Part shown: piece by piece, positions 1-56,579 of the stretch
Position numbering within the stretch: the stretch's first letter is position 1
Layout of the letters: each line of letters starts with the position of its first letter
Assembly (NCBI GenBank): GCA_963617265.1
Contig: CAVEOB010000004.1
Location: 1-56,579, forward strand
Length of the DNA: 56,579 bases
Direction: 5' to 3'
Source of the DNA: Mediterraneibacter gnavus
GTDB taxonomy: Bacteria > Pseudomonadota > Alphaproteobacteria > RF32 > CAG-239
The notes under the pieces: generated by a model
What the model was told of the DNA's origin: nothing
The model's database searches: none
The model's input: only the letters and a program-made list of their open reading frames with translations
Program-made: the position numbers and the translations under genes

Positions 1-35
1 TTAATTTTGTTTTATTTTTAAAGAAAGAAATTTAA

Positions 36-452
36 ATGACAAAAGTATTTGTTTCCGGCTGCTTTGATGTTTTACACAGCAGACATATTCGATTTTTTGA
101 AGAGGCTTCGCAATACGGAGATTTGTATGTTTCTATTGGTTCCGATAAAACTGTGGAAGAACTAAAACATCGTAAAACGCTATATAATGAAGACGAACGA
201 CTATATATGATTTCGGCTATAAAATTTGTTCATAAAGCTTTTATCGCTCAAGGTTCCGGTAAACTAGACTTTGCAGAAGAATTAAAGCAAATTAAACCGG
301 ATATATTTTTCGTAAATTCAGACGGCGACAGCGAAGAAAAAAGAAAATTTGTTGAAAGCCTAGGTATCAGATATATTGTCAGCAACCGTATACCAAAAGA
401 TTTGTTGCCTGTTCGCTCAACAACTTCTATTAGAAATATCATTAACAAGTAA
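36..452 (+). CDS. Cytidylyltransferase-like nucleotidyltransferase
   Basis: 138-aa ORF. N-terminal VFVSGCFDVLHSRHIRFF resembles the GxFDxxHxGH signature of TagD/RfaE-type cytidylyl/adenylyltransferases (HSRH variant). Followed by a bidirectional terminator. Confidence 0.6.
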   Translation: MTKVFVSGCFDVLHSRHIRFFEEASQYGDLYVSIGSDKTVEELKHRKTLYNEDERLYMISAIKFVHKAFIAQGSGKLDFAEELKQIKPDIFFVNSDGDSEEKRKFVESLGIRYIVSNRIPKDLLPVRSTTSIRNIINK

Positions 453-494
453 TATTAGTATTCTTCTACAGAAGGCTAATTAACAATAACAACT

Positions 495-524
495 AAAAAA
501 CCTCATCTCTCGATGAGGTTTTTT
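495..524. terminator. Bidirectional intrinsic terminator
   Basis: A6-CCTCATC-TCTC-GATGAGG-T6 between convergent genes. Confidence 0.8.
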
Positions 525-537
525 ATGGCTCTATGAT

Positions 538-1626
538 TTACATATTGGAATCAATTATGCCGCCGCCAAGCAGGACTTCATCGGTATCGCTGTTTTTGTG
601 ATAAAAGACAACTGACTGCCCAGGGGCAATGGCTTTTTGTTTGGAGTAAAAACGAACCTCAATTTTACCGTCCGGCAGCGGCGTAACTTTAACCGGCGTT
701 GGCTGCTGCGAAGAGCGGATTTTGGCTTCACATTCCAAAGGCGCAGATAAATCAACCACATCTCCGCATAAATCCGAAGCAATCAATCCGGAGCGTTCGC
801 ACTCCTCTTCAAATCCGACAATAACTTCATTCTTATCCTTATTGAAGCCCAGCACATAAAGTGGACGCTCGGCAGCTATGCCCATACCGCGGCGCTGACC
901 AACCGTATAATGCCAAATTCCTTGATGCTGACCTAAAACTCGTCCGTCACGGGTTACAAAATTACCGACCTGCGGTTCATTTTGCAAAATATCATTGATA
1001 TCGCCGGTATAAAAATCCTGACTGTCAGGTTTGTCGGAAACCTCCAAACCAAACTCGCGCGCCAATTCCCTCACCCGTTTTTTAGTCAGTCCGCCCAGCG
1101 GCATTAAAACTTTTGACAGCTGCTCTTGGTTTAGGCGATACAAAAAATACGACTGGTCTTTGGTGTGGTCCAAACCGCGCTTAATCACATAGCGATTGCG
1201 GTTTTCATCAAAGCAAACCTGCGCATAGTGTCCGGTTGCAAACTTGTCAAACTCTATCCCCTGCGCTGCCGCTTCTTCCGGCAAAGCGTTAAATTTGATA
1301 TAGGAATTGCACATAACACACGGGTTCGGCGTGCGTCCTGCTTTATATTCATGCTTGAAATTTTCCAGCACCATTTGTTTATAGCGGGCGGAACAGTCTA
1401 AAACATAGTACGGAATCCCAATTTTTTGGCACAAAGCGCGCGCCGCCTCAATATCTTGTTCCTCGTGCGGAGAAAAGCAGGAATCGGCGTGGGCATCACC
1501 GCTGAAATGCGTGTTTTTATCCCAAATCGACATGGTGGCGCCAATCACCTCATAACCCTGTTGTTTGAGCAAACAAGCCGTAACCGAAGAATCTACACCG
1601 CCGCTTAAACCAACCAAAACTTTCAT
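538..1626 (-). CDS. mnmA: tRNA 2-thiouridine(34) synthase MnmA
   Basis: PP-loop MKVLVGLSGGVDSS at the N-terminus and full-length MnmA-like sequence. The ATG at 1626 is preceded by GAGG, so the GTG at 1641 in the ORF track is probably not the start. Confidence 0.93.
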   Translation of the reverse strand: MKVLVGLSGGVDSSVTACLLKQQGYEVIGATMSIWDKNTHFSGDAHADSCFSPHEEQDIEAARALCQKIGIPYYVLDCSARYKQMVLENFKHEYKAGRTPNPCVMCNSYIKFNALPEEAAAQGIEFDKFATGHYAQVCFDENRNRYVIKRGLDHTKDQSYFLYRLNQEQLSKVLMPLGGLTKKRVRELAREFGLEVSDKPDSQDFYTGDINDILQNEPQVGNFVTRDGRVLGQHQGIWHYTVGQRRGMGIAAERPLYVLGFNKDKNEVIVGFEEECERSGLIASDLCGDVVDLSAPLECEAKIRSSQQPTPVKVTPLPDGKIEVRFYSKQKAIAPGQSVVFYHKNSDTDEVLLGGGIIDSNM

Positions 1627-1702
1627 ACTTTTACCTCGCACTATTTAAAACAAAGAAACTCCGGACGATAGAATCCGAAGCCTCCTGGGAAAAATCCCCT
1701 CA

Positions 1703-2188
1703 TTAAAACGGAATATCGTCGTCCAAATCTGATGGAGCAGAAGCCGCACTGTTATCCCAGCCAGAAGATGTGCCTCCGGCAGACGGAGCAGCCGAGAAAA
1801 CATCATTGCCGCCGGCAGGAACGCCGTCGCCGCCGCTGTTTTTAGAATCGAGCATAACCAAAACACTGTTGAAATTCTGCAGCACAACTTCGGTGGTATA
1901 GCGGTCAACACCGTTGTTATCAGTCCATTTACGGGTTTGCAGCTGACCTTCCAAATATACCTTAGAACCTTTGCGCAAATATCTTTCAGCGGTATCTGCC
2001 AGCTGAGAATTAAAAATCACCACGCGGTGCCATTCGGTTCTGTCTTTACGCTCGCCGGTGTTGCGGTCTTTCCAGCTGTCTGTCGTCGCCACATTCAAAT
2101 TAACAACTTTTGTGCCGGACTGAGTGTTATTAACCACCGGATCAGCTCCTAAATTGCCAACCAGAATAACTTTATTTATTCCAACCAT
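1703..2188 (-). CDS. ssb: Single-stranded DNA-binding protein
   Basis: OB-fold N-terminus (INKVILVGNLGADP), Gly/Ser/Ala-rich linker and the canonical acidic C-terminal tip DDDIPF. Confidence 0.95.
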   Translation of the reverse strand: MVGINKVILVGNLGADPVVNNTQSGTKVVNLNVATTDSWKDRNTGERKDRTEWHRVVIFNSQLADTAERYLRKGSKVYLEGQLQTRKWTDNNGVDRYTTEVVLQNFNSVLVMLDSKNSGGDGVPAGGNDVFSAAPSAGGTSSGWDNSAASAPSDLDDDIPF

Positions 2189-2278
2189 TATTTTATCCTT
2201 ACAAAAAAATTAAACTTTTTACAGCATAACAGCTTTTTGCAAAATCGCAATCACAAAAAGCCGTTGCTGCACATTATT

Positions 2279-4501
2279 TTAGGCGGCGTTTTCCACCGGA
2301 CAAAGCTCTGCCAAAACTTCTTTTTTCAGCGTTACATTATCCGCCTTGCCGGTAGCAAATACCGGTAATTTTTCGTGATACAAAATCACACGCGGCAAAT
2401 AAAGCTCTGACATACCGTTGTTTTTTACATATTCATGCAGCATTGCCGAGGTAACTTTTTCATTATTGGTTACCAAAACAATCTGCTCGCCTTTACTTTC
2501 ATGCGGAATCGAAACCACGCCATAGCTGTATTCCGGTCCCATATCCTTAGTGGCGTCCATAACCATATCCTGCACGGCGTTCAGCGATACCATTTCGCCG
2601 CCGATTTTAGCAAAACGCTTGATACGGTCTTTAATGGTAAAGAAGCCGATTTCGTCCATTTCCACCACATCGCCGGTGTGATACCAGCCGTCTTCAGGCG
2701 GAACCAAGACACCAGGGTTGGACGGCATATAGTAACCCTGCATAACATTTGGACCTTTCACGCACAGCTCGCCGCCGTTGGCAATACCGTCAACTGGCAG
2801 AATCTTAAACTGCATGCCCGGCATAATTTTACCGATAGAGCCGAATTTATTGAAAATTCCATTGTTGGCGGTCATAACCGGAGAACATTCGGTTGCGCCG
2901 TAAGCTTCCATCATACGCACGCCGGAATGTTCCATCCACATACTGCGGGTGTCAGACTTGGCAGCCTCGCCGCCGGAATACATCAAGCGGATATTGTGGA
3001 AATCGTACGGGTGGGCAATTTTTGCATAACCACGCAAGAAAGTATCGGTACCAAGCATCAAAGTTGCGCCAAGCTCATAAACCAGCTCGGCAACCACACG
3101 ATAGTGCAGCGGAGACGGATACAAGAACAGCTTAGAACCTTCAAACAACGGGAACAGAGTGCCCACAGTCAAGCCAAAGCTATGGAACATCGGCAAGGCA
3201 TTAAACAGCAAATCCTTAAAGTTAATGGTTTGAATCGCCGTCATTTGCTTGATATTGGCAATGATGTTAGCATGGCTCAAAACCACGCCTTTCGGAGCGC
3301 CCTCTGAACCGGAAGTAAACAGAATAACCGCCTTTTTGTCGCCGCCTGTTTTGTGCGGAACATGCTTAATTTTATAGCTGATATAGGCACCGATTTTAGT
3401 CCACAGCGACATTTTTTTAGCAATATCTTCCAAATAAACAATATTGCAGCCGGCGTTTTTCATATCTTCTACCACGTTTTCCATTTTGGCTTTAATAATA
3501 AAAGTACGGGAAGTCAAAACGGTTTTAACCAGCGCAGTTTTGCACATGGAAATCATATTTTTAGAGCCGACAGAAAAGTTAATCATCACCGGAGTGCGGT
3601 TATAAGCCGAAAGTCCGAAAAATGTGCAAACTGTGGCAATAGCGTTCGGCAGCAAAATACCGACATTTTCATCAACCTTAGTAAACTTTTTAAAGCTGCG
3701 ACCCAAAGCAAAAGAAGCAACAATAATGTCTTTATAAGATTTTTGCTTGCGGTTGATATCTTCTATTATGCGCGGGCGTTTAGAAAAGAAACCAGTGCGG
3801 GAATATACCTTAGCGGTTTTCATCAGCTGGGCAAACAATGAAATATTTTTGTCATAGTTAATATCAAAGCACATCTCGCGCAAAATCATATATACTTCAT
3901 TGCTGATGTGGTCGCGTTGGCGGCGCAGTTCGTCTTTCAGCTTAAAGCTGCGCGGCTTGCCAACATAGATACGCATTTTCGGCAGCGGACGGTGCGGCAA
4001 TTTGCCTTTAGTCTTAGAAAAATAGCCGTATTGCGGACCGTCGATCCAAACCGGAATAATCGGAGATTTAGATTTATCGGCAACCAGCCCCGGAGCTTCA
4101 TAAATTTTCATTAAACCGCCGTTTTCAGTAATGCGTCCTTCGGCGAAAATCACCACCAAACGCCCCTCGTCCACTTTGGCAATCAGCTTTTTAATGTCTG
4201 AAGGCTCAATCGGATTAAACTTTATTACATCGGCACGCCCCATCAAAAAACTAATCCAATGACGGCGGTACAAATGACCGTTTAGGGCAAAAACCGGATT
4301 ACCAGGGAGAAATGCAAACAGCAAAATAGGGTCTAAATAAGAAACGTGGTTAACCACATAAACGCCTTTTTTAGGCAAGTTGTTCACATCAAATTCAAAA
4401 ATACATTTTGCTTTCATCAAACGCAAAACCGTTCGCAGGCAAAATCTGACAAACTCTTTCACAAGTCCAACCTTTCTGTTGTTAAATATTATCCTATCCA
4501 T
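2279..4501 (-). CDS. aas: Bifunctional acyltransferase / acyl-ACP (acyl-CoA) synthetase, Aas-like
   Basis: 740-aa fusion. N-terminal PlsC-type acyltransferase HxxxxD box (NHVSYLDP) plus a C-terminal AMP-binding domain (TSGSEGAPKGVVLSH, GWYHTGD). Confidence 0.75.
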   Translation of the reverse strand: MDRIIFNNRKVGLVKEFVRFCLRTVLRLMKAKCIFEFDVNNLPKKGVYVVNHVSYLDPILLFAFLPGNPVFALNGHLYRRHWISFLMGRADVIKFNPIEPSDIKKLIAKVDEGRLVVIFAEGRITENGGLMKIYEAPGLVADKSKSPIIPVWIDGPQYGYFSKTKGKLPHRPLPKMRIYVGKPRSFKLKDELRRQRDHISNEVYMILREMCFDINYDKNISLFAQLMKTAKVYSRTGFFSKRPRIIEDINRKQKSYKDIIVASFALGRSFKKFTKVDENVGILLPNAIATVCTFFGLSAYNRTPVMINFSVGSKNMISMCKTALVKTVLTSRTFIIKAKMENVVEDMKNAGCNIVYLEDIAKKMSLWTKIGAYISYKIKHVPHKTGGDKKAVILFTSGSEGAPKGVVLSHANIIANIKQMTAIQTINFKDLLFNALPMFHSFGLTVGTLFPLFEGSKLFLYPSPLHYRVVAELVYELGATLMLGTDTFLRGYAKIAHPYDFHNIRLMYSGGEAAKSDTRSMWMEHSGVRMMEAYGATECSPVMTANNGIFNKFGSIGKIMPGMQFKILPVDGIANGGELCVKGPNVMQGYYMPSNPGVLVPPEDGWYHTGDVVEMDEIGFFTIKDRIKRFAKIGGEMVSLNAVQDMVMDATKDMGPEYSYGVVSIPHESKGEQIVLVTNNEKVTSAMLHEYVKNNGMSELYLPRVILYHEKLPVFATGKADNVTLKKEVLAELCPVENAA

Positions 4502-4711
4502 ATAATATTATTAACGGTTTGTAAAGAGAAAATAGGCGAGTCATCAACAGGCAAATTTCCGTTTATAACATATTGTTTTTACTATGTTTTTCAAATTTTA
4601 TTCACAGTTTTGCGCCAAAAACTTGCCAAAATTGATATATTGCTGTATTGTGCGCCCTACGTAACGCAAACTTGTTTGGGTTAACATGTTCTAATAATAA
4701 AAAGGTTTAAA

Positions 4712-5989
4712 ATGAAAAAGGTTCTTACATTAACCGCCTTGAGCACCCTTCTGCTCTCTACCAGCGCTATGGCCGCCGGTTTCCATTTAAGAGAACAGTC
4801 CGCTGCAGCTCAAGGTAACGCTTATGCCGGCGCAACTGCCGGTGCAGAAAATGGTTCATACGCATATTACAACGCCGCCGGCATAACCCGTCAGAAAGGC
4901 TTGCAGGTAAACTTGGGTGCAACCTATATTGCACCGCGCGCCACAGCTAAAAATGTTAAAAGTCCAACCGGAGAACGCGGAGCCGATGTGGAAAACGTTG
5001 TGCATGCCGCTGTTTCGCCGAACGGCACAGTTTCTTATCAGCTTAACGACCGCGCTTTTGCCGCTATTGCCGCAAACTCACCGTTTGGCATGATTACAAA
5101 ATATGACAGAGAATGGATTGGTTCCGACCACGGTATTACTTCTGATTTGAAATCCGGCACTATTACTCCGATGTTTGCTTATAAAGCAACCGATAAATTA
5201 TCTTTGGGCGCTGGCGTGCAAATGCAATATATTTGGGCACACTTGACCAGCAGCCACAATAATTCTAGAACTGGCTTGGTTACCGAAAACGGCAATGACT
5301 TTGATATGGGCTACCAATTGGGCGCTATGTATGAATTTACCGATGCAACCCGCGTCGGCGTAGGCTACCGCAGCAAAATCAACCACAAAATAAAAGGCAA
5401 AATGAAATCCAGCGGCAGCGATCTCTCTGCTTCTGACAATCCACAGTATGCTGCAGCAGGTATGATGGCTGATGCTTTGATGAACCAAAAAATCAGCGCT
5501 AAGTTAACCACTCCGGCAATGCTTTCAATGGGTATTTATCACGACATTAACGAAAAATGGGCAGTTATGGCAGAATATCAGCGTGTATTTTGGAGTTCTT
5601 TCCAAAACCTGACTTTCAAGAGCCAAAACGGCGGCTATACTATTGCCAACGTAGAAGAAAACTGGCGCGACACCAACTTTTATTCTATCGGTACAAGCTA
5701 TATGTTGGATAATCAATGGAAGCTGCGTTTAGGCTTGGCTTATGACCAAAGCGCTGTCCGCTATGCTCACCGTACGCCGCGTATTCCAGATTCTGATCGT
5801 ATTTGGTACTCGTTCGGTTTAGGCTATCAATATAATGATAGACTGAGCTTTGACGCCGGTTACACATATATTAAAGCTCACAGCGCGAGAATGAACTCGG
5901 CTATTACAGGCAACGATGGCTCACACGTTTCCGCCGACTATTCAAACTCGGTAAAAGTGTTTGCTTTTTCGGTGAACTGCGCGTTCTAA
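4712..5989 (+). CDS. FadL/TodX-family outer-membrane long-chain fatty acid/hydrophobic compound channel
   Basis: Signal peptide ending AMA, followed by AGFHLREQSAAAQGNAYAG as is typical of FadL-family N-termini. Beta-barrel-like alternating pattern with a C-terminal aromatic residue (F). Divergent from the aas-like gene. Confidence 0.8.
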   Translation: MKKVLTLTALSTLLLSTSAMAAGFHLREQSAAAQGNAYAGATAGAENGSYAYYNAAGITRQKGLQVNLGATYIAPRATAKNVKSPTGERGADVENVVHAAVSPNGTVSYQLNDRAFAAIAANSPFGMITKYDREWIGSDHGITSDLKSGTITPMFAYKATDKLSLGAGVQMQYIWAHLTSSHNNSRTGLVTENGNDFDMGYQLGAMYEFTDATRVGVGYRSKINHKIKGKMKSSGSDLSASDNPQYAAAGMMADALMNQKISAKLTTPAMLSMGIYHDINEKWAVMAEYQRVFWSSFQNLTFKSQNGGYTIANVEENWRDTNFYSIGTSYMLDNQWKLRLGLAYDQSAVRYAHRTPRIPDSDRIWYSFGLGYQYNDRLSFDAGYTYIKAHSARMNSAITGNDGSHVSADYSNSVKVFAFSVNCAF

Positions 5990-6004
5990 GCTTTAACTTA
6001 GCAA

Positions 6005-6042
6005 CAAAAAAACTTCCGATATTTTCTATCGGAAGTTTTTTT
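6005..6042. terminator. Bidirectional intrinsic terminator (fadL-family / clpX)
   Basis: A-run, 9-bp stem ACTTCCGAT/ATCGGAAGT, T-run. Confidence 0.8.
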
Positions 6043-6054
6043 ATTTTAGGCTGC

Positions 6055-7323
6055 TTAAGCAGATTTTTTTTCTGCGGACTGATGAATCAGTTTTGGCTTT
6101 TCGCCGTCGGTAATAACTTTTTCATCTATCACGATTTCGGTAATGTCTTTTTTATCCGGAAGTTCATACATCCATTCCATCAAAATTTCTTCCATAATCG
6201 CCCGCAAACCGCGCGCACCAGTCTTGCGCTCTATCGCTTTTTTAGAAATGGTGCGCAAAGCTTCCGGAGTGATAGTCAGCTTGACATCGTCCATACCGAA
6301 CAAGGAGGCGTATTGGCTGACCAAGGCGTTTTTCGGCTCGGTCAAAACACGGATTAAAGCGTCTTCGTTCAAATCATCCAAAGTGGCGATAACCGGCACA
6401 CGTCCGGTAAATTCTGGAATAAGCCCGTATTTAATCAAATCTTCCGGACGCACGTCTTTCAGAATTTGCCCGACGGTTTTTTCATCTTTTTCCACTTTAG
6501 CGCCGAAACCGATGGAATTACCGCTTTCCGTACCGTGTCTTTCCACAATTTTTTCAAGACCGGCAAAGGCGCCGCCGCAAATAAACAGAATGTTTTTAGT
6601 ATCCACATGCAAAAATTCCTGCTGCGGGTGCTTGCGTCCGCCTTGCGGAGGAACATTGGCAACCGTGCCTTCAATAATTTTCAGCAAAGCCTGCTGAACG
6701 CCCTCGCCCGACACATCGCGAGTGATGGACGGTCCGTCGCCTTTGCGGGAAATTTTATCTATTTCATCAATATAAATGATACCGCGCTGGGCTTTTTCAA
6801 TGTCGTAATTTGCATTTTGCACCAGTTTCAGTACAATGTTTTCCACGTCTTCACCGACATATCCGGCTTCGGTTAAAGTAGTGGCATCGGCAATGGCAAA
6901 CGGAACATTCAAAATTTTAGCCAAAGTCTGTGCCAGCAAAGTTTTTCCGCAACCGGTCGAACCAATCAAAATCACATTGGATTTAGTAATATCAACTTCA
7001 TCTTTTTTAGGATTATTCAAGCGTTTATAGTGATTGTATACCGCAACGGATAAAACTTTTTTAGCATAATCCTGACCAATCACATATTCATCAAGAAACT
7101 CTTTAATTTTTGACGGGGTCGGCAAGCTGTCCATTAACGGTTCATCAGTAGCGGCGGTTTTATTTTCCGGCGCCAGCTCGGCATCTTCTTCCATAATGGA
7201 ATGGCAAACCTCGATGCACTCGTTGCAAATATAAACACCGCGTCCGGCAACCAGCTTTTTCACTTCTTTTTGGCTTTTGCCGCAAAACGAACAATGCAAA
7301 ATTTCTTCGTTATTTTCACTCAT
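6055..7323 (-). CDS. clpX: ATP-dependent Clp protease ATP-binding subunit ClpX
   Basis: N-terminal zinc finger CSFCGKS...ICNECI, Walker [13 protein letters not shown] and full-length ClpX similarity. Lies directly downstream of clpP. Confidence 0.97.
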
Positions 7324-7330
7324 TTTCCAC

Positions 7331-7945
7331 CTACTTTACTTCTTCACGGTTAGTGATAATGTGGTCAATCAAACCAAAATCAAGCGCTTCCTGCGGCGTC
7401 ATAAAATTATCTCTATCCATAGCGCGTTCAATAACCGAGATTTTTTGACCGGTGTTTTTAGCATAAATAGCATTCAGGCGTTTACGCAAATCCAAAATCA
7501 ATTTAGCCTGAATTTCAATATCCGCCGCCTGCCCTTTGGCGCCGCCTGACGGCTGGTGAATCATAATCTGCGAGTTTGGCAAAGAATAGCGTTTGCCTTT
7601 GGCGCCGCCTGCCAGCAAGAAAGACCCCATAGAGCAAGCCTGACCGATGCAGATTGTCGCCACATCGCAGGAAATATACTGCATGGTGTCATACATTGCC
7701 ATACCGGAAGTCACAACGCCGCCCGGGGAGTTAATGTATAAGAAAATATCTTTCTTTGGATTTTCCGCTTCCAAAAACAAAAGCTGCGCGCAAACCAAAG
7801 CTGAAGTTTCATCATTAACTTCGCCGGTTAAGAAAATAATTCTTTCTTTCAGCAAACGAGAAAAAATATCAAACGAGCGCTCGCCTTTCGGTGTTTGTTC
7901 TATCACCATAGGTACCAAAGCGTCGCTGGGCATTATACTATTCAT
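7331..7945 (-). CDS. clpP: ATP-dependent Clp protease proteolytic subunit ClpP
   Basis: 204 aa with catalytic Ser context [11 protein letters not shown] and His context IMIHQPSGG. Part of a clpP-clpX operon with a 7-nt gap. Confidence 0.97.
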
Positions 7946-8181
7946 ATCATATCCTTTTATAAAATTCTTTTTTGTTTATTAAAGCTTATGATTGCTTAAT
8001 TTTTTATAAATAATTAACATTCTTTCGGCGTTTTGCAAGTTTTTTTGCCCTGTTTTTACAAATACGCTTGTTTTCTAACAAAAAAATAAGTATAATATAT
8101 TCGCATTTAAATTATTATACATATCCCGCGGCAGCTTTGGCAACTGTAACATTATGGGATTTACGCCTAAATTATTATACT

Positions 8182-8532
8182 ATGGAGAGAGTTTTTTGGG
8201 ACACTTATCTGCTGTATGCAAGCAACATTATCAAAAACCATGATAATGTTTATTACATGAAAAATAAAACAACAGGTGAAGTGTCATCTTGCTTTTTATG
8301 GACTGGTCCAAGCTTTATTTTTGGCAACAAGCCTTTGGTTTCTAATGAGACCATTGTTTACGGTCCGATTGTCGACCCGCTTATTCTTACTCCGCAGGAA
8401 TTTCTCAGCAAGTATGAGTTCACGCGGGTAGGTCGCAACGGAATGATAGACATTTCTTTAGGCTCGGCTCAGTATAAAAATATGCTGAATGCTAAAGAGC
8501 TGATAGAAAAAGCAGCAAAAATCTCCGCTTAA
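8182..8532 (+). CDS. Hypothetical protein (start uncertain)
   Basis: ORF track gives 8068..8532, but a TTGTTT-N17-TATAAT promoter sits at 8068-8096, so the in-frame ATG at 8182 (MERVFWDTY) is the more likely start. No SD is visible and I recognise no family. Confidence 0.35.
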   Translation: MERVFWDTYLLYASNIIKNHDNVYYMKNKTTGEVSSCFLWTGPSFIFGNKPLVSNETIVYGPIVDPLILTPQEFLSKYEFTRVGRNGMIDISLGSAQYKNMLNAKELIEKAAKISA

Positions 8533-8537
8533 CCTTA

Positions 8538-8576
8538 CAAAAAACACCGCCTAATTTTTATAAGCGGTGTTTTTTG
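8538..8576. terminator. Intrinsic terminator between ORF 8182-8532 and the Lon-like gene
   Basis: AAAAACACCGC...GCGGTGTTTTTT hairpin flanked by A and T runs. Confidence 0.7.
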
Positions 8577-8584
8577 TTGTCTTC

Positions 8585-11020
8585 TTATAAGCAACCGTGC
8601 GTTTCTTTAGCATAGTGAGCATAGTCTTTATAGTATTGACGAAGGCTCTCTTCCACTAAATAATTCACTGTTCCTTTTGGATAATTTCCTTTGTTATCAG
8701 GTTTTCCAGCCTTAACTCCGGTCAAGATTTCAATACCATCGTCTACTGTATCAATAGCATAAATGGTGAAACGCCCGTCTTCCACCGCCTGTACCACATC
8801 GGAGCGCAGCATTAAATTGTCGACATTGGTACGCGGAATAATAACGCCTTGCTTGCCGGTTAAACCATTATGAACGCAAACGTCAAAGAAACCTTCAATT
8901 TTTTCGTTTACGCCGCCGATTGGCTGAATTTCGCCAAACTGGTTGATTGAGCCGGTTACGGCAATATTCTGTTTTATCGGCAGGTTAGCAATTGCCGACA
9001 GCAGGCAGTAATATTCGGTAGAAGAAGCGCTGTCGCCGTCAACTCCGCCGTATGACTGTTCAAACACAATTGATGCCGACAAAGAAAGCGGAGAATGTTT
9101 GGCAAAGCGGTTGGCTATCAGCGATTTCAAAATCAGCACGCCTTTAGTGTGGATTGGTCCGCTCATAGAAATCTCACGTTCAATATCAATGAAATCGCCT
9201 TTACCGATACGCACCTGCGTGGTAATGCGCGCCGGCTTACCGAACGAGTAACGAGAAAAATCATAAACCACCAAGCCATTGATTTGTCCGACGTGTTCGC
9301 CTTTGACGTCCATTAAAATCGTGCCCTTGTCAATTTCTTCGAGCATGGCTTTTTTAATGCGGTCAGAACGGTAAATCTGCGCCTCTATAGCCTGGTCAAT
9401 ATGGTTTTTGCCAATTTGCTTGGAATTGGAAACTCTCGCCCAATAATCTGCCTCGCGCAGCAAATCGCCGATAGAAGAAATATGCGCGGTCAATTTGCCA
9501 GCGTCATCAGCCAAGCGTGAAGCATATTCAATAACTCTTGCCACAGCTTGACGATTGAGCGAACGCAGCTGTTTCTTTTTAGAAAGTGAGCCGATAAGTT
9601 TGGCATATTCCACCTCGTTTTCGGCATTTCTATCCATAATCATACCAAAATCCGCCTCAACTTTGAAAAAGTCGCGAAAATCCGGATCTCTTTCGCTCAA
9701 AAGCTCATAGATTTCAAAATCACCGGTCAGCACAACTTTTATATCCAAAGGAATCGGCTCGGGGTCAAGAGATATGGTTGTAAAGCTGGTTTCTTCCGAC
9801 GGAGCCTCAATCTTTACGCGCTTTGAGGCAATTGCTCGTTTCAAAGAATCCCAAGCAAAAGGCTGTTCCAAAACTTTGCGGGCATCAAGCAGCAAAAAGC
9901 CACCGTTAGCTTGGTGCAAAGCACCTGCTTTTATCAATGTAAAGTCTGTAAGCAGTGCGCCGTATTGCTGAATACGCTCAACCTTGCCGACCAAATTGCC
10001 CTGCGTCGGATAGTCGACAGTAATAATCGGAGCGCCGGAATCCGGAACATTCTTGACAATTACATTAACCTTAAATTTGGCAAACTTATCTTCTTCCGGC
10101 TGTTTCATTTTGCTTAAAAGCAGCTGCAGCGGATCTTCCTCAGCACCAGCGACGGCAGCTTGCTTGTCACTGTCGGTCGGCACAAAATCATCAATATTAT
10201 CCAAGATATTGTCTTGAATTTGCTTCAAAAATCTAGACGGCTGCTGGCTTTTATATTTTTTGCGCAAGGCATCAATCGGATCTTTTACGGCTGAACGCAC
10301 AAATTTTTCACGCAAAATTGTAATCTCGCGCTTTTGCTTTTCTTCCCAGCGCGGCAAATCCTGCGTGGCGTTTTCAATTTCTTCCTGCATGGCGTTCAAG
10401 TCGTCCATTACAAGTTTCTTTTCTTCTTCCGGAAGCTGCTCAAACGCATCAGGGCTCAAAACTTCGCCGTCTTTCATTGGAGCTACGACCAGCCCCATTT
10501 GCATATGCAGCAGCGATACGCGCTTGCCTTTAGCTTTTTTCTGCAGAACATTTATATATTCTTCTTTTTTAGCCTTATATTTTTGACGGATAATACCAAG
10601 CGCCGCCTTATATTCTTCGGACTCGATAATTTCCGGCAGCGAATCTGCCAGCTCTTCTAAAAGCTCGTCAACGTCTTTGGCGAACTCTGTCGCCTGTCCC
10701 GCCGGAAAGCTCATAGCTATCGGCTTATACGGCTCTTCAAAATTATAAACATACGCCCAATCATCAGGAGTTTTGCGGTTTTTGGCTTCTTTTTCCAAAA
10801 TACGCTTTACCAAACTGGTTTTACCGGTTCCCTCTGGTCCCAAACAAAACAGATTATAACCGCGGGATTTGATATGAATACCCAGCTCCACCGCGTGAAT
10901 CGCCCTATCCTGCCCCAAAGCGGACAAACGCTCTTCTAAATCGGCAGTAGAATTAAAATCAAACTTTGAAGGGTCGCATTTACGGTAAAGTTTATCGGAA
11001 GTTAATTTTGTAATAGCCAT
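8585..11020 (-). CDS. Lon-like AAA+ ATP-dependent protease (LonB/COG1067-type)
   Basis: 811 aa with Walker A GPEGTGKTS near the N-terminus. C-terminal Lon proteolytic domain has the Ser context GGVDGDSASS and a downstream Lys. No LonA-type N-domain. Confidence 0.82.
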   Translation of the reverse strand: MAITKLTSDKLYRKCDPSKFDFNSTADLEERLSALGQDRAIHAVELGIHIKSRGYNLFCLGPEGTGKTSLVKRILEKEAKNRKTPDDWAYVYNFEEPYKPIAMSFPAGQATEFAKDVDELLEELADSLPEIIESEEYKAALGIIRQKYKAKKEEYINVLQKKAKGKRVSLLHMQMGLVVAPMKDGEVLSPDAFEQLPEEEKKLVMDDLNAMQEEIENATQDLPRWEEKQKREITILREKFVRSAVKDPIDALRKKYKSQQPSRFLKQIQDNILDNIDDFVPTDSDKQAAVAGAEEDPLQLLLSKMKQPEEDKFAKFKVNVIVKNVPDSGAPIITVDYPTQGNLVGKVERIQQYGALLTDFTLIKAGALHQANGGFLLLDARKVLEQPFAWDSLKRAIASKRVKIEAPSEETSFTTISLDPEPIPLDIKVVLTGDFEIYELLSERDPDFRDFFKVEADFGMIMDRNAENEVEYAKLIGSLSKKKQLRSLNRQAVARVIEYASRLADDAGKLTAHISSIGDLLREADYWARVSNSKQIGKNHIDQAIEAQIYRSDRIKKAMLEEIDKGTILMDVKGEHVGQINGLVVYDFSRYSFGKPARITTQVRIGKGDFIDIEREISMSGPIHTKGVLILKSLIANRFAKHSPLSLSASIVFEQSYGGVDGDSASSTEYYCLLSAIANLPIKQNIAVTGSINQFGEIQPIGGVNEKIEGFFDVCVHNGLTGKQGVIIPRTNVDNLMLRSDVVQAVEDGRFTIYAIDTVDDGIEILTGVKAGKPDNKGNYPKGTVNYLVEESLRQYYKDYAHYAKETHGCL

Positions 11021-11086
11021 TTTAAATTTTCCTTTATGATTTAATGTTATAGGGATATTAACCTTAAAATTGCTAATAGAGAGTAA

Positions 11087-12562
11087 ATGTTGGAAAAATA
11101 TTTTGTTTTAGGCATTTTTGCCGTATTGTTGTTATGCATAGCCCTATTGTTCGGCAGCATTGTCGTTTGCCTGCGTCTGCACCATTTAAAAAAACTGGCG
11201 CTGCTGAATATTTTACGGCGGCAGCAGCTGATGCTGGGGCAACGCTATTTTTCAACATATCTCATAAATTCGGCGGTTAACCGCTTGTTTTGGCGTTTTT
11301 CCAAAAAATCAAGCGCCGCTCTTGCCGATTTAGCCGGCGGACGCACCGCAAAAGCCGTCGCCTATTTTTCGAACAAAGACAAACCACTGGCTTTATTATT
11401 AAGTGCTCACAGCGATGAATTGTCTCCCGTTTATCAAAAACTATACCGCGTCCGCAAAAAGCTGAAAGCTCCCTATAAAATCGCCGCCGCAGGCATTGCG
11501 CATATTTTATTTGCCGACCAAAGCCTGACTTTTTGGCTGAAGCAATTAAAAAAACAGCATTTATCGCCGGCGCTGCAAGCCGAAAAATCATATATTTCCG
11601 CCATTACCTATTTACAAGAGGGCGACATGCTTTCCGCCTCGGAACACGCCTCGACAGCCTTAAAAATATTCAAAAAAAAGCGCTATATTTTTGAAGAAGC
11701 AAAAACTTATCTGCTGCTTGCCGAAATTTACCGCATAAGCTGCGTTAATGATATTGCTCAAACCATGCTGGAATCTGCCTTAAAGATTTTTCAAGAAGCC
11801 AAACTTCCGCTTTTTCAGGCTCAAACCACCGCGCTTTTGGGAATGCTCATGCTGTTTGAAAATCGTTTTAAAGAAGCTGAAGACAAATTTGCAAAAGCTT
11901 TGGCTATTCATCAAGACAAACTGCTGAAGGCTGATATTTTTAACCAAATTGCACTTTTAAAGCTTGCCAACAAAGATGAAAAAAACGCCTTAAAAACCGC
12001 TAAAACCGCATTAAAATTGCATAAACAAGCCCAAAATAACCGCGGTATTGCTTTTAGCCGGCAGCTCATCGGACATTTTTTGCTAAACTTGAAATTTCCG
12101 CAGAAAGCTGCCGCAGAAGCGCAGAAGGCCGCTCAAATTTACCAAAAGCAACAAAATTTTTCTGCCTATGCCGAATCACTTTATTTACAGGCTCGAGCTT
12201 TGTGCAAGCAAGAACAATATGACAAAGCGGAAAAAATTTTACGGCAGATTTTAGATGAAAGCGAGCTGCACAGTTTAAATTTTCATACAGCAAACGCCTA
12301 TAGCCTGCTGGGATTGATATATTTGCAAAAACACGATTTGTCACGCGCCAAAGCGCTGCTGCAGCAGTCTTTGCACTTGGAGCAGAATCATAACCGCTGC
12401 AGCGGACTTGCCGCCGATTATGCAAACCTCGCTTTGATAGAAAATTTATCCGGAGACTTCAACGCCGCCGCCGAAAGTCAAAAAATAGCGTTGGAATATG
12501 CACTTAAAACAGAAGACAACGATTTGATTGAACTTATTAAAAACGCGGAAAATCACAAATAA
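11087..12562 (+). CDS. Membrane-anchored tetratricopeptide (TPR) repeat protein
   Basis: N-terminal TM helix, then repeated ~34-aa Ala/Leu/Tyr-rich units (e.g. AKTYLLLAEIYRISC, ANAYSLLGLIYLQKHD). Confidence 0.6.
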   Translation: MLEKYFVLGIFAVLLLCIALLFGSIVVCLRLHHLKKLALLNILRRQQLMLGQRYFSTYLINSAVNRLFWRFSKKSSAALADLAGGRTAKAVAYFSNKDKPLALLLSAHSDELSPVYQKLYRVRKKLKAPYKIAAAGIAHILFADQSLTFWLKQLKKQHLSPALQAEKSYISAITYLQEGDMLSASEHASTALKIFKKKRYIFEEAKTYLLLAEIYRISCVNDIAQTMLESALKIFQEAKLPLFQAQTTALLGMLMLFENRFKEAEDKFAKALAIHQDKLLKADIFNQIALLKLANKDEKNALKTAKTALKLHKQAQNNRGIAFSRQLIGHFLLNLKFPQKAAAEAQKAAQIYQKQQNFSAYAESLYLQARALCKQEQYDKAEKILRQILDESELHSLNFHTANAYSLLGLIYLQKHDLSRAKALLQQSLHLEQNHNRCSGLAADYANLALIENLSGDFNAAAESQKIALEYALKTEDNDLIELIKNAENHK

Positions 12563-12660
12563 ATTCTTTACTTTACCTACCGCATTGTGTAGAGTGAAAG
12601 CGTTAGGTTGACAGTTTATTTATCTGTATACATTCAGCCGCTAAAAAAGGATATTAAACA

Positions 12661-14028
12661 ATGGTAGAGCAAAATCCCTTTTCTGATGATTCTTTAACCG
12701 GAAATTCCGATTTGGCTGATTTTATTGCCTTAGCGGCGGCTAAAATTGAAAAACTGCATAGCGCCGTAATTTATGAGTTTGGTCCCAACGGCGTTTATAT
12801 TATGGGGGCTTTTGTCTGCTTTCTAACAATAATTCTGCTGATTTACATTAAATCCGTTATTGATACTTTCTGCATTGCCGATGGGGAATCTGACGATGCC
12901 GGACTTTTTTATACGCAAGACAATCAACCAGCCGGAAACCTACATTCCGCCTTGGCTGACGAAGCGGAAGAACTTATGGAAAATGAAAAGCCGCGGCTGA
13001 CCATAGATGCTGATTTTCAGGCTTTGAGCGAAAAAGACAAGCTGGAAAAAGAAAAAGAAATTTCTAGGGTTTTGGTGCAATCTTCCGCTGTTACCGACGA
13101 TATATTGCAGCTGAAAGCCAAATTAAAAGAACAGGCTGAAAAAAATTCTTTCAAACCTTTAGATTGGCAGAAAAATGATTTGCCGCAGCATGAACAGCTG
13201 GCTGACGACACCGCCTTGAATTATGAACAGCAAAAAGAATCGATGAACGAGCTTATAAGCTTAATTATAAATATGCTGAGTCGCGAAGTTTCACCGGAAA
13301 AAATTGCCCAAGCCGTATATTACCGCAATCACGGTGAAACCGAAAAAGAAGAAATTTTGCAAACAATAAGCGCAGTCAGAGATTTTATCAGCCTCTGCAC
13401 TACCGGAAAATTTAATAATTTACCAGCGCGGAACGAGCTTCCGAGCGATGAAGAGGCAATTTTAGCCTGGGCGCACGGCGACAACACATATTGCCTTAAC
13501 CTTTTGGAAAATTTGATTAAACAGCAAATAGACAGCGCCGAATCTAAAGATAAATTAGTAAAAGACATCGCTTATGCGCAGGCGTCTTCCTATGCTTGTC
13601 TATTTGGCACAATTGCTGGCGCCGACAATTTGGATCTAGCGCAAAATTCTTTTGAGCTGGCGCTGGAATTGGCTCCGAAAAGCATAAACGCCTGGAGCCG
13701 CTGCGGCGATATTTACTGGCAGCAAAAAGATTATGACAAAGCCGTGTACGCTTATCAAACCGTGGTTGAAGGCGATGACATTCTGTATGCCCAGCAAATT
13801 GCCAATGCTCAGCACAAACTAGCGCTTTATTATGCTCAAAGCGGTAAAAACGACACGGCTGAAAATTTGGAGCAAGACAGCCTAAATTATTATCAAAACT
13901 ATGGAATTAACACTGCTTTAAGTGAGCAAGAAAACGAAAACTTAAACTATATTGCCGATTATCAACAGCAAAACCTGCGTCCGTCCGTTATTAAACTGCT
14001 GCAAAACAAACAGGCTCAATATGCATAG
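12661..14028 (+). CDS. Membrane protein with C-terminal TPR-like repeats
   Basis: One TM helix (YIMGAFVCFLTIILLIYI), an acidic coiled region and TPR-like units near the C-terminus (AWSRCGDIYWQQKDYDKAVYAYQ). Confidence 0.5.
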   Translation: MVEQNPFSDDSLTGNSDLADFIALAAAKIEKLHSAVIYEFGPNGVYIMGAFVCFLTIILLIYIKSVIDTFCIADGESDDAGLFYTQDNQPAGNLHSALADEAEELMENEKPRLTIDADFQALSEKDKLEKEKEISRVLVQSSAVTDDILQLKAKLKEQAEKNSFKPLDWQKNDLPQHEQLADDTALNYEQQKESMNELISLIINMLSREVSPEKIAQAVYYRNHGETEKEEILQTISAVRDFISLCTTGKFNNLPARNELPSDEEAILAWAHGDNTYCLNLLENLIKQQIDSAESKDKLVKDIAYAQASSYACLFGTIAGADNLDLAQNSFELALELAPKSINAWSRCGDIYWQQKDYDKAVYAYQTVVEGDDILYAQQIANAQHKLALYYAQSGKNDTAENLEQDSLNYYQNYGINTALSEQENENLNYIADYQQQNLRPSVIKLLQNKQAQYA

Positions 14029-14123
14029 TTTTTTGTTGATGAAAGTAATTAAACTTGAAGATAATAAATCTTAGTGTTATGAATGAATATAATTATTAAA
14101 AGATTTCAGCAAACGGAGGAAAT

Positions 14124-16283
14124 ATGAAAAATACCGGATTGATTGCATTGGTTGCCTTAGGCGTTATGCTGCTGGTTGCCGTAAAATTTAATTTGATGCC
14201 TAGCTTAAAAACATCATTATATGATGAAGACGGCTATGTTGATTCTTTAGAGACAAAACATGAAAATGGCGTGCAGAAAGATTATTATCAAAACGGCAAT
14301 ATTAAAACCGAAACTCCTTATAAAAACAACAAAATCGACGGCGTGCTGACCTCTTATTACGCCAATGGAAATGTTAAGTCGGAATCTAATTACGTTGCCG
14401 GAAATCAAGAAGGCGAAACTAAAACCTATTATAAAGACGGCGGATTAGAAAAAATTTACACTTACCGCAACGGACAGCTGAACGGACCGGTTAAAGCCTA
14501 TGATAAAAACGGCAAATTGGAATCTACCGCCGAATTTAAAAATAACGAGCAATTCGGCACCGAAACAGGCTATTACCCAAGCGGCAAAGTTAAATATGTG
14601 CTGAATATGAATGAAAACGGCAAAATCGACGGCAAACTCATTCAATATTTTGAAAACGGCAAAATTTCATCGGAAACTCCGTATACCAATGGTTCTGTAG
14701 AAGGAACCGAACAGGTTTATTATGAAAACGGCGAACTAAAAGAACTGAACAACTTTGTCAACAATCTGTATGACGGAGTGCAGAAAACCTATTTTGACAA
14801 CGGCGTTCTTTATGCCGAAGCAAACTATACTGCCGGCGTGCTGCAGGGCGTAACCAAAACTTATTATCCCAACAAGCAGCTGGAAGAATATTTGATCTTT
14901 GCCGACAATATGCGCAACGGCATTTATAAAAAATATTTTGATAACGGCAAATTGCAAAATGAAATCAACTTTAGCAATGACCAGCCAAATGGTTTGATGA
15001 AAACTTATTTCAGAAACGGCAATCTTTATTCGGAACTGCCGTATGTTGACGGTGTTATAGAAGGTCAGGCAAAAATGTATTATGAAAACGGCAAAAAGAA
15101 ATCCGTTGCCGATTTTGCCGATAACAAGCTGAACGGGCACGATGTCGGATTTTATCAGAATGGTAAAATGATGTATGACATCATGTATAAAGACGGCGTG
15201 ATGAACGGCAAGTCTGTTGAATATTTTGACAACGGAAATATAGCGCGCACCGCCAATTATTTAAACGGAGAATTGAACGGCGAAGTTATATCATATAACA
15301 AAAACGGCACAAAAGCCGCACAAACTTATATGACTAACGGCAAAATTTCGGGCAAAGTTATAACCTATAAAGCCGATGGCAAAACCGTTAATGAAGAGCT
15401 GAACTTTACCGACAACACCCTTAACGGAATTGTTAAAAAGAAAGATGCCTTCGGTAACACCGCGGTTGAAGCGTTGTTTAAAAATGGTCAGTTTGCCGGA
15501 ACAGAAACCGGCTATTATGAAAACGGCACGGTTAAATATGTGCTGAAAACAGAAAACGGCGAACTTTCGGGCAGCCAGCTGCAATATGATGCTAACGGCA
15601 AACCGAAAACCGACAATATGAACGGCACGCTTGAACTATTTTATGAAAGCGGCGCTAAAATGGCGGATATTCCTTATAAAAATGGTGTGCAAGACGGCGT
15701 GATTAAAACATATTTTGAAGATAACAAAGCTGTTAATGAAGTAACCGAAGTTAAAAACGGCAAACGCGACGGCAGCTATATTGAATATGACGCAAACGGC
15801 AAAAAAATTACCGATGCCACCTACAAAAACGGCGAACTTAACGGATATTTGCGGCTTTATTACGACAACGAACAGCTCATGGCTCAAGTTCCATATAAAA
15901 ACGGCGTTATAAGCGGCGAAGCTGCGGCGTTTGACCAACAAGGAAACAAAGTTTACAGCATGCGCTTTGCCGGCAACAAATTGGAAGGCGCCCGCACTGC
16001 CTACTATTCTGACGGCAAAGTAAAATATGTTAAAAACTACAAAGCCGGAATTTGGGACGGAAAATCATATAAAGAATATGATGAAAATGGTCAATTAACT
16101 TATGATGTAAGCGACGATGGTTTAAGCACTACTTATCGTAAAAACAATGGCTCCGGAACTATGGTTAAAATGTCGGACGCTGAGAAATCAGAATTACTGA
16201 AACGCATTGATAACCGCGAGGAAGAAAAACAAGATTTGAAAATGCTTTCTGACTTAAAACCTCAGGTGGAACCTCTGTTTTAG
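14124..16283 (+). CDS. MORN-repeat (YwqK-like) protein, membrane anchored
   Basis: 719 aa. N-terminal TM helix followed by more than 25 tandem ~23-aa units of the form YYxNGxxKxExxYxxGxxxG. Confidence 0.75.
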   Translation: MKNTGLIALVALGVMLLVAVKFNLMPSLKTSLYDEDGYVDSLETKHENGVQKDYYQNGNIKTETPYKNNKIDGVLTSYYANGNVKSESNYVAGNQEGETKTYYKDGGLEKIYTYRNGQLNGPVKAYDKNGKLESTAEFKNNEQFGTETGYYPSGKVKYVLNMNENGKIDGKLIQYFENGKISSETPYTNGSVEGTEQVYYENGELKELNNFVNNLYDGVQKTYFDNGVLYAEANYTAGVLQGVTKTYYPNKQLEEYLIFADNMRNGIYKKYFDNGKLQNEINFSNDQPNGLMKTYFRNGNLYSELPYVDGVIEGQAKMYYENGKKKSVADFADNKLNGHDVGFYQNGKMMYDIMYKDGVMNGKSVEYFDNGNIARTANYLNGELNGEVISYNKNGTKAAQTYMTNGKISGKVITYKADGKTVNEELNFTDNTLNGIVKKKDAFGNTAVEALFKNGQFAGTETGYYENGTVKYVLKTENGELSGSQLQYDANGKPKTDNMNGTLELFYESGAKMADIPYKNGVQDGVIKTYFEDNKAVNEVTEVKNGKRDGSYIEYDANGKKITDATYKNGELNGYLRLYYDNEQLMAQVPYKNGVISGEAAAFDQQGNKVYSMRFAGNKLEGARTAYYSDGKVKYVKNYKAGIWDGKSYKEYDENGQLTYDVSDDGLSTTYRKNNGSGTMVKMSDAEKSELLKRIDNREEEKQDLKMLSDLKPQVEPLF

Positions 16284-16292
16284 GAGCAAACT

Positions 16293-16502
16293 ATGATAGA
16301 TTTGGAAATAAATCAGCGTTTGATAGCTATTGAAATGACACTTGACAACCAACAAAAAGCTTTGGATGATTTAAGCGAAATGGTGGTTAAGCAAGGAAAA
16401 ATCATAGATACTTTGACAGCGCAGAATGCTTTGCTGAAAAGTATGCTGTCGCAGGATATTGTTAAACCGCAGAGCGAAGAAACACCTCCGCCGCACTATT
16501 AA
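16293..16502 (+). CDS. slyX: SlyX-family coiled-coil protein
   Basis: 69 aa. RLIAIEMTLDNQQKALDDLSEMVVKQGKIIDTL matches the SlyX pattern. Confidence 0.65.
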   Translation: MIDLEINQRLIAIEMTLDNQQKALDDLSEMVVKQGKIIDTLTAQNALLKSMLSQDIVKPQSEETPPPHY

Positions 16503-16514
16503 AGGAGAAATAAA

Positions 16515-17309
16515 ATGCGCGTTGTTATAAAACCTACATACGAAGATTTATCTTCTTGGGCGGCAGACTATGTCGTTTATAGAATCAACAAACACCGCCC
16601 TACCCCGAAAAAGCCGTTTGTTTTAGGCTTGCCGTCCGGCTCTACGCCGCTTGGTATGTTCAGCGTTTTAGCTAAATATTACAAAGAAGGCAAAATTTCA
16701 TTTGAAAACGTCATATTTTTCGGCACCTGCGAATATGTCGGCGTCGGCGCTGGCGATGAGCGCGGATTTCAGTATGCCTTGTGGGATAAATTTTTGAAAT
16801 TTGTAAATGTCAAAAAAGAACACGTGCATTTTTTAAATGGTCTAACCACAAACTTTTCTAAAGAATGTGCGACCTATGAAAAAGCCCTGAAAGACTGCGG
16901 CGGCGTAAACTTGTTCATCGGCGGCGTGGGCGAAGACGGTCATATAGCTTTAAATGAACCGTATTCTTCGCTAAACTCCCGCACTAGAGCCAAGCTTTTG
17001 GCTCCCAGCACTTTGCGCGCCAACTCCCGCTTTTTTGATAATGATGTGAGCAAAGTTCCGACCGTGGCGCTGACTATCGGTATTGAAACCATGATGGAAG
17101 CTGAAGAAGTTTTGATTTTAGCCAGCGGTGCTAAAAAGGCTCAAGCCGTGCAGCATGCGATTGAAGGCTATGTTTCTCATGTTTGGCCTATTACCGCTCT
17201 GCAGCACCACCAACACGGTATCATTGCCTGCGATAAAGCGGCAACCGAGCAGCTTTCGCAAGAAACAGTGCAATATTTTGCCGAATTGGAAAAAAATAAT
17301 TTTTCTTAA
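16515..17309 (+). CDS. nagB: Glucosamine-6-phosphate deaminase
   Basis: 264 aa with NagB/SugarP-isomerase features (VLGLPSGSTPLGMF, GVGEDGHIALNEP). Confidence 0.85.
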   Translation: MRVVIKPTYEDLSSWAADYVVYRINKHRPTPKKPFVLGLPSGSTPLGMFSVLAKYYKEGKISFENVIFFGTCEYVGVGAGDERGFQYALWDKFLKFVNVKKEHVHFLNGLTTNFSKECATYEKALKDCGGVNLFIGGVGEDGHIALNEPYSSLNSRTRAKLLAPSTLRANSRFFDNDVSKVPTVALTIGIETMMEAEEVLILASGAKKAQAVQHAIEGYVSHVWPITALQHHQHGIIACDKAATEQLSQETVQYFAELEKNNFS

Positions 17310-17331
17310 AGCTTTTAGTTCAGTATTTAAG

Positions 17332-17362
17332 CACCTCAGACATATTCAGTCTGAGGTGTTTT
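17332..17362 (+). terminator. Intrinsic terminator after nagB
   Basis: 10-bp stem CACCTCAGAC/GTCTGAGGTG followed by TTTT. Confidence 0.75.
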
Positions 17363-17364
17363 GC

Positions 17365-18402
17365 TTAACGTCCATTGGCCAACACCAGGATTAAATCGCA
17401 TCTTTGCTTGGAGCATACTCCGCATCTGGCAGCAATAACAGACAAATCAAACGGTTCACAGTGCATATCTTTGGCATAGTTGTCAGGAGCAGACTTTCCG
17501 CAAACAGTCAAAATACCGCCGCTTCGGCCGGTTATGCCCTCATTTAGCACAACAGCCCACGAATCGTCATATTCTGATTGTAAATAAAACATTTCTTTGC
17601 AAGTTTCTACCGCATTTGTATCCGGCAACGTCCAAAATCGTAAAAATAATCGTGACCCAATATTGCTGTTTGGTGGAGTAAAAGAATATATCTGCCAAGA
17701 ATTTCCAAACATATCTTTATTTTGCTCATCTAGCATATTTTGCGGAATAATTCCAATATCTTTATAAACATTCATCATCATTTGGTTATCGGTATTTGTA
17801 TAACTTTTTTCATTCATATACATAATCTTCAGATTTGATGTAAGAGTTACAATGTTTTCTTTCCAGCGATTTAATTTAAACTTCTGCATGGCTTTGGAGT
17901 AACCGGCAAGGCCACCGACACTCAGCACTGCGATTATTGCCAGCACGCCCAGCATTTCTATCATTGAACGGCCGTACTGCACTTGACTGTCAACATCATA
18001 CTTATCGCCACACTCCGCTGGCTGTGGCAGACGAGTATCCATGACTTTGTTGCTATAAGCAACGCTACTTTCTTCTCTCGCCACCAGAGAGAACATGCGT
18101 CCCCTGCACCAGTCATTCTCGGATTTATTCCGAGAATCTTCTCTCAACCAGTACTTATGCAACAATAAAGCTAATTTATTGACTAGGTTAGAGACTTGTT
18201 GCCAGAAGATTCTAGGCACGGGGCCTAGAATGACTGGTGCCAGAGGCGCGGGTTTTGTGCTTGTTGTAATGTTTTTGATACCCCTCACCCGACACTTTGT
18301 GTCGACCTCTCCCGCAAGGGGCGAGGTTACAGGATTACATCGCTTCGCTCGCACTAACGAGGGCGAGGTTTTAAATTTATCTGACTTTGAATTATTTTTC
18401 AT
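17365..18402 (-). CDS. Type IV pilin/pseudopilin-like protein with a 143-codon open 5' extension
   Basis: G-RSMIEMLGVLAIIAVLSVGG, with the Gly codon at 17973..17971, Glu at +5 and a hydrophobic helix, is a prepilin cleavage/methylation-type motif. C-terminal Cys pairs are present. The ATG at 18402 has AGGAAG 5 nt upstream. The mature part (17365..17970) is confident; translation of the extension is not. Confidence 0.6.
   Translation of the reverse strand: MKNNSKSDKFKTSPSLVRAKRCNPVTSPLAGEVDTKCRVRGIKNITTSTKPAPLAPVILGPVPRIFWQQVSNLVNKLALLLHKYWLREDSRNKSENDWCRGRMFSLVAREESSVAYSNKVMDTRLPQPAECGDKYDVDSQVQYGRSMIEMLGVLAIIAVLSVGGLAGYSKAMQKFKLNRWKENIVTLTSNLKIMYMNEKSYTNTDNQMMMNVYKDIGIIPQNMLDEQNKDMFGNSWQIYSFTPPNSNIGSRLFLRFWTLPDTNAVETCKEMFYLQSEYDDSWAVVLNEGITGRSGGILTVCGKSAPDNYAKDMHCEPFDLSVIAARCGVCSKQRCDLILVLANGR
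18107..18239. repeat. Inverted pair of REP-like hairpin modules inside the pilin-like 5' extension
   Basis: caccagtcattct-[cggatttattccg]-agaatcttc (18107-18141) and its inverse gaagattct-[aggcacggggcct]-agaatgactggtg (18205-18239). The arms are identical; the hairpin tops differ but both stay self-complementary. Confidence 0.8.
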
Positions 18403-18592
18403 TTCAACTTCCTTTCGTTTAGAATTACAACAAAAAAGCCGCTTGATGAGAGCGACCGGAAGTTGAGAACTATTGCTTATAAGTATAGTGTAGCATATTA
18501 GCGTATAGCCTATTTTGCTACCTTCCGATCAATAGACCAGAAGGTATTTAACGTCAAATGTTTGACGTATAAGCAAGAGGTTCTCACACCCC
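18403..18592 (-). promoter_or_regulatory. Structured 5' leader, copy A (paralogue of 50224-50440), with terminator
   Basis: Block-wise similarity to copy B, covarying helices, identical CUC/UA internal loop, identical CUCAUCA terminator loop and complementarity to the downstream SD. See findings. Confidence 0.6.
18432..18457 (-). terminator. Intrinsic terminator inside leader A
   Basis: Minus strand: GUCGCU-CUCAUCA-AGCGGC followed by U6, about 30 nt upstream of the ATG at 18402. Confidence 0.7.
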
Positions 18593-18649
18593 AGACAGAC
18601 TATCATCTATCCGTAGTAAGGTTACTAAAATATTCTGCAAAAGTAAAGT

Positions 18650-19147
18650 TTATTTTTGCCGGCACAGTGCTAAAATTTGCTGCAAAGCCTGCTCCGGATT
18701 TTCCAACGGAATTTTATGACCATTCAAAATACAGCTGTTGGATTGCTCGTCATAGTGGCAATACGGCGTGGCGAATTCTCTGCCGTAAATAGCGCTGTCA
18801 TCAATATGCACGCAAATATTCTGCTCTTTGCAATATTCAGCCTTGGCTTTGTTCCATAACTCATCGGCAACATGAAAAGATCCGTCGTCGTAAAATTCCA
18901 CCTGATGCCGCTGTTCGTAATAATCATAAATACACCAAAGTTTGGTATACGGAATTTGATATTGATTTAAATAGGCTAAAATCGTTTCACGCGGCCCGCC
19001 GCTGATAATATAAACTTCCAAGCCGATTTTTAAAGCTTCACGGCAAAATTCCCGAAAAAAATCCGGCCGGGTGTTTATCACCCCATGAAAATCCACGCCG
19101 ATTTTGGATTTAGTATCCGCTTGTGCCGTCGCCAAAGTTTTTTGCAT
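18650..19147 (-). CDS. HAD-superfamily hydrolase-like protein (NT5C-like)
   Basis: 165 aa. GVDFHGVI resembles HAD motif I (DxDGV with the second Asp replaced by His). Overlaps the preceding AsmA-like gene by 38 nt. Confidence 0.45.
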   Translation of the reverse strand: MQKTLATAQADTKSKIGVDFHGVINTRPDFFREFCREALKIGLEVYIISGGPRETILAYLNQYQIPYTKLWCIYDYYEQRHQVEFYDDGSFHVADELWNKAKAEYCKEQNICVHIDDSAIYGREFATPYCHYDEQSNSCILNGHKIPLENPEQALQQILALCRQK

Positions 19148-22100
19148 ACCATTCCTTTAATGAGTTAGGGCTGAGCATAGACAAAGAATTTATATCAACT
19201 TTTGCATCGTCGGCGTTACCGGTAATTTTGTAAGTAGCGGCAAAAATAGTGCCGTCTTTGCTGGCAAGCAGATTGCCGACAACCGGAATTTTGCCCAAAA
19301 AGCGGTTAATACTATACGCCGGAGCAATCACGCCGTTCATTTTAATATTATCAATAGCGCGGTTATAAGTGCCGTTAGTGGTGATACCGACCACATTGCC
19401 CTCTGCCTTAGCCTGTTTCAGGGTCAATATTTTATATTGATACTCAAACGGCGCGTTAAAGTGCGTAAAAGTCAATCCGTCACCTTTCAGCAAATCCAAC
19501 ATGCCGGTAAAGGACGCCACGCTCAAAAGTTTTGCCACCACTGGAGCATTTTGAATACTGAAATCACGCACCTGCATGTGTCCGATAAATTTTTTATCGG
19601 CTTGGCGGCGCGCTTCAATTTTCATAGTTCCGCCCACCATATTGTCATAGAGGCGCAAAACCTTAAATGTGCTGCCGGCGTTGTTACTGTCAATAGAAAG
19701 ATAATGCTCTTTGTTGCCTTTCGGAATATAGTCAAGCTTCAATTTAATAGACTTGTCAATTCCATAGTTGCCGACCATGTGCAGCTCTTCCATACCAATT
19801 CCTTTACGGATTTTAGCACTGCCCGCAAAGTTTTGAATCGGCGTGGTATTATTGGTCCACAAGCTGTTTACGGTCATAAATATATCGGTATTGTTAGCCT
19901 TTTCCAAGCCATCATCATCATTTTCCTGCACCGGCAGCTGTTTGCTGTTTTTCTGATGTTTGCTTTTAACCTGTTCAAAAAACGGTGATAAATCATAGCT
20001 TAGACCGGAAATTTCTACCTTCAGCCACGGATTTGCCGAATCACTCAGGCTGACTTTAGCACGCGCCGAGGTTTTCGGTCCTTTGATTTGGATGATGTCC
20101 ACCGACTTCACTCTGCCGTTTGCATACATAGTTAAATTGCCGGCAATATTAAAACCGGATTTTTGCAGTTTCAGATTTTTAACCGATTTCACTTTATCTT
20201 TCAGCAAAGTAACATCAGCGCTGGCGCTTGCCGTTTGATTCAGCGGCTTAACAAAGCCTAAATAAGCAAAGTCAATCGCCGTGTTTTTCAAATCTGCCTT
20301 GACCTTTACAGAGATTTCATCATTTTGCTGCACAGTTATATCCGCATCAACCAAAGCATAGCCGGAAATATTCGGCGCCTGCAACACCGCCCAATCCAAA
20401 CCCAAAGCTTTTTTAGCCGCGTCATCAAGCTTGAAAGAAATATTGCATTTGCTCTTATATTTTTTCTCGGCAAATTTTTCATTTATGGCAAGCTTTATCG
20501 GTAAAGCGTCATAGTCTGCCTCACCACTCAGGCTCCAGCCGGCAGAGTTAACCAACAGCTGCAAATTCTGTGCCGACAGAGTATGCCCAGGGACAAAGTC
20601 AGAATTAGAAACATCGTGCAAATCTGCCTTGACCTCAACCTTTATGTCATCGCTGTCTAAATCCTGTTTCAGCTCAAAGTCCAATTTCAGCTGCACATCA
20701 ACATTGCCGTGAATTGTTTTAGGGTCAACGCCCATTCCGGCGGCAATTTTCAAAGGCGGATTATTGATTAAATTCAGCGCGTCGGTAATGCTGGAGTTGC
20801 CGATAAGATTTATAGAAATAAAGTTGTCGTCTTTGTGCAAGTCATAAATGTTGACATTGCCGCCGGTTATGATAACGCTGTCGCTCACGCCTTTATCCAC
20901 ATCAATGGAAATATTCTGCATGCTGAATTTGGCGCGTCCGTAAACATTATGCACGTCAGGCATACCGTCCAAATAGTGCAAATCACCGTCTTCAAAATCG
21001 GCAACACCGTCTAAATTCAGCAAGCCGAAAGACTTTGCTTTATTATCATAGCCAAACTTAAACACAAACTTGCCGTTTTTAGCCTGTCCGCCGGTCAAGC
21101 CGTCCTTGCACCATTGCCAAGCCGGTTCGGCTAAATATCTAGGCCAAAAACGAGATAAATATTCTAAAGAAAATTCATCAATTTTTGCGGTAAATTCAGC
21201 GGTCACACCTTCTAGCGAATGTTCCAGATAATAGTTTTCCAAGCCCTTGGCGGCAAAGCTGATTTGCGCAGTCTGCCCGCCCATTTTGAAATCGGCGTTT
21301 TTAATATTCAGCTCGTCAAAACCGCCAGTAAGCTCTCCGGCTAGCACCATTTCATCTATTTCATAATTGTACTTTTCATCATTATCAAAAGCCACATAGC
21401 CGTGACCGCCGTCCAGCTCAAAATTGATTTTCTTTACAGCGTCGCTCAAATATGCAGCAGCATTTTCCGGATGCTGTAAAATATCCGAAACATCTATTTC
21501 CGTATCAATTTTGCCGTTAACCGGCACATTTATGCTAAACTGCAGCGGAGTTTCATTTTCTGCCGGCTGCGTATCCAAACTGCTCATAATATCCGATAAA
21601 ATCAAATCAGAAAAATAAACTTCCAAATCCAACTTATCGCTGGAAGCGTGATATTCGCTTTCAAAACCAACCGACGCAACTTTATCGTTTAAGTTAACCA
21701 AAGCATCGGCGTTAAGCTCCAAATTAACCAAATTGCGGCTGAACTCAAAGTTCAAATCCGAAAGCATCCATTTGCGCCCCAAGTCAACTTCATGAAATTC
21801 CACTTCGGCGCCTTTGATATTGATGTTATTGACATAGCTTTCCGGATAAATTTTTTCCGGTGAATTATAATTGTTCAGAAAATCCTTGAACTTATCGACA
21901 TAAAATGCCAATTTCTTTTTGTTTGCCTCGTCGATATGCTCTTTTTCCACCCCGTAATCGGCAAAAATATAGACTGTCGGATTATCCAAGCTGACATCGC
22001 TTGGGGCAATAATACCCTTCAGCAAAGCACGCAGACTGAATGATAAATAAAGCTTTGGCGCACTGATGGCAAAAGTTCCGTCTTTCTTTTTAAGGTTAAT

Positions 22101-22346
22101 ATCTTCAGCGGTAATGCGCAGCGGCTGCACCGAACGCACCAGCTCCAAATTAACTTTGCCCAAACCAACGCTGTAATCGCTTTCATCATAGTTCAAAGCC
22201 TGAATAATATACGGTTTTAAATATGGAACGGAAATCGGACCTTTATATAATGTCCAAAAAAATAAAAGCACGACCACTAACATTCCAACCATAAAAAAAT
22301 CTATGGCTTTGCGAAAAAAATATGATTGCGGCGACAGTTTTTTCAT
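19110..22346 (-). CDS. AsmA/YhdP-family (DUF3971-type) envelope protein
   Basis: 1078 aa with a single N-terminal TM helix and a long beta-rich body. C-terminal GTIFAATYKITGNADDAKVDINSLSMLSPNSLKEW resembles the AsmA-like C-terminal region of YhdP-type proteins. Confidence 0.7.
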   Translation of the reverse strand: MKKLSPQSYFFRKAIDFFMVGMLVVVLLFFWTLYKGPISVPYLKPYIIQALNYDESDYSVGLGKVNLELVRSVQPLRITAEDINLKKKDGTFAISAPKLYLSFSLRALLKGIIAPSDVSLDNPTVYIFADYGVEKEHIDEANKKKLAFYVDKFKDFLNNYNSPEKIYPESYVNNINIKGAEVEFHEVDLGRKWMLSDLNFEFSRNLVNLELNADALVNLNDKVASVGFESEYHASSDKLDLEVYFSDLILSDIMSSLDTQPAENETPLQFSINVPVNGKIDTEIDVSDILQHPENAAAYLSDAVKKINFELDGGHGYVAFDNDEKYNYEIDEMVLAGELTGGFDELNIKNADFKMGGQTAQISFAAKGLENYYLEHSLEGVTAEFTAKIDEFSLEYLSRFWPRYLAEPAWQWCKDGLTGGQAKNGKFVFKFGYDNKAKSFGLLNLDGVADFEDGDLHYLDGMPDVHNVYGRAKFSMQNISIDVDKGVSDSVIITGGNVNIYDLHKDDNFISINLIGNSSITDALNLINNPPLKIAAGMGVDPKTIHGNVDVQLKLDFELKQDLDSDDIKVEVKADLHDVSNSDFVPGHTLSAQNLQLLVNSAGWSLSGEADYDALPIKLAINEKFAEKKYKSKCNISFKLDDAAKKALGLDWAVLQAPNISGYALVDADITVQQNDEISVKVKADLKNTAIDFAYLGFVKPLNQTASASADVTLLKDKVKSVKNLKLQKSGFNIAGNLTMYANGRVKSVDIIQIKGPKTSARAKVSLSDSANPWLKVEISGLSYDLSPFFEQVKSKHQKNSKQLPVQENDDDGLEKANNTDIFMTVNSLWTNNTTPIQNFAGSAKIRKGIGMEELHMVGNYGIDKSIKLKLDYIPKGNKEHYLSIDSNNAGSTFKVLRLYDNMVGGTMKIEARRQADKKFIGHMQVRDFSIQNAPVVAKLLSVASFTGMLDLLKGDGLTFTHFNAPFEYQYKILTLKQAKAEGNVVGITTNGTYNRAIDNIKMNGVIAPAYSINRFLGKIPVVGNLLASKDGTIFAATYKITGNADDAKVDINSLSMLSPNSLKEWYAKNFGDGTSGY

Positions 22347-22358
22347 TATTTTTCCAAA

Positions 22359-23475
22359 CTAAGCAGCTGTAGTGTCATTTTGTATTTTTTGCGCCAGCGC
22401 TGCCGACAAGAACAAATCTATATCACCGTCCAGCACGCTTTTTACATCGGCGGTTTCGGCATCGGTACGCAAATCTTTTATCAAGCGGTACGGCTGCAAA
22501 ACATAAGAGCGAATTTGGAAACCCCAGCCATTATCGCCTTGATTGTCACGCACTTCCTGAGCTTTGTCGGCACGCTTCTGCATTTCTCTTTCATATAAGC
22601 GCGCCCGCAGCATTTTCCAACAGTTATCGCGGTTTTGAAATTGCGAACGCTGGGTTTGGCTGGAAACGACAATACCAGTCGGAATATGGGTAATACGCAC
22701 AGCCGAATCCGTTTTGTTAATGTGCTGACCGCCAGCGCCAGAAGCACGATAAGTATCAATACGGCAATCTGCTTCATTGATTTCTATTTGAATATTGTCA
22801 TCAACTACCGGATAGACGCCGATAGAGGCAAAGCTGGTATGGCGGCGGGCGGCGCTGTCAAACGGCGAAATACGCACCAAGCGATGCACTCCGCTTTCCG
22901 ACTTCAGCCAGCCGTAAGCGTTGTGCCCGCTGATTTTGATAGTTGCAGATTTCAATCCAGCGACTTCGCCTTCGGTTTCTTCTATATATTCAACCTTATA
23001 GTGATGAGTTTCAGCCCAACGCGTGTACATACGCAAAAGCATCTGCGCCCAATCCATAGCTTCGGTGCCGCCGCTGCCGGCATGAACTTCCAAATAGGTG
23101 TCATTAGCATCGGCTTCGCCGGAAAGCAAAGCTTCAAGCTCGGCGTGCTTAACCGTTGCCTGCAGTTCATCTAAATTATGCTGCAGCTCGCCAAGCATAG
23201 CTTCATCATTTTCGCTTTCGGCAAATTCAACCATTTCGGCATAGTCGTCCAATGATTTTACATAGCCGTCGTAAGCGTCTAATGAAGCTTCCAAAGTGTT
23301 TTTTTCACTCATCAGCTTTTGGGCTTTTTCCTGATTATCCCAAAGATTGGGGTCGGCGGACAAGGCTTCCAGCTCCTCGCGGCGCTGCACAGCATTGTCA
23401 TAGTCAAAGAGACCTCCTTAGCAATGCCAGCGATTGCTTGATTTCATTGATTAAATTATAAAATTCGGCTTTCAT
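22359..23475 (-). CDS. prfB: Peptide chain release factor 2 (programmed +1 frameshift)
   Basis: Frame 0 runs from ATG 23475 (MKAEFYNLINEIKQSLALLRRSL) to an in-frame TGA at 23406..23404. The +1 frame continues DYDNAVQRREE... and contains SPF (RISPFDS) and GGQ (SGAGGQHINKT). Confidence 0.93.
23404..23418 (-). promoter_or_regulatory. RF2 programmed +1 frameshift site
   Basis: Minus strand: AGGAGG-UCU-CUU-UGA-C, with the internal SD at 23418..23413, slippery CUU at 23409..23407 and UGA at 23406..23404. Confidence 0.9.
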
Positions 23476-23477
23476 TT

Positions 23478-25892
23478 TTAGTATTCGCCTCCCATTTGCA
23501 CAGCGCTGTCATCATCTTCCGGACCGGCAATATTGTCATCATCATCGCCGATAACGCGCTGCTTGTTATTAAATTCAAAATCAGGTTTCAAAGCCTCAAT
23601 AATCACAGTCGAATCGCTTGGCGACGACGGCTTGCCAGTTTGCGGATTTACACGCACCAGCTTAATTCCTTCCGGTATGCGAAAATTTGTATCCGGCATG
23701 TTTTTCAAAGCCTCTGCCATAAAGTCATAGAAAATAGGCAATGCGGCATGTGCGCCAGTTTCGGCGCGTCCCAAGCTAATTGGCTCATCATAGCCCACAT
23801 AAACACCAGCCACTAAATCTGGAGTAAAGCCCACAAACCATGCGTCTTTAGTTTCGTTGGTCGTACCGGTTTTGCCGGCAACGTGGCGGTGCAAGCCATT
23901 CAGTCTGGCGCCAGTGCCGCGGGTGGCAACGCCTTCAAGAATAGAGGTCATCTGATATGCAGACAATGGATCAACCACTTGTTCACGCACTACGTGAAAA
24001 TCCGGAACCGGCTGATTTTCCCATTTTGCGGCATTGCAATCCGGACAAGGAGTCTGTTCATGGCGGTAAATTGTGTGTCCCTTGCGATCTTGAATACGCT
24101 CAATCATATACGGTGGAACTTTTTTACCCCCATTGACAATCACCGAATAGGCAGCAACCATATTGATTACACGTGTATCAGCCGCGCCCAAAGATGACGA
24201 CAAATATGGCGCCAAATGATCGTTTACGCCGATGCGTTTCGACATATCAACGATTTTATCCATACCGATATCCTGCGCCAAACGCACGGTCATCAGGTTT
24301 TTAGAAAGCTCAACGCCGCGGCGCAGAGTCATCAGTCCGTAAAACTTTTTCGAGAAATTAACCGGTTTCCATTTCGGCATACCCTCGCCTTGGTCTAAAA
24401 CAAACGGAGCGTCCAAAATTAAATCTGTCGGAGAATAGCCGAGTTCCAGCGCTGTCAAATATACAAACGGCTTGAAAGTAGAACCAGTTTGACGATAAGC
24501 CTGAGTAGCGCGGTTAAACTGCGACTTGGCAAAAGAAAATCCGCCGACCAAAGCCAAAACCTTGCCGGTGTGAGGATCCATAACCGCCATACCGCCTTCA
24601 ACTTCCGGAATTTGCTGCAAGTTATAATTTTCCTTATCTTTTTCGGCAGTTTTTTCCACATAGACCACGTCGCCTTTGTGCAAAACCTGTTCAACTGAAG
24701 TCGGCACCGGTCCGATATTCTGTCCTTTTTCGGCATGCCGCGCCCAAGCCAGCAACGACAACGGAATTACACCGTTTGCGCCGTCAACAGTCTCGATTTC
24801 AGCTTTATCTTTAGTAACTTTCAGTACAACGGCTTTTTGCCATGTTTCTTCAGCACCGCCGGTAAGTTTGGTTTCAGCTAAGCTTTTTTTGTAATTTTCA
24901 TCTATTTTTATAGTGGCTGTGGCACCGCGCCAGCCGTGGCGGTGGTCATATTCCAGCAAGCCTTTGCGCAAGGCTTTAGTAGCGATTTCCTGCAAACGCG
25001 GGTCAATGGTGGTACGCACAATCAAACCACCTTGATACAGCGCCTCATCGCCAAAATTGCGGCTGATGGTGCGGCGCACCTCTTCGCTGTAATATTCGGT
25101 ATCTTTTAAGAATCCACTTTTATATTCCACTACTTGCAGCGGGCGTTTTTTTGCCTCTTCCGCCTCTTTTTCATCGGCATAACCATCTTCCACCATACGC
25201 GAAATCACCCAGTTGCGGCGGGCAACGGCGGCGTCATAGTGAGTTTTAGGATTATAGTTGTTCGGACCTTTCGGCAAAGCTGCCAAATAGGCAATTTCAT
25301 CTAAAGTCAAATCATCGAGCGACTTGCCAAAATAGTTCATAGCCGCCGCAGCAACACCGTAAGCACGGTTACCCAAATAAATTTCATTCAGGTACAGCTC
25401 TAAAATATGGTCTTTAGAAAAAGCCTTGTCTATACGCCGCGCCAAAATCGCTTCTTTAATTTTTCGGGTATACGAAAGCTCTGAACTCAGCAAAAAGTTT
25501 TTTGCCACCTGTTGAGTAATGGTGGAAGCACCTGCCGGACGGCGTCCGGTGCCGATTTTTTTCAGGTTGCCCAAAACCGCGCGGATAATTCCTAAATAAT
25601 CGATGCCGGAATGGGCGTAAAAATGCTTATCTTCCGCAGCAATAAACGCGTTTTTAACTTTATCCGGTATTTTTTCTATCGGTACAAACAAACGCTTTTC
25701 AGCAGCGTATTCCATCATTACCTGACCATCACCCGCAAACAAACGGGTTGTAACCGGCGGCTCATAGGTTTCAAGCTGACGGTAATCAGGAATCGTTATA
25801 TTGATTTTAGTAATGCCGTATGTAATGACAATAACCAAAACAATTAAAAAAAACAAAGCCATACTGGCTAAATATGATAAAATTCTCAGCAT
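23478..25892 (-). CDS. mrcA: Penicillin-binding protein 1A (bifunctional transglycosylase/transpeptidase)
   Basis: N-terminal TM helix, GT51 motifs (EDKHFYAHSGID, RKIKEA) and transpeptidase motifs STFKP and KTGTT. Confidence 0.92.
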   Translation of the reverse strand: MLRILSYLASMALFFLIVLVIVITYGITKINITIPDYRQLETYEPPVTTRLFAGDGQVMMEYAAEKRLFVPIEKIPDKVKNAFIAAEDKHFYAHSGIDYLGIIRAVLGNLKKIGTGRRPAGASTITQQVAKNFLLSSELSYTRKIKEAILARRIDKAFSKDHILELYLNEIYLGNRAYGVAAAAMNYFGKSLDDLTLDEIAYLAALPKGPNNYNPKTHYDAAVARRNWVISRMVEDGYADEKEAEEAKKRPLQVVEYKSGFLKDTEYYSEEVRRTISRNFGDEALYQGGLIVRTTIDPRLQEIATKALRKGLLEYDHRHGWRGATATIKIDENYKKSLAETKLTGGAEETWQKAVVLKVTKDKAEIETVDGANGVIPLSLLAWARHAEKGQNIGPVPTSVEQVLHKGDVVYVEKTAEKDKENYNLQQIPEVEGGMAVMDPHTGKVLALVGGFSFAKSQFNRATQAYRQTGSTFKPFVYLTALELGYSPTDLILDAPFVLDQGEGMPKWKPVNFSKKFYGLMTLRRGVELSKNLMTVRLAQDIGMDKIVDMSKRIGVNDHLAPYLSSSLGAADTRVINMVAAYSVIVNGGKKVPPYMIERIQDRKGHTIYRHEQTPCPDCNAAKWENQPVPDFHVVREQVVDPLSAYQMTSILEGVATRGTGARLNGLHRHVAGKTGTTNETKDAWFVGFTPDLVAGVYVGYDEPISLGRAETGAHAALPIFYDFMAEALKNMPDTNFRIPEGIKLVRVNPQTGKPSSPSDSTVIIEALKPDFEFNNKQRVIGDDDDNIAGPEDDDSAVQMGGEY

Positions 25893-25983
25893 TTATACTC
25901 ACTTAGCGAATTAAAATTTAGTGAAAATTTATTACAATCTTAAAAAAATGCAATAAAAATATCACAGTTTACAGCAGTTTATG

Positions 25984-27225
25984 TTAATTTGAGGCAATTT
26001 CAGGATCATTGAAATATTTATCAATTGCCGATGCTGCTGAATTTGCCAATTTTTTACGATAAGCAGGAGTTTTTAAATTAGCCTCTTCAGTTTTATTGGA
26101 TAAATATCCCATTTCCAGCAGAGCCGACGGCATATCAGGCGCTTTCAGCACGGCAAAACCCGCAAAACGATGGGTATTTTTCACCAATTTTACGCTTTTT
26201 GCCATTTCTTTCACTAGATATGTGGCATATTTTGAAGATTTATTGCGGCTGTCGGTCTGAGACAAAGAAATCAGGATATCATTAACTTCCTTAGTATTGC
26301 CGCCTAAATCAACACCGCCGATGATATCCGCCTTATTTTCACGCTCTGCCAAAGCAGCTGCCTCGGCGTCGGAAGCTTTATCCGAAAGGGTATAAACCGA
26401 CAAGCCAGTTGCCGAACGGTTTTGCGCACTATCGGCATGCAGCGACATAAACAAATCGGCTTTATATTTTTGCGCAATTTTAATACGCTGGCGCAGCGGA
26501 ATAAAAATATCGGTGCTACGGGTCAAATAAACCGTATAACCGCGGCGGCGCAGGATTTCCTGCAATTCTTTTCCCATTGCCAAAGTAATATTTTTTTCAA
26601 AAGTTTTGCCGTGCGCGCCTATTGCCCCTGGGTCTTTACCGCCGTGTCCAGGGTCTAAAACAATAATGCGCTTGCGTTTTGCGGCTTTGCCGGAGGTATT
26701 GTTATTTTGACTGCCGAAACCAAACCAGCTTTCTTCATTTTTATTTTCCTGCGGAACAAATTTGGTGTCGTTAGTGACAATATGCTTATTGCCGATATTA
26801 TTTTTAAATTCCTGCGCTGTGGCTAATTTTGCGTCAACCACAAACCGCCACGGCTTACTGCTTTGCGGCTGCAGCATAAAGGCTTTTTTGACCACAACTG
26901 GACGAGCCAATTCCAAAACCACGCGTTTATTGTTACCGTCAAGCTTGCCGACGCGGGTTTTAGAAATAATCTGATTTTTAGCGCCGGTAAAAACATTATT
27001 TATGGAAGTATTATCCAAATCAATCACCAAGCGCTGCGGAGAATCCAGCAAAAACACGCGGTAATTCACACTTTGACTCATATCAAAAACCACGCGCACG
27101 CCGTCCGACTGATTGCCGATACGAAAATCGCTAACCTGCACCGCAGCATTCGCCTTTGCAGTGCAAAACAGCGTCCAAACCAACATAAACAACGCGGCTG
27201 TGATTTTTTTTAGCAATTTACGCAT
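25984..27225 (-). CDS. amiC: N-acetylmuramoyl-L-alanine amidase with AMIN domain (AmiC-like)
   Basis: Signal peptide, AMIN-like N-domain (VRVVFDMSQ...LVIDLDNT) and Amidase_3 core (IVLDPGHGGKDPGA, SLHADS). Confidence 0.85.
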   Translation of the reverse strand: MRKLLKKITAALFMLVWTLFCTAKANAAVQVSDFRIGNQSDGVRVVFDMSQSVNYRVFLLDSPQRLVIDLDNTSINNVFTGAKNQIISKTRVGKLDGNNKRVVLELARPVVVKKAFMLQPQSSKPWRFVVDAKLATAQEFKNNIGNKHIVTNDTKFVPQENKNEESWFGFGSQNNNTSGKAAKRKRIIVLDPGHGGKDPGAIGAHGKTFEKNITLAMGKELQEILRRRGYTVYLTRSTDIFIPLRQRIKIAQKYKADLFMSLHADSAQNRSATGLSVYTLSDKASDAEAAALAERENKADIIGGVDLGGNTKEVNDILISLSQTDSRNKSSKYATYLVKEMAKSVKLVKNTHRFAGFAVLKAPDMPSALLEMGYLSNKTEEANLKTPAYRKKLANSAASAIDKYFNDPEIASN

Positions 27226-27652
27226 AGATATACCTCATTTTGCGAAAAATTATAGAATTTACTTATTACCAATATGTTAAAATTTATATTTTTATGGCAA
27301 AATTTTAAAAAATTTATTGTTTTTTTATTTTTCTTTATTATGCTAACGATGTTTTCCGGTTGGAAATGATTTTTAATTTGAGGGTTTTTATTAGACAGGA
27401 AAAAATCATTTTCAGCATTAACGGAAGCAAAAAGTTTGGGTTAGATAACAACCCTTTCGGCATTTTCTAATAAGCAAGAAGAATAAGGAAGAAATAACGG
27501 AAGGGCACAAAAAGCAAAACAACGCCGCCGCCTTTAAAAATATGAGCGGATTTGGTATTATTTTTTAGTTTACGCCGTTGGCGGATTTTGCAGACAATTA
27601 TCATGCCCGTGGGATTAACGGCTTATTTTAAGCCATGTTATGGGGTTATATA
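27226..27652 (+). promoter_or_regulatory. Long rne 5' untranslated leader
   Basis: About 430-bp non-coding gap ahead of rne, containing long-range complementary segments (GGAAATGATTTTT ... AAAAAATCATTTTC). Confidence 0.45.
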
Positions 27653-29938
27653 ATGACTAAGAGAATGTTGATTGACGACACTCAACCGGAAGAAACCCGC
27701 GTTGTGATTGTTGATGGCAACAAAGTTGAAGATGTGGAATTTGAATCATCTTCCCGTAAACAAATCAAAGGCAATATTTACACAGCTAAAGTAATTCGCA
27801 TTGAACCGTCTTTGCAAGCCGCTTTTATTGATTACGGCGGAAACAAGCACGGTTTTTTGGCTTTTAATGAAATTCATCCGGACTACTACAATGTTTCAGA
27901 AGAAGTTTTGAATGAAGTCAACGCCGAAGTTGATGAAATTATCAATAACAAAATTCAATATTTGAAAGAGCGCGAAGCAGAAAAAGCCCGTTATAGAGCA
28001 GAAAAAGAGGCTTTGGAAGCACAGCGCCGTTTGGAAGCTGAACAAGCTCAGGAAATTGAAGAATCTCAGTTGGAACCAGCGCAAAACGTTATTCCAGAAA
28101 ATGATGATTATTTGCAAGGCAATAGCGAATCTGCCGAAGAAGTTTCTGCTGAAACAGCCTCAACTGAAACAACCGCCGCAGCAGAAAGCAGCGAATCCGC
28201 TGCCGAAGAAAACGAGGAAGCCGCCGCTGAAGAGACAACAGCTGAAACAGCTCCGAAAAAACGCCGCCGCTACACCCGCCGTCCGCGTAAAAAAGCCGAA
28301 TCACCAAAGACTATGGCTGATGCCACCGGCACCGATGACGAATCAATAGAAGAAGACTGCGTTGATGACGATGAAGAAGATACTGATGAAGAATCGGCTG
28401 AATACAATTTTGATTTGCAGCGCAAGCTTTTACGCGCACGCAAACTGTTTCACCGCAGCACCATTCAAGAAGTGATTAAAGAAGGGCAAACTCTTTTGGT
28501 TCAGGTTGTTAAAGAAGAGCGCGGCAACAAAGGCGCTGCCTGCACCACTTATATTTCTTTAGCCGGACGCTATTGCGTTTTGATGCCTAACCGCATTAAA
28601 AGCGGCGGTGTTTCACGCAAAATCACCAACGCCAATGACCGCAAGCGCTTAAAAGGAATTATCAAAGAACTGCCGCTTAATCCGGAAATGTCGCTGATTG
28701 TGCGCACCGCCGGAGAAGACAAGACCAAAGCAGATATTGTGCGCGACTACAACTACCTTATCCGCACCTGGAACGCAATCCGCTACAGCGCTTTGCGCAA
28801 CCAGCCGCCGGCAATTATTTATGAAGAAGGCAACTTGATTAAGCGTGCTTTGCGCGACATGTACACTAAAGATATTTCCGAAGTGATTATTGACGGCGAC
28901 GCCGCTTATCAGACAGCGCGCAATTTTGTAAAAATTTTGTCGCCGCATAATTTGAAACACATCAAGTGCCGCCGTCCAGGTGAAGCTCCGGTGTTCCAGC
29001 GTTTTCAAATTGAGGCTCAGCTGGATAAGCTGCATAATCCGATTGTTCAGTTAGAATCCGGCGGCTATTTGGTAATTAACCCAACCGAAGCTTTAGTTTC
29101 TATTGATGTAAACTCCGGACGCGCTACCAAAGAAAAAGATATTGAAGAAACCGCACTCAAAACCAACTTGGAAGCTGCCGATGAAATTGCTAAGCAGCTG
29201 AAAATGCGCGACCTTGCTGGCTTGGTTGTGGTTGACTTTATTGATATGTACGAGCTGCAAAACAATGTGGCGGTAGAAAAGCGTATGAAAGAGGCGATGA
29301 AAGACGACCGAGCCCGTATTCAAATTGCTAAAATGAGCATTTTCGGACTGCTGGAAATTTCTCGCCAACGCATGCACTCTTCATTTATGGAAAGCAACTA
29401 CGAGACCTGTCCATACTGCCACGGTCACGGGGTTGTCCGTACTATCGAATCTGGAGCAACTTTGATTTTGCGCGCTATTGAAGGTGAAGCCGTACGCGGT
29501 CAAAATATGAAAATCACCGCTACTGTTCCGGCAGATATCGCCGCATATTTGCTGAACCAAAAGCGCAAACAGCTAGCAGCCTTGGAAGAACAATATCAAA
29601 TCTGCGTTATTATTGCTGGCGGCGCGTCTATGAAAGATGCTTCTGATTTCAAGATTGAGCGGGAAAAACTACCGAATACAATTACTTGCAAAGAAGCGGC
29701 AACAACCTGCTATGAAGCAGATAACATTGAAGCTAATGATGAAAATGAGGCTGAAGACAGCAGCGAATCCTTTGAAGAAGACAACAACACAGAAAGCCGC
29801 CGTTTCCGCAAAGGCGGACGCAGCCGCCGTTTCCGCCGCGATAGAAAATCTTTTGAACGGACGGAAAAAGCTGTTCCGCAGCCGGTTGAAGAACCTAAGC
29901 CGGAGAAAAAATCATGGTGGAAAAAACTTATCGGCTAA
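27653..29938 (+). CDS. rne: Ribonuclease E
   Basis: MTKRMLID start (GGGG 7 nt upstream), S1 domain, catalytic core (SIDVNSG), Zn-link CPYCHGHG and acidic/Arg-rich insert and tail. The ORF-track start at 27635 is probably too far upstream. Confidence 0.9.
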   Translation: MTKRMLIDDTQPEETRVVIVDGNKVEDVEFESSSRKQIKGNIYTAKVIRIEPSLQAAFIDYGGNKHGFLAFNEIHPDYYNVSEEVLNEVNAEVDEIINNKIQYLKEREAEKARYRAEKEALEAQRRLEAEQAQEIEESQLEPAQNVIPENDDYLQGNSESAEEVSAETASTETTAAAESSESAAEENEEAAAEETTAETAPKKRRRYTRRPRKKAESPKTMADATGTDDESIEEDCVDDDEEDTDEESAEYNFDLQRKLLRARKLFHRSTIQEVIKEGQTLLVQVVKEERGNKGAACTTYISLAGRYCVLMPNRIKSGGVSRKITNANDRKRLKGIIKELPLNPEMSLIVRTAGEDKTKADIVRDYNYLIRTWNAIRYSALRNQPPAIIYEEGNLIKRALRDMYTKDISEVIIDGDAAYQTARNFVKILSPHNLKHIKCRRPGEAPVFQRFQIEAQLDKLHNPIVQLESGGYLVINPTEALVSIDVNSGRATKEKDIEETALKTNLEAADEIAKQLKMRDLAGLVVVDFIDMYELQNNVAVEKRMKEAMKDDRARIQIAKMSIFGLLEISRQRMHSSFMESNYETCPYCHGHGVVRTIESGATLILRAIEGEAVRGQNMKITATVPADIAAYLLNQKRKQLAALEEQYQICVIIAGGASMKDASDFKIEREKLPNTITCKEAATTCYEADNIEANDENEAEDSSESFEEDNNTESRRFRKGGRSRRFRRDRKSFERTEKAVPQPVEEPKPEKKSWWKKLIG

Positions 29939-31278
29939 TCCGAAAAATTTATTTTCTATGTTCCTTGAGCTTATGCGCCGCCTTTCCTTTTAAGACGGCG
30001 CTAAGTCAAGGATTAACCCTAATCTCTGACGCCGAAACCGAAAGCTATGTAGCCAAGGTAGTGCAGCCTCTGTTCAAAGCCGCCGGCGTCAATTTTAATT
30101 CCAACAACATTTTTATTGTCAACGATAATTCTTTAAACGCTTTTGTCAGCGACGGCAATTATCTGTTTGTAAATACCGGAACTTTGCTGAATATTGACGA
30201 CACAAACGAACTATCCGGAATTTTGGCGCACGAAACCGGACATATTTTAGGCGGTCACATCGTACGGCAAAAATTAAAACTGGAAAAAATGCAATATGTT
30301 ATGCTGGGCTCGATGCTGGCAGCCGGAGCCGCCGCTGTTTCCACCGGACGTGGCGACGCCGCAATGGCGGTTATTTTAGGCTCGCAAAGCTCTGCCTTGA
30401 ACAGCATGCTGAATTATCAGGTGGAAGAAGAACGCAGCGCCGATGAAAGCGCCGTTAAATTATTGTCCCAAACCCAGCAATCAACCGCAGGACTAAAGCG
30501 TTTTATGCGCAAAATCAAGCAGCAAAACGCCTTGAGTGGCATTGATGAAAGCGACTATTTCCGCACTCACCCGATGACAAACGAGCGTATCAGCCACTTT
30601 AACGAAGCGGCAAAGGAAAATCATTTTAGCATAGCAAACAAACTAGACGCAGATTTGGCGATGATAAAAGCTAAACTTGCCGCTTTTATGATGGATACAG
30701 CCAAAGTAAAACGTTTGTATCCTGTGAGCAGAAACGACGCGCCGGCTCGTTATGCCCACGCGGTTTTAGATTTTAGAATTGGCAACATTGCAGCTGCATT
30801 GGCAGAAATGAACAATTTAATTGCGCAGCAGCCGAATAATCCATATTTTTATGAACTTAAAGGGCAGTTTTTATTTGAAAGCGGACGAGTTGCTGACAGT
30901 GCGGCAGCCTATGAAAAAGCATTGAAGCTTTTGCCGAACTCTCCGCTGCTTAAAATCAGTTTGGCGCAGGCAATTATAGAAAATTCGCCAAGCAAGCAGC
31001 AAGCGCAAAAAGTAGCAAATTTATTGCAGCAATCGCTTATCAGCGTGCCGACGGCAACCGGCTGGCAGCTTTTAGCCCGCGCCTATGACATCTGCGGGGA
31101 AAAAGCGGCTTCTTATTACGCCGCCGCTGAATTTAATTATGCCATCGGCAACTTAGATGGAGCGCAAAAGCAAGTGACGCGCGCTAAAAAAGCCAAACCG
31201 ATGAAATCTGTTTCGCTTAAACTAGAAGATTTGGACGAACGGATTAAAGCTGAGCTAAAAGAACGCCGCGCTTTCTAG
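29914..31278 (+). CDS. M48-family zinc metallopeptidase with C-terminal TPR domain (BepA-like)
   Basis: Signal-like N-terminus, HExxH (LAHETGHILGGH) and TPR-like C-terminal half. Overlaps the rne 3' end by 25 nt. Confidence 0.8.
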   Translation: MVEKTYRLIRKIYFLCSLSLCAAFPFKTALSQGLTLISDAETESYVAKVVQPLFKAAGVNFNSNNIFIVNDNSLNAFVSDGNYLFVNTGTLLNIDDTNELSGILAHETGHILGGHIVRQKLKLEKMQYVMLGSMLAAGAAAVSTGRGDAAMAVILGSQSSALNSMLNYQVEEERSADESAVKLLSQTQQSTAGLKRFMRKIKQQNALSGIDESDYFRTHPMTNERISHFNEAAKENHFSIANKLDADLAMIKAKLAAFMMDTAKVKRLYPVSRNDAPARYAHAVLDFRIGNIAAALAEMNNLIAQQPNNPYFYELKGQFLFESGRVADSAAAYEKALKLLPNSPLLKISLAQAIIENSPSKQQAQKVANLLQQSLISVPTATGWQLLARAYDICGEKAASYYAAAEFNYAIGNLDGAQKQVTRAKKAKPMKSVSLKLEDLDERIKAELKERRAF

Positions 31279-31346
31279 TTGAGGCGTCCATTTTTAAATG
31301 GTCGATTTTTGCACGCTTAGGGCATTCTTGTGCTTTGATTTTAGGG

Positions 31347-31374
31347 TTGACTTATGGCGTGAGGCTGCTATAGA
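31347..31374 (+). promoter_or_regulatory. Sigma-70-like promoter of the second pilin-like locus
   Basis: TTGACT (31347-31352), 16-nt spacer, TATAGA (31369-31374), about 40 nt upstream of the SD and ATG at 31413. Confidence 0.55.
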
Positions 31375-31412
31375 CTATGTCTAATAATCAACATTAAAAT
31401 GAGGAAAGAAAG

Positions 31413-32326
31413 ATGAAAAATAAGCAAACAAAAGGTCTCTCTCTCTCTCTGCGAATCCTATACGTCTGATTAGAGGCGCTTTTTCTGCCATTCAGCACGT
31501 TTTTGCAGGGTTTAGTAAAAAAATATACAGTTTTAAACACCCCTCTCTCTCAACGTCATGCTTGAGCGTGAGCGATAGCGAACTGTCTCGAGAATCCAGA
31601 AATAAAGAGTCCATATTCTTTAAGCGGATATACCATACTGGATCCTCGGCGAATGAGCTGACGCTCAAAGCCAATGATGACCATAAGAGTGTGCTGCAAA
31701 GTGGTCGTTCTATGATTGAAATGCTCGGAGTGTTGGCGATTATCGGTGTTTTATCTGTCGGCGGGATTGCAGGATTCACTAAAGCAATGCGCATGTATCG
31801 CTCGAATATTCAAAAAGAACTGCTGGTTCAGATTTTTGCCAATGCCATAAATTTGCGGTCAGAACTCGCCGCAATGAAAAATAATGTTTCAGGTAAAATA
31901 ACCTATATTTTTGATGTGTTAGGATTGGTTCCTGACGGTATAACCTATAAAAATGGCTGGCTCTATGATAAAGATGGCAATAATTTAGATGTTTATTATG
32001 GAATGGTTCGTTGGAATAATACTGATGGCAGCACTTCCAGCCGTTTAGAATATATGGTTCGGTTAGGATTACAGCATAATTCAGCAATGCTTTCTCCCAG
32101 CGCCGAAGATTTTTGTGAAAACGCTATATTTGTGGCTCAGCAAAATATCAAAGATATTGAAAAAGTTGTAATGTTTCAATACGATAAAGATGCTTTAAAT
32201 CACAATAAAGCCACAACCTTTACTCAAAATAGACTTAGATCAATAACCATAGCAGAAGCGCAAAGCCTTTGTCGGTGGTGCAACATAGATGAAGCTTGCA
32301 CTTTGCAGCTATACATTTATCCTTAA
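31413..32326 (+). CDS. Type IV pilin/pseudopilin-like paralogue; start codon currently out of frame (putative phase-OFF)
   Basis: G-RSMIEMLGVLAIIGVLSVGG with the Gly codon at 31703. The pilin frame is open from 31424 to 32326 but has no nearby ATG. A promoter, SD (GAGGAAAG) and ATG at 31413 sit in another frame that stops at TGA 31467. The two frames are separated by a (CT)7 tract. Confidence 0.6.
31436..31450 (+). repeat. Dinucleotide simple-sequence repeat T(CT)7 inside the 5' coding region
   Basis: tctctctctctctct lies directly after codon 8 (GGT) of the ATG-initiated frame. Confidence 0.95.
31619..31673 (+). repeat. 55-bp repeat, copy 1 (inside the pilin-like leader)
   Basis: tttaagcggatataccatactggatcctcggcgaatgagctgacgctcaaagcca; 48/55 identical to 44827-44881, with the last 33 nt at 32/33. 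Confidence 0.85.
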
Positions 32327-32359
32327 TAAATATCTGTCTGATATTTTGGTTTTAGGCAG

Positions 32360-32842
32360 CTATTTATAGGAAACAGATGTGCGGTAATGACTGCGGGTGA
32401 TCGCCATTGCCAAAGCGTCGGAAGCATCGTTATTTTTCGGCTTGCACCCTGGGAGTAAAATTTTCACCATGGTTTCAACCTGATTTTTATCGGCATGCCC
32501 AACACCGACCAGCGCTTTTTTAACCTTAGTCGGGTCAAATTCAAACAGCGGCAAATGATAGTGACCAGCAGCCAAAATAACCACGCCGCGAGCCATACTC
32601 AATTTAAGAGACGTTTCCGGATTGGAATTAAGAAAAGTTTTTTCAATTGCCGCTTCCACCGGCTGATAGGTTTCAATAACTTCGCTCAACGTGTTAAAAA
32701 TTATATCCAGCCGCTCTTCTATCGGCAATTTGGGAGAAGTAGGAATAAAACCGTCCGCAACATATTGCAGACGGTTTGCATTCACTTCAATAACCCCCCA
32801 CCCCGTGGAGGATAGACTTGGATCAAGCCCCAAGATACGCAT
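32360..32842 (-). CDS. ruvC: Crossover junction endodeoxyribonuclease RuvC
   Basis: MRILGLDPSLSSTGWGVIE and full-length RuvC-like sequence. Its ATG overlaps the yebC stop (TAATG). Confidence 0.93.
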   Translation of the reverse strand: MRILGLDPSLSSTGWGVIEVNANRLQYVADGFIPTSPKLPIEERLDIIFNTLSEVIETYQPVEAAIEKTFLNSNPETSLKLSMARGVVILAAGHYHLPLFEFDPTKVKKALVGVGHADKNQVETMVKILLPGCKPKNNDASDALAMAITRSHYRTSVSYK

Positions 32843-33600
32843 TATTCCTCACCGGATAATTGAGCCATAACGTCTTCGGCGATTTCTGCGTTGTGGTAAA
32901 CATGCTGAACGTCCTCGTCATCTTCCAAAGCGTCAACAAATTCCAAAAACTTACGAGCGCTGGCAACATCATTAATGTCAACTTTAACTGTCGGTTTCCA
33001 ATCCAAACGAGAAGCAGACGGAGTACCGTATTTAGCTTCCAAAGCGCTGGTAACTGCAGACAAGTCGTCCGGCAAAGTTTCAATTTCATGAAAGTTCTCA
33101 TCTGAAACAACTTCATTAGCGCCGGCTTCCAAAGCTGCTTCAAACATTTCATCAGCGCTGGCAACAGATGCCGGATATTGAATATAGCCGATGCGTTCAA
33201 AGTTGAAAGCAACCGAACCGTTTTCTCCCATAGAACCGCCGCGTTTACCAAAAATGGTGCGCACATTGCCGGCAGTACGGTTTTTGTTATCGGTCAAAGC
33301 CTCTACAATTACGGCAACTTTGCCTGAAGAAAAACCTTCATAGCGCATAGACACAAAGTCTGCGCCGCCAGCCACGGTGGTAGCTTTGGCAATAGCGCGT
33401 TCAATATTGTCTTTCGGCATACTTTCGGCACGAGCAGCCTGAATAGCCAAACGCAAACGCGGGTTCTTATCCGGTTCAGGCAAACCGCTTTTTGCGGCTA
33501 CGGTAATTTCACGGGCTAATTTAGCGAAAACGCGTGCTTTTTTTGCATCTTGAGCGCCTTTTCTGTACATAATATTCTTAAATTGGGAATGTCCTGACAT
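32842..33600 (-). CDS. yebC: YebC/PmpR-family transcriptional regulator
   Basis: MSGHSQFKNIMYRKGAQDAKKA is a canonical YebC N-terminus. The ATG at 33600 is preceded by GAGGAG. Confidence 0.92.
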   Translation of the reverse strand: MSGHSQFKNIMYRKGAQDAKKARVFAKLAREITVAAKSGLPEPDKNPRLRLAIQAARAESMPKDNIERAIAKATTVAGGADFVSMRYEGFSSGKVAVIVEALTDNKNRTAGNVRTIFGKRGGSMGENGSVAFNFERIGYIQYPASVASADEMFEAALEAGANEVVSDENFHEIETLPDDLSAVTSALEAKYGTPSASRLDWKPTVKVDINDVASARKFLEFVDALEDDEDVQHVYHNAEIAEDVMAQLSGEE

Positions 33601-33690
33601 TCTTAATCTCCTCAAAAACTTGATTCTTTTATGGAATTTTTATAGCCTAACAGCGTAAATTTTCAAGTTTTTTTTGCAAAAAAACACAAA

Positions 33691-34587
33691 TTATTGATTA
33701 TCGTCCGCTAATTCGACCTTAGTCAGCAAAAAATCCGGTGTGCGGCGACCAAAAGTATGGAACTTGCGCATTAAGCTCATCGCCTCGCTGTCTTTAGGAT
33801 TTCCCTCGCGTTTATCGGCATTTCTGTGGCGCTCGCCACGTTGTTCGCGGCGGTCTTTACGTTCTGGACGAACCTTATTTTCTGCTGTCGGTTCGGCTTT
33901 TTCTGCAACCGGTTCAGCATTTGTCTTTGCAGATTCTGCCTCAACTGCAGCCGGAGCGCTTTCATTTTGCACAGCTTCCTGCTCTTTGGCGCGGTCGATT
34001 TTGATTTCTGCCGGAGTTTTTAAGATTTTATCTAAAATATCCTGCGTTTCTTTGGAACGGCGGTTGGTAAACACAATATTCTGCTTATCGGCAGGCAAAA
34101 CTTCCAAAACCTGTTCCAAATTTTGCAGCTGATGCAGTTTTTTGATAAGGTTAATGTCATCAACCACCAAAATATTGATATTTGACAAATCCAATTTATC
34201 TTCTTTCAGCAAATCCACCAACAAACTTGGAGATGCGATAATCACATTTGCCTCATCGTTAACATTTTCCTCATTATCGGTTAAAGCCGTTTCGCTGATT
34301 TCGTGATATTTGTTAAATACGGCAAAGCGGTCTGAAACAATCACCGACTGCTTGGAATTTGCGGTTATAACCAAAATATTCTGCGCCTCATGGCGGGCAA
34401 TAATATCTATCAGCGGAAAAACATAGGAACAAGTTTTGCCGCAGCCAGCAGGAGCAATGGCAAACACGTCTTTTCCTGCCAAAATAGATGGAATAACATC
34501 TGACTGCACGGTTGTCGGCACAGAAATTCCAGCTTCGTTGATTGCTTTTATGGTGGTTTCAGTTAAACCTAATTCTTTAAAATCCAT
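33691..34587 (-). CDS. Degenerate DEAD-box helicase domain-1-only protein with basic tail
   Basis: Q-motif-like TTVQSDVIP, motif I APAGCGKT, motif II VVDDIN in place of DEAD, and FTN in place of SAT. There is no helicase C-terminal domain; the tail is Arg/Lys/Glu-rich. Confidence 0.55.
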   Translation of the reverse strand: MDFKELGLTETTIKAINEAGISVPTTVQSDVIPSILAGKDVFAIAPAGCGKTCSYVFPLIDIIARHEAQNILVITANSKQSVIVSDRFAVFNKYHEISETALTDNEENVNDEANVIIASPSLLVDLLKEDKLDLSNINILVVDDINLIKKLHQLQNLEQVLEVLPADKQNIVFTNRRSKETQDILDKILKTPAEIKIDRAKEQEAVQNESAPAAVEAESAKTNAEPVAEKAEPTAENKVRPERKDRREQRGERHRNADKREGNPKDSEAMSLMRKFHTFGRRTPDFLLTKVELADDNQ

Positions 34588-34605
34588 TTTAACCTCTTTT
34601 ATTCA

Positions 34606-36471
34606 TTAAACTTCTGGTACAGAAACTTTTGTTTGCTTTTCCGGCGGAACCGGCGTCTGCTCGGTACGGTCTATTTTTTTGCCGGCAAGCACTTCTTTAA
34701 TTTCTTCTCCGGTCAAAGTTTCATATTCCATTAAAGCCTGCGCTAAAGTTTCCAGTTCATTGTCATTTTCTTTCAAAATTTTCGCAGCTTCATCATGAGC
34801 TTCCGTAACCAAACGCTTAATTTCCGAATCTACCAAACGCGCGGTTTCTTCGCTCATATTTTGATTTTGCGTAACGCTGCGACCTAAGAAAACTTCATTA
34901 GAATTTTCAGCATACATCACAGGTCCCAAAACATCGCTCATACCCCATTCGGTAACCATAGCCCGAGCCAAATTGGTAGCAGCGGCAATATCTGACGACG
35001 CGCCGGAAGTAACTTTGTCATAGCCGAACTTCAGCTCTTCGCTCACTCTTCCGCCCATGCAGATAATCAAACGAGACAGCATTTTAGCGCGGGTATACGA
35101 ATATTGGTCTTTTTCCGGCAGCTGCTGCACCATTCCCAAAGCTCTGCCTCTTGGAATAATTGTAGCCTTATGGATAGGGTCGGTTTCTTTAACATGCAGC
35201 GAGCAAATAGCGTGACCAGCTTCATGATAAGCAGTCAGTTTCTTTTCCTGCTCGTCCATAGCCATAGACTTGCGCTCGCTGCCCATCAAAACTTTATCTT
35301 TGGCATTGTCAAAATCTTCGGCAGTAACTTTGCGCTTGTTGCGGCGGGCAGCCAGCAAAGCCGCCTCGTTCACCAAATTAGCCAAATCGGCACCGGAAAA
35401 ACCAGGGGTTCCGCGGGCAACAACCGACAAATCCACATCACGTGCCAACGGCACTTTGCGGACATGCACATTCAAAATTGCCTCACGTCCTTTAACATCA
35501 GGATTGCTGACCGTAACCTGTCTATCAAAACGCCCTGGACGCAGCAAAGCCGGATCCAAAACATCTGGACGGTTGGTAGCGGCTATCAAAATAACATTCT
35601 CGTTTGGCTCAAAGCCGTCCATTTCCACCAAAAGCTGGTTAAGTGTCTGTTCGCGCTCGTCGTTGCCGCCGCCCAAACCAGCGCCGCGGTGACGTCCTAC
35701 AGCATCTATTTCATCAATAAACAGCAAGCAAGGCGAGTTCTTTTTGGCTTGGGCAAACATATCGCGTACGCGAGAGGCGCCGACACCAACAAACATTTCA
35801 ACAAAATCTGAGCCGGAAATAGAGAAAAACGGCACATTTGCCTCTCCGGCAACAGCTTTTGCCAGCAATGTTTTACCGGTTCCCGGAGGTCCGACCAGCA
35901 AAACTCCCTTTGGAATTTTACCGCCTAAACGCTGGAACTTTTGCGGATCTTTCAAAAAGTCAACAATTTCTTCAAGCTCTTGCTTGGATTCATCAGCTCC
36001 GGCAACATCGTTAAACGTAACACGCTTGGTGTTTTCAACTAAACGAGCACGCGACTTGCCGAAACTCATAGCCTTGTTGTTTCCGGCACTGGCTTGGCGC
36101 ATAAAGAAAACCCAAACGCCAATAAGCAAAATCATCGGGAACCAGGAAATTACAATGCTCCAAAATGTGTCGCCAGCAGTATCCTGAGGCTTAGCATCAA
36201 CCCGCACATTGTTCGCCAGCAACGTATCAACCGTTGTCGGGCTGTACGGAGCATAAGTCATATACTTTTTGCCGTCGGTCGATACGCTGTAAATTTGCGC
36301 ACCAGTCATGGTTACACCGGAAATGCGTTTGCCTTTAACTTCATTCATAAAATCGGAAAATGCTAAATTTTCATAGCCGGAGGAAAAATTCTTATTCTCC
36401 ATAAAACTCATTGCAAAAGAGAGTGCCACAAAGGCTAACAACCAAATAATCGCATTTTTTCCAAATCTCAT
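34606..36471 (-). CDS. ftsH: ATP-dependent zinc metalloprotease FtsH
   Basis: Two TM helices, Walker [12 protein letters not shown], an SRH region and HEAGHA. Confidence 0.97.
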
Positions 36472-36530
36472 CAGATTTTCCTTAAAAAAAATAAATTCTC
36501 CGCACTATATATCTGCACTATATATAAGTT

Positions 36531-36561
36531 GAAAAATGAGAAAACTCAAGACTTTTCTCAT
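36531..36561 (-). terminator. Intrinsic terminator after the methyltransferase gene
   Basis: Minus strand: AUGAGAAAA-GUCUUGAG-UUUUCUCAU followed by UUUUU, immediately after the stop at 36562. Confidence 0.75.
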
Positions 36562-37494
36562 TTATTCAGCACCGGAATTGCGGTTCTTAAAAATTCCCTG
36601 CTCATACCCTTGTATTTCTTTGTTTTTTGCAGCCATTTCCAAGCGTTTAAGCGCCAATGCCACATATTTGCGCTCGCGTTCTATGCCCAAATACCGGCGT
36701 TCTAATTTTTTAGCAACCACCGCCGTAGTTCCAGAACCCAAAAATGGATCAAACACCACATCGCCGGCATTGCTGGAGGCTAATATCAGCTTTGCAATCA
36801 ATTTTTCGGGTTTTTGAGTAGGATGCTCGGTATTTTCCGCCATTGACCAAAAAGGAATCGTGATATCGGTCCAAATATTGGACGGTGCCGTCAAACGGGT
36901 TTTTTCGCCATTTTTTTCCTGCCAGTCTTTAGGTTTTCCCTTACCGTCGCGATATGGTGCCAGCACTTTTTTTTGCATTTTCACCGCGTCCAAATTAAAA
37001 GTATATTCGTCAGACATGGTAAAAAACCATATATCTTCCAAACAATTTTTCCAATTATTAGCGGCGGCACGCCCCTTGTCGCGCTCCCAAGAAATTCGGT
37101 TGCGCAATTTGAAATATTTGCCGGCAACCAGCGGAACTACTATAGAACTCTGCCAATCCGAACAAATATACAAGCTGGCGTTAGGTTTGAGAATCCGCAC
37201 GGTTTTAGACAGCCACTTGTCCAGCCATTTTTTATATTCCGTCAAATCCATTTGATAAAACGTGTTTTTACCAAAATTCTTGGTCAAATTATACGGCGGG
37301 TCGACAATCATCAAATCGGCAAAATTATCCGGCACATGGCGCAGCGCATTAAAAGTATCCTGCCACACAATTTTATCAAGCAAAGCCGACGGCTCTGCCG
37401 CAGCAGAAAGCTTTATAGCTTTTTTAGCGTAGCTGCATTCTTCACGCGGCGACAAAACAATGGTTTTATTACGCGGTGCCGGACTGCCAATCAC
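36562..37494 (-). CDS. Beta-class N6-adenine DNA methyltransferase (CcrM-like, orphan)
   Basis: DPPY (MIVDPPYNL) precedes the AdoMet motif FDPFLGSGTT, which is the beta-class order. No restriction endonuclease gene is adjacent. Its ATG overlaps the HPr stop. Confidence 0.85.
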   Translation of the reverse strand: MIGSPAPRNKTIVLSPREECSYAKKAIKLSAAAEPSALLDKIVWQDTFNALRHVPDNFADLMIVDPPYNLTKNFGKNTFYQMDLTEYKKWLDKWLSKTVRILKPNASLYICSDWQSSIVVPLVAGKYFKLRNRISWERDKGRAAANNWKNCLEDIWFFTMSDEYTFNLDAVKMQKKVLAPYRDGKGKPKDWQEKNGEKTRLTAPSNIWTDITIPFWSMAENTEHPTQKPEKLIAKLILASSNAGDVVFDPFLGSGTTAVVAKKLERRYLGIERERKYVALALKRLEMAAKNKEIQGYEQGIFKNRNSGAE

Positions 37495-37766
37495 TGTTCT
37501 TCACCAAACAAAGAATTAACTAAATCCGAAATATTTTGCACAGCCTGCTCAGCATCAGCTCCGTCAGCTGTAACTTTAATACGGCTGCCTTTGGACGCGG
37601 CAAGCATCATCAGTCCCAAAATTGACGAGCCGTCAACCTTTTGACCGTCTTTTTCAACCGTGACATCAACATCTAAATCAGCAGTGCATTTCACAAAAGC
37701 CGCGGCTGCACGAGCATGCAGACCTTTAAGATTTTTGATTTCTAATTCAACAACCGCTTCGCTCAT
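37491..37766 (-). CDS. ptsH: HPr-family phosphocarrier protein (NPr-like)
   Basis: 91 aa with the His-15 context KGLHARAAA and the Ser-46 region DGSSILGLMML. Confidence 0.85.
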   Translation of the reverse strand: MSEAVVELEIKNLKGLHARAAAAFVKCTADLDVDVTVEKDGQKVDGSSILGLMMLAASKGSRIKVTADGADAEQAVQNISDLVNSLFGEEQ

Positions 37767-38170
37767 TTATTTGCTCCGTTTAAAAGCTGAGAAGCGACAT
37801 TGATATATTTTTTACCGGCTTCCTGCGCGCAAACAACACATTCTTCCAAAGGCATACTTTGCCGCGCCGAGGCTAATTTTATCAGCATCGGAAGATTGGC
37901 ACCGGCTATCACATCAAAATTTCCGTGTCCGATAACCGACATCGCCAAATTAGACGGAGTTCCGCCAAACATATCGGTTAAAAGCAAAACACCCTGCCCG
38001 CAGTCAACACTTTTCGCTTTTTGCAAAATTTCCTGCCGGCGCACTTCCATATCATCTTCGGGACCGATGCAGACACATTCAATATTTTCCTGTTTGCCGA
38101 CAACATGTTCCATTGCCGCCACAAACTCGCTGGCTAAATTGCCATGCGTAACAAAGACCAAACCAATCAT
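37763..38170 (-). CDS. PTS EIIA component, mannose/fructose family
   Basis: MIGLVFVTHGNLA is a typical EIIA-Man N-terminus with the phospho-His. Its ATG at 38170 forms an ATGA overlap with the upstream ORF stop. Confidence 0.8.
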   Translation of the reverse strand: MIGLVFVTHGNLASEFVAAMEHVVGKQENIECVCIGPEDDMEVRRQEILQKAKSVDCGQGVLLLTDMFGGTPSNLAMSVIGHGNFDVIAGANLPMLIKLASARQSMPLEECVVCAQEAGKKYINVASQLLNGANK

Positions 38171-38586
38171 TTTGCTGCTCCGCCAGTCCAAACTTTGATT
38201 GCGCCGAAAGATTTAAGCACTTCATCTTTGCTTTTAGCTTTAAACAGCTCATCGGCACGAGTACGGCGACCGTTAAATTCAATATCTTCAACGTTTTCAA
38301 CCGGCACGCCGTAAACACGCTCAACCATATCCGCCTGCATTTCAACAATCATCACAAATTCGGCTCCGGCAAGCACTTCTTTGGTTTCAGCATCTATATT
38401 GTCCAAAATAATGGAACGGCGCTCATCTCTTTTCAGCAAAGCGGTCTTTTTACCGTCAAATTCCAAAACCGGCTCCTGCGGAGCTCCGTCGCGCGCATCA
38501 ATAAATATAGCCAATTCTCCATATTTATTTTCAATAATTTCAAAGAAATCTTGCTTTTCCATAAGCGTATAATATTGATTTTCCAT
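38167..38586 (-). CDS. Hypothetical protein, first gene of the EIIA-HPr-methyltransferase operon
   Basis: 139-aa ORF translationally coupled (ATGA) to the EIIA gene. It has no P-loop, so it is not the truncated HprK usually found here in Alphaproteobacteria. Confidence 0.5.
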   Translation of the reverse strand: MENQYYTLMEKQDFFEIIENKYGELAIFIDARDGAPQEPVLEFDGKKTALLKRDERRSIILDNIDAETKEVLAGAEFVMIVEMQADMVERVYGVPVENVEDIEFNGRRTRADELFKAKSKDEVLKSFGAIKVWTGGAAK

Positions 38587-38675
38587 AATATATCCTCAAA
38601 ACTTTTGTGAATTTTCTTTAGTTTAATACACTTTTTAAAAAAAGTAAATCGTAACTTTGCCCCTGTTAACGAAAG

Positions 38676-39557
38676 TCAGCGGACTTTGTCATTTTTCTGC
38701 AAAGACTCCCGCAAAAGCTTTTTCATTTCTGCCGAATATGAACGCTTTGGCGCTTTGGGGTTCGAATCCTTGTTTTTTATTTGCGATTTCATTTTAATTT
38801 CGCTCAAACGGGCGGTTTGTCCTGATTTTTGCAGAATCAACTCGGCTGTGGCGTTTTTAGACATATTCTTTTTGCCGATTTTAGCTGCGTCGTCAAAACT
38901 CATGCCTTTAACTTTTTTATTTTTAGTGGTTTCAACAATCCTTTTAACGCCTTTTACCACCTTACCGGTGTTATGTTTGGTAACATGCCCTTTCAGCCCG
39001 ACTTTTTTTGCAACATTTTCTTCAAAAGTCTGTTCACGCAAACGGCGCGGATTATATATTGCGTCCTGTATATGGTTCATATAATCATCGTTAGTCATTT
39101 TAGAAATGCCGGCTTTGCGCGACAAAGTGTCGGCTTGCTGCATGGCGTTGAATTTGCCAGCGTTATCTTCCATTCGGTTATTTTCTATGGTGCTGCGCTG
39201 ACCGATAAAATGTTTTTCTGCCGGAGACAAGGCGTTTAAGAGAGTTGTATCATTATTGGACGCGTCATTAGCGTTCATCTCCAATTCGCGCAGCAGTCTG
39301 AAAACTTCATCGTCAGGAGCGCTGTCATTGTCATCATCTTCATCATACGGATTACGGACTTTTTTGCGCAAGCTCTTCAAAGCCGGCGATAAATCGCCCA
39401 GTTTAGCCTTACCGTTCTTAGCCTGATAGCGGTTCGCCTCTTGGGCGTCTATGCGCAAAGACAAGCGCTCTGAAGGAACAAAGCCCTTTTTATTCCAATC
39501 AAAAGCAGCTTTAGCGGTTTCGCCTTGAGTTTCTGTTTGCGTATCTTCCATTTTCAT
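38676..39557 (-). CDS. Hypothetical highly charged protein
   Basis: 293-aa ORF rich in Lys, Asp, Glu and Asn. No signal peptide and no recognisable domain. Confidence 0.45.
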   Translation of the reverse strand: MKMEDTQTETQGETAKAAFDWNKKGFVPSERLSLRIDAQEANRYQAKNGKAKLGDLSPALKSLRKKVRNPYDEDDDNDSAPDDEVFRLLRELEMNANDASNNDTTLLNALSPAEKHFIGQRSTIENNRMEDNAGKFNAMQQADTLSRKAGISKMTNDDYMNHIQDAIYNPRRLREQTFEENVAKKVGLKGHVTKHNTGKVVKGVKRIVETTKNKKVKGMSFDDAAKIGKKNMSKNATAELILQKSGQTARLSEIKMKSQIKNKDSNPKAPKRSYSAEMKKLLRESLQKNDKVR

Positions 39558-39600
39558 ATCCTCTGCTTATATTTTATATATTCAAGCGCAGATTGCAACC

Positions 39601-41244
39601 CTATTTTACAGTATAGGTCACCATAACCGAACCGTCATAAAAAATCAGCGGCGACACGGTCAAAGTTTTGTCATCGTCACGCAGCAAATTAAAGCGCCGA
39701 CCCGACATAATGTTATCCAGCATACTCTTTTTGAATGCCGTCCAATCGTCTACATTAGAAAAGAACAGTTTTTGCAAACCGATAACTTCTTCTATTTTCG
39801 GCTCGTCCTGCAATTTATCAAAATCCAGCCCCCAAAGCCGCAAGTAGGCGCGGTTGAAAAATTTAAGCCGCTGGTTAGGCGCAAAAATAAGCACCGAATC
39901 GTTCAAATTATCCAAAATATTTTGCTGCATAGACATCAATTCATTTAAGCGCCGCATGGTTGCCAAACGGTCGGAAACATCTTCAAAAGCAAAAATAACT
40001 CCGTTTGGATGCGGCGTGCGCAAACGGCGGATAGTCCGTCCGTCCGGCAAATGCTGCAAATCTTCTTTCGTTTCCAGCAAACCGCCGAACACGCTCATTT
40101 CTTCTTGTTTATAATTTTTGATATCCGGCACCGGCGGCAACATTTTATTTTCTCTGATAGTTTCCAAAAATTGCAGATATGACGGAGTCTTTTCTAAAAA
40201 TTCATTATCCAAATTCCACAGGCTTTTAAACGAAGCATTATAGAAATAGAGCTTTGAGTGATTGTCAAAAATAGCAAATGCCGTGCCCAACGCTCCCAAA
40301 ATTTCCAAGTGGTTGTTTTGATTTACCTTAAAATTGCGCTTAGCTTTTTCCAAAGCCGTGTTATCCACCAAATAGCCGACCGTTCCGACTTTATCCAAGG
40401 TATCTCCGGCATAATACGGATTTTCGCGCAGTTCAAAATTAAATAATTCTCCCGAGCGCACTATTTTCAGATTTTTCTTTTGCATTTTTTTGCTTTTTTG
40501 CGCCGCCGCAGCCAAAGTCAGCGCCACTTTATCGCCTTTGGCGTTGCAAATTTCTACCTGATTATTCAGCACATCTTTTTTAGAGGAGCCGGAAAATTCC
40601 AAATATTTTTTATTAACCGCCAGCAAACGCAGATTATCATCGCGCAGCCACAAAGGATAATCGACTCCGTCAATCATTTGCTCCAAATCGCGGCAGACAT
40701 TTTCCACCTCCGACTTTTCTGCCGAAAGCTCGGATATTTTCAATGTTTCCGCCGACACGTCTCTAAACCAAACAATATCGCAGTATAAATTATTGTCGGC
40801 GCCGTTAATTCTGTTGCCGTAAACGCAAATATTCCGATTGTTTTTGAGACAGAGCATATCCTCAAAGAATCGACCTTCCTGCTGCAGCAAATCTACATAT
40901 TTTTTTAGGATTTTTCCGTCTTCTTTAGCAAAAGAATCTACAACTTCAACAAAAGAAGCCGCGGTTCCGCCGGCTAAATTCAGCATTACAGCCAAACGGC
41001 GCGAACATCTTTCTTTAATTTCTTTTTGCGGATCTTTAACTTTTTGGTCGGGATAGACAAAGCAGAAATAGCCGTCCTTAGCGGCAAACAAAACCTCGTT
41101 GCAGCGCTCTCTGTCGCGGCGGATAAAATAAATTTTGTGCTTATACTTATATATTTTTATCTGCAGGGCGGCAATAATTCCGAGCATTATAAAAACCAAC
41201 AGCAAACTGATAAAAATTATATCTCTAAGCATTTCCGAGTTCAT
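39601..41244 (-). CDS. Membrane-anchored multi-PAS-like sensor protein without recognisable output domain
   Basis: 547 aa. N-terminal TM helix followed by three PAS-like segments (the family call is weak). No HisKA, HATPase, GGDEF or EAL motifs were seen. Confidence 0.5.
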   Translation of the reverse strand: MNSEMLRDIIFISLLLVFIMLGIIAALQIKIYKYKHKIYFIRRDRERCNEVLFAAKDGYFCFVYPDQKVKDPQKEIKERCSRRLAVMLNLAGGTAASFVEVVDSFAKEDGKILKKYVDLLQQEGRFFEDMLCLKNNRNICVYGNRINGADNNLYCDIVWFRDVSAETLKISELSAEKSEVENVCRDLEQMIDGVDYPLWLRDDNLRLLAVNKKYLEFSGSSKKDVLNNQVEICNAKGDKVALTLAAAAQKSKKMQKKNLKIVRSGELFNFELRENPYYAGDTLDKVGTVGYLVDNTALEKAKRNFKVNQNNHLEILGALGTAFAIFDNHSKLYFYNASFKSLWNLDNEFLEKTPSYLQFLETIRENKMLPPVPDIKNYKQEEMSVFGGLLETKEDLQHLPDGRTIRRLRTPHPNGVIFAFEDVSDRLATMRRLNELMSMQQNILDNLNDSVLIFAPNQRLKFFNRAYLRLWGLDFDKLQDEPKIEEVIGLQKLFFSNVDDWTAFKKSMLDNIMSGRRFNLLRDDDKTLTVSPLIFYDGSVMVTYTVK

Positions 41245-41346
41245 TGCAAAATCTTCTTTACAAAAAAAATGTTTGTCTTATTACTTAATTTATAGTAAAT
41301 AAACACAAACAAATAGGCAATTTATTTTTTTTAAAGGTTGATAACT

Positions 41347-42006
41347 ATGTTAACATTGGCTTTTGACACCACGGCGGACAGCTGTTCGATAGCTCTTTTG
41401 CAAGACAATAAGGTTATTGCAAAATTTGTTAAGGATATGGAATTTGGACAAGCTGAAGCCTTGCTGCCGGAAATTCAAAATATTTTGCAAGAAAAAAATC
41501 TTAAATTTGCCGATATAGACCTTTTGGCGGTTTGTATTGGTCCGGGATCTTTTACCGGCGTTCGCTCGTCTTTGGCGGCGGCACGAGCTTTTGGCTTAGC
41601 CTGCCCTAACCTGAAAATTACCGGAGTGTCGGCTTTTGAAGCTTATGCACATTCTTTGGATATGTCGGAACTTTCGGATTATAACGCCGTGATTATTGAA
41701 ACAAAGCGCTCCGACTTTTATTTTCAGCTGTTTAACGGACGCTTAGAAAAACTCTGCGATGCCGAGGCTCTGCCGTATGAAGAAATCATCAGCCGTCTTA
41801 AAGGAAAAACCGTAACTTTAATTGGCAACGGCGTTGAGCGTTTTTTAGACCGCCCGAGCGGGCTGGTTCTGCACGCCATACGCATGGATAAAAATGCTTC
41901 AATCGCCGATTTGGCTGCCTGCGCTATTCAAAAATATAACGCAAAAAAGCTGAATTATCCTAAACCTTTATATTTACGCGCACCTGATGTTTGTGTAAAA
42001 TCTTAA
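41347..42006 (+). CDS. tsaB: tRNA threonylcarbamoyladenosine biosynthesis protein TsaB
   Basis: MLTLAFDTTADSCSIALL and GPGSFTGVRS match TsaB (YeaZ). ATG at 41347; the ORF track begins at an upstream TTG. Confidence 0.85.
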   Translation: MLTLAFDTTADSCSIALLQDNKVIAKFVKDMEFGQAEALLPEIQNILQEKNLKFADIDLLAVCIGPGSFTGVRSSLAAARAFGLACPNLKITGVSAFEAYAHSLDMSELSDYNAVIIETKRSDFYFQLFNGRLEKLCDAEALPYEEIISRLKGKTVTLIGNGVERFLDRPSGLVLHAIRMDKNASIADLAACAIQKYNAKKLNYPKPLYLRAPDVCVKS

Positions 42007-42084
42007 AAATTATATAGATATATTCAAAATAAAAGTGTATCTAAAAAGAAATTGTTTAATTTGTAATTGTAATGTGAGGATAAA

Positions 42085-42366
42085 GTGACTAGATCTGAAT
42101 TAGTTGAAAGAATTGCGGCTAAAATGCCAAACCTGACTTTGAAAGACATTGAAAACATTGTTAATGTCGTGTTCAAAAAGCTTACATCGGCTTTGGCTGA
42201 CGGCGACCGTGTTGAAATCAGAGGTTTCGGCGCATTTTCGGTAAGGACCAGAAATCCGCGCGTTGCTATTAACCCAAAGAATAAAACACGCGTTAACGTG
42301 CCGTCAAAAAATATTGTGCACTTCAAAACAGGCAAAGAACTTCACGACCGTTTGAATGCTGAATAA
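42085..42366 (+). CDS. ihfB: Integration host factor subunit beta
   Basis: 93 aa. MTRSELVERIA...RVEIRGFGAFSVRTRNPRVAINPKN is canonical IHF-beta/HU-family sequence. GTG start. Confidence 0.9.
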   Translation: MTRSELVERIAAKMPNLTLKDIENIVNVVFKKLTSALADGDRVEIRGFGAFSVRTRNPRVAINPKNKTRVNVPSKNIVHFKTGKELHDRLNAE

Positions 42367-42399
42367 TAAAAACTTTTTCTTTTTGCAGGAGGCTGCACC

Positions 42400-42840
42400 A
42401 TGAAACTTTTGCATTATTTAATTGAAATTCCTTTTGTGCTGGCTGCGCTTTGGGGCATTTATAACGCTCAGGTTTCGGAAGACAAGTTTGTGATGTCTCT
42501 TTGGCCGCTGGACAGTGAAATGCATATAAACACCAAGCTTGTTCTGTTTATATTTTTGGCTTACGGCTTTGTTTGGGGAAAAATCAACTCTTGGTTTGGC
42601 GCAGCTCCGGTGAGAAAAGAACTGAAATTACAGCGTAAAACAAACAAGGCGCTGAACAAAGAACAAGAAAAATTAAACGAAACCGTGAGCGGCTTAAAGC
42701 AAAATATTGCCGGTTTGGAACAACAGGCTAAAGCCTCTGCCGAAGCTCAAAAAGCCGAAATCAAAGAGCAAAAAGCTGAAAAAGCCAAAGCTCGCTGGCT
42801 TTTTTTGAAGAATATGTTTTCAAGAAAGGAAAATAAATGA
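42400..42840 (+). CDS. LapA-domain (DUF1049-like) inner-membrane protein
   Basis: Two N-terminal TM helices followed by a Lys/Glu/Gln-rich coiled coil. Lies directly after ihfB, as in many Proteobacteria. Confidence 0.55.
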   Translation: MKLLHYLIEIPFVLAALWGIYNAQVSEDKFVMSLWPLDSEMHINTKLVLFIFLAYGFVWGKINSWFGAAPVRKELKLQRKTNKALNKEQEKLNETVSGLKQNIAGLEQQAKASAEAQKAEIKEQKAEKAKARWLFLKNMFSRKENK

Positions 42841-43691
42841 ACTGGTTGACAGAAATAGTCCGTCCGAAAATCAAAAAGACAACTCCTAAGGAAATTGCCG
42901 ATAATTTATGGGTACGCTGCCCGAATTGCAACCAGATGCTGTTTTCTAAAGAACTGAAAGACTCGCACTATGTTTGCACTTCTTGCGGACATCACTTGCG
43001 TTTGTATGTGGAAAAGCGCTTTAGATTGCTGTTTGACGATGAAAAATATACGTTGGTTGATTTGCCGACAGTGCAAGACGACCCGCTGAAATTTAAAGAT
43101 ATTCAAAAATACAGCGACAGACTGAAAAACAACCGCAAAAAAACCGGATGTGAAGACGCTATTCAAGTTGCCCGCGGCAAAATCGGCAATATTGCCAGCG
43201 TGGTTGCCGCTATGGATTTTTCTTTTATGGGCGGCTCAATGGGTATTGCTGTTGGCGAAGGAATCGTTAAAGCCGCAAAATTAGCGCTTAAAGACAAAGA
43301 ACCGTTGATTACCGTGGCGGCTTCAGGCGGAGCGCGCATGCAGGAAGGTATGCTTTCGCTGATGCAAATGGCTCGCACTACCGCTGCCATTAACGAGCTG
43401 AAGGAAGCAGGAATTCCGTATATTTCTATTTTGACAGACCCGACAACCGGCGGCGTTTCTGCCTCATTTGCTATGCTCGGCGATGTGAATATTGCCGAAA
43501 AAGGCTGCTTAATCGGTTTTGCTGGTCAGCGAGTGATTGAGCAGACAATTCACGAAAAATTGCCGGAAGGTTTCCAACGGGCGGAATATCTGTTGGAACA
43601 TGGTATGGTAGATATGGTGGTTGAACGGGCTAAAATGAAAGAAGAACTGGTAAAAGTTTTGCAGATTTTAACCGCTAATATCAAAAAATAA
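42837..43691 (+). CDS. accD: Acetyl-CoA carboxylase carboxyltransferase subunit beta
   Basis: Zinc ribbon CPNCNQ...CTSCGHH, then the carboxyltransferase core (GGSMG, GGARMQEG). Confidence 0.95.
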   Translation: MNWLTEIVRPKIKKTTPKEIADNLWVRCPNCNQMLFSKELKDSHYVCTSCGHHLRLYVEKRFRLLFDDEKYTLVDLPTVQDDPLKFKDIQKYSDRLKNNRKKTGCEDAIQVARGKIGNIASVVAAMDFSFMGGSMGIAVGEGIVKAAKLALKDKEPLITVAASGGARMQEGMLSLMQMARTTAAINELKEAGIPYISILTDPTTGGVSASFAMLGDVNIAEKGCLIGFAGQRVIEQTIHEKLPEGFQRAEYLLEHGMVDMVVERAKMKEELVKVLQILTANIKK

Positions 43692-43743
43692 AATTTATGG
43701 CAAATTATAAAATTTTCAGGCAGCTTCGGCTGTCTTTTTTTAT

Positions 43744-43772
43744 TTGACAATTTTGTCCAACCATGCTATATA
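43744..43772 (+). promoter_or_regulatory. Sigma-70-like promoter
   Basis: TTGACA, 17-nt spacer, TATATA, upstream of ORF 43817. Confidence 0.55.
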
Positions 43773-43816
43773 TTAAAGTGTTTTAAGTATAATTTTGTTT
43801 AATTTATTATTTGGCT

Positions 43817-44674
43817 ATGAATTTTAAACTATTTGCGGACTCTCAGTTAGTTCTTGTTGAAAACAACGGTAAGTACAATCTCTGCCACATGGATTGCGAT
43901 GACGAAAGCCACATTGAAATCACGCCGCTGGAATTTGCTTCGACAGATTCAGCTCCGCGGGTGGAAGTTGAGTTGGGGTTGATTTTCAGCTCTAACGGCG
44001 TGTACGATTTTGAGGGAAAAAAAGTCTCCGACTTTTCGCACACCAAATTTGCAGTGCACAAAATGCACGGTGAAGACAACTTCTTGATTGTCGACGCGGC
44101 TTGCAGCGAAATTCTTTTGCTGAACGGCAGCAAAATTGTGCTGAATGCCGCCGCCAAAGCAGTCAAGCGCTCTAAGCGCTACATTGCCTTTATTGGCAAT
44201 GGTAAATGGCAACTTTATCGCTACAACGGTTTCAAGCTGTCGTTTGCCGTGCCAATACCGGAAGACAACAAATTGTTTTTAGGCGACAGCTTAGTTGTTT
44301 GCGGCACGCCGGGGAACTATCGCCTGTATTCTCTTTATGACAAAGAGGTGCTGTGCGAAAAGCAAAACCACATTCACTGCAGTCCGACCCAGCATTTTGC
44401 CATTTGCTCGGAGCTCACCGGTAAAAAAGCCAACATTTTCTACAACGGCTATTGGAAGTCGTTTGACAATGTTGAAGAATTCACCATCGTAAACGACACG
44501 CACCGGTTGTTTGCTTTGCGCTGTAACGGCAAGTATTTCGTCTACAACTATGACGGAACACCCGACTACGACCTGGCTAAATTGTATCCCAACGGGATGG
44601 ATTTTGTCTGTTTCAACGATGGCTTGCTGATGGTTATGGACAATGGCAGCACAAACTTCTATTCTCGCGGCTAA
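43817..44674 (+). CDS. Hypothetical protein with WG/KWG-like beta repeats
   Basis: Repeated GK(W/Y)xLYxYxG-like units (GKWQLYRYNG, GNYRLYSLYD, GKYFVYNYDG). A TTGACA-N17-TATATA promoter lies at 43744-43772. Confidence 0.5.
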   Translation: MNFKLFADSQLVLVENNGKYNLCHMDCDDESHIEITPLEFASTDSAPRVEVELGLIFSSNGVYDFEGKKVSDFSHTKFAVHKMHGEDNFLIVDAACSEILLLNGSKIVLNAAAKAVKRSKRYIAFIGNGKWQLYRYNGFKLSFAVPIPEDNKLFLGDSLVVCGTPGNYRLYSLYDKEVLCEKQNHIHCSPTQHFAICSELTGKKANIFYNGYWKSFDNVEEFTIVNDTHRLFALRCNGKYFVYNYDGTPDYDLAKLYPNGMDFVCFNDGLLMVMDNGSTNFYSRG

Positions 44675-44690
44675 ACGAGAATGAACAACA

Positions 44691-44726
44691 AAAAAGGAAT
44701 CGATATTTTTATATCGGTTCTTTTTT
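44691..44726 (+). terminator. Intrinsic terminator after ORF 43817-44674
   Basis: GAATCGATAT-TTTT-ATATCGGTTC followed by T6. Confidence 0.8.
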
Positions 44727-44739
44727 ATTTATACAGTAC

Positions 44740-44776
44740 AAAAAACTCCGATGGATTGGGAACCATCGGAGTTTTT
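44740..44776. terminator. Bidirectional intrinsic terminator
   Basis: A6-CTCCGATGG-ATTGGGAA-CCATCGGAG-T5, about 120 nt beyond the stop of the Cys-rich gene. Confidence 0.8.
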
Positions 44777-44826
44777 GATATAATTAGGATTAGTTGTTTT
44801 GATTTTTGTTTTGCCTTACCTCCTTT

Positions 44827-44881
44827 TTTAAGCGGCTATATTGTTCTAGATCCTCGGCGAATGAGCTAACGCTCAAAGCCA
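44827..44881 (+). repeat. 55-bp repeat, copy 2 (3' flank of the Cys-rich gene)
   Basis: tttaagcggctatattgttctagatcctcggcgaatgagctaacgctcaaagcca, in the same orientation as copy 1. Confidence 0.85.
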
Positions 44882-44897
44882 TGGGGGACAAATTATA

Positions 44898-46532
44898 TTA
44901 GTCATACCAATCGTAATAATAAGTATTTCCATCATCGTTAGGCTTTGCTTGACCGTTCCAACTTGGTTTTTGGATACTAAAATTATACATAGTACAATTA
45001 CAAGCTCCTGGTCCACCACATGCACCTGAATATTCTTTCCAGCATGAACCTACACCACTGCTACTTCCACTAGAAATAGTCGCAGAACCTTGGAATTGAT
45101 AACTTCCATTATCTTCATAACCCTCACCCAAGTGGTCATCAATCCTCCAACAATCTACATCTCCTTCGTAAAAAACAGTGATATCCTCTTTTACTGGTTG
45201 ATCAGATATTAACTTCAGACAATGACCAGTTGTGCCATCAACAATTCCATCGACATACTCCCAATCAATCGATATATGGACTTCTTTATTAGTTGAAGAC
45301 GGAGATTCACTGCCGCATTGCTCGCCGCCTTTTAACGGAATTTGCAAAGTAGCTTCACTGTTGACAACGGTATAGCCGGCTGCCTTAGCTTTTTCAATCA
45401 TGCAGCTTTTACGCTCAGCGTCGTCCGCCGCATCTTTTGCACATTCGGTATCAGCGACAAAATATTCCGCATTCGGCATAAAGAAGTCTTCACCTGTGCT
45501 TTCATCTTTCAGCAGGTGGATAGCAACATCTGCATCGCTTACAAAAACACTATCCTCCTTGTCAAAATCGAAATCATGATATTTTAATTCATAGGTTTCA
45601 ACCCCTGCTACATTGCAAGCGTCATTGTCATATTTTCCGGTGTCGGCATTCTTGCGTCCGCAGTCATCACCGGCTTTTGTGCAGGTATACGGATTAGTGC
45701 TATCAACTAAGTTTTCGGACAGACCCCACAAAAGTTCTTTTCCAATACTTTCAAAATTATTCCACAATGTTTTAGGAATAACTGTTCCACTGATATTGTT
45801 GTTAACGTTGCTGCCAGTACCGTTACCATAGAACATATATTTTATCTTACCTGTAACATCGCTTGGACAAGTCCCGCCGTTGCAGGTATATTTAAATTTA
45901 AAGGTTATAGTGGTAGGTTCGCTATTCGTTTCACAGATTCCGCACTTGTTGCTGTATCCGTCAACTTTATCGCCAAGCACAAACGTTTCACCGGTTTTAC
46001 AGTTTGCAGCTGTTTGCAAACCGCCCATTTGCGAGCAGGCTAATTTTTCACAAGTACCGCATACGCCATCACTACCGGTTTCGCCATTGTCTTTGAATCC
46101 TAAATATTCTTTGCCGCAGCCAGTTGTTTTTGATATATATCCCTTATCTTTGCAGGTTGGATCAGCCACCAACTTATAGCAATTGCCGCAAACCAAACAT
46201 TTAGAATTAACTTGAGCGTTTTTGGCTGCAGTTTTGCATTCACTTATACTGCCATAGATGCCGTTGCTATGGTTTAGATCTGTGTCGCATTTAATATACC
46301 AGCATAATTTGTTGTCGTTTTGATAGGCTTTTTCACAAGTTTTATCTTTTATTTTAGCTTCTGCTGCTTCTTGGGAGTTATATTGGCAACAGGTTGTGCA
46401 AACAGGAGGCTCAGAAGGTTTGCCCATTCCGCAATCTTTTGAGTCCGGTAAAAAACACACCCTTGCAAAAACCGGAGTCGCAGCCATGCATAAAACCCCG
46501 ATAAAACACAATTTATTCAATAATTTAAACAT
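44898..46532 (-). CDS. Large Cys-rich secreted protein of unknown function
   Basis: 544 aa with signal peptide MFKLLNKLCFIGVLCMAATPVFA. Many Cys residues occur in short spacings (CTTCCQ, CLVCGNC, CGTCEKLAC, CGICE, CGGPGACNC). Strong SD GGGAGGA. Confidence 0.7.
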   Translation of the reverse strand: MFKLLNKLCFIGVLCMAATPVFARVCFLPDSKDCGMGKPSEPPVCTTCCQYNSQEAAEAKIKDKTCEKAYQNDNKLCWYIKCDTDLNHSNGIYGSISECKTAAKNAQVNSKCLVCGNCYKLVADPTCKDKGYISKTTGCGKEYLGFKDNGETGSDGVCGTCEKLACSQMGGLQTAANCKTGETFVLGDKVDGYSNKCGICETNSEPTTITFKFKYTCNGGTCPSDVTGKIKYMFYGNGTGSNVNNNISGTVIPKTLWNNFESIGKELLWGLSENLVDSTNPYTCTKAGDDCGRKNADTGKYDNDACNVAGVETYELKYHDFDFDKEDSVFVSDADVAIHLLKDESTGEDFFMPNAEYFVADTECAKDAADDAERKSCMIEKAKAAGYTVVNSEATLQIPLKGGEQCGSESPSSTNKEVHISIDWEYVDGIVDGTTGHCLKLISDQPVKEDITVFYEGDVDCWRIDDHLGEGYEDNGSYQFQGSATISSGSSSGVGSCWKEYSGACGGPGACNCTMYNFSIQKPSWNGQAKPNDDGNTYYYDWYD

Positions 46533-46550
46533 AATACGATCCTCCCTGCT

Positions 46551-46735
46551 GTGTAAAAAAAACGACCGTTATTTTTACACACTAAAAAGGCTATTTTTGT
46601 AATATTACGAAATATTTCAGAATTATGAAGAAAATTGAGCAATCTTAAATAGTTATTGCAAAAAAATCGTAAAATATTGTATACTAAAAGTATTAGAGGT
46701 AAAGTGTGTAAAAATAACGGTCGTTTTTTTTACAC
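46551..46735. promoter_or_regulatory. Candidate invertible promoter element (inverton): 32-bp perfect inverted repeats flanking 121 bp
   Basis: IR-L at 46551-46582 (gtgtaaaaaaaacgaccgttatttttacacac) is the exact reverse complement of IR-R at 46704-46735. Confidence 0.5.
46656..46685 (+). promoter_or_regulatory. Sigma-70-like promoter inside the IR-flanked segment, pointing away from the Cys-rich gene
   Basis: TTGCAA (46656-46661), 18-nt spacer, TATACT (46680-46685). It currently faces the 3' end of a convergent gene. Confidence 0.45.
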
Positions 46736-46759
46736 ACTTTTTTCACAAAAATGAAGCTA

Positions 46760-48325
46760 TTATTTAGATAGCGAATACACCGCTTTTAAGCCGTCTGCCG
46801 CAGCCGAGGTTATACCGCCGGCATAGCCGGCGCCCTCGCCGCAAGGATACAGCCCTTTGACATTGCTTTGCATGGTTTCATCACGCACTATCCTCACTGG
46901 CGAAGAACTGCGGGTTTCAACTCCGGTCAAAACCGCGTCATAGCAATCAAATCCGTGCAATTTTTTAGCCATTTCCACAATACCCAGCCGCAAAGAATCC
47001 GCTATTTCTTCCGGCAGAACCTGTTTAAATCCGCCTAAAGCCACCCCCGGAAGATAGGACGGACGCACCTCGCCTAACTTTTGTGAAACTTTGCGCCGCA
47101 AGAAATCTCCGACCAAAACCGCCGGCGCGCGATATGATTTGTCACCGGCAATAAAAGCGTTTTCCTCTAATTTACGCTGAAAATACATACCAGCCAGCGG
47201 ATTGCTGCTACCAAAATCTTTTTCGGAAACACCAACCAGCAAAGCCGAATTAGCATTCTCAGCCGCGCGGGCAAACTCGCTCATACCGTTTGTCACGACA
47301 CGTCCTTTTTCGGAAGCAGCCGCCACAACCACACCGCCCGGACACATGCAAAACGTATATACCGAGCGTCCGTTGGGCAAATGCACCGCCATTTTATAGT
47401 CAGCCGCGCCCAAATACGGGCTTTCCGCCGCTTTGCCGTACTGCGCTTTATTTATCAGGGTTTGTTTGTGTTCAATTCTAGCGCCGACTGAAAACGATTT
47501 TTGCTCCATGTGCACGCCTGAATTATACAGCATCTCAAAAGTATCGCGCGCGCTGTGACCGATAGCCAAAAACAGCTTGTTTGCTGGCAATTCATAAGTT
47601 TCTTTTTCGTTCGTAATTTTAATTGCAGCAAGTTTATCGTTTTTGATAACAAGTCCGGTTAACTGACTGTTAAAACGATATTCTCCGCCCAAAGACAGTA
47701 TTTTTTGCCGAATATTTTTAACAACCAAACGCAGTTTATCCGTACCAATATGCGGCTTTGCCAAATAAAGAATTTCTTGAGGAGCTCCGGCGGCGGCAAA
47801 TTCTTGCAAAACTTTAGCGGTGAACTTGTCTTTTTTGATGCCTGTCATCAGCTTGCCGTCCGAAAAAGTACCAGCACCGCCCTCTCCGAACTGCACGTTG
47901 GAATTGGCTTTAAGCTCGCCGCCCTGCCAAAACGCCGCCACATCTTTTTGACGCTGCTCCACTGGCGCGCCGCGCTCCAAAATAATCGGGTTCAAACCGG
48001 CTTCAGCCAAAGCAAGACCAGCAAACATACCGGCTGGACCGCTGCCAACCACAATTGGACGCACGCCGTCAGCCTTGAGGTTAAACGTTAGTTTTTCCAC
48101 TTCCGGCAGCTGCTCAATATCTTTGTCACGCACTGTTGAAACCGCATTGCAATCCACGCTGTATACAAAATGCACATTGTTTTTGCTGCGCGCGTCAACC
48201 GATTTTTTGGATACGGCGAAATTTTGGAGTTCTGTTTCTTTAACCCCCAATTTTTGCGCGGCTTTTTGTTTGAGCTGCTGTTCGCTTGCGTTCAGCGGCA
48301 TAGAAATATTGTTAATGCGTAACAT
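46760..48325 (-). CDS. FAD-dependent oxidoreductase (COG2509-type NAD(FAD)-utilising dehydrogenase)
   Basis: 521 aa with dinucleotide-binding fingerprint VVGSGPAGMFAGLALAEAG and conserved C-terminal GEGAGYAGGI. Confidence 0.8.
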   Translation of the reverse strand: MLRINNISMPLNASEQQLKQKAAQKLGVKETELQNFAVSKKSVDARSKNNVHFVYSVDCNAVSTVRDKDIEQLPEVEKLTFNLKADGVRPIVVGSGPAGMFAGLALAEAGLNPIILERGAPVEQRQKDVAAFWQGGELKANSNVQFGEGGAGTFSDGKLMTGIKKDKFTAKVLQEFAAAGAPQEILYLAKPHIGTDKLRLVVKNIRQKILSLGGEYRFNSQLTGLVIKNDKLAAIKITNEKETYELPANKLFLAIGHSARDTFEMLYNSGVHMEQKSFSVGARIEHKQTLINKAQYGKAAESPYLGAADYKMAVHLPNGRSVYTFCMCPGGVVVAAASEKGRVVTNGMSEFARAAENANSALLVGVSEKDFGSSNPLAGMYFQRKLEENAFIAGDKSYRAPAVLVGDFLRRKVSQKLGEVRPSYLPGVALGGFKQVLPEEIADSLRLGIVEMAKKLHGFDCYDAVLTGVETRSSSPVRIVRDETMQSNVKGLYPCGEGAGYAGGITSAAADGLKAVYSLSK

Positions 48326-48377
48326 AATATACCCCTTTGTTATGGGGCTATATTACACAAAAAACGCAAATTTGCAA

Positions 48378-48689
48378 TTATTCTTTGTTGTCTTCGGCGC
48401 TGTCGTTACGCAAAATCTGCCACAGCGGACGGCGGTACATCCACAAGTTTATGACACCGAGTACCACCGACATAGAACCAAAAATATATAAGAGATAGTA
48501 CCAGTTCAGGTTATCCGCCGACATCATCACGTCTTGATTGGTTACCCGCAAAAAACCGATTGCCACAGCCGTTACCACAAATGCGGCAATAAATGCTAAA
48601 GTCCATATGCGGTGCACCACGTTTTTATTGACCATGGCGGCGGTGATGAAATAGATAAAAACAAGCGATATGAGCAAATATAATTCCAT
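48378..48689 (-). CDS. Small integral membrane protein
   Basis: 103 aa with three predicted hydrophobic helices. No family recognised. Confidence 0.45.
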   Translation of the reverse strand: MELYLLISLVFIYFITAAMVNKNVVHRIWTLAFIAAFVVTAVAIGFLRVTNQDVMMSADNLNWYYLLYIFGSMSVVLGVINLWMYRRPLWQILRNDSAEDNKE

Positions 48690-48772
48690 AGGTTTTCTCC
48701 TTGCTGTGGAGATAATCTAAATTAAAAAAATTTCAATAGTTGGGAATAATTTGCAAAAAATTAAAAAAGTTA

Positions 48773-48801
48773 TTGACTAGGTGCAAAACATACGTTAAAA
48801 A
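48773..48801 (+). promoter_or_regulatory. Sigma-70-like promoter for tRNA-Ser
   Basis: TTGACT (48773-48778), 17-nt spacer, TAAAAA (48796-48801), about 20 nt upstream of the tRNA 5' end. Confidence 0.5.
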
Positions 48802-48820
48802 TGTTTTCGTTATCACTGAT

Positions 48821-48909
48821 GGAGCGTTGGCAGAGTGGTAATGCAGCGGATTGCTAATCCGTCATCCCCTTAAAAGGATGCACAGGTTCGAGTCCTGTAC
48901 GCTCCGCCA
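48821..48909 (+). tRNA. tRNA-Ser (anticodon GCU), CCA encoded
   Basis: Hand-folded cloverleaf: acceptor GGAGCGU/ACGCUCC, 3-bp D stem, anticodon arm GCGGA-UUGCUAA-UCCGU, long variable arm CAUCC...GGAUG, T arm ACAGG-UUCGAGU-CCUGU, discriminator G and CCA. Confidence 0.93.
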
Positions 48910-48949
48910 ATAAAACCCCATAGGGTCTGTCCCTGTGGGGTTTTGTTGT
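48891..48949 (+). repeat. Direct repeat copy 1 (tRNA-Ser 3' end plus terminator)
   Basis: 59 bp, agtcctgtacgctccgccaataaaaccccatagggtctgtccctgtggggttttgttgt, repeated at 49118-49176 with one mismatch. Confidence 0.9.
48912..48944 (+). terminator. Intrinsic terminator after tRNA-Ser
   Basis: AAAACCCCAUAGGG-UCUGU-CCCUGUGGGGUUUU hairpin followed by a U run. Confidence 0.8.
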
Positions 48950-49117
48950 GTGGTAAAAGCGGTAGGACTCGAACCGTAAGGCGTGCTAAGGAAAAACTGT
49001 CCTAAATGACAGTTTTTCTCTGCAAACGCAGCGAAAACTTAATTGAGCAAGGGCTGCGGCAGCAACCGCGGCGAGATTTTGTTTGAGTTGCGATAGAGTT
49101 TTACATAAGTAAAACGC

Positions 49118-49176
49118 AGTCCTGTACGCTCTGCCAATAAAACCCCATAGGGTCTGTCCCTGTGGGGTTTTGTTGT
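49118..49176 (+). repeat. Direct repeat copy 2 (att-like duplicate of the tRNA-Ser 3' end plus terminator)
   Basis: 58/59 identical to 48891-48949 (C to T in the acceptor arm). The copies are separated by 168 bp. Confidence 0.9.
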
Positions 49177-49203
49177 ATAGAATTTTATTCATTATAAAGC
49201 GTG

Positions 49204-50223
49204 CTAAATTTTACCATATATTTTGCGGTATATTTTCAGCCAAAATGCTAAACGGGAAAAATCACCGCTCAAAAACATTTTACATAAGAATCGGTTAAAC
49301 AAGCTTAGTTCTGTCGGGAAAAACACCTTTTGCGCCGCTAAATCCAAGCAGATTTGCCGATATTTATGCCAATAGCTTTGATAATCAGCGTTTTTGAAAT
49401 ACGGATACGAACAGCATTGCCTAAAAATTATTCTCGAAAAATTTTTCTTCATCAGTTCATAACTTTTTATGTCTTCCATTGCCGCAAAATGCGTCATTAT
49501 TTTTTGAGCCAGCAAAATATGGTCGTTAATTTCTCGCTCCGAAAACTTTTGATGTGTCAAACTGCTTTCTGTCTGCCGGTAGAACATAAGCTTTTCTTTT
49601 ACGCATACTGATTTTTTTACTCGTTCAAACACTAAAAATGAGTAATAATAATCTTCAGCCATTTGTTTAAAATCCGCCGAAAAGTACAAGTCTTTTAAAA
49701 TTTCCCGCTTATACAATTTTCCCCAAACTGCTATTTGCAGCTTGGGCTTTTGTTTTTTAATATAGTGTAAAAATAAATTACTGCCGTCCTGCAGCGAACA
49801 GCTATTGCTTTTTATTATCAGGTTTTTACGCTTTTTCTCTTTTAAGCACCAAGCCATATCGCTATTTGTTTTTTCCAGCGCAGTTGTCATATATTCCATA
49901 AACTGGCAATGCAGCATATCGTCCGCATCTAAAAAAGCGATATAATCACCTTGGGCTTTTTGCAAAGCCGCGTTACGCACTGCCGAAACACCGGAATTTT
50001 TTTGATTTATAAGCACAAAACGACTGTCTTTTGCCGCATACTCCTGCAAAATTTGCCAAGAACTGTCTGCCGAGCCATCATTGACGCAGATAGCTTCCCA
50101 ATAAGGATATGTCTGCGCCTGCAAGCTGTCTAAACACAAGGCTAAATATTTTTCTGCATTATAAACGGGAACAATCACCGAAACCAGTTTGCCGGAGCTG
50201 TTTTCTTTGGATTTTATTTTCAT
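49204..50223 (-). CDS. Family 2 glycosyltransferase
   Basis: VSVIVPVYNAEKYLALCLDSLQAQTY and a DADD motif (DxD). The ATG at 50223 (MKIKSK) is preceded by GGAG, and the ATG at 50235 lies inside that SD. Confidence 0.85.
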   Translation of the reverse strand: MKIKSKENSSGKLVSVIVPVYNAEKYLALCLDSLQAQTYPYWEAICVNDGSADSSWQILQEYAAKDSRFVLINQKNSGVSAVRNAALQKAQGDYIAFLDADDMLHCQFMEYMTTALEKTNSDMAWCLKEKKRKNLIIKSNSCSLQDGSNLFLHYIKKQKPKLQIAVWGKLYKREILKDLYFSADFKQMAEDYYYSFLVFERVKKSVCVKEKLMFYRQTESSLTHQKFSEREINDHILLAQKIMTHFAAMEDIKSYELMKKNFSRIIFRQCCSYPYFKNADYQSYWHKYRQICLDLAAQKVFFPTELSLFNRFLCKMFLSGDFSRLAFWLKIYRKIYGKI

Positions 50224-50230
50224 CACTTTC

Positions 50231-50255
50231 TCCATTAGAGGGTTCTAAACCCCAC
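50231..50255. repeat. 25-bp direct repeat, RBS-proximal copy
   Basis: tccattagagggttctaaaccccac; 24/25 identical to 50411-50435. Overlaps the SD (GGAG) of the glycosyltransferase gene. Confidence 0.9.
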
Positions 50256-50283
50256 AAAAAAAGCCGCCTTGATGAGAGGCAGC
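50256..50283 (-). terminator. Intrinsic terminator inside leader B
   Basis: Minus strand: GCUGCCU-CUCAUCA-AGGCGGC followed by U7, about 30 nt upstream of the glycosyltransferase start. Confidence 0.7.
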
Positions 50284-50410
50284 AGGAAGTTAGAACCTAT
50301 AATGGAAATAGTGTAGTGTATTTGGCGTAAGAGCAAGCTCCTACGCCTTATTAACCACCTTCCTGCTCTGACGCAACAAGGTAGTTTTTCTCATCTGGAA
50401 AAACCAGCTA

Positions 50411-50435
50411 TCCATTAGAGGGTTCTAAACCTCAC
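50411..50435. repeat. 25-bp direct repeat, leader-5' copy
   Basis: tccattagagggttctaaacctcac. Forms the 5' strand of the outer helix of leader B. Confidence 0.9.
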
Positions 50436-50460
50436 ACCGGTAATCAGCCGATGCAATTTA

Positions 50461-50489
50461 AAGCTAGAAAATTTACTAAATAAAGTCAA
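50461..50489 (-). promoter_or_regulatory. Possible promoter of leader B
   Basis: Minus strand: TTGACT, 17-nt spacer, TAGCTT, about 15 nt upstream of the conserved GGUGUGAG block. Confidence 0.4.
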
Positions 50490-50548
50490 ATTATTTTTTT
50501 AGTTTTAAAATACAAAAAGCAGCAAAACCCCAAATATAAAATTAACTG

Positions 50549-51157
50549 CTAGCCGATAATCAATTCCATTTCGGTTTCGGAAGAGGTTAATTTCAAAGAA
50601 ACGTCCGCGCCTAATAGATTTTGCAAATAATAGAGCTGCGCATACTGCGAAGCGTTTTCATCAACCTTTTGACCGGCTAAAATCTTTTGGTATGCCGCAA
50701 TTTTTGAGGCTGAAAGCTTAAAGTCCGAAACCGCTTTGACAATCATATTGTCCGTACTGACGCTGATGGAAATTTCTCCGCCTTTAATATAAAGTTCGGC
50801 GGCAATCATCACACATACGCACACAATTTTAGAAAGCTCCTGTGAAACACGGTGCAATTTTAAGGTTATCGGGTTACCGCGGCTGCATACAGTTGCTAAA
50901 TAATCAGTACATAAACGCTCTAAGTCCGCAGGCTGCAGTTTTTGCGAATCCACACCAAACGCAACTCTGAAAAATTTTTGGCGGGCAATCAAAGTGTTTG
51001 AGCCGGTAGTCAGAATTTTTTTTGTACTGTCGTCCAACATTCCGTTGTCATCTTCTATCAATTCCAAGGCACTGGAAATTGCCCCGATATTGCCGATTAA
51101 ATCGTGGCTGATACGCGTGCAAATAAGTTCGGACAATTCCGTTTTGCTCAATTCCAT
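50549..51157 (-). CDS. chpT: ChpT-like histidine phosphotransferase
   Basis: 202 aa. LICTRISHDLIGNIGAISSALELIED matches the DHp-like His box of alphaproteobacterial ChpT, followed by a degenerate CA-like domain. Confidence 0.7.
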   Translation of the reverse strand: MELSKTELSELICTRISHDLIGNIGAISSALELIEDDNGMLDDSTKKILTTGSNTLIARQKFFRVAFGVDSQKLQPADLERLCTDYLATVCSRGNPITLKLHRVSQELSKIVCVCVMIAAELYIKGGEISISVSTDNMIVKAVSDFKLSASKIAAYQKILAGQKVDENASQYAQLYYLQNLLGADVSLKLTSSETEMELIIG

Positions 51158-51169
51158 TTTTATTGCTCC

Positions 51170-52066
51170 TTAAAATGTGTAAACATCTGTGTTCATAAAG
51201 CGCTGGTCTTCACGTGACATTCTAGTATAGTCAAGCTCCAGCAGCATTGGGTCATACAACATTAAACGCCCTGTCGCAGCCTGAAGAATCGGCTTATTGT
51301 CGCCAAGTCCCCATATTACCTGCTCTTTATTGTCCGGCTCGCCGTATTTTTGGTTAATTTTTTTCCAAAAATCATAAATTTTGATATTGCGCAAATAATC
51401 AGCCTTGGCGCCGCTGCCGCGAATGTTGGCGGCTTCGCTCATATAAACAATGCGGTAGGCTTTGTTGCCGGTAAAATTGCTGGTAAAAAACACCCGCACA
51501 TTTTCTTTGGTGCGAAAATTATTGAAAACCACTTGTTCAACATATTGATAATTATTTTTCTGCGCCAATTTTATAATGCAGGCTTCAGTTCGCTCATAGC
51601 CGACCACGCCTTGGTTGCGGCATTGCTCGTCATAGCGCCAGCGGATAAAGTTTGGAATTTCAAATTTTTCGGAGTTCTTTTGATACCCGCGCTTTTGCAT
51701 GGCTTCCATGGTTTGCTTGGTGTTCATTCGCAGCATTACGCCGGAAATGTCAAACACCGATGCGTTTGTTCGATATTGCGGCTCTTGATTATCCGTATTG
51801 GAAGAAATTACCTGCGCGCCTTTTTCGGCAACGGTCGTAACCAAATTGTTTATCCAAGTTTTGCTTTCTTCTGGATTGCCTTCTTTAGCTGTTTGTTCGG
51901 CATTTTCTTCTTTGACATATGAACGCAGCGAACTGTTTGCCGCATTTTTATCTCCGACTGATGCGGCATTCTCATCTGCCGCCAAAGTTTCGCCACCTAA
52001 AAAAGCAAAAGCCATAAAACACAGTGTAAAAAGTTTATCTTTGTTCAAAATCATTTTGCATTCCAA
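51170..52066 (-). CDS. Exported hypothetical protein
   Basis: Signal peptide (LFTLCFMAFAFLGGETLA). Lies 12 nt upstream of chpT on the same strand. No family recognised. Confidence 0.5.
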   Translation of the reverse strand: MECKMILNKDKLFTLCFMAFAFLGGETLAADENAASVGDKNAANSSLRSYVKEENAEQTAKEGNPEESKTWINNLVTTVAEKGAQVISSNTDNQEPQYRTNASVFDISGVMLRMNTKQTMEAMQKRGYQKNSEKFEIPNFIRWRYDEQCRNQGVVGYERTEACIIKLAQKNNYQYVEQVVFNNFRTKENVRVFFTSNFTGNKAYRIVYMSEAANIRGSGAKADYLRNIKIYDFWKKINQKYGEPDNKEQVIWGLGDNKPILQAATGRLMLYDPMLLELDYTRMSREDQRFMNTDVYTF

Positions 52067-52189
52067 CGGATATTACATTATTTGCAGTTTAACGCAGTTG
52101 TTTTTAAAAAAGGTTTAAAATGTAAATGTTTTATTGTTTACAAGCGGCAAATAAAAAGATACGTTAGCAAAAAAAACAAGGAGAAGAAA

Positions 52190-53536
52190 ATGGAACCTGT
52201 TGTGCAAATTATCGGCGCCGGACTTGCCGGCTGCGAAGCGGCTTGGCAGCTTATCAAACGCAGAGTTAAAGTGCGTATTTTTGAAATGAAACCGCAAAAA
52301 TTTTCACCGGCTCATAAAAATGCGGATTGGGCGGAGCTGGTTTGTTCTAACTCTTTGCGCTCTGACGACGCTGAACACAACGCTGTGGGGCTTATGCATG
52401 AGGAAATGCGCCGTTTCGGCTCGCTGATTATGGAAGCTGCCGACAAAACTCAAGTTCCTGCTGGCGGTGCGTTAGCGGTTGACCGCGGCGGATTTGCCAA
52501 ATTTATAACTGAAAAAATAAAATCTTCGCCATTGGTAGAAGTCATAAATCAGGAAGTTACCGAATTTCCAACAGCCAACGCGCCGTTAACCATTATTGCC
52601 AGCGGTCCGCTGACCAGCACCGCTTTTATCGAAGCCATAAAAAATAAAGTCGACCAAAAATCACTCTCTTTTTATGACGCCATAGCTCCGGTGGTTTATA
52701 AAGAATCCATAGACTTTTCCAAAGCCTGGTATCAGTCCCGCTATGACAAAGGCGATAAATACGACTACATCAACTGCCCGATGAACAAAGAAGAATATTA
52801 CCGCTTTGTCGACGAATTGCTGAAAGCAGAAAAAATGCCGTTTCATGATTTTGAAGAACCGCATTATTTTGACGGCTGTCTGCCGATTGAAGTTATGGCG
52901 GAACGCGGCGTCGACACGCTTTTATTCGGTCCGCTGAAGCCAGTAGGCTTAACGAATCCGCATTCCAGCGAAAAACCGTATGCCGTGGTGCAGCTGCGGC
53001 AAGACAATAAAGAAGATACGCTGCGCAACATTGTCGGCTTTCAAACCAAAATGAAATACGGCGAGCAAACTAGAATTTTCAAGATGATTCCGGGGCTCGA
53101 AAATGCTGAATTTGCCCGACTTGGCGGAATCCACCGCAACACTTTTATTCAAAGTCCGCTGTTGCTTGATGAATTTTTGCGCCTGAAAGCGCAGCCTAAT
53201 GTGATGTTTGCCGGTCAAATCAGCGGCTGCGAAGGCTATGTGGAAAGCGCCGATACCGGTATGCTTGCCGGATATTTTGCCGCTTGCCTGATTAAAGGAA
53301 AAACACCTATTCTGCCGCCGCGCACTACAGCCAGCGGCGCTATGCTGGGTCACCTTGCAGATGCCACAGCCGACTATCAGCCGATGAATATAAATTTCGG
53401 CATATTCCCGACTATTCAAGGAGAAATCACCTCTAACGGCAAATTCCGCAAAATAAAAGGAGCAGACCGCAAAGAAGCCTATTGCAAACGCGCGCTGACC
53501 GATTTTGCCCAATGGATTGAACAAACTAATGCTTAA
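52190..53536 (+). CDS. trmFO: Methylenetetrahydrofolate-tRNA-(uracil-5-)-methyltransferase TrmFO
   Basis: MEPVVQIIGAGLAGCEAAWQL and full-length TrmFO (Gid) similarity. The ATG at 52190 is preceded by AAGGAGAAG. Confidence 0.93.
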   Translation: MEPVVQIIGAGLAGCEAAWQLIKRRVKVRIFEMKPQKFSPAHKNADWAELVCSNSLRSDDAEHNAVGLMHEEMRRFGSLIMEAADKTQVPAGGALAVDRGGFAKFITEKIKSSPLVEVINQEVTEFPTANAPLTIIASGPLTSTAFIEAIKNKVDQKSLSFYDAIAPVVYKESIDFSKAWYQSRYDKGDKYDYINCPMNKEEYYRFVDELLKAEKMPFHDFEEPHYFDGCLPIEVMAERGVDTLLFGPLKPVGLTNPHSSEKPYAVVQLRQDNKEDTLRNIVGFQTKMKYGEQTRIFKMIPGLENAEFARLGGIHRNTFIQSPLLLDEFLRLKAQPNVMFAGQISGCEGYVESADTGMLAGYFAACLIKGKTPILPPRTTASGAMLGHLADATADYQPMNINFGIFPTIQGEITSNGKFRKIKGADRKEAYCKRALTDFAQWIEQTNA

Positions 53537-54254
53537 CGGAAATAATCCTGCCGAACTTGCAGCCAAAGAATACCGGCAGTTAACAGCTGGGTATTTGGCT
53601 TATTTGCAGCTGGGAAAGCGTCATTTTTCCAACCCTAAAATTTCAACTGCCCAGCGTTTGGAAAAACTGCGGCTGCTGGAAAAAGCTCTGCGCAAAACGT
53701 GTCCGCTGCAGCAAAGCTTAATCTTTAAGCTGCAACAGAATTTTTTAAAAGAAAATATTTCAATTTCCCTGCTTTTAGAACCGTTATCAGTTTGGCGCTA
53801 TACGGCAGCAGGCAAAACTCCAACTTCCGGCACGCAGGTTTCAGAAATTCTTAATCGGCTGATGTCGCCGCTTGCCCGTCTTATTTTGGTGTCGTACGAT
53901 GAGAATCCAAGCACCTATCTGCCCTTGACTTCGCTTTTTATTATATTGTTTCTGCAAGAAAATTTTGAAAAAAATTCTGATTTTATTAAAAAAGCCAAAA
54001 TGAGCAAACGGCAAAAAGAAAGCCGCTTGAAAGGACTTTATAAAAGCGCGAAAGTAATTTTATCTTTAGTAAAAAGCAAACGGCTGAAATTTAAGCTGGC
54101 TATATGGCTGAACAAAGCCAACCTACAAACAAAACAATTTATAAATAATAAACAGCATAAACCGACTTTTCTTGACTGCACTTGGATTTTTTTATATAGT
54201 TTATGGCAGTTCGCGGTAATTAAGCGAAAGTCTGTTAGTAATAGAGGAATCTAA
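53529..54254 (+). CDS. Hypothetical protein, possibly a very divergent squalene/phytoene synthase-family partner
   Basis: The ORF overlaps the trmFO stop and abuts the next gene (stop at 54254, next ATG at 54255). It has only faint helical-repeat resemblance to HpnC-like proteins and no Asp-rich motifs. Confidence 0.3.
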   Translation: MLNGNNPAELAAKEYRQLTAGYLAYLQLGKRHFSNPKISTAQRLEKLRLLEKALRKTCPLQQSLIFKLQQNFLKENISISLLLEPLSVWRYTAAGKTPTSGTQVSEILNRLMSPLARLILVSYDENPSTYLPLTSLFIILFLQENFEKNSDFIKKAKMSKRQKESRLKGLYKSAKVILSLVKSKRLKFKLAIWLNKANLQTKQFINNKQHKPTFLDCTWIFLYSLWQFAVIKRKSVSNRGI

Positions 54255-55085
54255 ATGTTATCTGTCGGCGATATTGTGAAAAAAAGCCAGCCTTCTTTAT
54301 TTTGGTGCATGCGCGGTCTATCCAAGCCTAAGCGCGAGGCAATTTATACGCTGTTTGCCTTTTGCCGCCACATCAGTAATATTCTGCGCTCTAAAATGCC
54401 GGCAGAAGAAAAAGCCGAGCTGCTTAACGCTTGGCGCGAGGAGCTGGACAATATTTATGACAAGCAAGTCCCGACAACCAATATCGGACGTAAAATTTAT
54501 AAAAACTGCATGCGTTTTAATTTGCCTAAGGAACAAATGTCGCAGATTTTGGACAGCGCATTTTTAGATGTTCCGCAGCCGCTGCAAGCGCCGTCGCTGG
54601 AAGTTTTTGAAAAATATTTACACGGCTTAGCCGTAGTGCCGCTTAACCTGACCCTGACCATTATCGGGGAAAGCAAGCCGGCAACACGTGAAAAATTGGC
54701 AGATAACTTAGGTCGAGCCCTGATGATTACATACATTCTGCGCGATATAAAAGACGATGCAAAAGCTGGTCACCTTTTTATTCCGCAGGAACTGCTGCAA
54801 AAAGCCAATGTCAATAAAGACACACCTATTGCGGTATTGGAAGATAAAAACCTTTCTACCGCCCGACAATATTTATCGGCAGATGCAAAAAAATATTTCA
54901 GCACCGCCAACCGTTTTTTAAGCAAAATGAACAAAAAATCGGTTATGCCGCTTTATTATTTGGCAAATTTAAGCCAATGCTATTTTGAGCAAATGAACAA
55001 CCGCGGCTGGGAAATTATTTCGCCAAAACCAAACATCAATAACATCGGCAAGTTAAAACTGATTATCAAAACCTTATTTGCTTAA
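54255..55085 (+). CDS. Squalene/phytoene synthase-family protein (first Asp-rich motif missing)
   Basis: YTLFAFCRHISNILRS aligns to YAFCRxxDDIxD, but the Asp residues are lost. The second motif is retained (ITYILRDIKDDAKAGHLFIPQE). Confidence 0.7.
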   Translation: MLSVGDIVKKSQPSLFWCMRGLSKPKREAIYTLFAFCRHISNILRSKMPAEEKAELLNAWREELDNIYDKQVPTTNIGRKIYKNCMRFNLPKEQMSQILDSAFLDVPQPLQAPSLEVFEKYLHGLAVVPLNLTLTIIGESKPATREKLADNLGRALMITYILRDIKDDAKAGHLFIPQELLQKANVNKDTPIAVLEDKNLSTARQYLSADAKKYFSTANRFLSKMNKKSVMPLYYLANLSQCYFEQMNNRGWEIISPKPNINNIGKLKLIIKTLFA

Positions 55086-56560
55086 TTAGCATCTGTCAGC
55101 TTAAAGCTTGGATATGAGCTGCCTTCGGGATATTTTGTTTCCGCCTCTTTAATAGCGCGGTTAAATAAGTCTTTTATTTTGACTAAGTGATTATTTTTCA
55201 ACGATGTTTCTTTAGGCAGCGGACGCAGCACATCAAAACCCTGTTCACCGGCGCCAATAAACGGATCTACCGCGCAGGTAATAACTTTGTCATCATATAA
55301 AGGCTTGCCGTTTTCTTTGAACAAAGGCTCTCCGCTAATATAAATCTGCGTTACTTCGCCTTCATTGTTATCATAGCGCTGATGGCAGCAAACCTCAATA
55401 TTTTGCGAACCTTGCAGAAAACGCACATTACCCCCAGGGATTAAATAACGATATTTCAAAGCGTTGTTCCACACCTCTTTCAATTCTTGCGGAGTCACAG
55501 ACACCGTCTGCAAAGGAACATCGGCGGAAAAGGCTCTTTCCAAATTGTAGTGCGTCAGTATTTTGTCTTTTTCATAGCGCAGAGCGTGGCTGGTATAACC
55601 GGTGGAAATCAGCGCTATATCCGTTTTGGCGGCAGCACGCATACAGTCGGCAATAAAAGTACCTAAAGAGCAAGGATTAGAATAAAGCTTTTCTAAATTA
55701 AGCGTGCTTTTGGCAACCGGAATATTCAAACCGGACTTTTCTTCAAACTCTACCAGCGGAGGCTCAAATACCGGATTTATTTCGGCTTGTTTTACATTTA
55801 TTTCTTCGATAAACTGCAGATCCGTATGGTGTTTCAAAAAGCCCAAATTAAAGTGCAGCATGGTTTTGCTAAACGCCTGCGGATAATACATACGCTCTTT
55901 TTCATCGGGAGCAACCGGCGCGTGTTCGTGACCGCCCAAAAGCAAATCCAACCGAATACCTTTAGCGGCGGCAGTGGCATATATATCATGGCTGCAAGGC
56001 TCCAGCGCGTGATTAAGCACAATCAAAGCGTCCGGTTCAATGTGGCGAATCACCTCGGACATAGCGGCAAAAGTTTCGGGAATATCCGTTAGCACAACCC
56101 CATATTTGTTTAAGCGGATTTGATTGATGCAAAATGCCGTAACCATTACTTTTTTATGGTTTATTTCCAACAAAATATAAGGGTCTACCCAGCTTGGACA
56201 GCGTCCGGTGTTTAAATCCAGCAGATTTGCGCACAGCACATGGATATTGGATTGGTTAAAACGCTTGCAGGCACTTTGCAAAAATTTAAAACTTTCCAAA
56301 TTGAACCCGAAATCGTTATTGCCCAGCGCCAAAACAATTTTTGCCTCAGGCAATTGGCGGCGCAGAATTTCATAGCTTAAAATACTCAGCTCGCGGTCGT
56401 ATATTCCTTTAAACAAATCGCCGCAATCACAAATCAGGGTATTTTTACCGCCTTCCGGCGCTTTTTCTATAATTTTACTAAACAGACGGCAAAGTTTACG
56501 GGTTTCTTGATGTGAATCCGTTAAAGCAAAAATATCTATCTTATTCTCTGCCGTTTCCAT
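55082..56560 (-). CDS. Metallophosphoesterase / 5'-nucleotidase-like protein
   Basis: Calcineurin-like motifs ALTDSHQ, DCGDLF, GNNDF and GGHEH, then a 5'-nucleotidase C-terminal-like half. Confidence 0.7.
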   Translation of the reverse strand: METAENKIDIFALTDSHQETRKLCRLFSKIIEKAPEGGKNTLICDCGDLFKGIYDRELSILSYEILRRQLPEAKIVLALGNNDFGFNLESFKFLQSACKRFNQSNIHVLCANLLDLNTGRCPSWVDPYILLEINHKKVMVTAFCINQIRLNKYGVVLTDIPETFAAMSEVIRHIEPDALIVLNHALEPCSHDIYATAAAKGIRLDLLLGGHEHAPVAPDEKERMYYPQAFSKTMLHFNLGFLKHHTDLQFIEEINVKQAEINPVFEPPLVEFEEKSGLNIPVAKSTLNLEKLYSNPCSLGTFIADCMRAAAKTDIALISTGYTSHALRYEKDKILTHYNLERAFSADVPLQTVSVTPQELKEVWNNALKYRYLIPGGNVRFLQGSQNIEVCCHQRYDNNEGEVTQIYISGEPLFKENGKPLYDDKVITCAVDPFIGAGEQGFDVLRPLPKETSLKNNHLVKIKDLFNRAIKEAETKYPEGSSYPSFKLTDAN

Positions 56561-56579
56561 TTTTATATCTTCTTAATGC

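Follow-up and report, generated by a model that had tools for sequence, protein, structure and literature searches.

Invertible promoters are a main route of surface variation in gut bacteria and have been studied mostly in Bacteroidales and in a few pathogens. The serine recombinases Hin of Salmonella and Gin of phage Mu act on imperfect palindromic sites, hix and gix, which are bound by dimers and whose 2-bp asymmetric centre enforces inversion. In the fimS switch of E. coli, a 314-bp segment between 9-bp repeats lies next to the genes of the tyrosine recombinases FimB and FimE at a single locus, and in Mycoplasma penetrans the mpl genes form a large paralogous lipoprotein family whose expression is combinatorial, each gene being preceded by a separate small invertible promoter. 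The system to which the locus described below appears closest is that of Mpi of Bacteroides fragilis, a single serine invertase that works in trans on 13 dispersed regions (PMC4747536, PMC5903667, PMC10403206), 7 of which are polysaccharide promoters (PMC4747536). General inverton surveys across bacteria exist (PMC11602134, PMC9881135), and no description of the present switch system was found in the searchable literature.

A repeat search over the window, by which we mean the whole 56.6-kb stretch of DNA analysed here, delimited two arms of 34 nt that are 100% complementary to each other, their site centres lying 155 nt apart (Table 1). The resulting unit is located between the stop codon of a gene encoding an FAD-dependent protein and the Shine-Dalgarno sequence (SD) and start codon of an ORF encoding a Cys-rich protein, with 3 nt between the proximal arm and the SD, and the same spacing is found at the equivalent site in most units of the family described below. 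The first-pass annotation of this DNA had described perfect 32-bp arms around a 121-bp interior, both of which are contained in the arms and interior delimited here, and had placed an SD and an ATG for the Cys-rich gene exactly where we find them. It had also called the copies inverted rather than direct, in agreement with an identity of 88% (30/34) when the arms are compared as direct repeats versus 100% when compared as inverted ones. Direct identity is still this high because each arm is itself a near-palindrome, with half-sites of 14-15 nt around an asymmetric GT/AC centre. The four positions that differ in the direct comparison are the central dinucleotide and, at a distance of five bases to its left and right, an A/T position, and the match is therefore perfect only in the inverted reading. 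A search allowing up to 3 mismatches returned no arm copies beyond these two in the whole window, and none turned up in 100 shuffled sequences; the number expected by chance is 0. The inverted repeat is free of mismatches and is not a random occurrence.

Table 1. Coordinates of the predicted switch unit and of the neighbouring features in the window.
Feature	Position	Strand	Description
Switch unit, whole	46550-46736		187 bp; two sites and the 119-nt segment
IR-L, proposed gene-proximal recombination site	46550-46583	.	Dyad TGTGTAAAAAAAACG-AC-CGTTATTTTTACACA; central dinucleotide 46565-46566
Predicted invertible segment	46584-46702	.	119 nt; carries the promoter; homologous to the interiors of other units
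IR-R, proposed gene-distal recombination site	46703-46736	.	AGTGTGTAAAAATAACG-GT-CGTTTTTTTTACACA; central dinucleotide 46720-46721
Sigma-70-like promoter	46656-46685	+	-35 TTGCAA 46656-46661, -10 TATACT 46680-46685, spacer 18 nt
Terminator-like structure	46701-46743	+	Distal site and AAAG/CTTT flanks form a hairpin, followed by T6 at 46738-46743
SD of the Cys-rich gene (GGGAGGA)	46540-46546	-	Site-then-SD order in most family units
Cys-rich gene, putatively controlled	44898-46532	-	544 aa, 36 Cys; signal-peptide-like N-terminus MFKLLNKLCFIGVLCMAATPVFA, then conserved RVCFLPD
FAD-dependent protein (PF21688), upstream neighbour	46760-48325	-	Context only, outside the switch; colinear flank in L093 corresponds to its 3' end

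The recombination-site sequence, written as a search string, is GTGTAAAAAWAACGRYCGTTWTTTTTACAC. We searched 185,579 species, each represented by one genome, with the degenerate site GTGTAAAAANNACGNNCGTNNTTTTTACAC and obtained 106 stretches from ten assemblies only, all of them gut MAGs, with 36 site-bearing blocks in CAKQRZ, 26 in CAKQDU and 14 in CAKQUG; a metagenome scan added a further 69 stretches with the site. The records label seven of the ten MAGs as Alphaproteobacteria and three as Bacteroidaceae or Eubacteriales, labels that may be wrong since CAVIDY, the one of these three that was compared directly with the window (at locus L093), is 91% identical to it. The nearest relatives of the window's genome are CAVIDY and CAKQPS, and the palindrome is confined to a single clade. 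One and the same 30-mer, in either direction, makes up 94 of the 121 pattern matches in the genome-scan loci and the window, and it almost always has a partner site at a distance of 141-163 nt. Our first impression was of a palindrome scattered in single copies, a finding that the first-pass annotation had listed as speaking against an invertible promoter. Dozens of copies do occur, but a fuzzy search overturned that impression by revealing, for the seemingly single sites, an inverted partner 143-145 nt upstream in which the outer half-site and core are kept (AAAGTGTGTAAAAAAAACG-AC-CGTT) and the inner half is different yet conserved (TAAAATGGAC). Given this hidden partner, the apparent single copies are units of the same kind, which supports the inverton reading. 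Paired units number 143 under a relaxed definition, and in a stricter set of 87 the two centres are 144 nt apart in 60 units, 143 nt in 19, 155 nt in 4, 145 nt in 2, 141 nt in one and 163 nt in one.

The orthologous locus L093 (CAVIDY010000007.1) has the same 3' end of the FAD-dependent gene, the same SD and the same MFKLLNKLY start as the window. Its flanks are colinear with those of the window (91.1% over 3683 nt), and the central 197 nt can be aligned, at 91.9%, solely on the opposite strand; the interior gave 113 identities and a score of 94.5 when flipped, versus a gapped score of 11.5 when unflipped. We then have, from an all-against-all comparison of the 79 units with both flanks, 188 matching pairs, namely 182 with colinear and 6 with flipped interiors. 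The six flipped pairs represent four independent loci: window/L093; L082/L101; L135 and L166/L171; L005 and L045/L164. In L135 and L171, which come from near-identical strains, identity is 99.6% and 96.7% in the flanks and, with the opposite strand, 98.9% over the central 176 nt; the dissimilar inner half-sites CGTTTAAAAGGGAC and CGTTATTTTTACAC are exactly swapped between the copies. Sequence is constant as far as ...AAAACG-AC at one end and again from GT-CGTTTT... at the other, and the swapped half-sites therefore confine the crossover to the 10-bp core AACG-NN-CGTT. We read this reciprocal exchange within a 10-bp core as the signature of conservative site-specific recombination.

These comparisons between assemblies, in which the window is ~9% diverged from L093, indicate that the unit at 46550-46736 is very probably a real invertible element. 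The invertible promoter segment proposed at first pass thereby gains the reverse-complemented interior of L093 and three further polymorphic loci of the family, and from such differences in orientation between assemblies we infer active switching in the strain of the window. The unit is also retained in a divergent syntenic orthologue, L178, which has accD and DivIC as neighbours and whose protein is 39% identical. For about 30 of the 69 metagenome stretches a contig end is no more than 300 nt away; contig ends at sites fit mixed orientation, but assembly breaks induced by repeats could also explain them. A one-sided junction analysis for both states within one sample pointed to L074/L081 of CAAGHP and L019/L041 of CAKQRZ, where paralogous flanks confound the result and make it suggestive only. 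A junction-specific pattern for the window locus had no match in metagenome contigs, the plasmid collection gave no match to the locus, and exact look-ups of the Cys-rich and FAD-dependent proteins matched no other contig.

As the first-pass annotation had stated, the window holds no recombinase gene: phmmer searches with Hin, XerD and FimB as queries, and with six recombinase ORFs of related loci, returned none among ORFs of at least 90 residues, even at E<=10, and Pfam scans of 30 window ORFs revealed housekeeping genes only, including MnmA, FadL, ClpX, Lon, PBP1a, an amidase, RNase E/G, FtsH, a release factor and AccD. Orthologous small serine recombinase ORFs are present in L015 (MAG CAKQRZ) and L091 (MAG CAVKTH), in 8-kb blocks around sites. 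They score 293.6 and 276.1 bits, respectively, against NCBIfam NF009949 (master DNA invertase Mpi family; cut-off 272). A 94%-identical protein is encoded on a contig of 305,597 nt, and several database homologues in Alphaproteobacteria MAGs bear the Mpi-family name. It seems reasonably likely that an Mpi-type serine invertase acts in trans on the unit, with the enzymes of the related MAGs CAKQRZ and CAVKTH as candidates.

The hix and gix sites of serine invertases are dimer-binding palindromes whose core asymmetry is the central dinucleotide, and a serine-type anatomy fits the present site because here, too, the central dinucleotide is the sole asymmetry of the core. Geometry alone nevertheless fails to separate a 2-bp from a 6-bp overlap, and the site can be read as 12-6-12 with the overlap CGGTCG, as would suit a tyrosine recombinase (FimB-, Tsr- or Xer-like) rather than an Mpi-type catalyst. 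Small tyrosine recombinases are indeed encoded in related loci: the ORF at 2979-3599 of L050, ~4 kb from a polymorphic unit, matches Phage_integrase (9e-21) and, weakly, models of tyrosine-type DNA invertases. No more than two tyrosine recombinase ORFs were seen in the sampled loci, however, and the other one, in L099, resembles an ordinary XerC/D, whereas the Mpi-family equivalog cut-off is passed in two MAGs and the 94% homologue is known; moreover, one trans-acting enzyme working on many identical sites is the behaviour that defines Mpi (PMC4747536). We therefore hold a tyrosine catalyst to be possible but unlikely. The geometry had been likened at first pass to fimS-type or Bacteroides-type invertible promoters. 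To judge from site anatomy and from the recombinases of related genomes, the second comparison stands in the form of the Bacteroides serine invertase Mpi and the first does not: a fimS-type switch was rejected because the window has no tyrosine recombinase ORF adjacent to the unit or elsewhere and because dyad-symmetric 34-bp sites and the trans arrangement do not fit it.

The promoter TTGCAA-N18-TATACT, which the first-pass annotation had read on the + strand, is confirmed there with 9/12 matches to the consensus and corresponds to a conserved family promoter, TTGCAA-N17/18-TAnnnT. When 74 distinct units were aligned, the best-conserved interior positions were GTTATTGCA, which contains the -35, the T, A and final T of TAnnnT, and the TG two bases ahead of the -10; the spacer is 17 nt in 71 of the 74, and the distance from the end of the -10 to the centre of the downstream site is fixed at 36-37 nt across the family. 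At present this promoter is directed away from the Cys-rich gene. On the same strand a hairpin is predicted for the distal site and its flanks (-19.9 kcal/mol, z -4.6), at which a consensus terminator scanner made no call; together with the T6 it forms a plausible terminator for outward transcripts, which would shield the convergent FAD-dependent gene from antisense transcription. Because the promoter is directed away from the gene, into the distal hairpin and T-run, the present orientation is probably OFF. That the flipped promoter would face the Cys-rich gene had been anticipated at first pass, and the orthologue L093 has precisely this arrangement. For the flipped state a leader of about 60 nt is predicted, with a proximal hairpin (about -11 kcal/mol) by which the SD would not be hidden.

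A simple motif test found the promoter facing away at ~125 proximal sites with a downstream SD and start codon and gene-facing at 7, some of these 7 being doubtful. A second count, made on paired units, gave 82 facing away, 9 facing towards the gene and 37 left unscored, the motif test being ambiguous. Gene-facing promoters held up on inspection in L093, L042, L003, L101, L073 and the L050 group; the common orientation is that of the window and also that of L178, L012 and L098, which carry orthologues or paralogues of its gene. Such a strong skew towards gene-averted promoters would be expected if most copies of a phase-variable family were OFF.

A second promoter-like match in the window, TTTACC-N16-TACAAT on the - strand (46703-46676), has an equal score and faces the gene in the present orientation; it was absent from the first-pass annotation. 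With such a match, the segment might be invertible yet no simple ON/OFF switch: it could carry two opposed promoters, or be expressing in its present orientation, inversion then altering promoter strength or leader. Across the family, opposite-strand sigma-70-like matches are as good or better in most units (9/12 in 46/74, 10/12 in 6/74) and lie at a conserved position with a conserved T, A and final T; in many pilin-type units (see below) the match takes the form TTGnnn-N18-TATATT, at a fixed position and with a score of 9/12, and some units between two divergent genes (L045/L005/L164) resemble toggles. The -35 of this opposite-strand candidate is weakly conserved, however, the gene-facing match of the window is not conserved in other units, and beyond the distal site of the window there is only the 3' end of a convergent gene. 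Were the common orientation ON, nearly all pilin-like paralogues of one MAG would be ON together, which is atypical for phase-variable families. We consider a switch with opposed promoters or an expressing present state rather unlikely, and retain OFF as the probable state of the window.

The Cys-rich protein has 31 homologues, none of them named. Its mature part begins, after the predicted cleavage site, with the RVCFLPD motif, and C26, F27, L28 and P29 are invariant in the family alignment together with many other Cys columns. An AF2 model, built on a 23-sequence alignment, was poor (mean pLDDT 46.8, pTM 0.31). Similar Cys-rich proteins are encoded downstream of other units and a GT87-like membrane protein downstream of one, and ~90 units precede proteins of roughly 230-290 aa with a long leader followed by GRSMIEMLGVLAIVGVLSVGGIAGY. 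These last proteins may be pilin-like, to judge from an N-terminus resembling that of prepilins with a Glu at +5, but no HMM supports this; Pfam, NCBIfam and PDB sequence searches returned nothing meaningful for either the Cys-rich or the pilin-like proteins, and a search of Rfam yielded nothing beyond miRNA-hairpin noise below threshold. Duplication of the unit has extended to its flanks and to the first ~14 codons within them. As far as these sequences indicate, over 100 such switches lie ahead of genes for surface or secreted proteins in an uncultured gut lineage, and their output is likely to be combinatorial variation of those proteins.

Each arm is stable when folded (-17 to -20 kcal/mol with flanks) and the distal arm lies 24 nt past a stop codon, as would also be the case if there were no programmed inversion here and the arms were independent hairpins or operators, one a terminator after the FAD-dependent gene and the other a leader or operator before the Cys-rich gene, with L093 representing an old fixed rearrangement. 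As the window and L093 are ~9% diverged, a single historical event would be enough to account for that pair. Independent hairpins would not be expected, however, to be 100% complementary over 34 nt, asymmetric positions included, and a fixed rearrangement is at odds with four independent polymorphic loci, including one at which near-identical strains differ by a reciprocal exchange of half-sites. An intrinsic terminator of the FAD-dependent gene was in any case rejected: the scanner found none, the hairpin is A+T-rich, and the T-run follows only on the strand opposite that gene. On this evidence independent hairpins with an old rearrangement are very improbable. Even less credible is spread by transposition of a MITE- or REP-like mobile repeat, as the units, though short, multi-copy and bounded by terminal inverted repeats with interiors homologous between copies, lack target-site duplications at their ends, lie for the most part at a fixed distance before an SD and start codon in a small number of paralogous gene families, with flanks that were duplicated along with them, and change orientation while their flanks stay unchanged, with no transposase noticed among the sampled loci, which were queried with Hin, XerD and FimB, and neither empty orthologous sites nor insertions with target duplications in unrelated contexts seen.

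Returning to a programmed inversion, we propose that a recombinase encoded elsewhere in the genome, most likely a master serine invertase of the Mpi family, binds both dyad-symmetric sites of 30-34 bp. Strand exchange would fall inside the central AACG-NN-CGTT, with the GT/AC centre as the main asymmetry fixing site polarity, and would invert the 119-bp segment together with its sigma-70-like promoter. In the orientation of the window the promoter would fire off from the Cys-rich gene into the distal hairpin and T-run, the probable OFF state; in the inverted state, arranged as in L093, transcription would pass through the proximal site to the SD and ATG with the leader of about 60 nt (ON). The unit would be one of a lineage-wide set of switches, dozens per related MAG, whose combined states could produce combinatorial phase variation of the cell surface. 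More tentatively, though we find the idea quite conceivable, the whole may form a large master-invertase regulon with up to 36 site-bearing 8-kb blocks per MAG, most with one switch per hypervariable pilin-like or Cys-rich gene, in which recombination between neighbouring switches (L150) and toggling of divergent paralogues (L045/L164) would combine phase variation with shufflon-like behaviour, and in which gut Bacteroidales would have the enzyme and the ACG-NN-CGT site in common with this clade, perhaps through exchange.

The logic of invertible promoters appears to be used densely by an uncultured gut lineage whose records are labelled Alphaproteobacteria, and on unannotated protein families, and the Cys-rich and pilin-like proteins concerned are marked as probable surface molecules exposed to host or phage. 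With a defined 30-bp site, a candidate trans-acting enzyme of the Mpi family and a 10-bp crossover interval, the system is directly testable. For annotation, contig breaks and apparent strain differences at such loci may be switch states.

Among the described systems, the M. penetrans mpl promoters offer a parallel in a combinatorially expressed paralogous family, but they have 12-bp repeats and tyrosine recombinases, belong to another phylum and show no sequence relationship to the units. The fimS element shares the logic of an ON/OFF promoter inversion directly upstream of its target, a fimbrial gene, in a similar size class. Like the Hin and Gin systems, the unit places an invertible promoter ahead of a gene for a probable surface protein; in Hin and Gin, however, the invertase gene is in or beside a segment of roughly 1-3 kb and a Fis-bound enhancer is needed, in contrast to the 119-bp segment, the lack of a local recombinase and the many target loci found here. 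The B. fragilis Mpi system differs in other respects. Our host MAG records are for the most part labelled Alphaproteobacteria rather than Bacteroidota, the promoter resembles the sigma-70 type (TTGCAA / TAnnnT) and not the -33/-7 type of Bacteroides, and the targets are single Cys-rich or pilin-like genes, not polysaccharide operons; copies are more numerous, reaching 36 site-bearing blocks in a single MAG, and the sites are long, near-perfect palindromes of 30-34 bp. There are also likenesses to Mpi. The B. fragilis Mpi repeats contain ARACGTWCGT, whose ACG-NN-CGT layout may be the one seen in AAACGGTCGT. Both systems comprise short promoter segments within inverted repeats, with one site common to many unlinked loci, both lack a recombinase gene beside the switch (action in trans being proposed here), both appear to be aimed at the surface of gut bacteria, and proteins of the related MAGs pass the NCBIfam equivalog cut-off for the Mpi family. 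By the tests that were possible, the unit would belong with the Mpi-controlled promoters of Bacteroides: one site recurs at many unlinked loci, and a candidate enzyme of the Mpi family is encoded in the clade.

Among the related site-bearing loci (L-numbers, from gut MAGs or metagenome contigs; coordinates are locus-internal), several switch units show additional features. At L003 (1485-1629; CAKQPS010000001.1) the inverted repeat extends beyond the palindrome and takes in the SD, each flank carrying CTTACGGAGGAACAAT; the promoter of this unit points towards its gene, whose product is a membrane protein of GT87-like type (PF09594). Pilin-like and Cys-rich proteins have their first ~14 codons (MLKSIEFLRGKSRG...) in common (L010, L014, L062 and many pilin-type loci), indicating that the duplicated cassette, comprising the distal flank, both sites, the promoter and the SD, reaches into the coding region. 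What is annotated as the start may be a shared leader.

A variant unit is located in L177 (2227-2439) at P0003, a 935-aa homologue of the Cys-rich gene adjoining clpX and clpP. Its inverted repeat is 39 nt long (90%); the half-sites are GTCCAAAAAAAACG and the centre is a symmetric AT. With such a centre, a serine recombinase would not be constrained to invert the segment instead of deleting it.

In three other units, those of L045 (1690-1845), L005 and L164, the site polarity is reversed (GT...AC) with a spacing of 155, and each unit is flanked by a pair of divergent paralogous genes. Both genes of L045, 350-1577 and 1828-3211, match L164 387-1761 at 93%, in opposite orientations, and the orientation of the segment differs between L045 and L164. 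Such a layout suggests a promoter that toggles between two genes rather than an ON/OFF switch.

Two further recombinase genes were found in related loci and are listed below with other genes of the window. The methylase of CcrM-like size and the weak ChpT-like match are consistent with an alphaproteobacterial host; the GC content of the window is 42.7%. The 287-aa ORF has its counterpart at 4201-5067 (-) in L178, so that its position is conserved in this divergent syntenic locus.

Further genes of the window and recombinase genes of related loci
Feature	Location	Strand	Remark
MORN-repeat protein, 719 aa	window 14124-16283	+	
N6/N4 DNA methylase	window 36562-37494	-	CcrM-like size
287-aa ORF	window 43811-44674	+	between accD and Cys-rich gene; without family match
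ChpT-like histidine phosphotransferase	window 50549-51157	-	weak match (E 0.0075)
Hin-like resolvase, 186 aa	L091 6720-7280		PF00239, 2.6e-37; well below Mpi cut-off (NF009949, 272)
Tyrosine recombinase, 196 aa	L050 2979-3599		~4 kb from polymorphic unit

The units are also places where assemblies break. As read off the match table, a contig end falls within 300 nt of a site in roughly 30 of the 69 metagenome contigs (L107-L175), and several contigs (L119, L121, L128, L138 and L155) end exactly at a site.

One coassembly contig, L150, carries a unit (1330-1474) with the distal flank of L004 on one side and that of L010 on the other. The L004 and L010 units are ~8.5 kb apart on CAKQRZ010000006.1, and an inversion between sites of these two neighbouring switches would yield such mixed flanks. 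The L150 rearrangement therefore looks shufflon-like.

Follow-up and report, generated by a model that had tools for sequence, protein, structure and literature searches.

The DNA analyzed in this work, referred to as the window, is a 56.6-kb stretch that carries on its minus strand a GT2 glycosyltransferase gene, a structured leader that precedes it (leader B), and the two copies of a direct repeat, one in the 5' part of the leader and the other over the ribosome binding site (RBS) of the gene. The glycosyltransferase gene (49204-50223, minus strand; Pfam Glycos_transf_2, 1.5e-34) encodes a protein of 339 aa, counted from the ATG at 50223-50221, which is the true start codon. An in-frame ATG located at 50235 was also considered and rejected as the start, because the orthologous proteins have 340-342 aa and because the upstream ATG does not keep the reading frame in one orthologous locus (L009). 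A tRNA gene of 86 nt (48821-48906, plus strand; 61.7 bits with the Rfam tRNA model) lies between the glycosyltransferase gene region and the next minus-strand genes. Judging from its translation, the reading frame at 50549-51157 (minus strand) resembles a histidine phosphotransferase of the ChpT type, and a Pfam scan of this frame matched no family; by the same reading, the frame at 52082-53536 (plus strand) would resemble TrmFO. Taken together with the related loci, these two neighbors would agree with a gut or rumen alphaproteobacterium as the source.

A promoter-like site precedes leader B, with a −35 element TTGACT (50489-50484), a spacer of 17 nt and a −10 element TAGCTT (50466-50461); the whole site, read from the sequence, spans 50461-50489 on the minus strand. 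The initial annotation had proposed this site as a possible promoter of the leader. A generic promoter scan of the window did not flag it, because its −10 element matches only three of six positions; the proposal is supported by in-register conservation, given that the pattern TTGAC[AT]-N16-18-TAnnnT is present in 64 of the 89 type-I members of the leader family described below, and in 60 of them the distance from the end of the −10 element to the GAGG box is exactly 27 nt.

Downstream of the promoter, leader B begins with the 5' hairpin P0, continues with a four-way junction, whose closing helix P1 has two parts and encloses the hairpins P2, P3 and P4, and ends with a terminator; all the positions that follow are on the minus strand. 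P0 (50435-50453) has the arms CAUCGG and CCGGUG and the loop CUGAUUA, in which UGAU is invariant in the family; its four counted pairs all show compensatory changes, and 98% of the cells are paired. The two parts of P1, P1a and P1b, are separated by an internal loop, CCUC/AUAG, that is conserved. P2 (50395-50407; CUGG UUUUU CCAG) was recognized in the predicted folds, and the family members also have a hairpin here, in a region that aligns poorly. P3 (50355-50384) is formed by strand b (50384-50373) and strand b' (50366-50355), with 98% of the cells paired and three covarying pairs. The antiterminator 5' strand, AGCAGGAAG (50367-50359), is paired in 100% of the cases over 9 bp with strand c, CUUCCUGCU (50281-50289), the antiterminator 3' strand, which overlaps the 5' arm of the terminator; four pairs of this b':c helix covary. 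P4 (50324-50347) shows compensatory changes in nine of ten pairs, and is followed by the conserved junction strand J4/1, AAAUACACUACACUAUU (50307-50323), whose 3' end is CACUAU (50313-50308); the block CUACACUAU within J4/1 was part of our search pattern, and its conservation is not independent. Next comes the 3' strand of P1, named a' (50290-50306; UCCAUUA-UA-GGUUCUAA), and the leader ends with an intrinsic terminator (50256-50283) that includes a hairpin (50283-50263; GCUGCC-UCUCAUCAA-GGCGGC) and a run of seven U (50262-50256), with four of six stem pairs covarying in the family. It was also observed that in all type-I leaders the loop of P0 (UGAUUA or UGAUGA) is complementary to the loop of the terminator (UCAUCAA or UAAUCA), which in the window corresponds to 50447-50441 and 50277-50269. 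The terminator loop UAAUCA occurs only with P0 loops of the UGAUU type, and P0 loops with UGAUGA occur only with UCAUCA; this pattern is suggestive of a kissing contact that the two nearly invariant loops may establish.

A repeat search of the window revealed a direct repeat of 26 nt (50411-50436 and 50231-50256) with 25 of 26 identical positions (96%) and the copies separated by 180 nt; this is essentially the same repeat that had been noticed previously as 25 bp with 24 identities. The 21-mer GGTTTAGAACCCTCTAATGGA occurs exactly twice in the 56.6 kb, and none of 100 shuffles gave any match. The first copy, strand a (50436-50411; UGUGAGG-UUUAGAAC-CCUC-UAAUGGA), includes after UGUGAGG the 5' strand of P1a (UUAGAAC, 50428-50422), the CCUC box (50421-50418) and the 5' strand of P1b (UAAUGGA, 50417-50411). 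The second copy, a2, with the sequence UGUGGGGUUUAGAACCCUCUAAUGGA (50256-50231; UGUGGGG-UUUAGAAC-CCUC-UAAUGGA), runs into GGAG-AAAGUG-AUG; it overlaps the SD sequence GGAG (50233-50230) and ends 7 nt upstream of the ATG at 50223, and the pairing with a' continues to 50224. The sole mismatch between both copies is at 50253 (GUGAGG in a, GUGGGG in a2), a position at which GUGAGG is common to the two copies of the close relatives; with the G at 50253, the 5' extension of a2 could form four additional pairs with strand c (GGGG:UUCC).

In order to place leader B in a broader context, orthologous glycosyltransferase loci were collected through protein homologues of the window GT2, and DNA patterns were used to search for related leaders. 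The first pattern was built from the blocks common to leader B and to a second leader of the window (copy A), and consequently CUACACUAU, AACUUCC and CUCAUCAA are invariant by construction; in the second pattern, which was used with metagenomes, GGAAGGU is likewise invariant by construction. The first pattern yielded 57 loci in species-representative genomes, almost all of them from uncultured gut or rumen Alphaproteobacteria and in some cases several per genome, and the second yielded at least 120 metagenome stretches. After the removal of duplicates, and of three chance matches that were discarded, approximately 150 distinct leaders were obtained from MAGs of gut and rumen Alphaproteobacteria. 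The genes located downstream encode pilin-like proteins in 68 cases, and GT2 glycosyltransferases and beta-barrel OMPs in 19 cases each; the other products belong to several families of lipoproteins or are GT1, GT8 and DUF805 proteins. Where the glycosyltransferases share only 82-86% identity, the leader of the respective genomes is 97% identical. When the window was compared at the gathering threshold with the 4227 models of Rfam 15, only a tRNA matched. For the 800-nt leader region, searched with E <= 10, only chance matches of 15-19 bits were obtained, against gathering scores of 41-90, and for six loci with other family members the best match had 29 bits against a gathering score of 53. 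Literature searches for the family, directed at riboswitches in RF32 and at riboswitch candidates of pilin and glycosyltransferase genes in Alphaproteobacteria, gave nothing relevant. The leader family has apparently not been described before.

An nhmmer profile built from 149 leaders detected in the window only copies A and B and a fragment that corresponds to a2, which the profile recognizes as a piece of the 5' part of the leader. Copy A (18403-18618, minus strand; E-value 8e-37) is located upstream of a pilin-like ORF and is 74% identical to leader B, in agreement with the initial annotation, which had given both copies the same architecture. It belongs to type II, a group that precedes pilin-like genes (many of the leaders L072-L187, and copy A) and is characterized by the 5' hairpin GGAUAGGCGAUAGUCUGUCUGGGG and a variable terminator loop; a TTGAC-N17-TAnnnT promoter in the type-I register was found in none of the 46 type-II leaders examined. 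In the pilin-like gene behind copy A (17365-18402, minus strand), 143 residues of the ORF precede the prepilin motif GRSMIEML, and in 55 of 66 relatives this motif is at residues 6-12. The additional 400 nt, approximately, of this gene (especially 17975-18375) give the impression that palindromic elements were inserted in frame, because they contain an inverted repeat of 61 nt (18092-18152 and 18194-18254); similar pilin extensions are present in L101 and a few other loci. More distant leaders were found upstream of glycosyltransferase orthologues that are 43-47% identical (L007, at 2785-3005 of its locus, L008, L010 and L011). These show the same architecture (fold z = −6.8), with a two-part P1 that has an AACC-CU/UA-GGUU internal loop, three hairpins, an antiterminator and a terminator, and they carry no copy of the P1 strand over the RBS. 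They were not detected by the nhmmer profile of 149 leaders, and their putative kinship to the family is one of architecture alone.

The alignment of the family shows compensatory changes in four of seven pairs of P1a, with 99% of the cells paired; in a set of 88 sequences, P1a is paired in 95-100%. P1b is hypervariable, with 77 variants of the 3' strand, yet in 143 of 146 leaders this strand is complementary to the segment located immediately after CCUC; GAGG and CCUC are 100% pairable at the 5' copy. The covariation in P0, P1a, P3, P4, the terminator and b':c is higher than in every one of 500 shuffles and in all the slid controls. As read from these alignments, covariation supports the four-way junction, the terminator and the antiterminator. 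These elements suggest how the leaders could operate: the terminator would compete with the antiterminator formed by b' and c, and P3 would sequester b', allowing the terminator to form.

A second level of control may reside at the RBS. In 59 of 124 distinct combinations of leader and RBS the SD region is GGAAGUU, which is exactly complementary to AACUUCC of strand c and resembles GGAAGG of b'; in most members, c would pair with this SD, which mimics b'. Copy A follows this rule, given that its SD sequence, GGAAGUUG, pairs with c (CAACUUCC) and not with a'. When the duplexes between the RBS and a' were calculated, not one of the 76 leaders whose SD is of the GGAAG type had a strong duplex (−12 kcal/mol or lower), and 15 of the 48 leaders with another SD had one; matched combinations of a' and RBS were more stable than mismatched ones (z < −2) in 15 leaders and less stable (z > 2) in 2. 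Given that P1b has 77 sequence variants and is complementary in 143 of 146 leaders, the match of an RBS to the P1b of its own leader is specific. Masking of the RBS, as modeled from these pairings, is a family trait with two mutually exclusive solutions, c or a', and among those of the a' type leader B is the most extreme; in leader B and its orthologues, a' would take over from c the masking of the RBS.

The core of a', UCCAUUAUAGGUUCUAA (50306-50290), is complementary to the repeat, and towards a2 the complementarity extends over 50313-50290 against 50250-50224, that is 18-20 bp that reach up to the base before the start codon. The idea that one complementary 3' strand is able to pair with either copy of the repeat is thus borne out, by complementarity and by the predicted folds (leader B, z = −6.0). 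For an RNA that includes only the leader, the predicted minimum free energy (MFE) structure, of −75.6 kcal/mol, has P1 (a:a') around the three hairpins followed by the terminator. For the full-length RNA, past the start codon, the predicted MFE structure is that with a':a2 (−90.6 kcal/mol), compared with −84.4 kcal/mol when P1 was enforced and −77.3 kcal/mol when the antiterminator was enforced. In this predicted ensemble a':a2 has a base-pair probability of 0.95 and P1 one of 0.001, and the probability that the SD is unpaired is near 0. The terminator hairpin lies inside the a':a2 helix, which also takes in CACUAU of the junction strand. Among the leaders that have a2, the predicted energy difference between a':a2 and P1 goes from −6.2 kcal/mol in the window to +2.6 kcal/mol, and in leaders without a2 it goes from +4.6 to +8.1 kcal/mol. 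The two states are predicted to be near-isoenergetic in the orthologues, and the thermodynamic argument is tempered, because equilibrium ensembles are not uniformly in favor of a':a2: those predicted for L006, L070, L050 and L009 favor P1, and a':a2 is hardly populated.

The explanation that we favor, and that we consider rather probable, is that leader B is a family member in which a2, copied over the SD and the start region, competes with a for a'; that a and a2 compete follows from the placement of a copy of the P1 5' strand over this region. If a:a' is formed, the junction would be folded and the RBS at most weakly paired. If a':a2 is formed instead, a helix of around 20 bp would surround the terminator hairpin and the SD would be buried up to the base before the AUG. 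We infer that an effector, either a small ligand or a protein bound to the conserved junction, would set the balance between both states, and that in this way translation, besides being subject to attenuation upstream, would depend on how the leader is folded. The proposal of the initial annotation that the repeat copy is a built-in competitor that couples the leader fold to the occlusion of the RBS, on top of the terminator, is supported by the computed folds and duplexes. Concerning its logic, a':a2 would be a translational lock on the transcripts that go past the terminator, with the same role as c:SD, and it would be released when P1 is stabilized. Such a lock on read-through seems the most likely logic, and our confidence in it is low. 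Several observations count against the favored explanation: its logic conflicts with that of the attenuator, because one state, the folded junction, would combine a formed terminator (off) with an accessible RBS (on); P1 predominates in the ensembles of orthologues mentioned above; and a2 has decayed or been partly lost in some leaders, as described next.

The conservation of a2 was followed in the orthologues of the glycosyltransferase gene. In response to the question of whether orthologous leaders keep a repeat over the RBS, it was observed that a2 persists in orthologues down to 59% protein identity, and that the conserved parts are those that form the helix. Given that MAFFT placed the gap in P1b inconsistently, a':a2 was assessed by duplex calculations instead of pair counting. 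Strands a and a' are identical in the window, L001, L002, L006, L070/L048, L056 and L050/L185; in this set the 5' extension of a2 varies (GUGAGG, GUGGGG, GGCUU), as does the part opposite the internal loop (CCUC, GGC, CCUUA), and the P1b half, UAAUGGAG, is constant throughout. In L050 and L185, a2 lacks the P1a half. In L009, the orthologue with 59% identity, the three strands have changed in a coordinated way (a, UUUAUGGAUA; a', UAUCCAUAAA; a2, CUUAUGGAGA, with AUGC as the loop part). The same layout is present before an unrelated lipoprotein gene (L021), where UUUAGAAC-UAAU-UUAUGGAG lies over the RBS and matches a'. L012 carries the gene orthologous to that of L021, and there the changes in a and a' are not matched by a2, which leaves a duplex of only −7.5; this comparison suggests that the a2 copy can decay.

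These data bear on the main rival for a function of the repeat, namely that a2 is neutral and has no regulatory role, having been left behind when the 5' end of the leader was partially duplicated in tandem or when a tandem leader collapsed. As the origin of a2 such an event is possible: in the close relatives L001-L003 the repeat is perfect (26/26), including UGUGAG, which does not pair with a', and the identity thus reaches 5-6 nt beyond the a'-pairing part, as a recent duplication would leave. The decay of a2 in L012, its partial loss in L050 and L185, and the fact that P1 is predicted to win in several orthologues also agree with a relic. A sequence free of function, in contrast, would not readily account for the persistence of a2 at 59% protein identity, nor for the conservation of its helix-forming halves while the loop and the 5' extension diverge and the CCUC loop is invariant in a; the coordinated change in L009, the confinement of strong RBS:a' pairing to leaders without c:SD pairing, and the recurrence of the layout in L021 point in the same direction. 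We consider it rather unlikely that a2 is nothing else than a relic.

A different possibility is that a2 constitutes a second site for a trans-acting factor that recognizes the GAGG-UUUAGAAC-CCUC hairpin and represses translation directly, which would be in line with the full pairability of GAGG:CCUC at the 5' copy and with the G(A/G)GG...CCUC kept in a2 of the window, L001 and L002. However, GAGG, CCUC or both are lost from a2 in L006, L070, L048, L009, L021 and L050, where the a'-pairing segments stay. Most orthologues thus lack these boxes in a2, and for this reason we consider a second hairpin for protein binding very unlikely. The CCUC box is nearly invariant in a yet free to vary in a2, which indicates that a2 is constrained as a pairing partner and not as a copy of the aptamer.

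The history of the locus can be approached from L004 (2864-3001) and L005, whose glycosyltransferase orthologue (62% identity) is in another gene neighborhood and has no leader. L004 keeps a very similar promoter (TTGACTTTATCGGATAAAATCTCTAACTTT) without the leader or any copy of the repeat, and for this reason it seems that the leader is gained or lost as a unit between the promoter and the RBS. The existence of this leaderless orthologue, the direct repeats that flank a discrete segment, and the presence of the promoter-leader module in front of many unrelated genes are the features that would be expected if the two 26-nt copies were target-site duplications around a mobile insertion of a 154-nt inner leader. 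Nevertheless, strand a is an integral, covarying helix strand in all of the approximately 150 leaders and a2 is present in only a few, the leaderless site of L004 has no copy of the repeat, no terminal inverted repeats are present, and the members are not identical copies of recent origin but have diverged through compensatory changes, as the identity between A and B illustrates. The presence of a in every member and the empty site of L004 rule out the target-site duplication, to which we assign hardly any probability.

If the pairing of a2 with a' is accepted, the sense of the regulation can also be read in the opposite direction. In this variant, which is not a competitor of the pairing itself, the P1 stabilized by the effector would free the RBS (on) and the leader without ligand would hide it in a':a2 (off), as in the add adenine riboswitch, and the glycosyltransferase gene would respond opposite to the pilin and OMP genes. 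The partner strand of the RBS in leader B lies inside P1, so that P1 and a':a2 are strictly exclusive, and CACUAU, from the conserved strand of the junction, is drawn into the a':a2 helix; in the c-type leaders, the RBS is predicted to be closed while P1, the junction and the terminator are folded. Against this inverted response, a folded junction also favors the strong terminator with its seven U, and transcription would be off under the same condition; furthermore, the mutual exclusivity of the c-type and a'-type solutions suggests equivalent rather than opposite roles. We regard the inverted response as possible and doubtful.

Returning to the competition between a and a2, and as far as it can be judged from sequence, the repeat is a lineage-specific variant of the expression platform of a new and widespread leader family. 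If the pairing works as proposed, it would be a clear natural case of an expression platform made by copying a strand of the aptamer onto the RBS, with the copy maintained in the orthologues only where it base-pairs with a'. The family is large, strongly covarying and absent from Rfam, and precedes surface genes of gut Alphaproteobacteria without cultured representatives. It is tempting to speculate, with considerable reserve, that the promoter-leader module represents a new class of riboswitch or an effector-responsive attenuator that places much of the cell-surface repertoire of an uncultured gut and rumen lineage of this group under one signal, including pilin-like proteins, beta-barrel OMPs, lipoproteins and glycosyltransferases (GT1, GT2 and GT8); individual genes would rewire the output through the strand that masks the RBS, and leader B, with its P1 5' strand duplicated over the SD, would invert or gate the translational response of the glycosyltransferase gene with respect to the other genes of the regulon. 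The effector would then reveal the signal to which these symbionts respond in remodeling their surface, and the two interchangeable solutions for masking the RBS on one scaffold offer a ready comparative system for the evolution of expression platforms.

Compared with known systems, the family has general features of riboswitches and attenuators. A covarying, aptamer-like fold is present in around 150 copies in the 5' leaders of functionally related genes, mutually exclusive structures are available for termination (the terminator versus b':c) and for access to the RBS (RBS:c or RBS:a'), and a GC-rich hairpin followed by a U-run is located between the promoter and the start codon. Known classes did not fit: no match to the purine riboswitch model RF00167 was obtained and the leader has a four-way junction, not the three-way junction with a P2-P3 loop-loop interaction and a purine-binding core that an add-type member would require, so that the likeness to add-type riboswitches is one of predicted working and not of membership; no Rfam T-box match was found in the window, the 800-nt region or the six family loci; and no dual hexaloop hairpins, as in ANTAR-type leaders, are present in the predicted folds of leader B. 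The family is accordingly described as a candidate orphan riboswitch or attenuator, and its set of cell-surface genes points to no metabolite.

Leaders common to sets of cell-surface genes, such as glycosyltransferases and pili, are also found in the RfaH/ops (JUMPstart) system, whose leaders front LPS, capsule and pilus operons. The ops element of RfaH is GGCGGTAG, which the invariant GGAAGGUAG of the P3 3' strand (50366-50358, minus strand, family-wide) loosely resembles. The leader family differs in that it has no proper match to ops and is a structured RNA with terminator/antiterminator covariation. A tblastn search with NusG, RfaH, CsrA and Hfq of E. coli against the window and the collected loci detected only housekeeping NusG and one Hfq, and no NusG paralogue; the likeness to RfaH/ops is a lead only.

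The resemblance to attenuators of the terminator/antiterminator/anti-antiterminator type lies in the strands b, b' and c/T, which covary in three ways, and in the GC-rich hairpin with its U-run. Unlike in the classical attenuators, an element that would mask the RBS is also present downstream of the terminator, which suggests that control is dual; the strength of the terminator varies widely in the family, and many U-runs are interrupted. The thiM TPP riboswitch of E. coli has an expression platform of the anti-SD/anti-anti-SD type, and the rest of the family has the same layout, in which c (AACUUCC) is the anti-SD and b' (GGAAGG) the competing look-alike of the SD. In leader B, the role of anti-SD has moved from c to a', and the look-alike of the SD is the 5' strand of P1.

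The 3' strand of the closing helix is also the switching sequence in translational riboswitches such as the add adenine riboswitch of Vibrio vulnificus, in which the 3' strand of P1 pairs either with the 5' strand of P1 or with the SD/start region, and the two states are close in energy, so that the ligand shifts the balance by stabilizing P1 (PMC3851719). Since the same strand of P1 pairs with either partner, the 5' strand of P1 and the RBS region resemble each other. Leader B differs from add in its unrelated fold, a four-way junction of approximately 165 nt with an additional 5' hairpin and no match in Rfam; in its competitor, which is a literal duplicate of 26 nt that would give a helix of about 20 bp; and in that the alternative helix encloses an intrinsic terminator.
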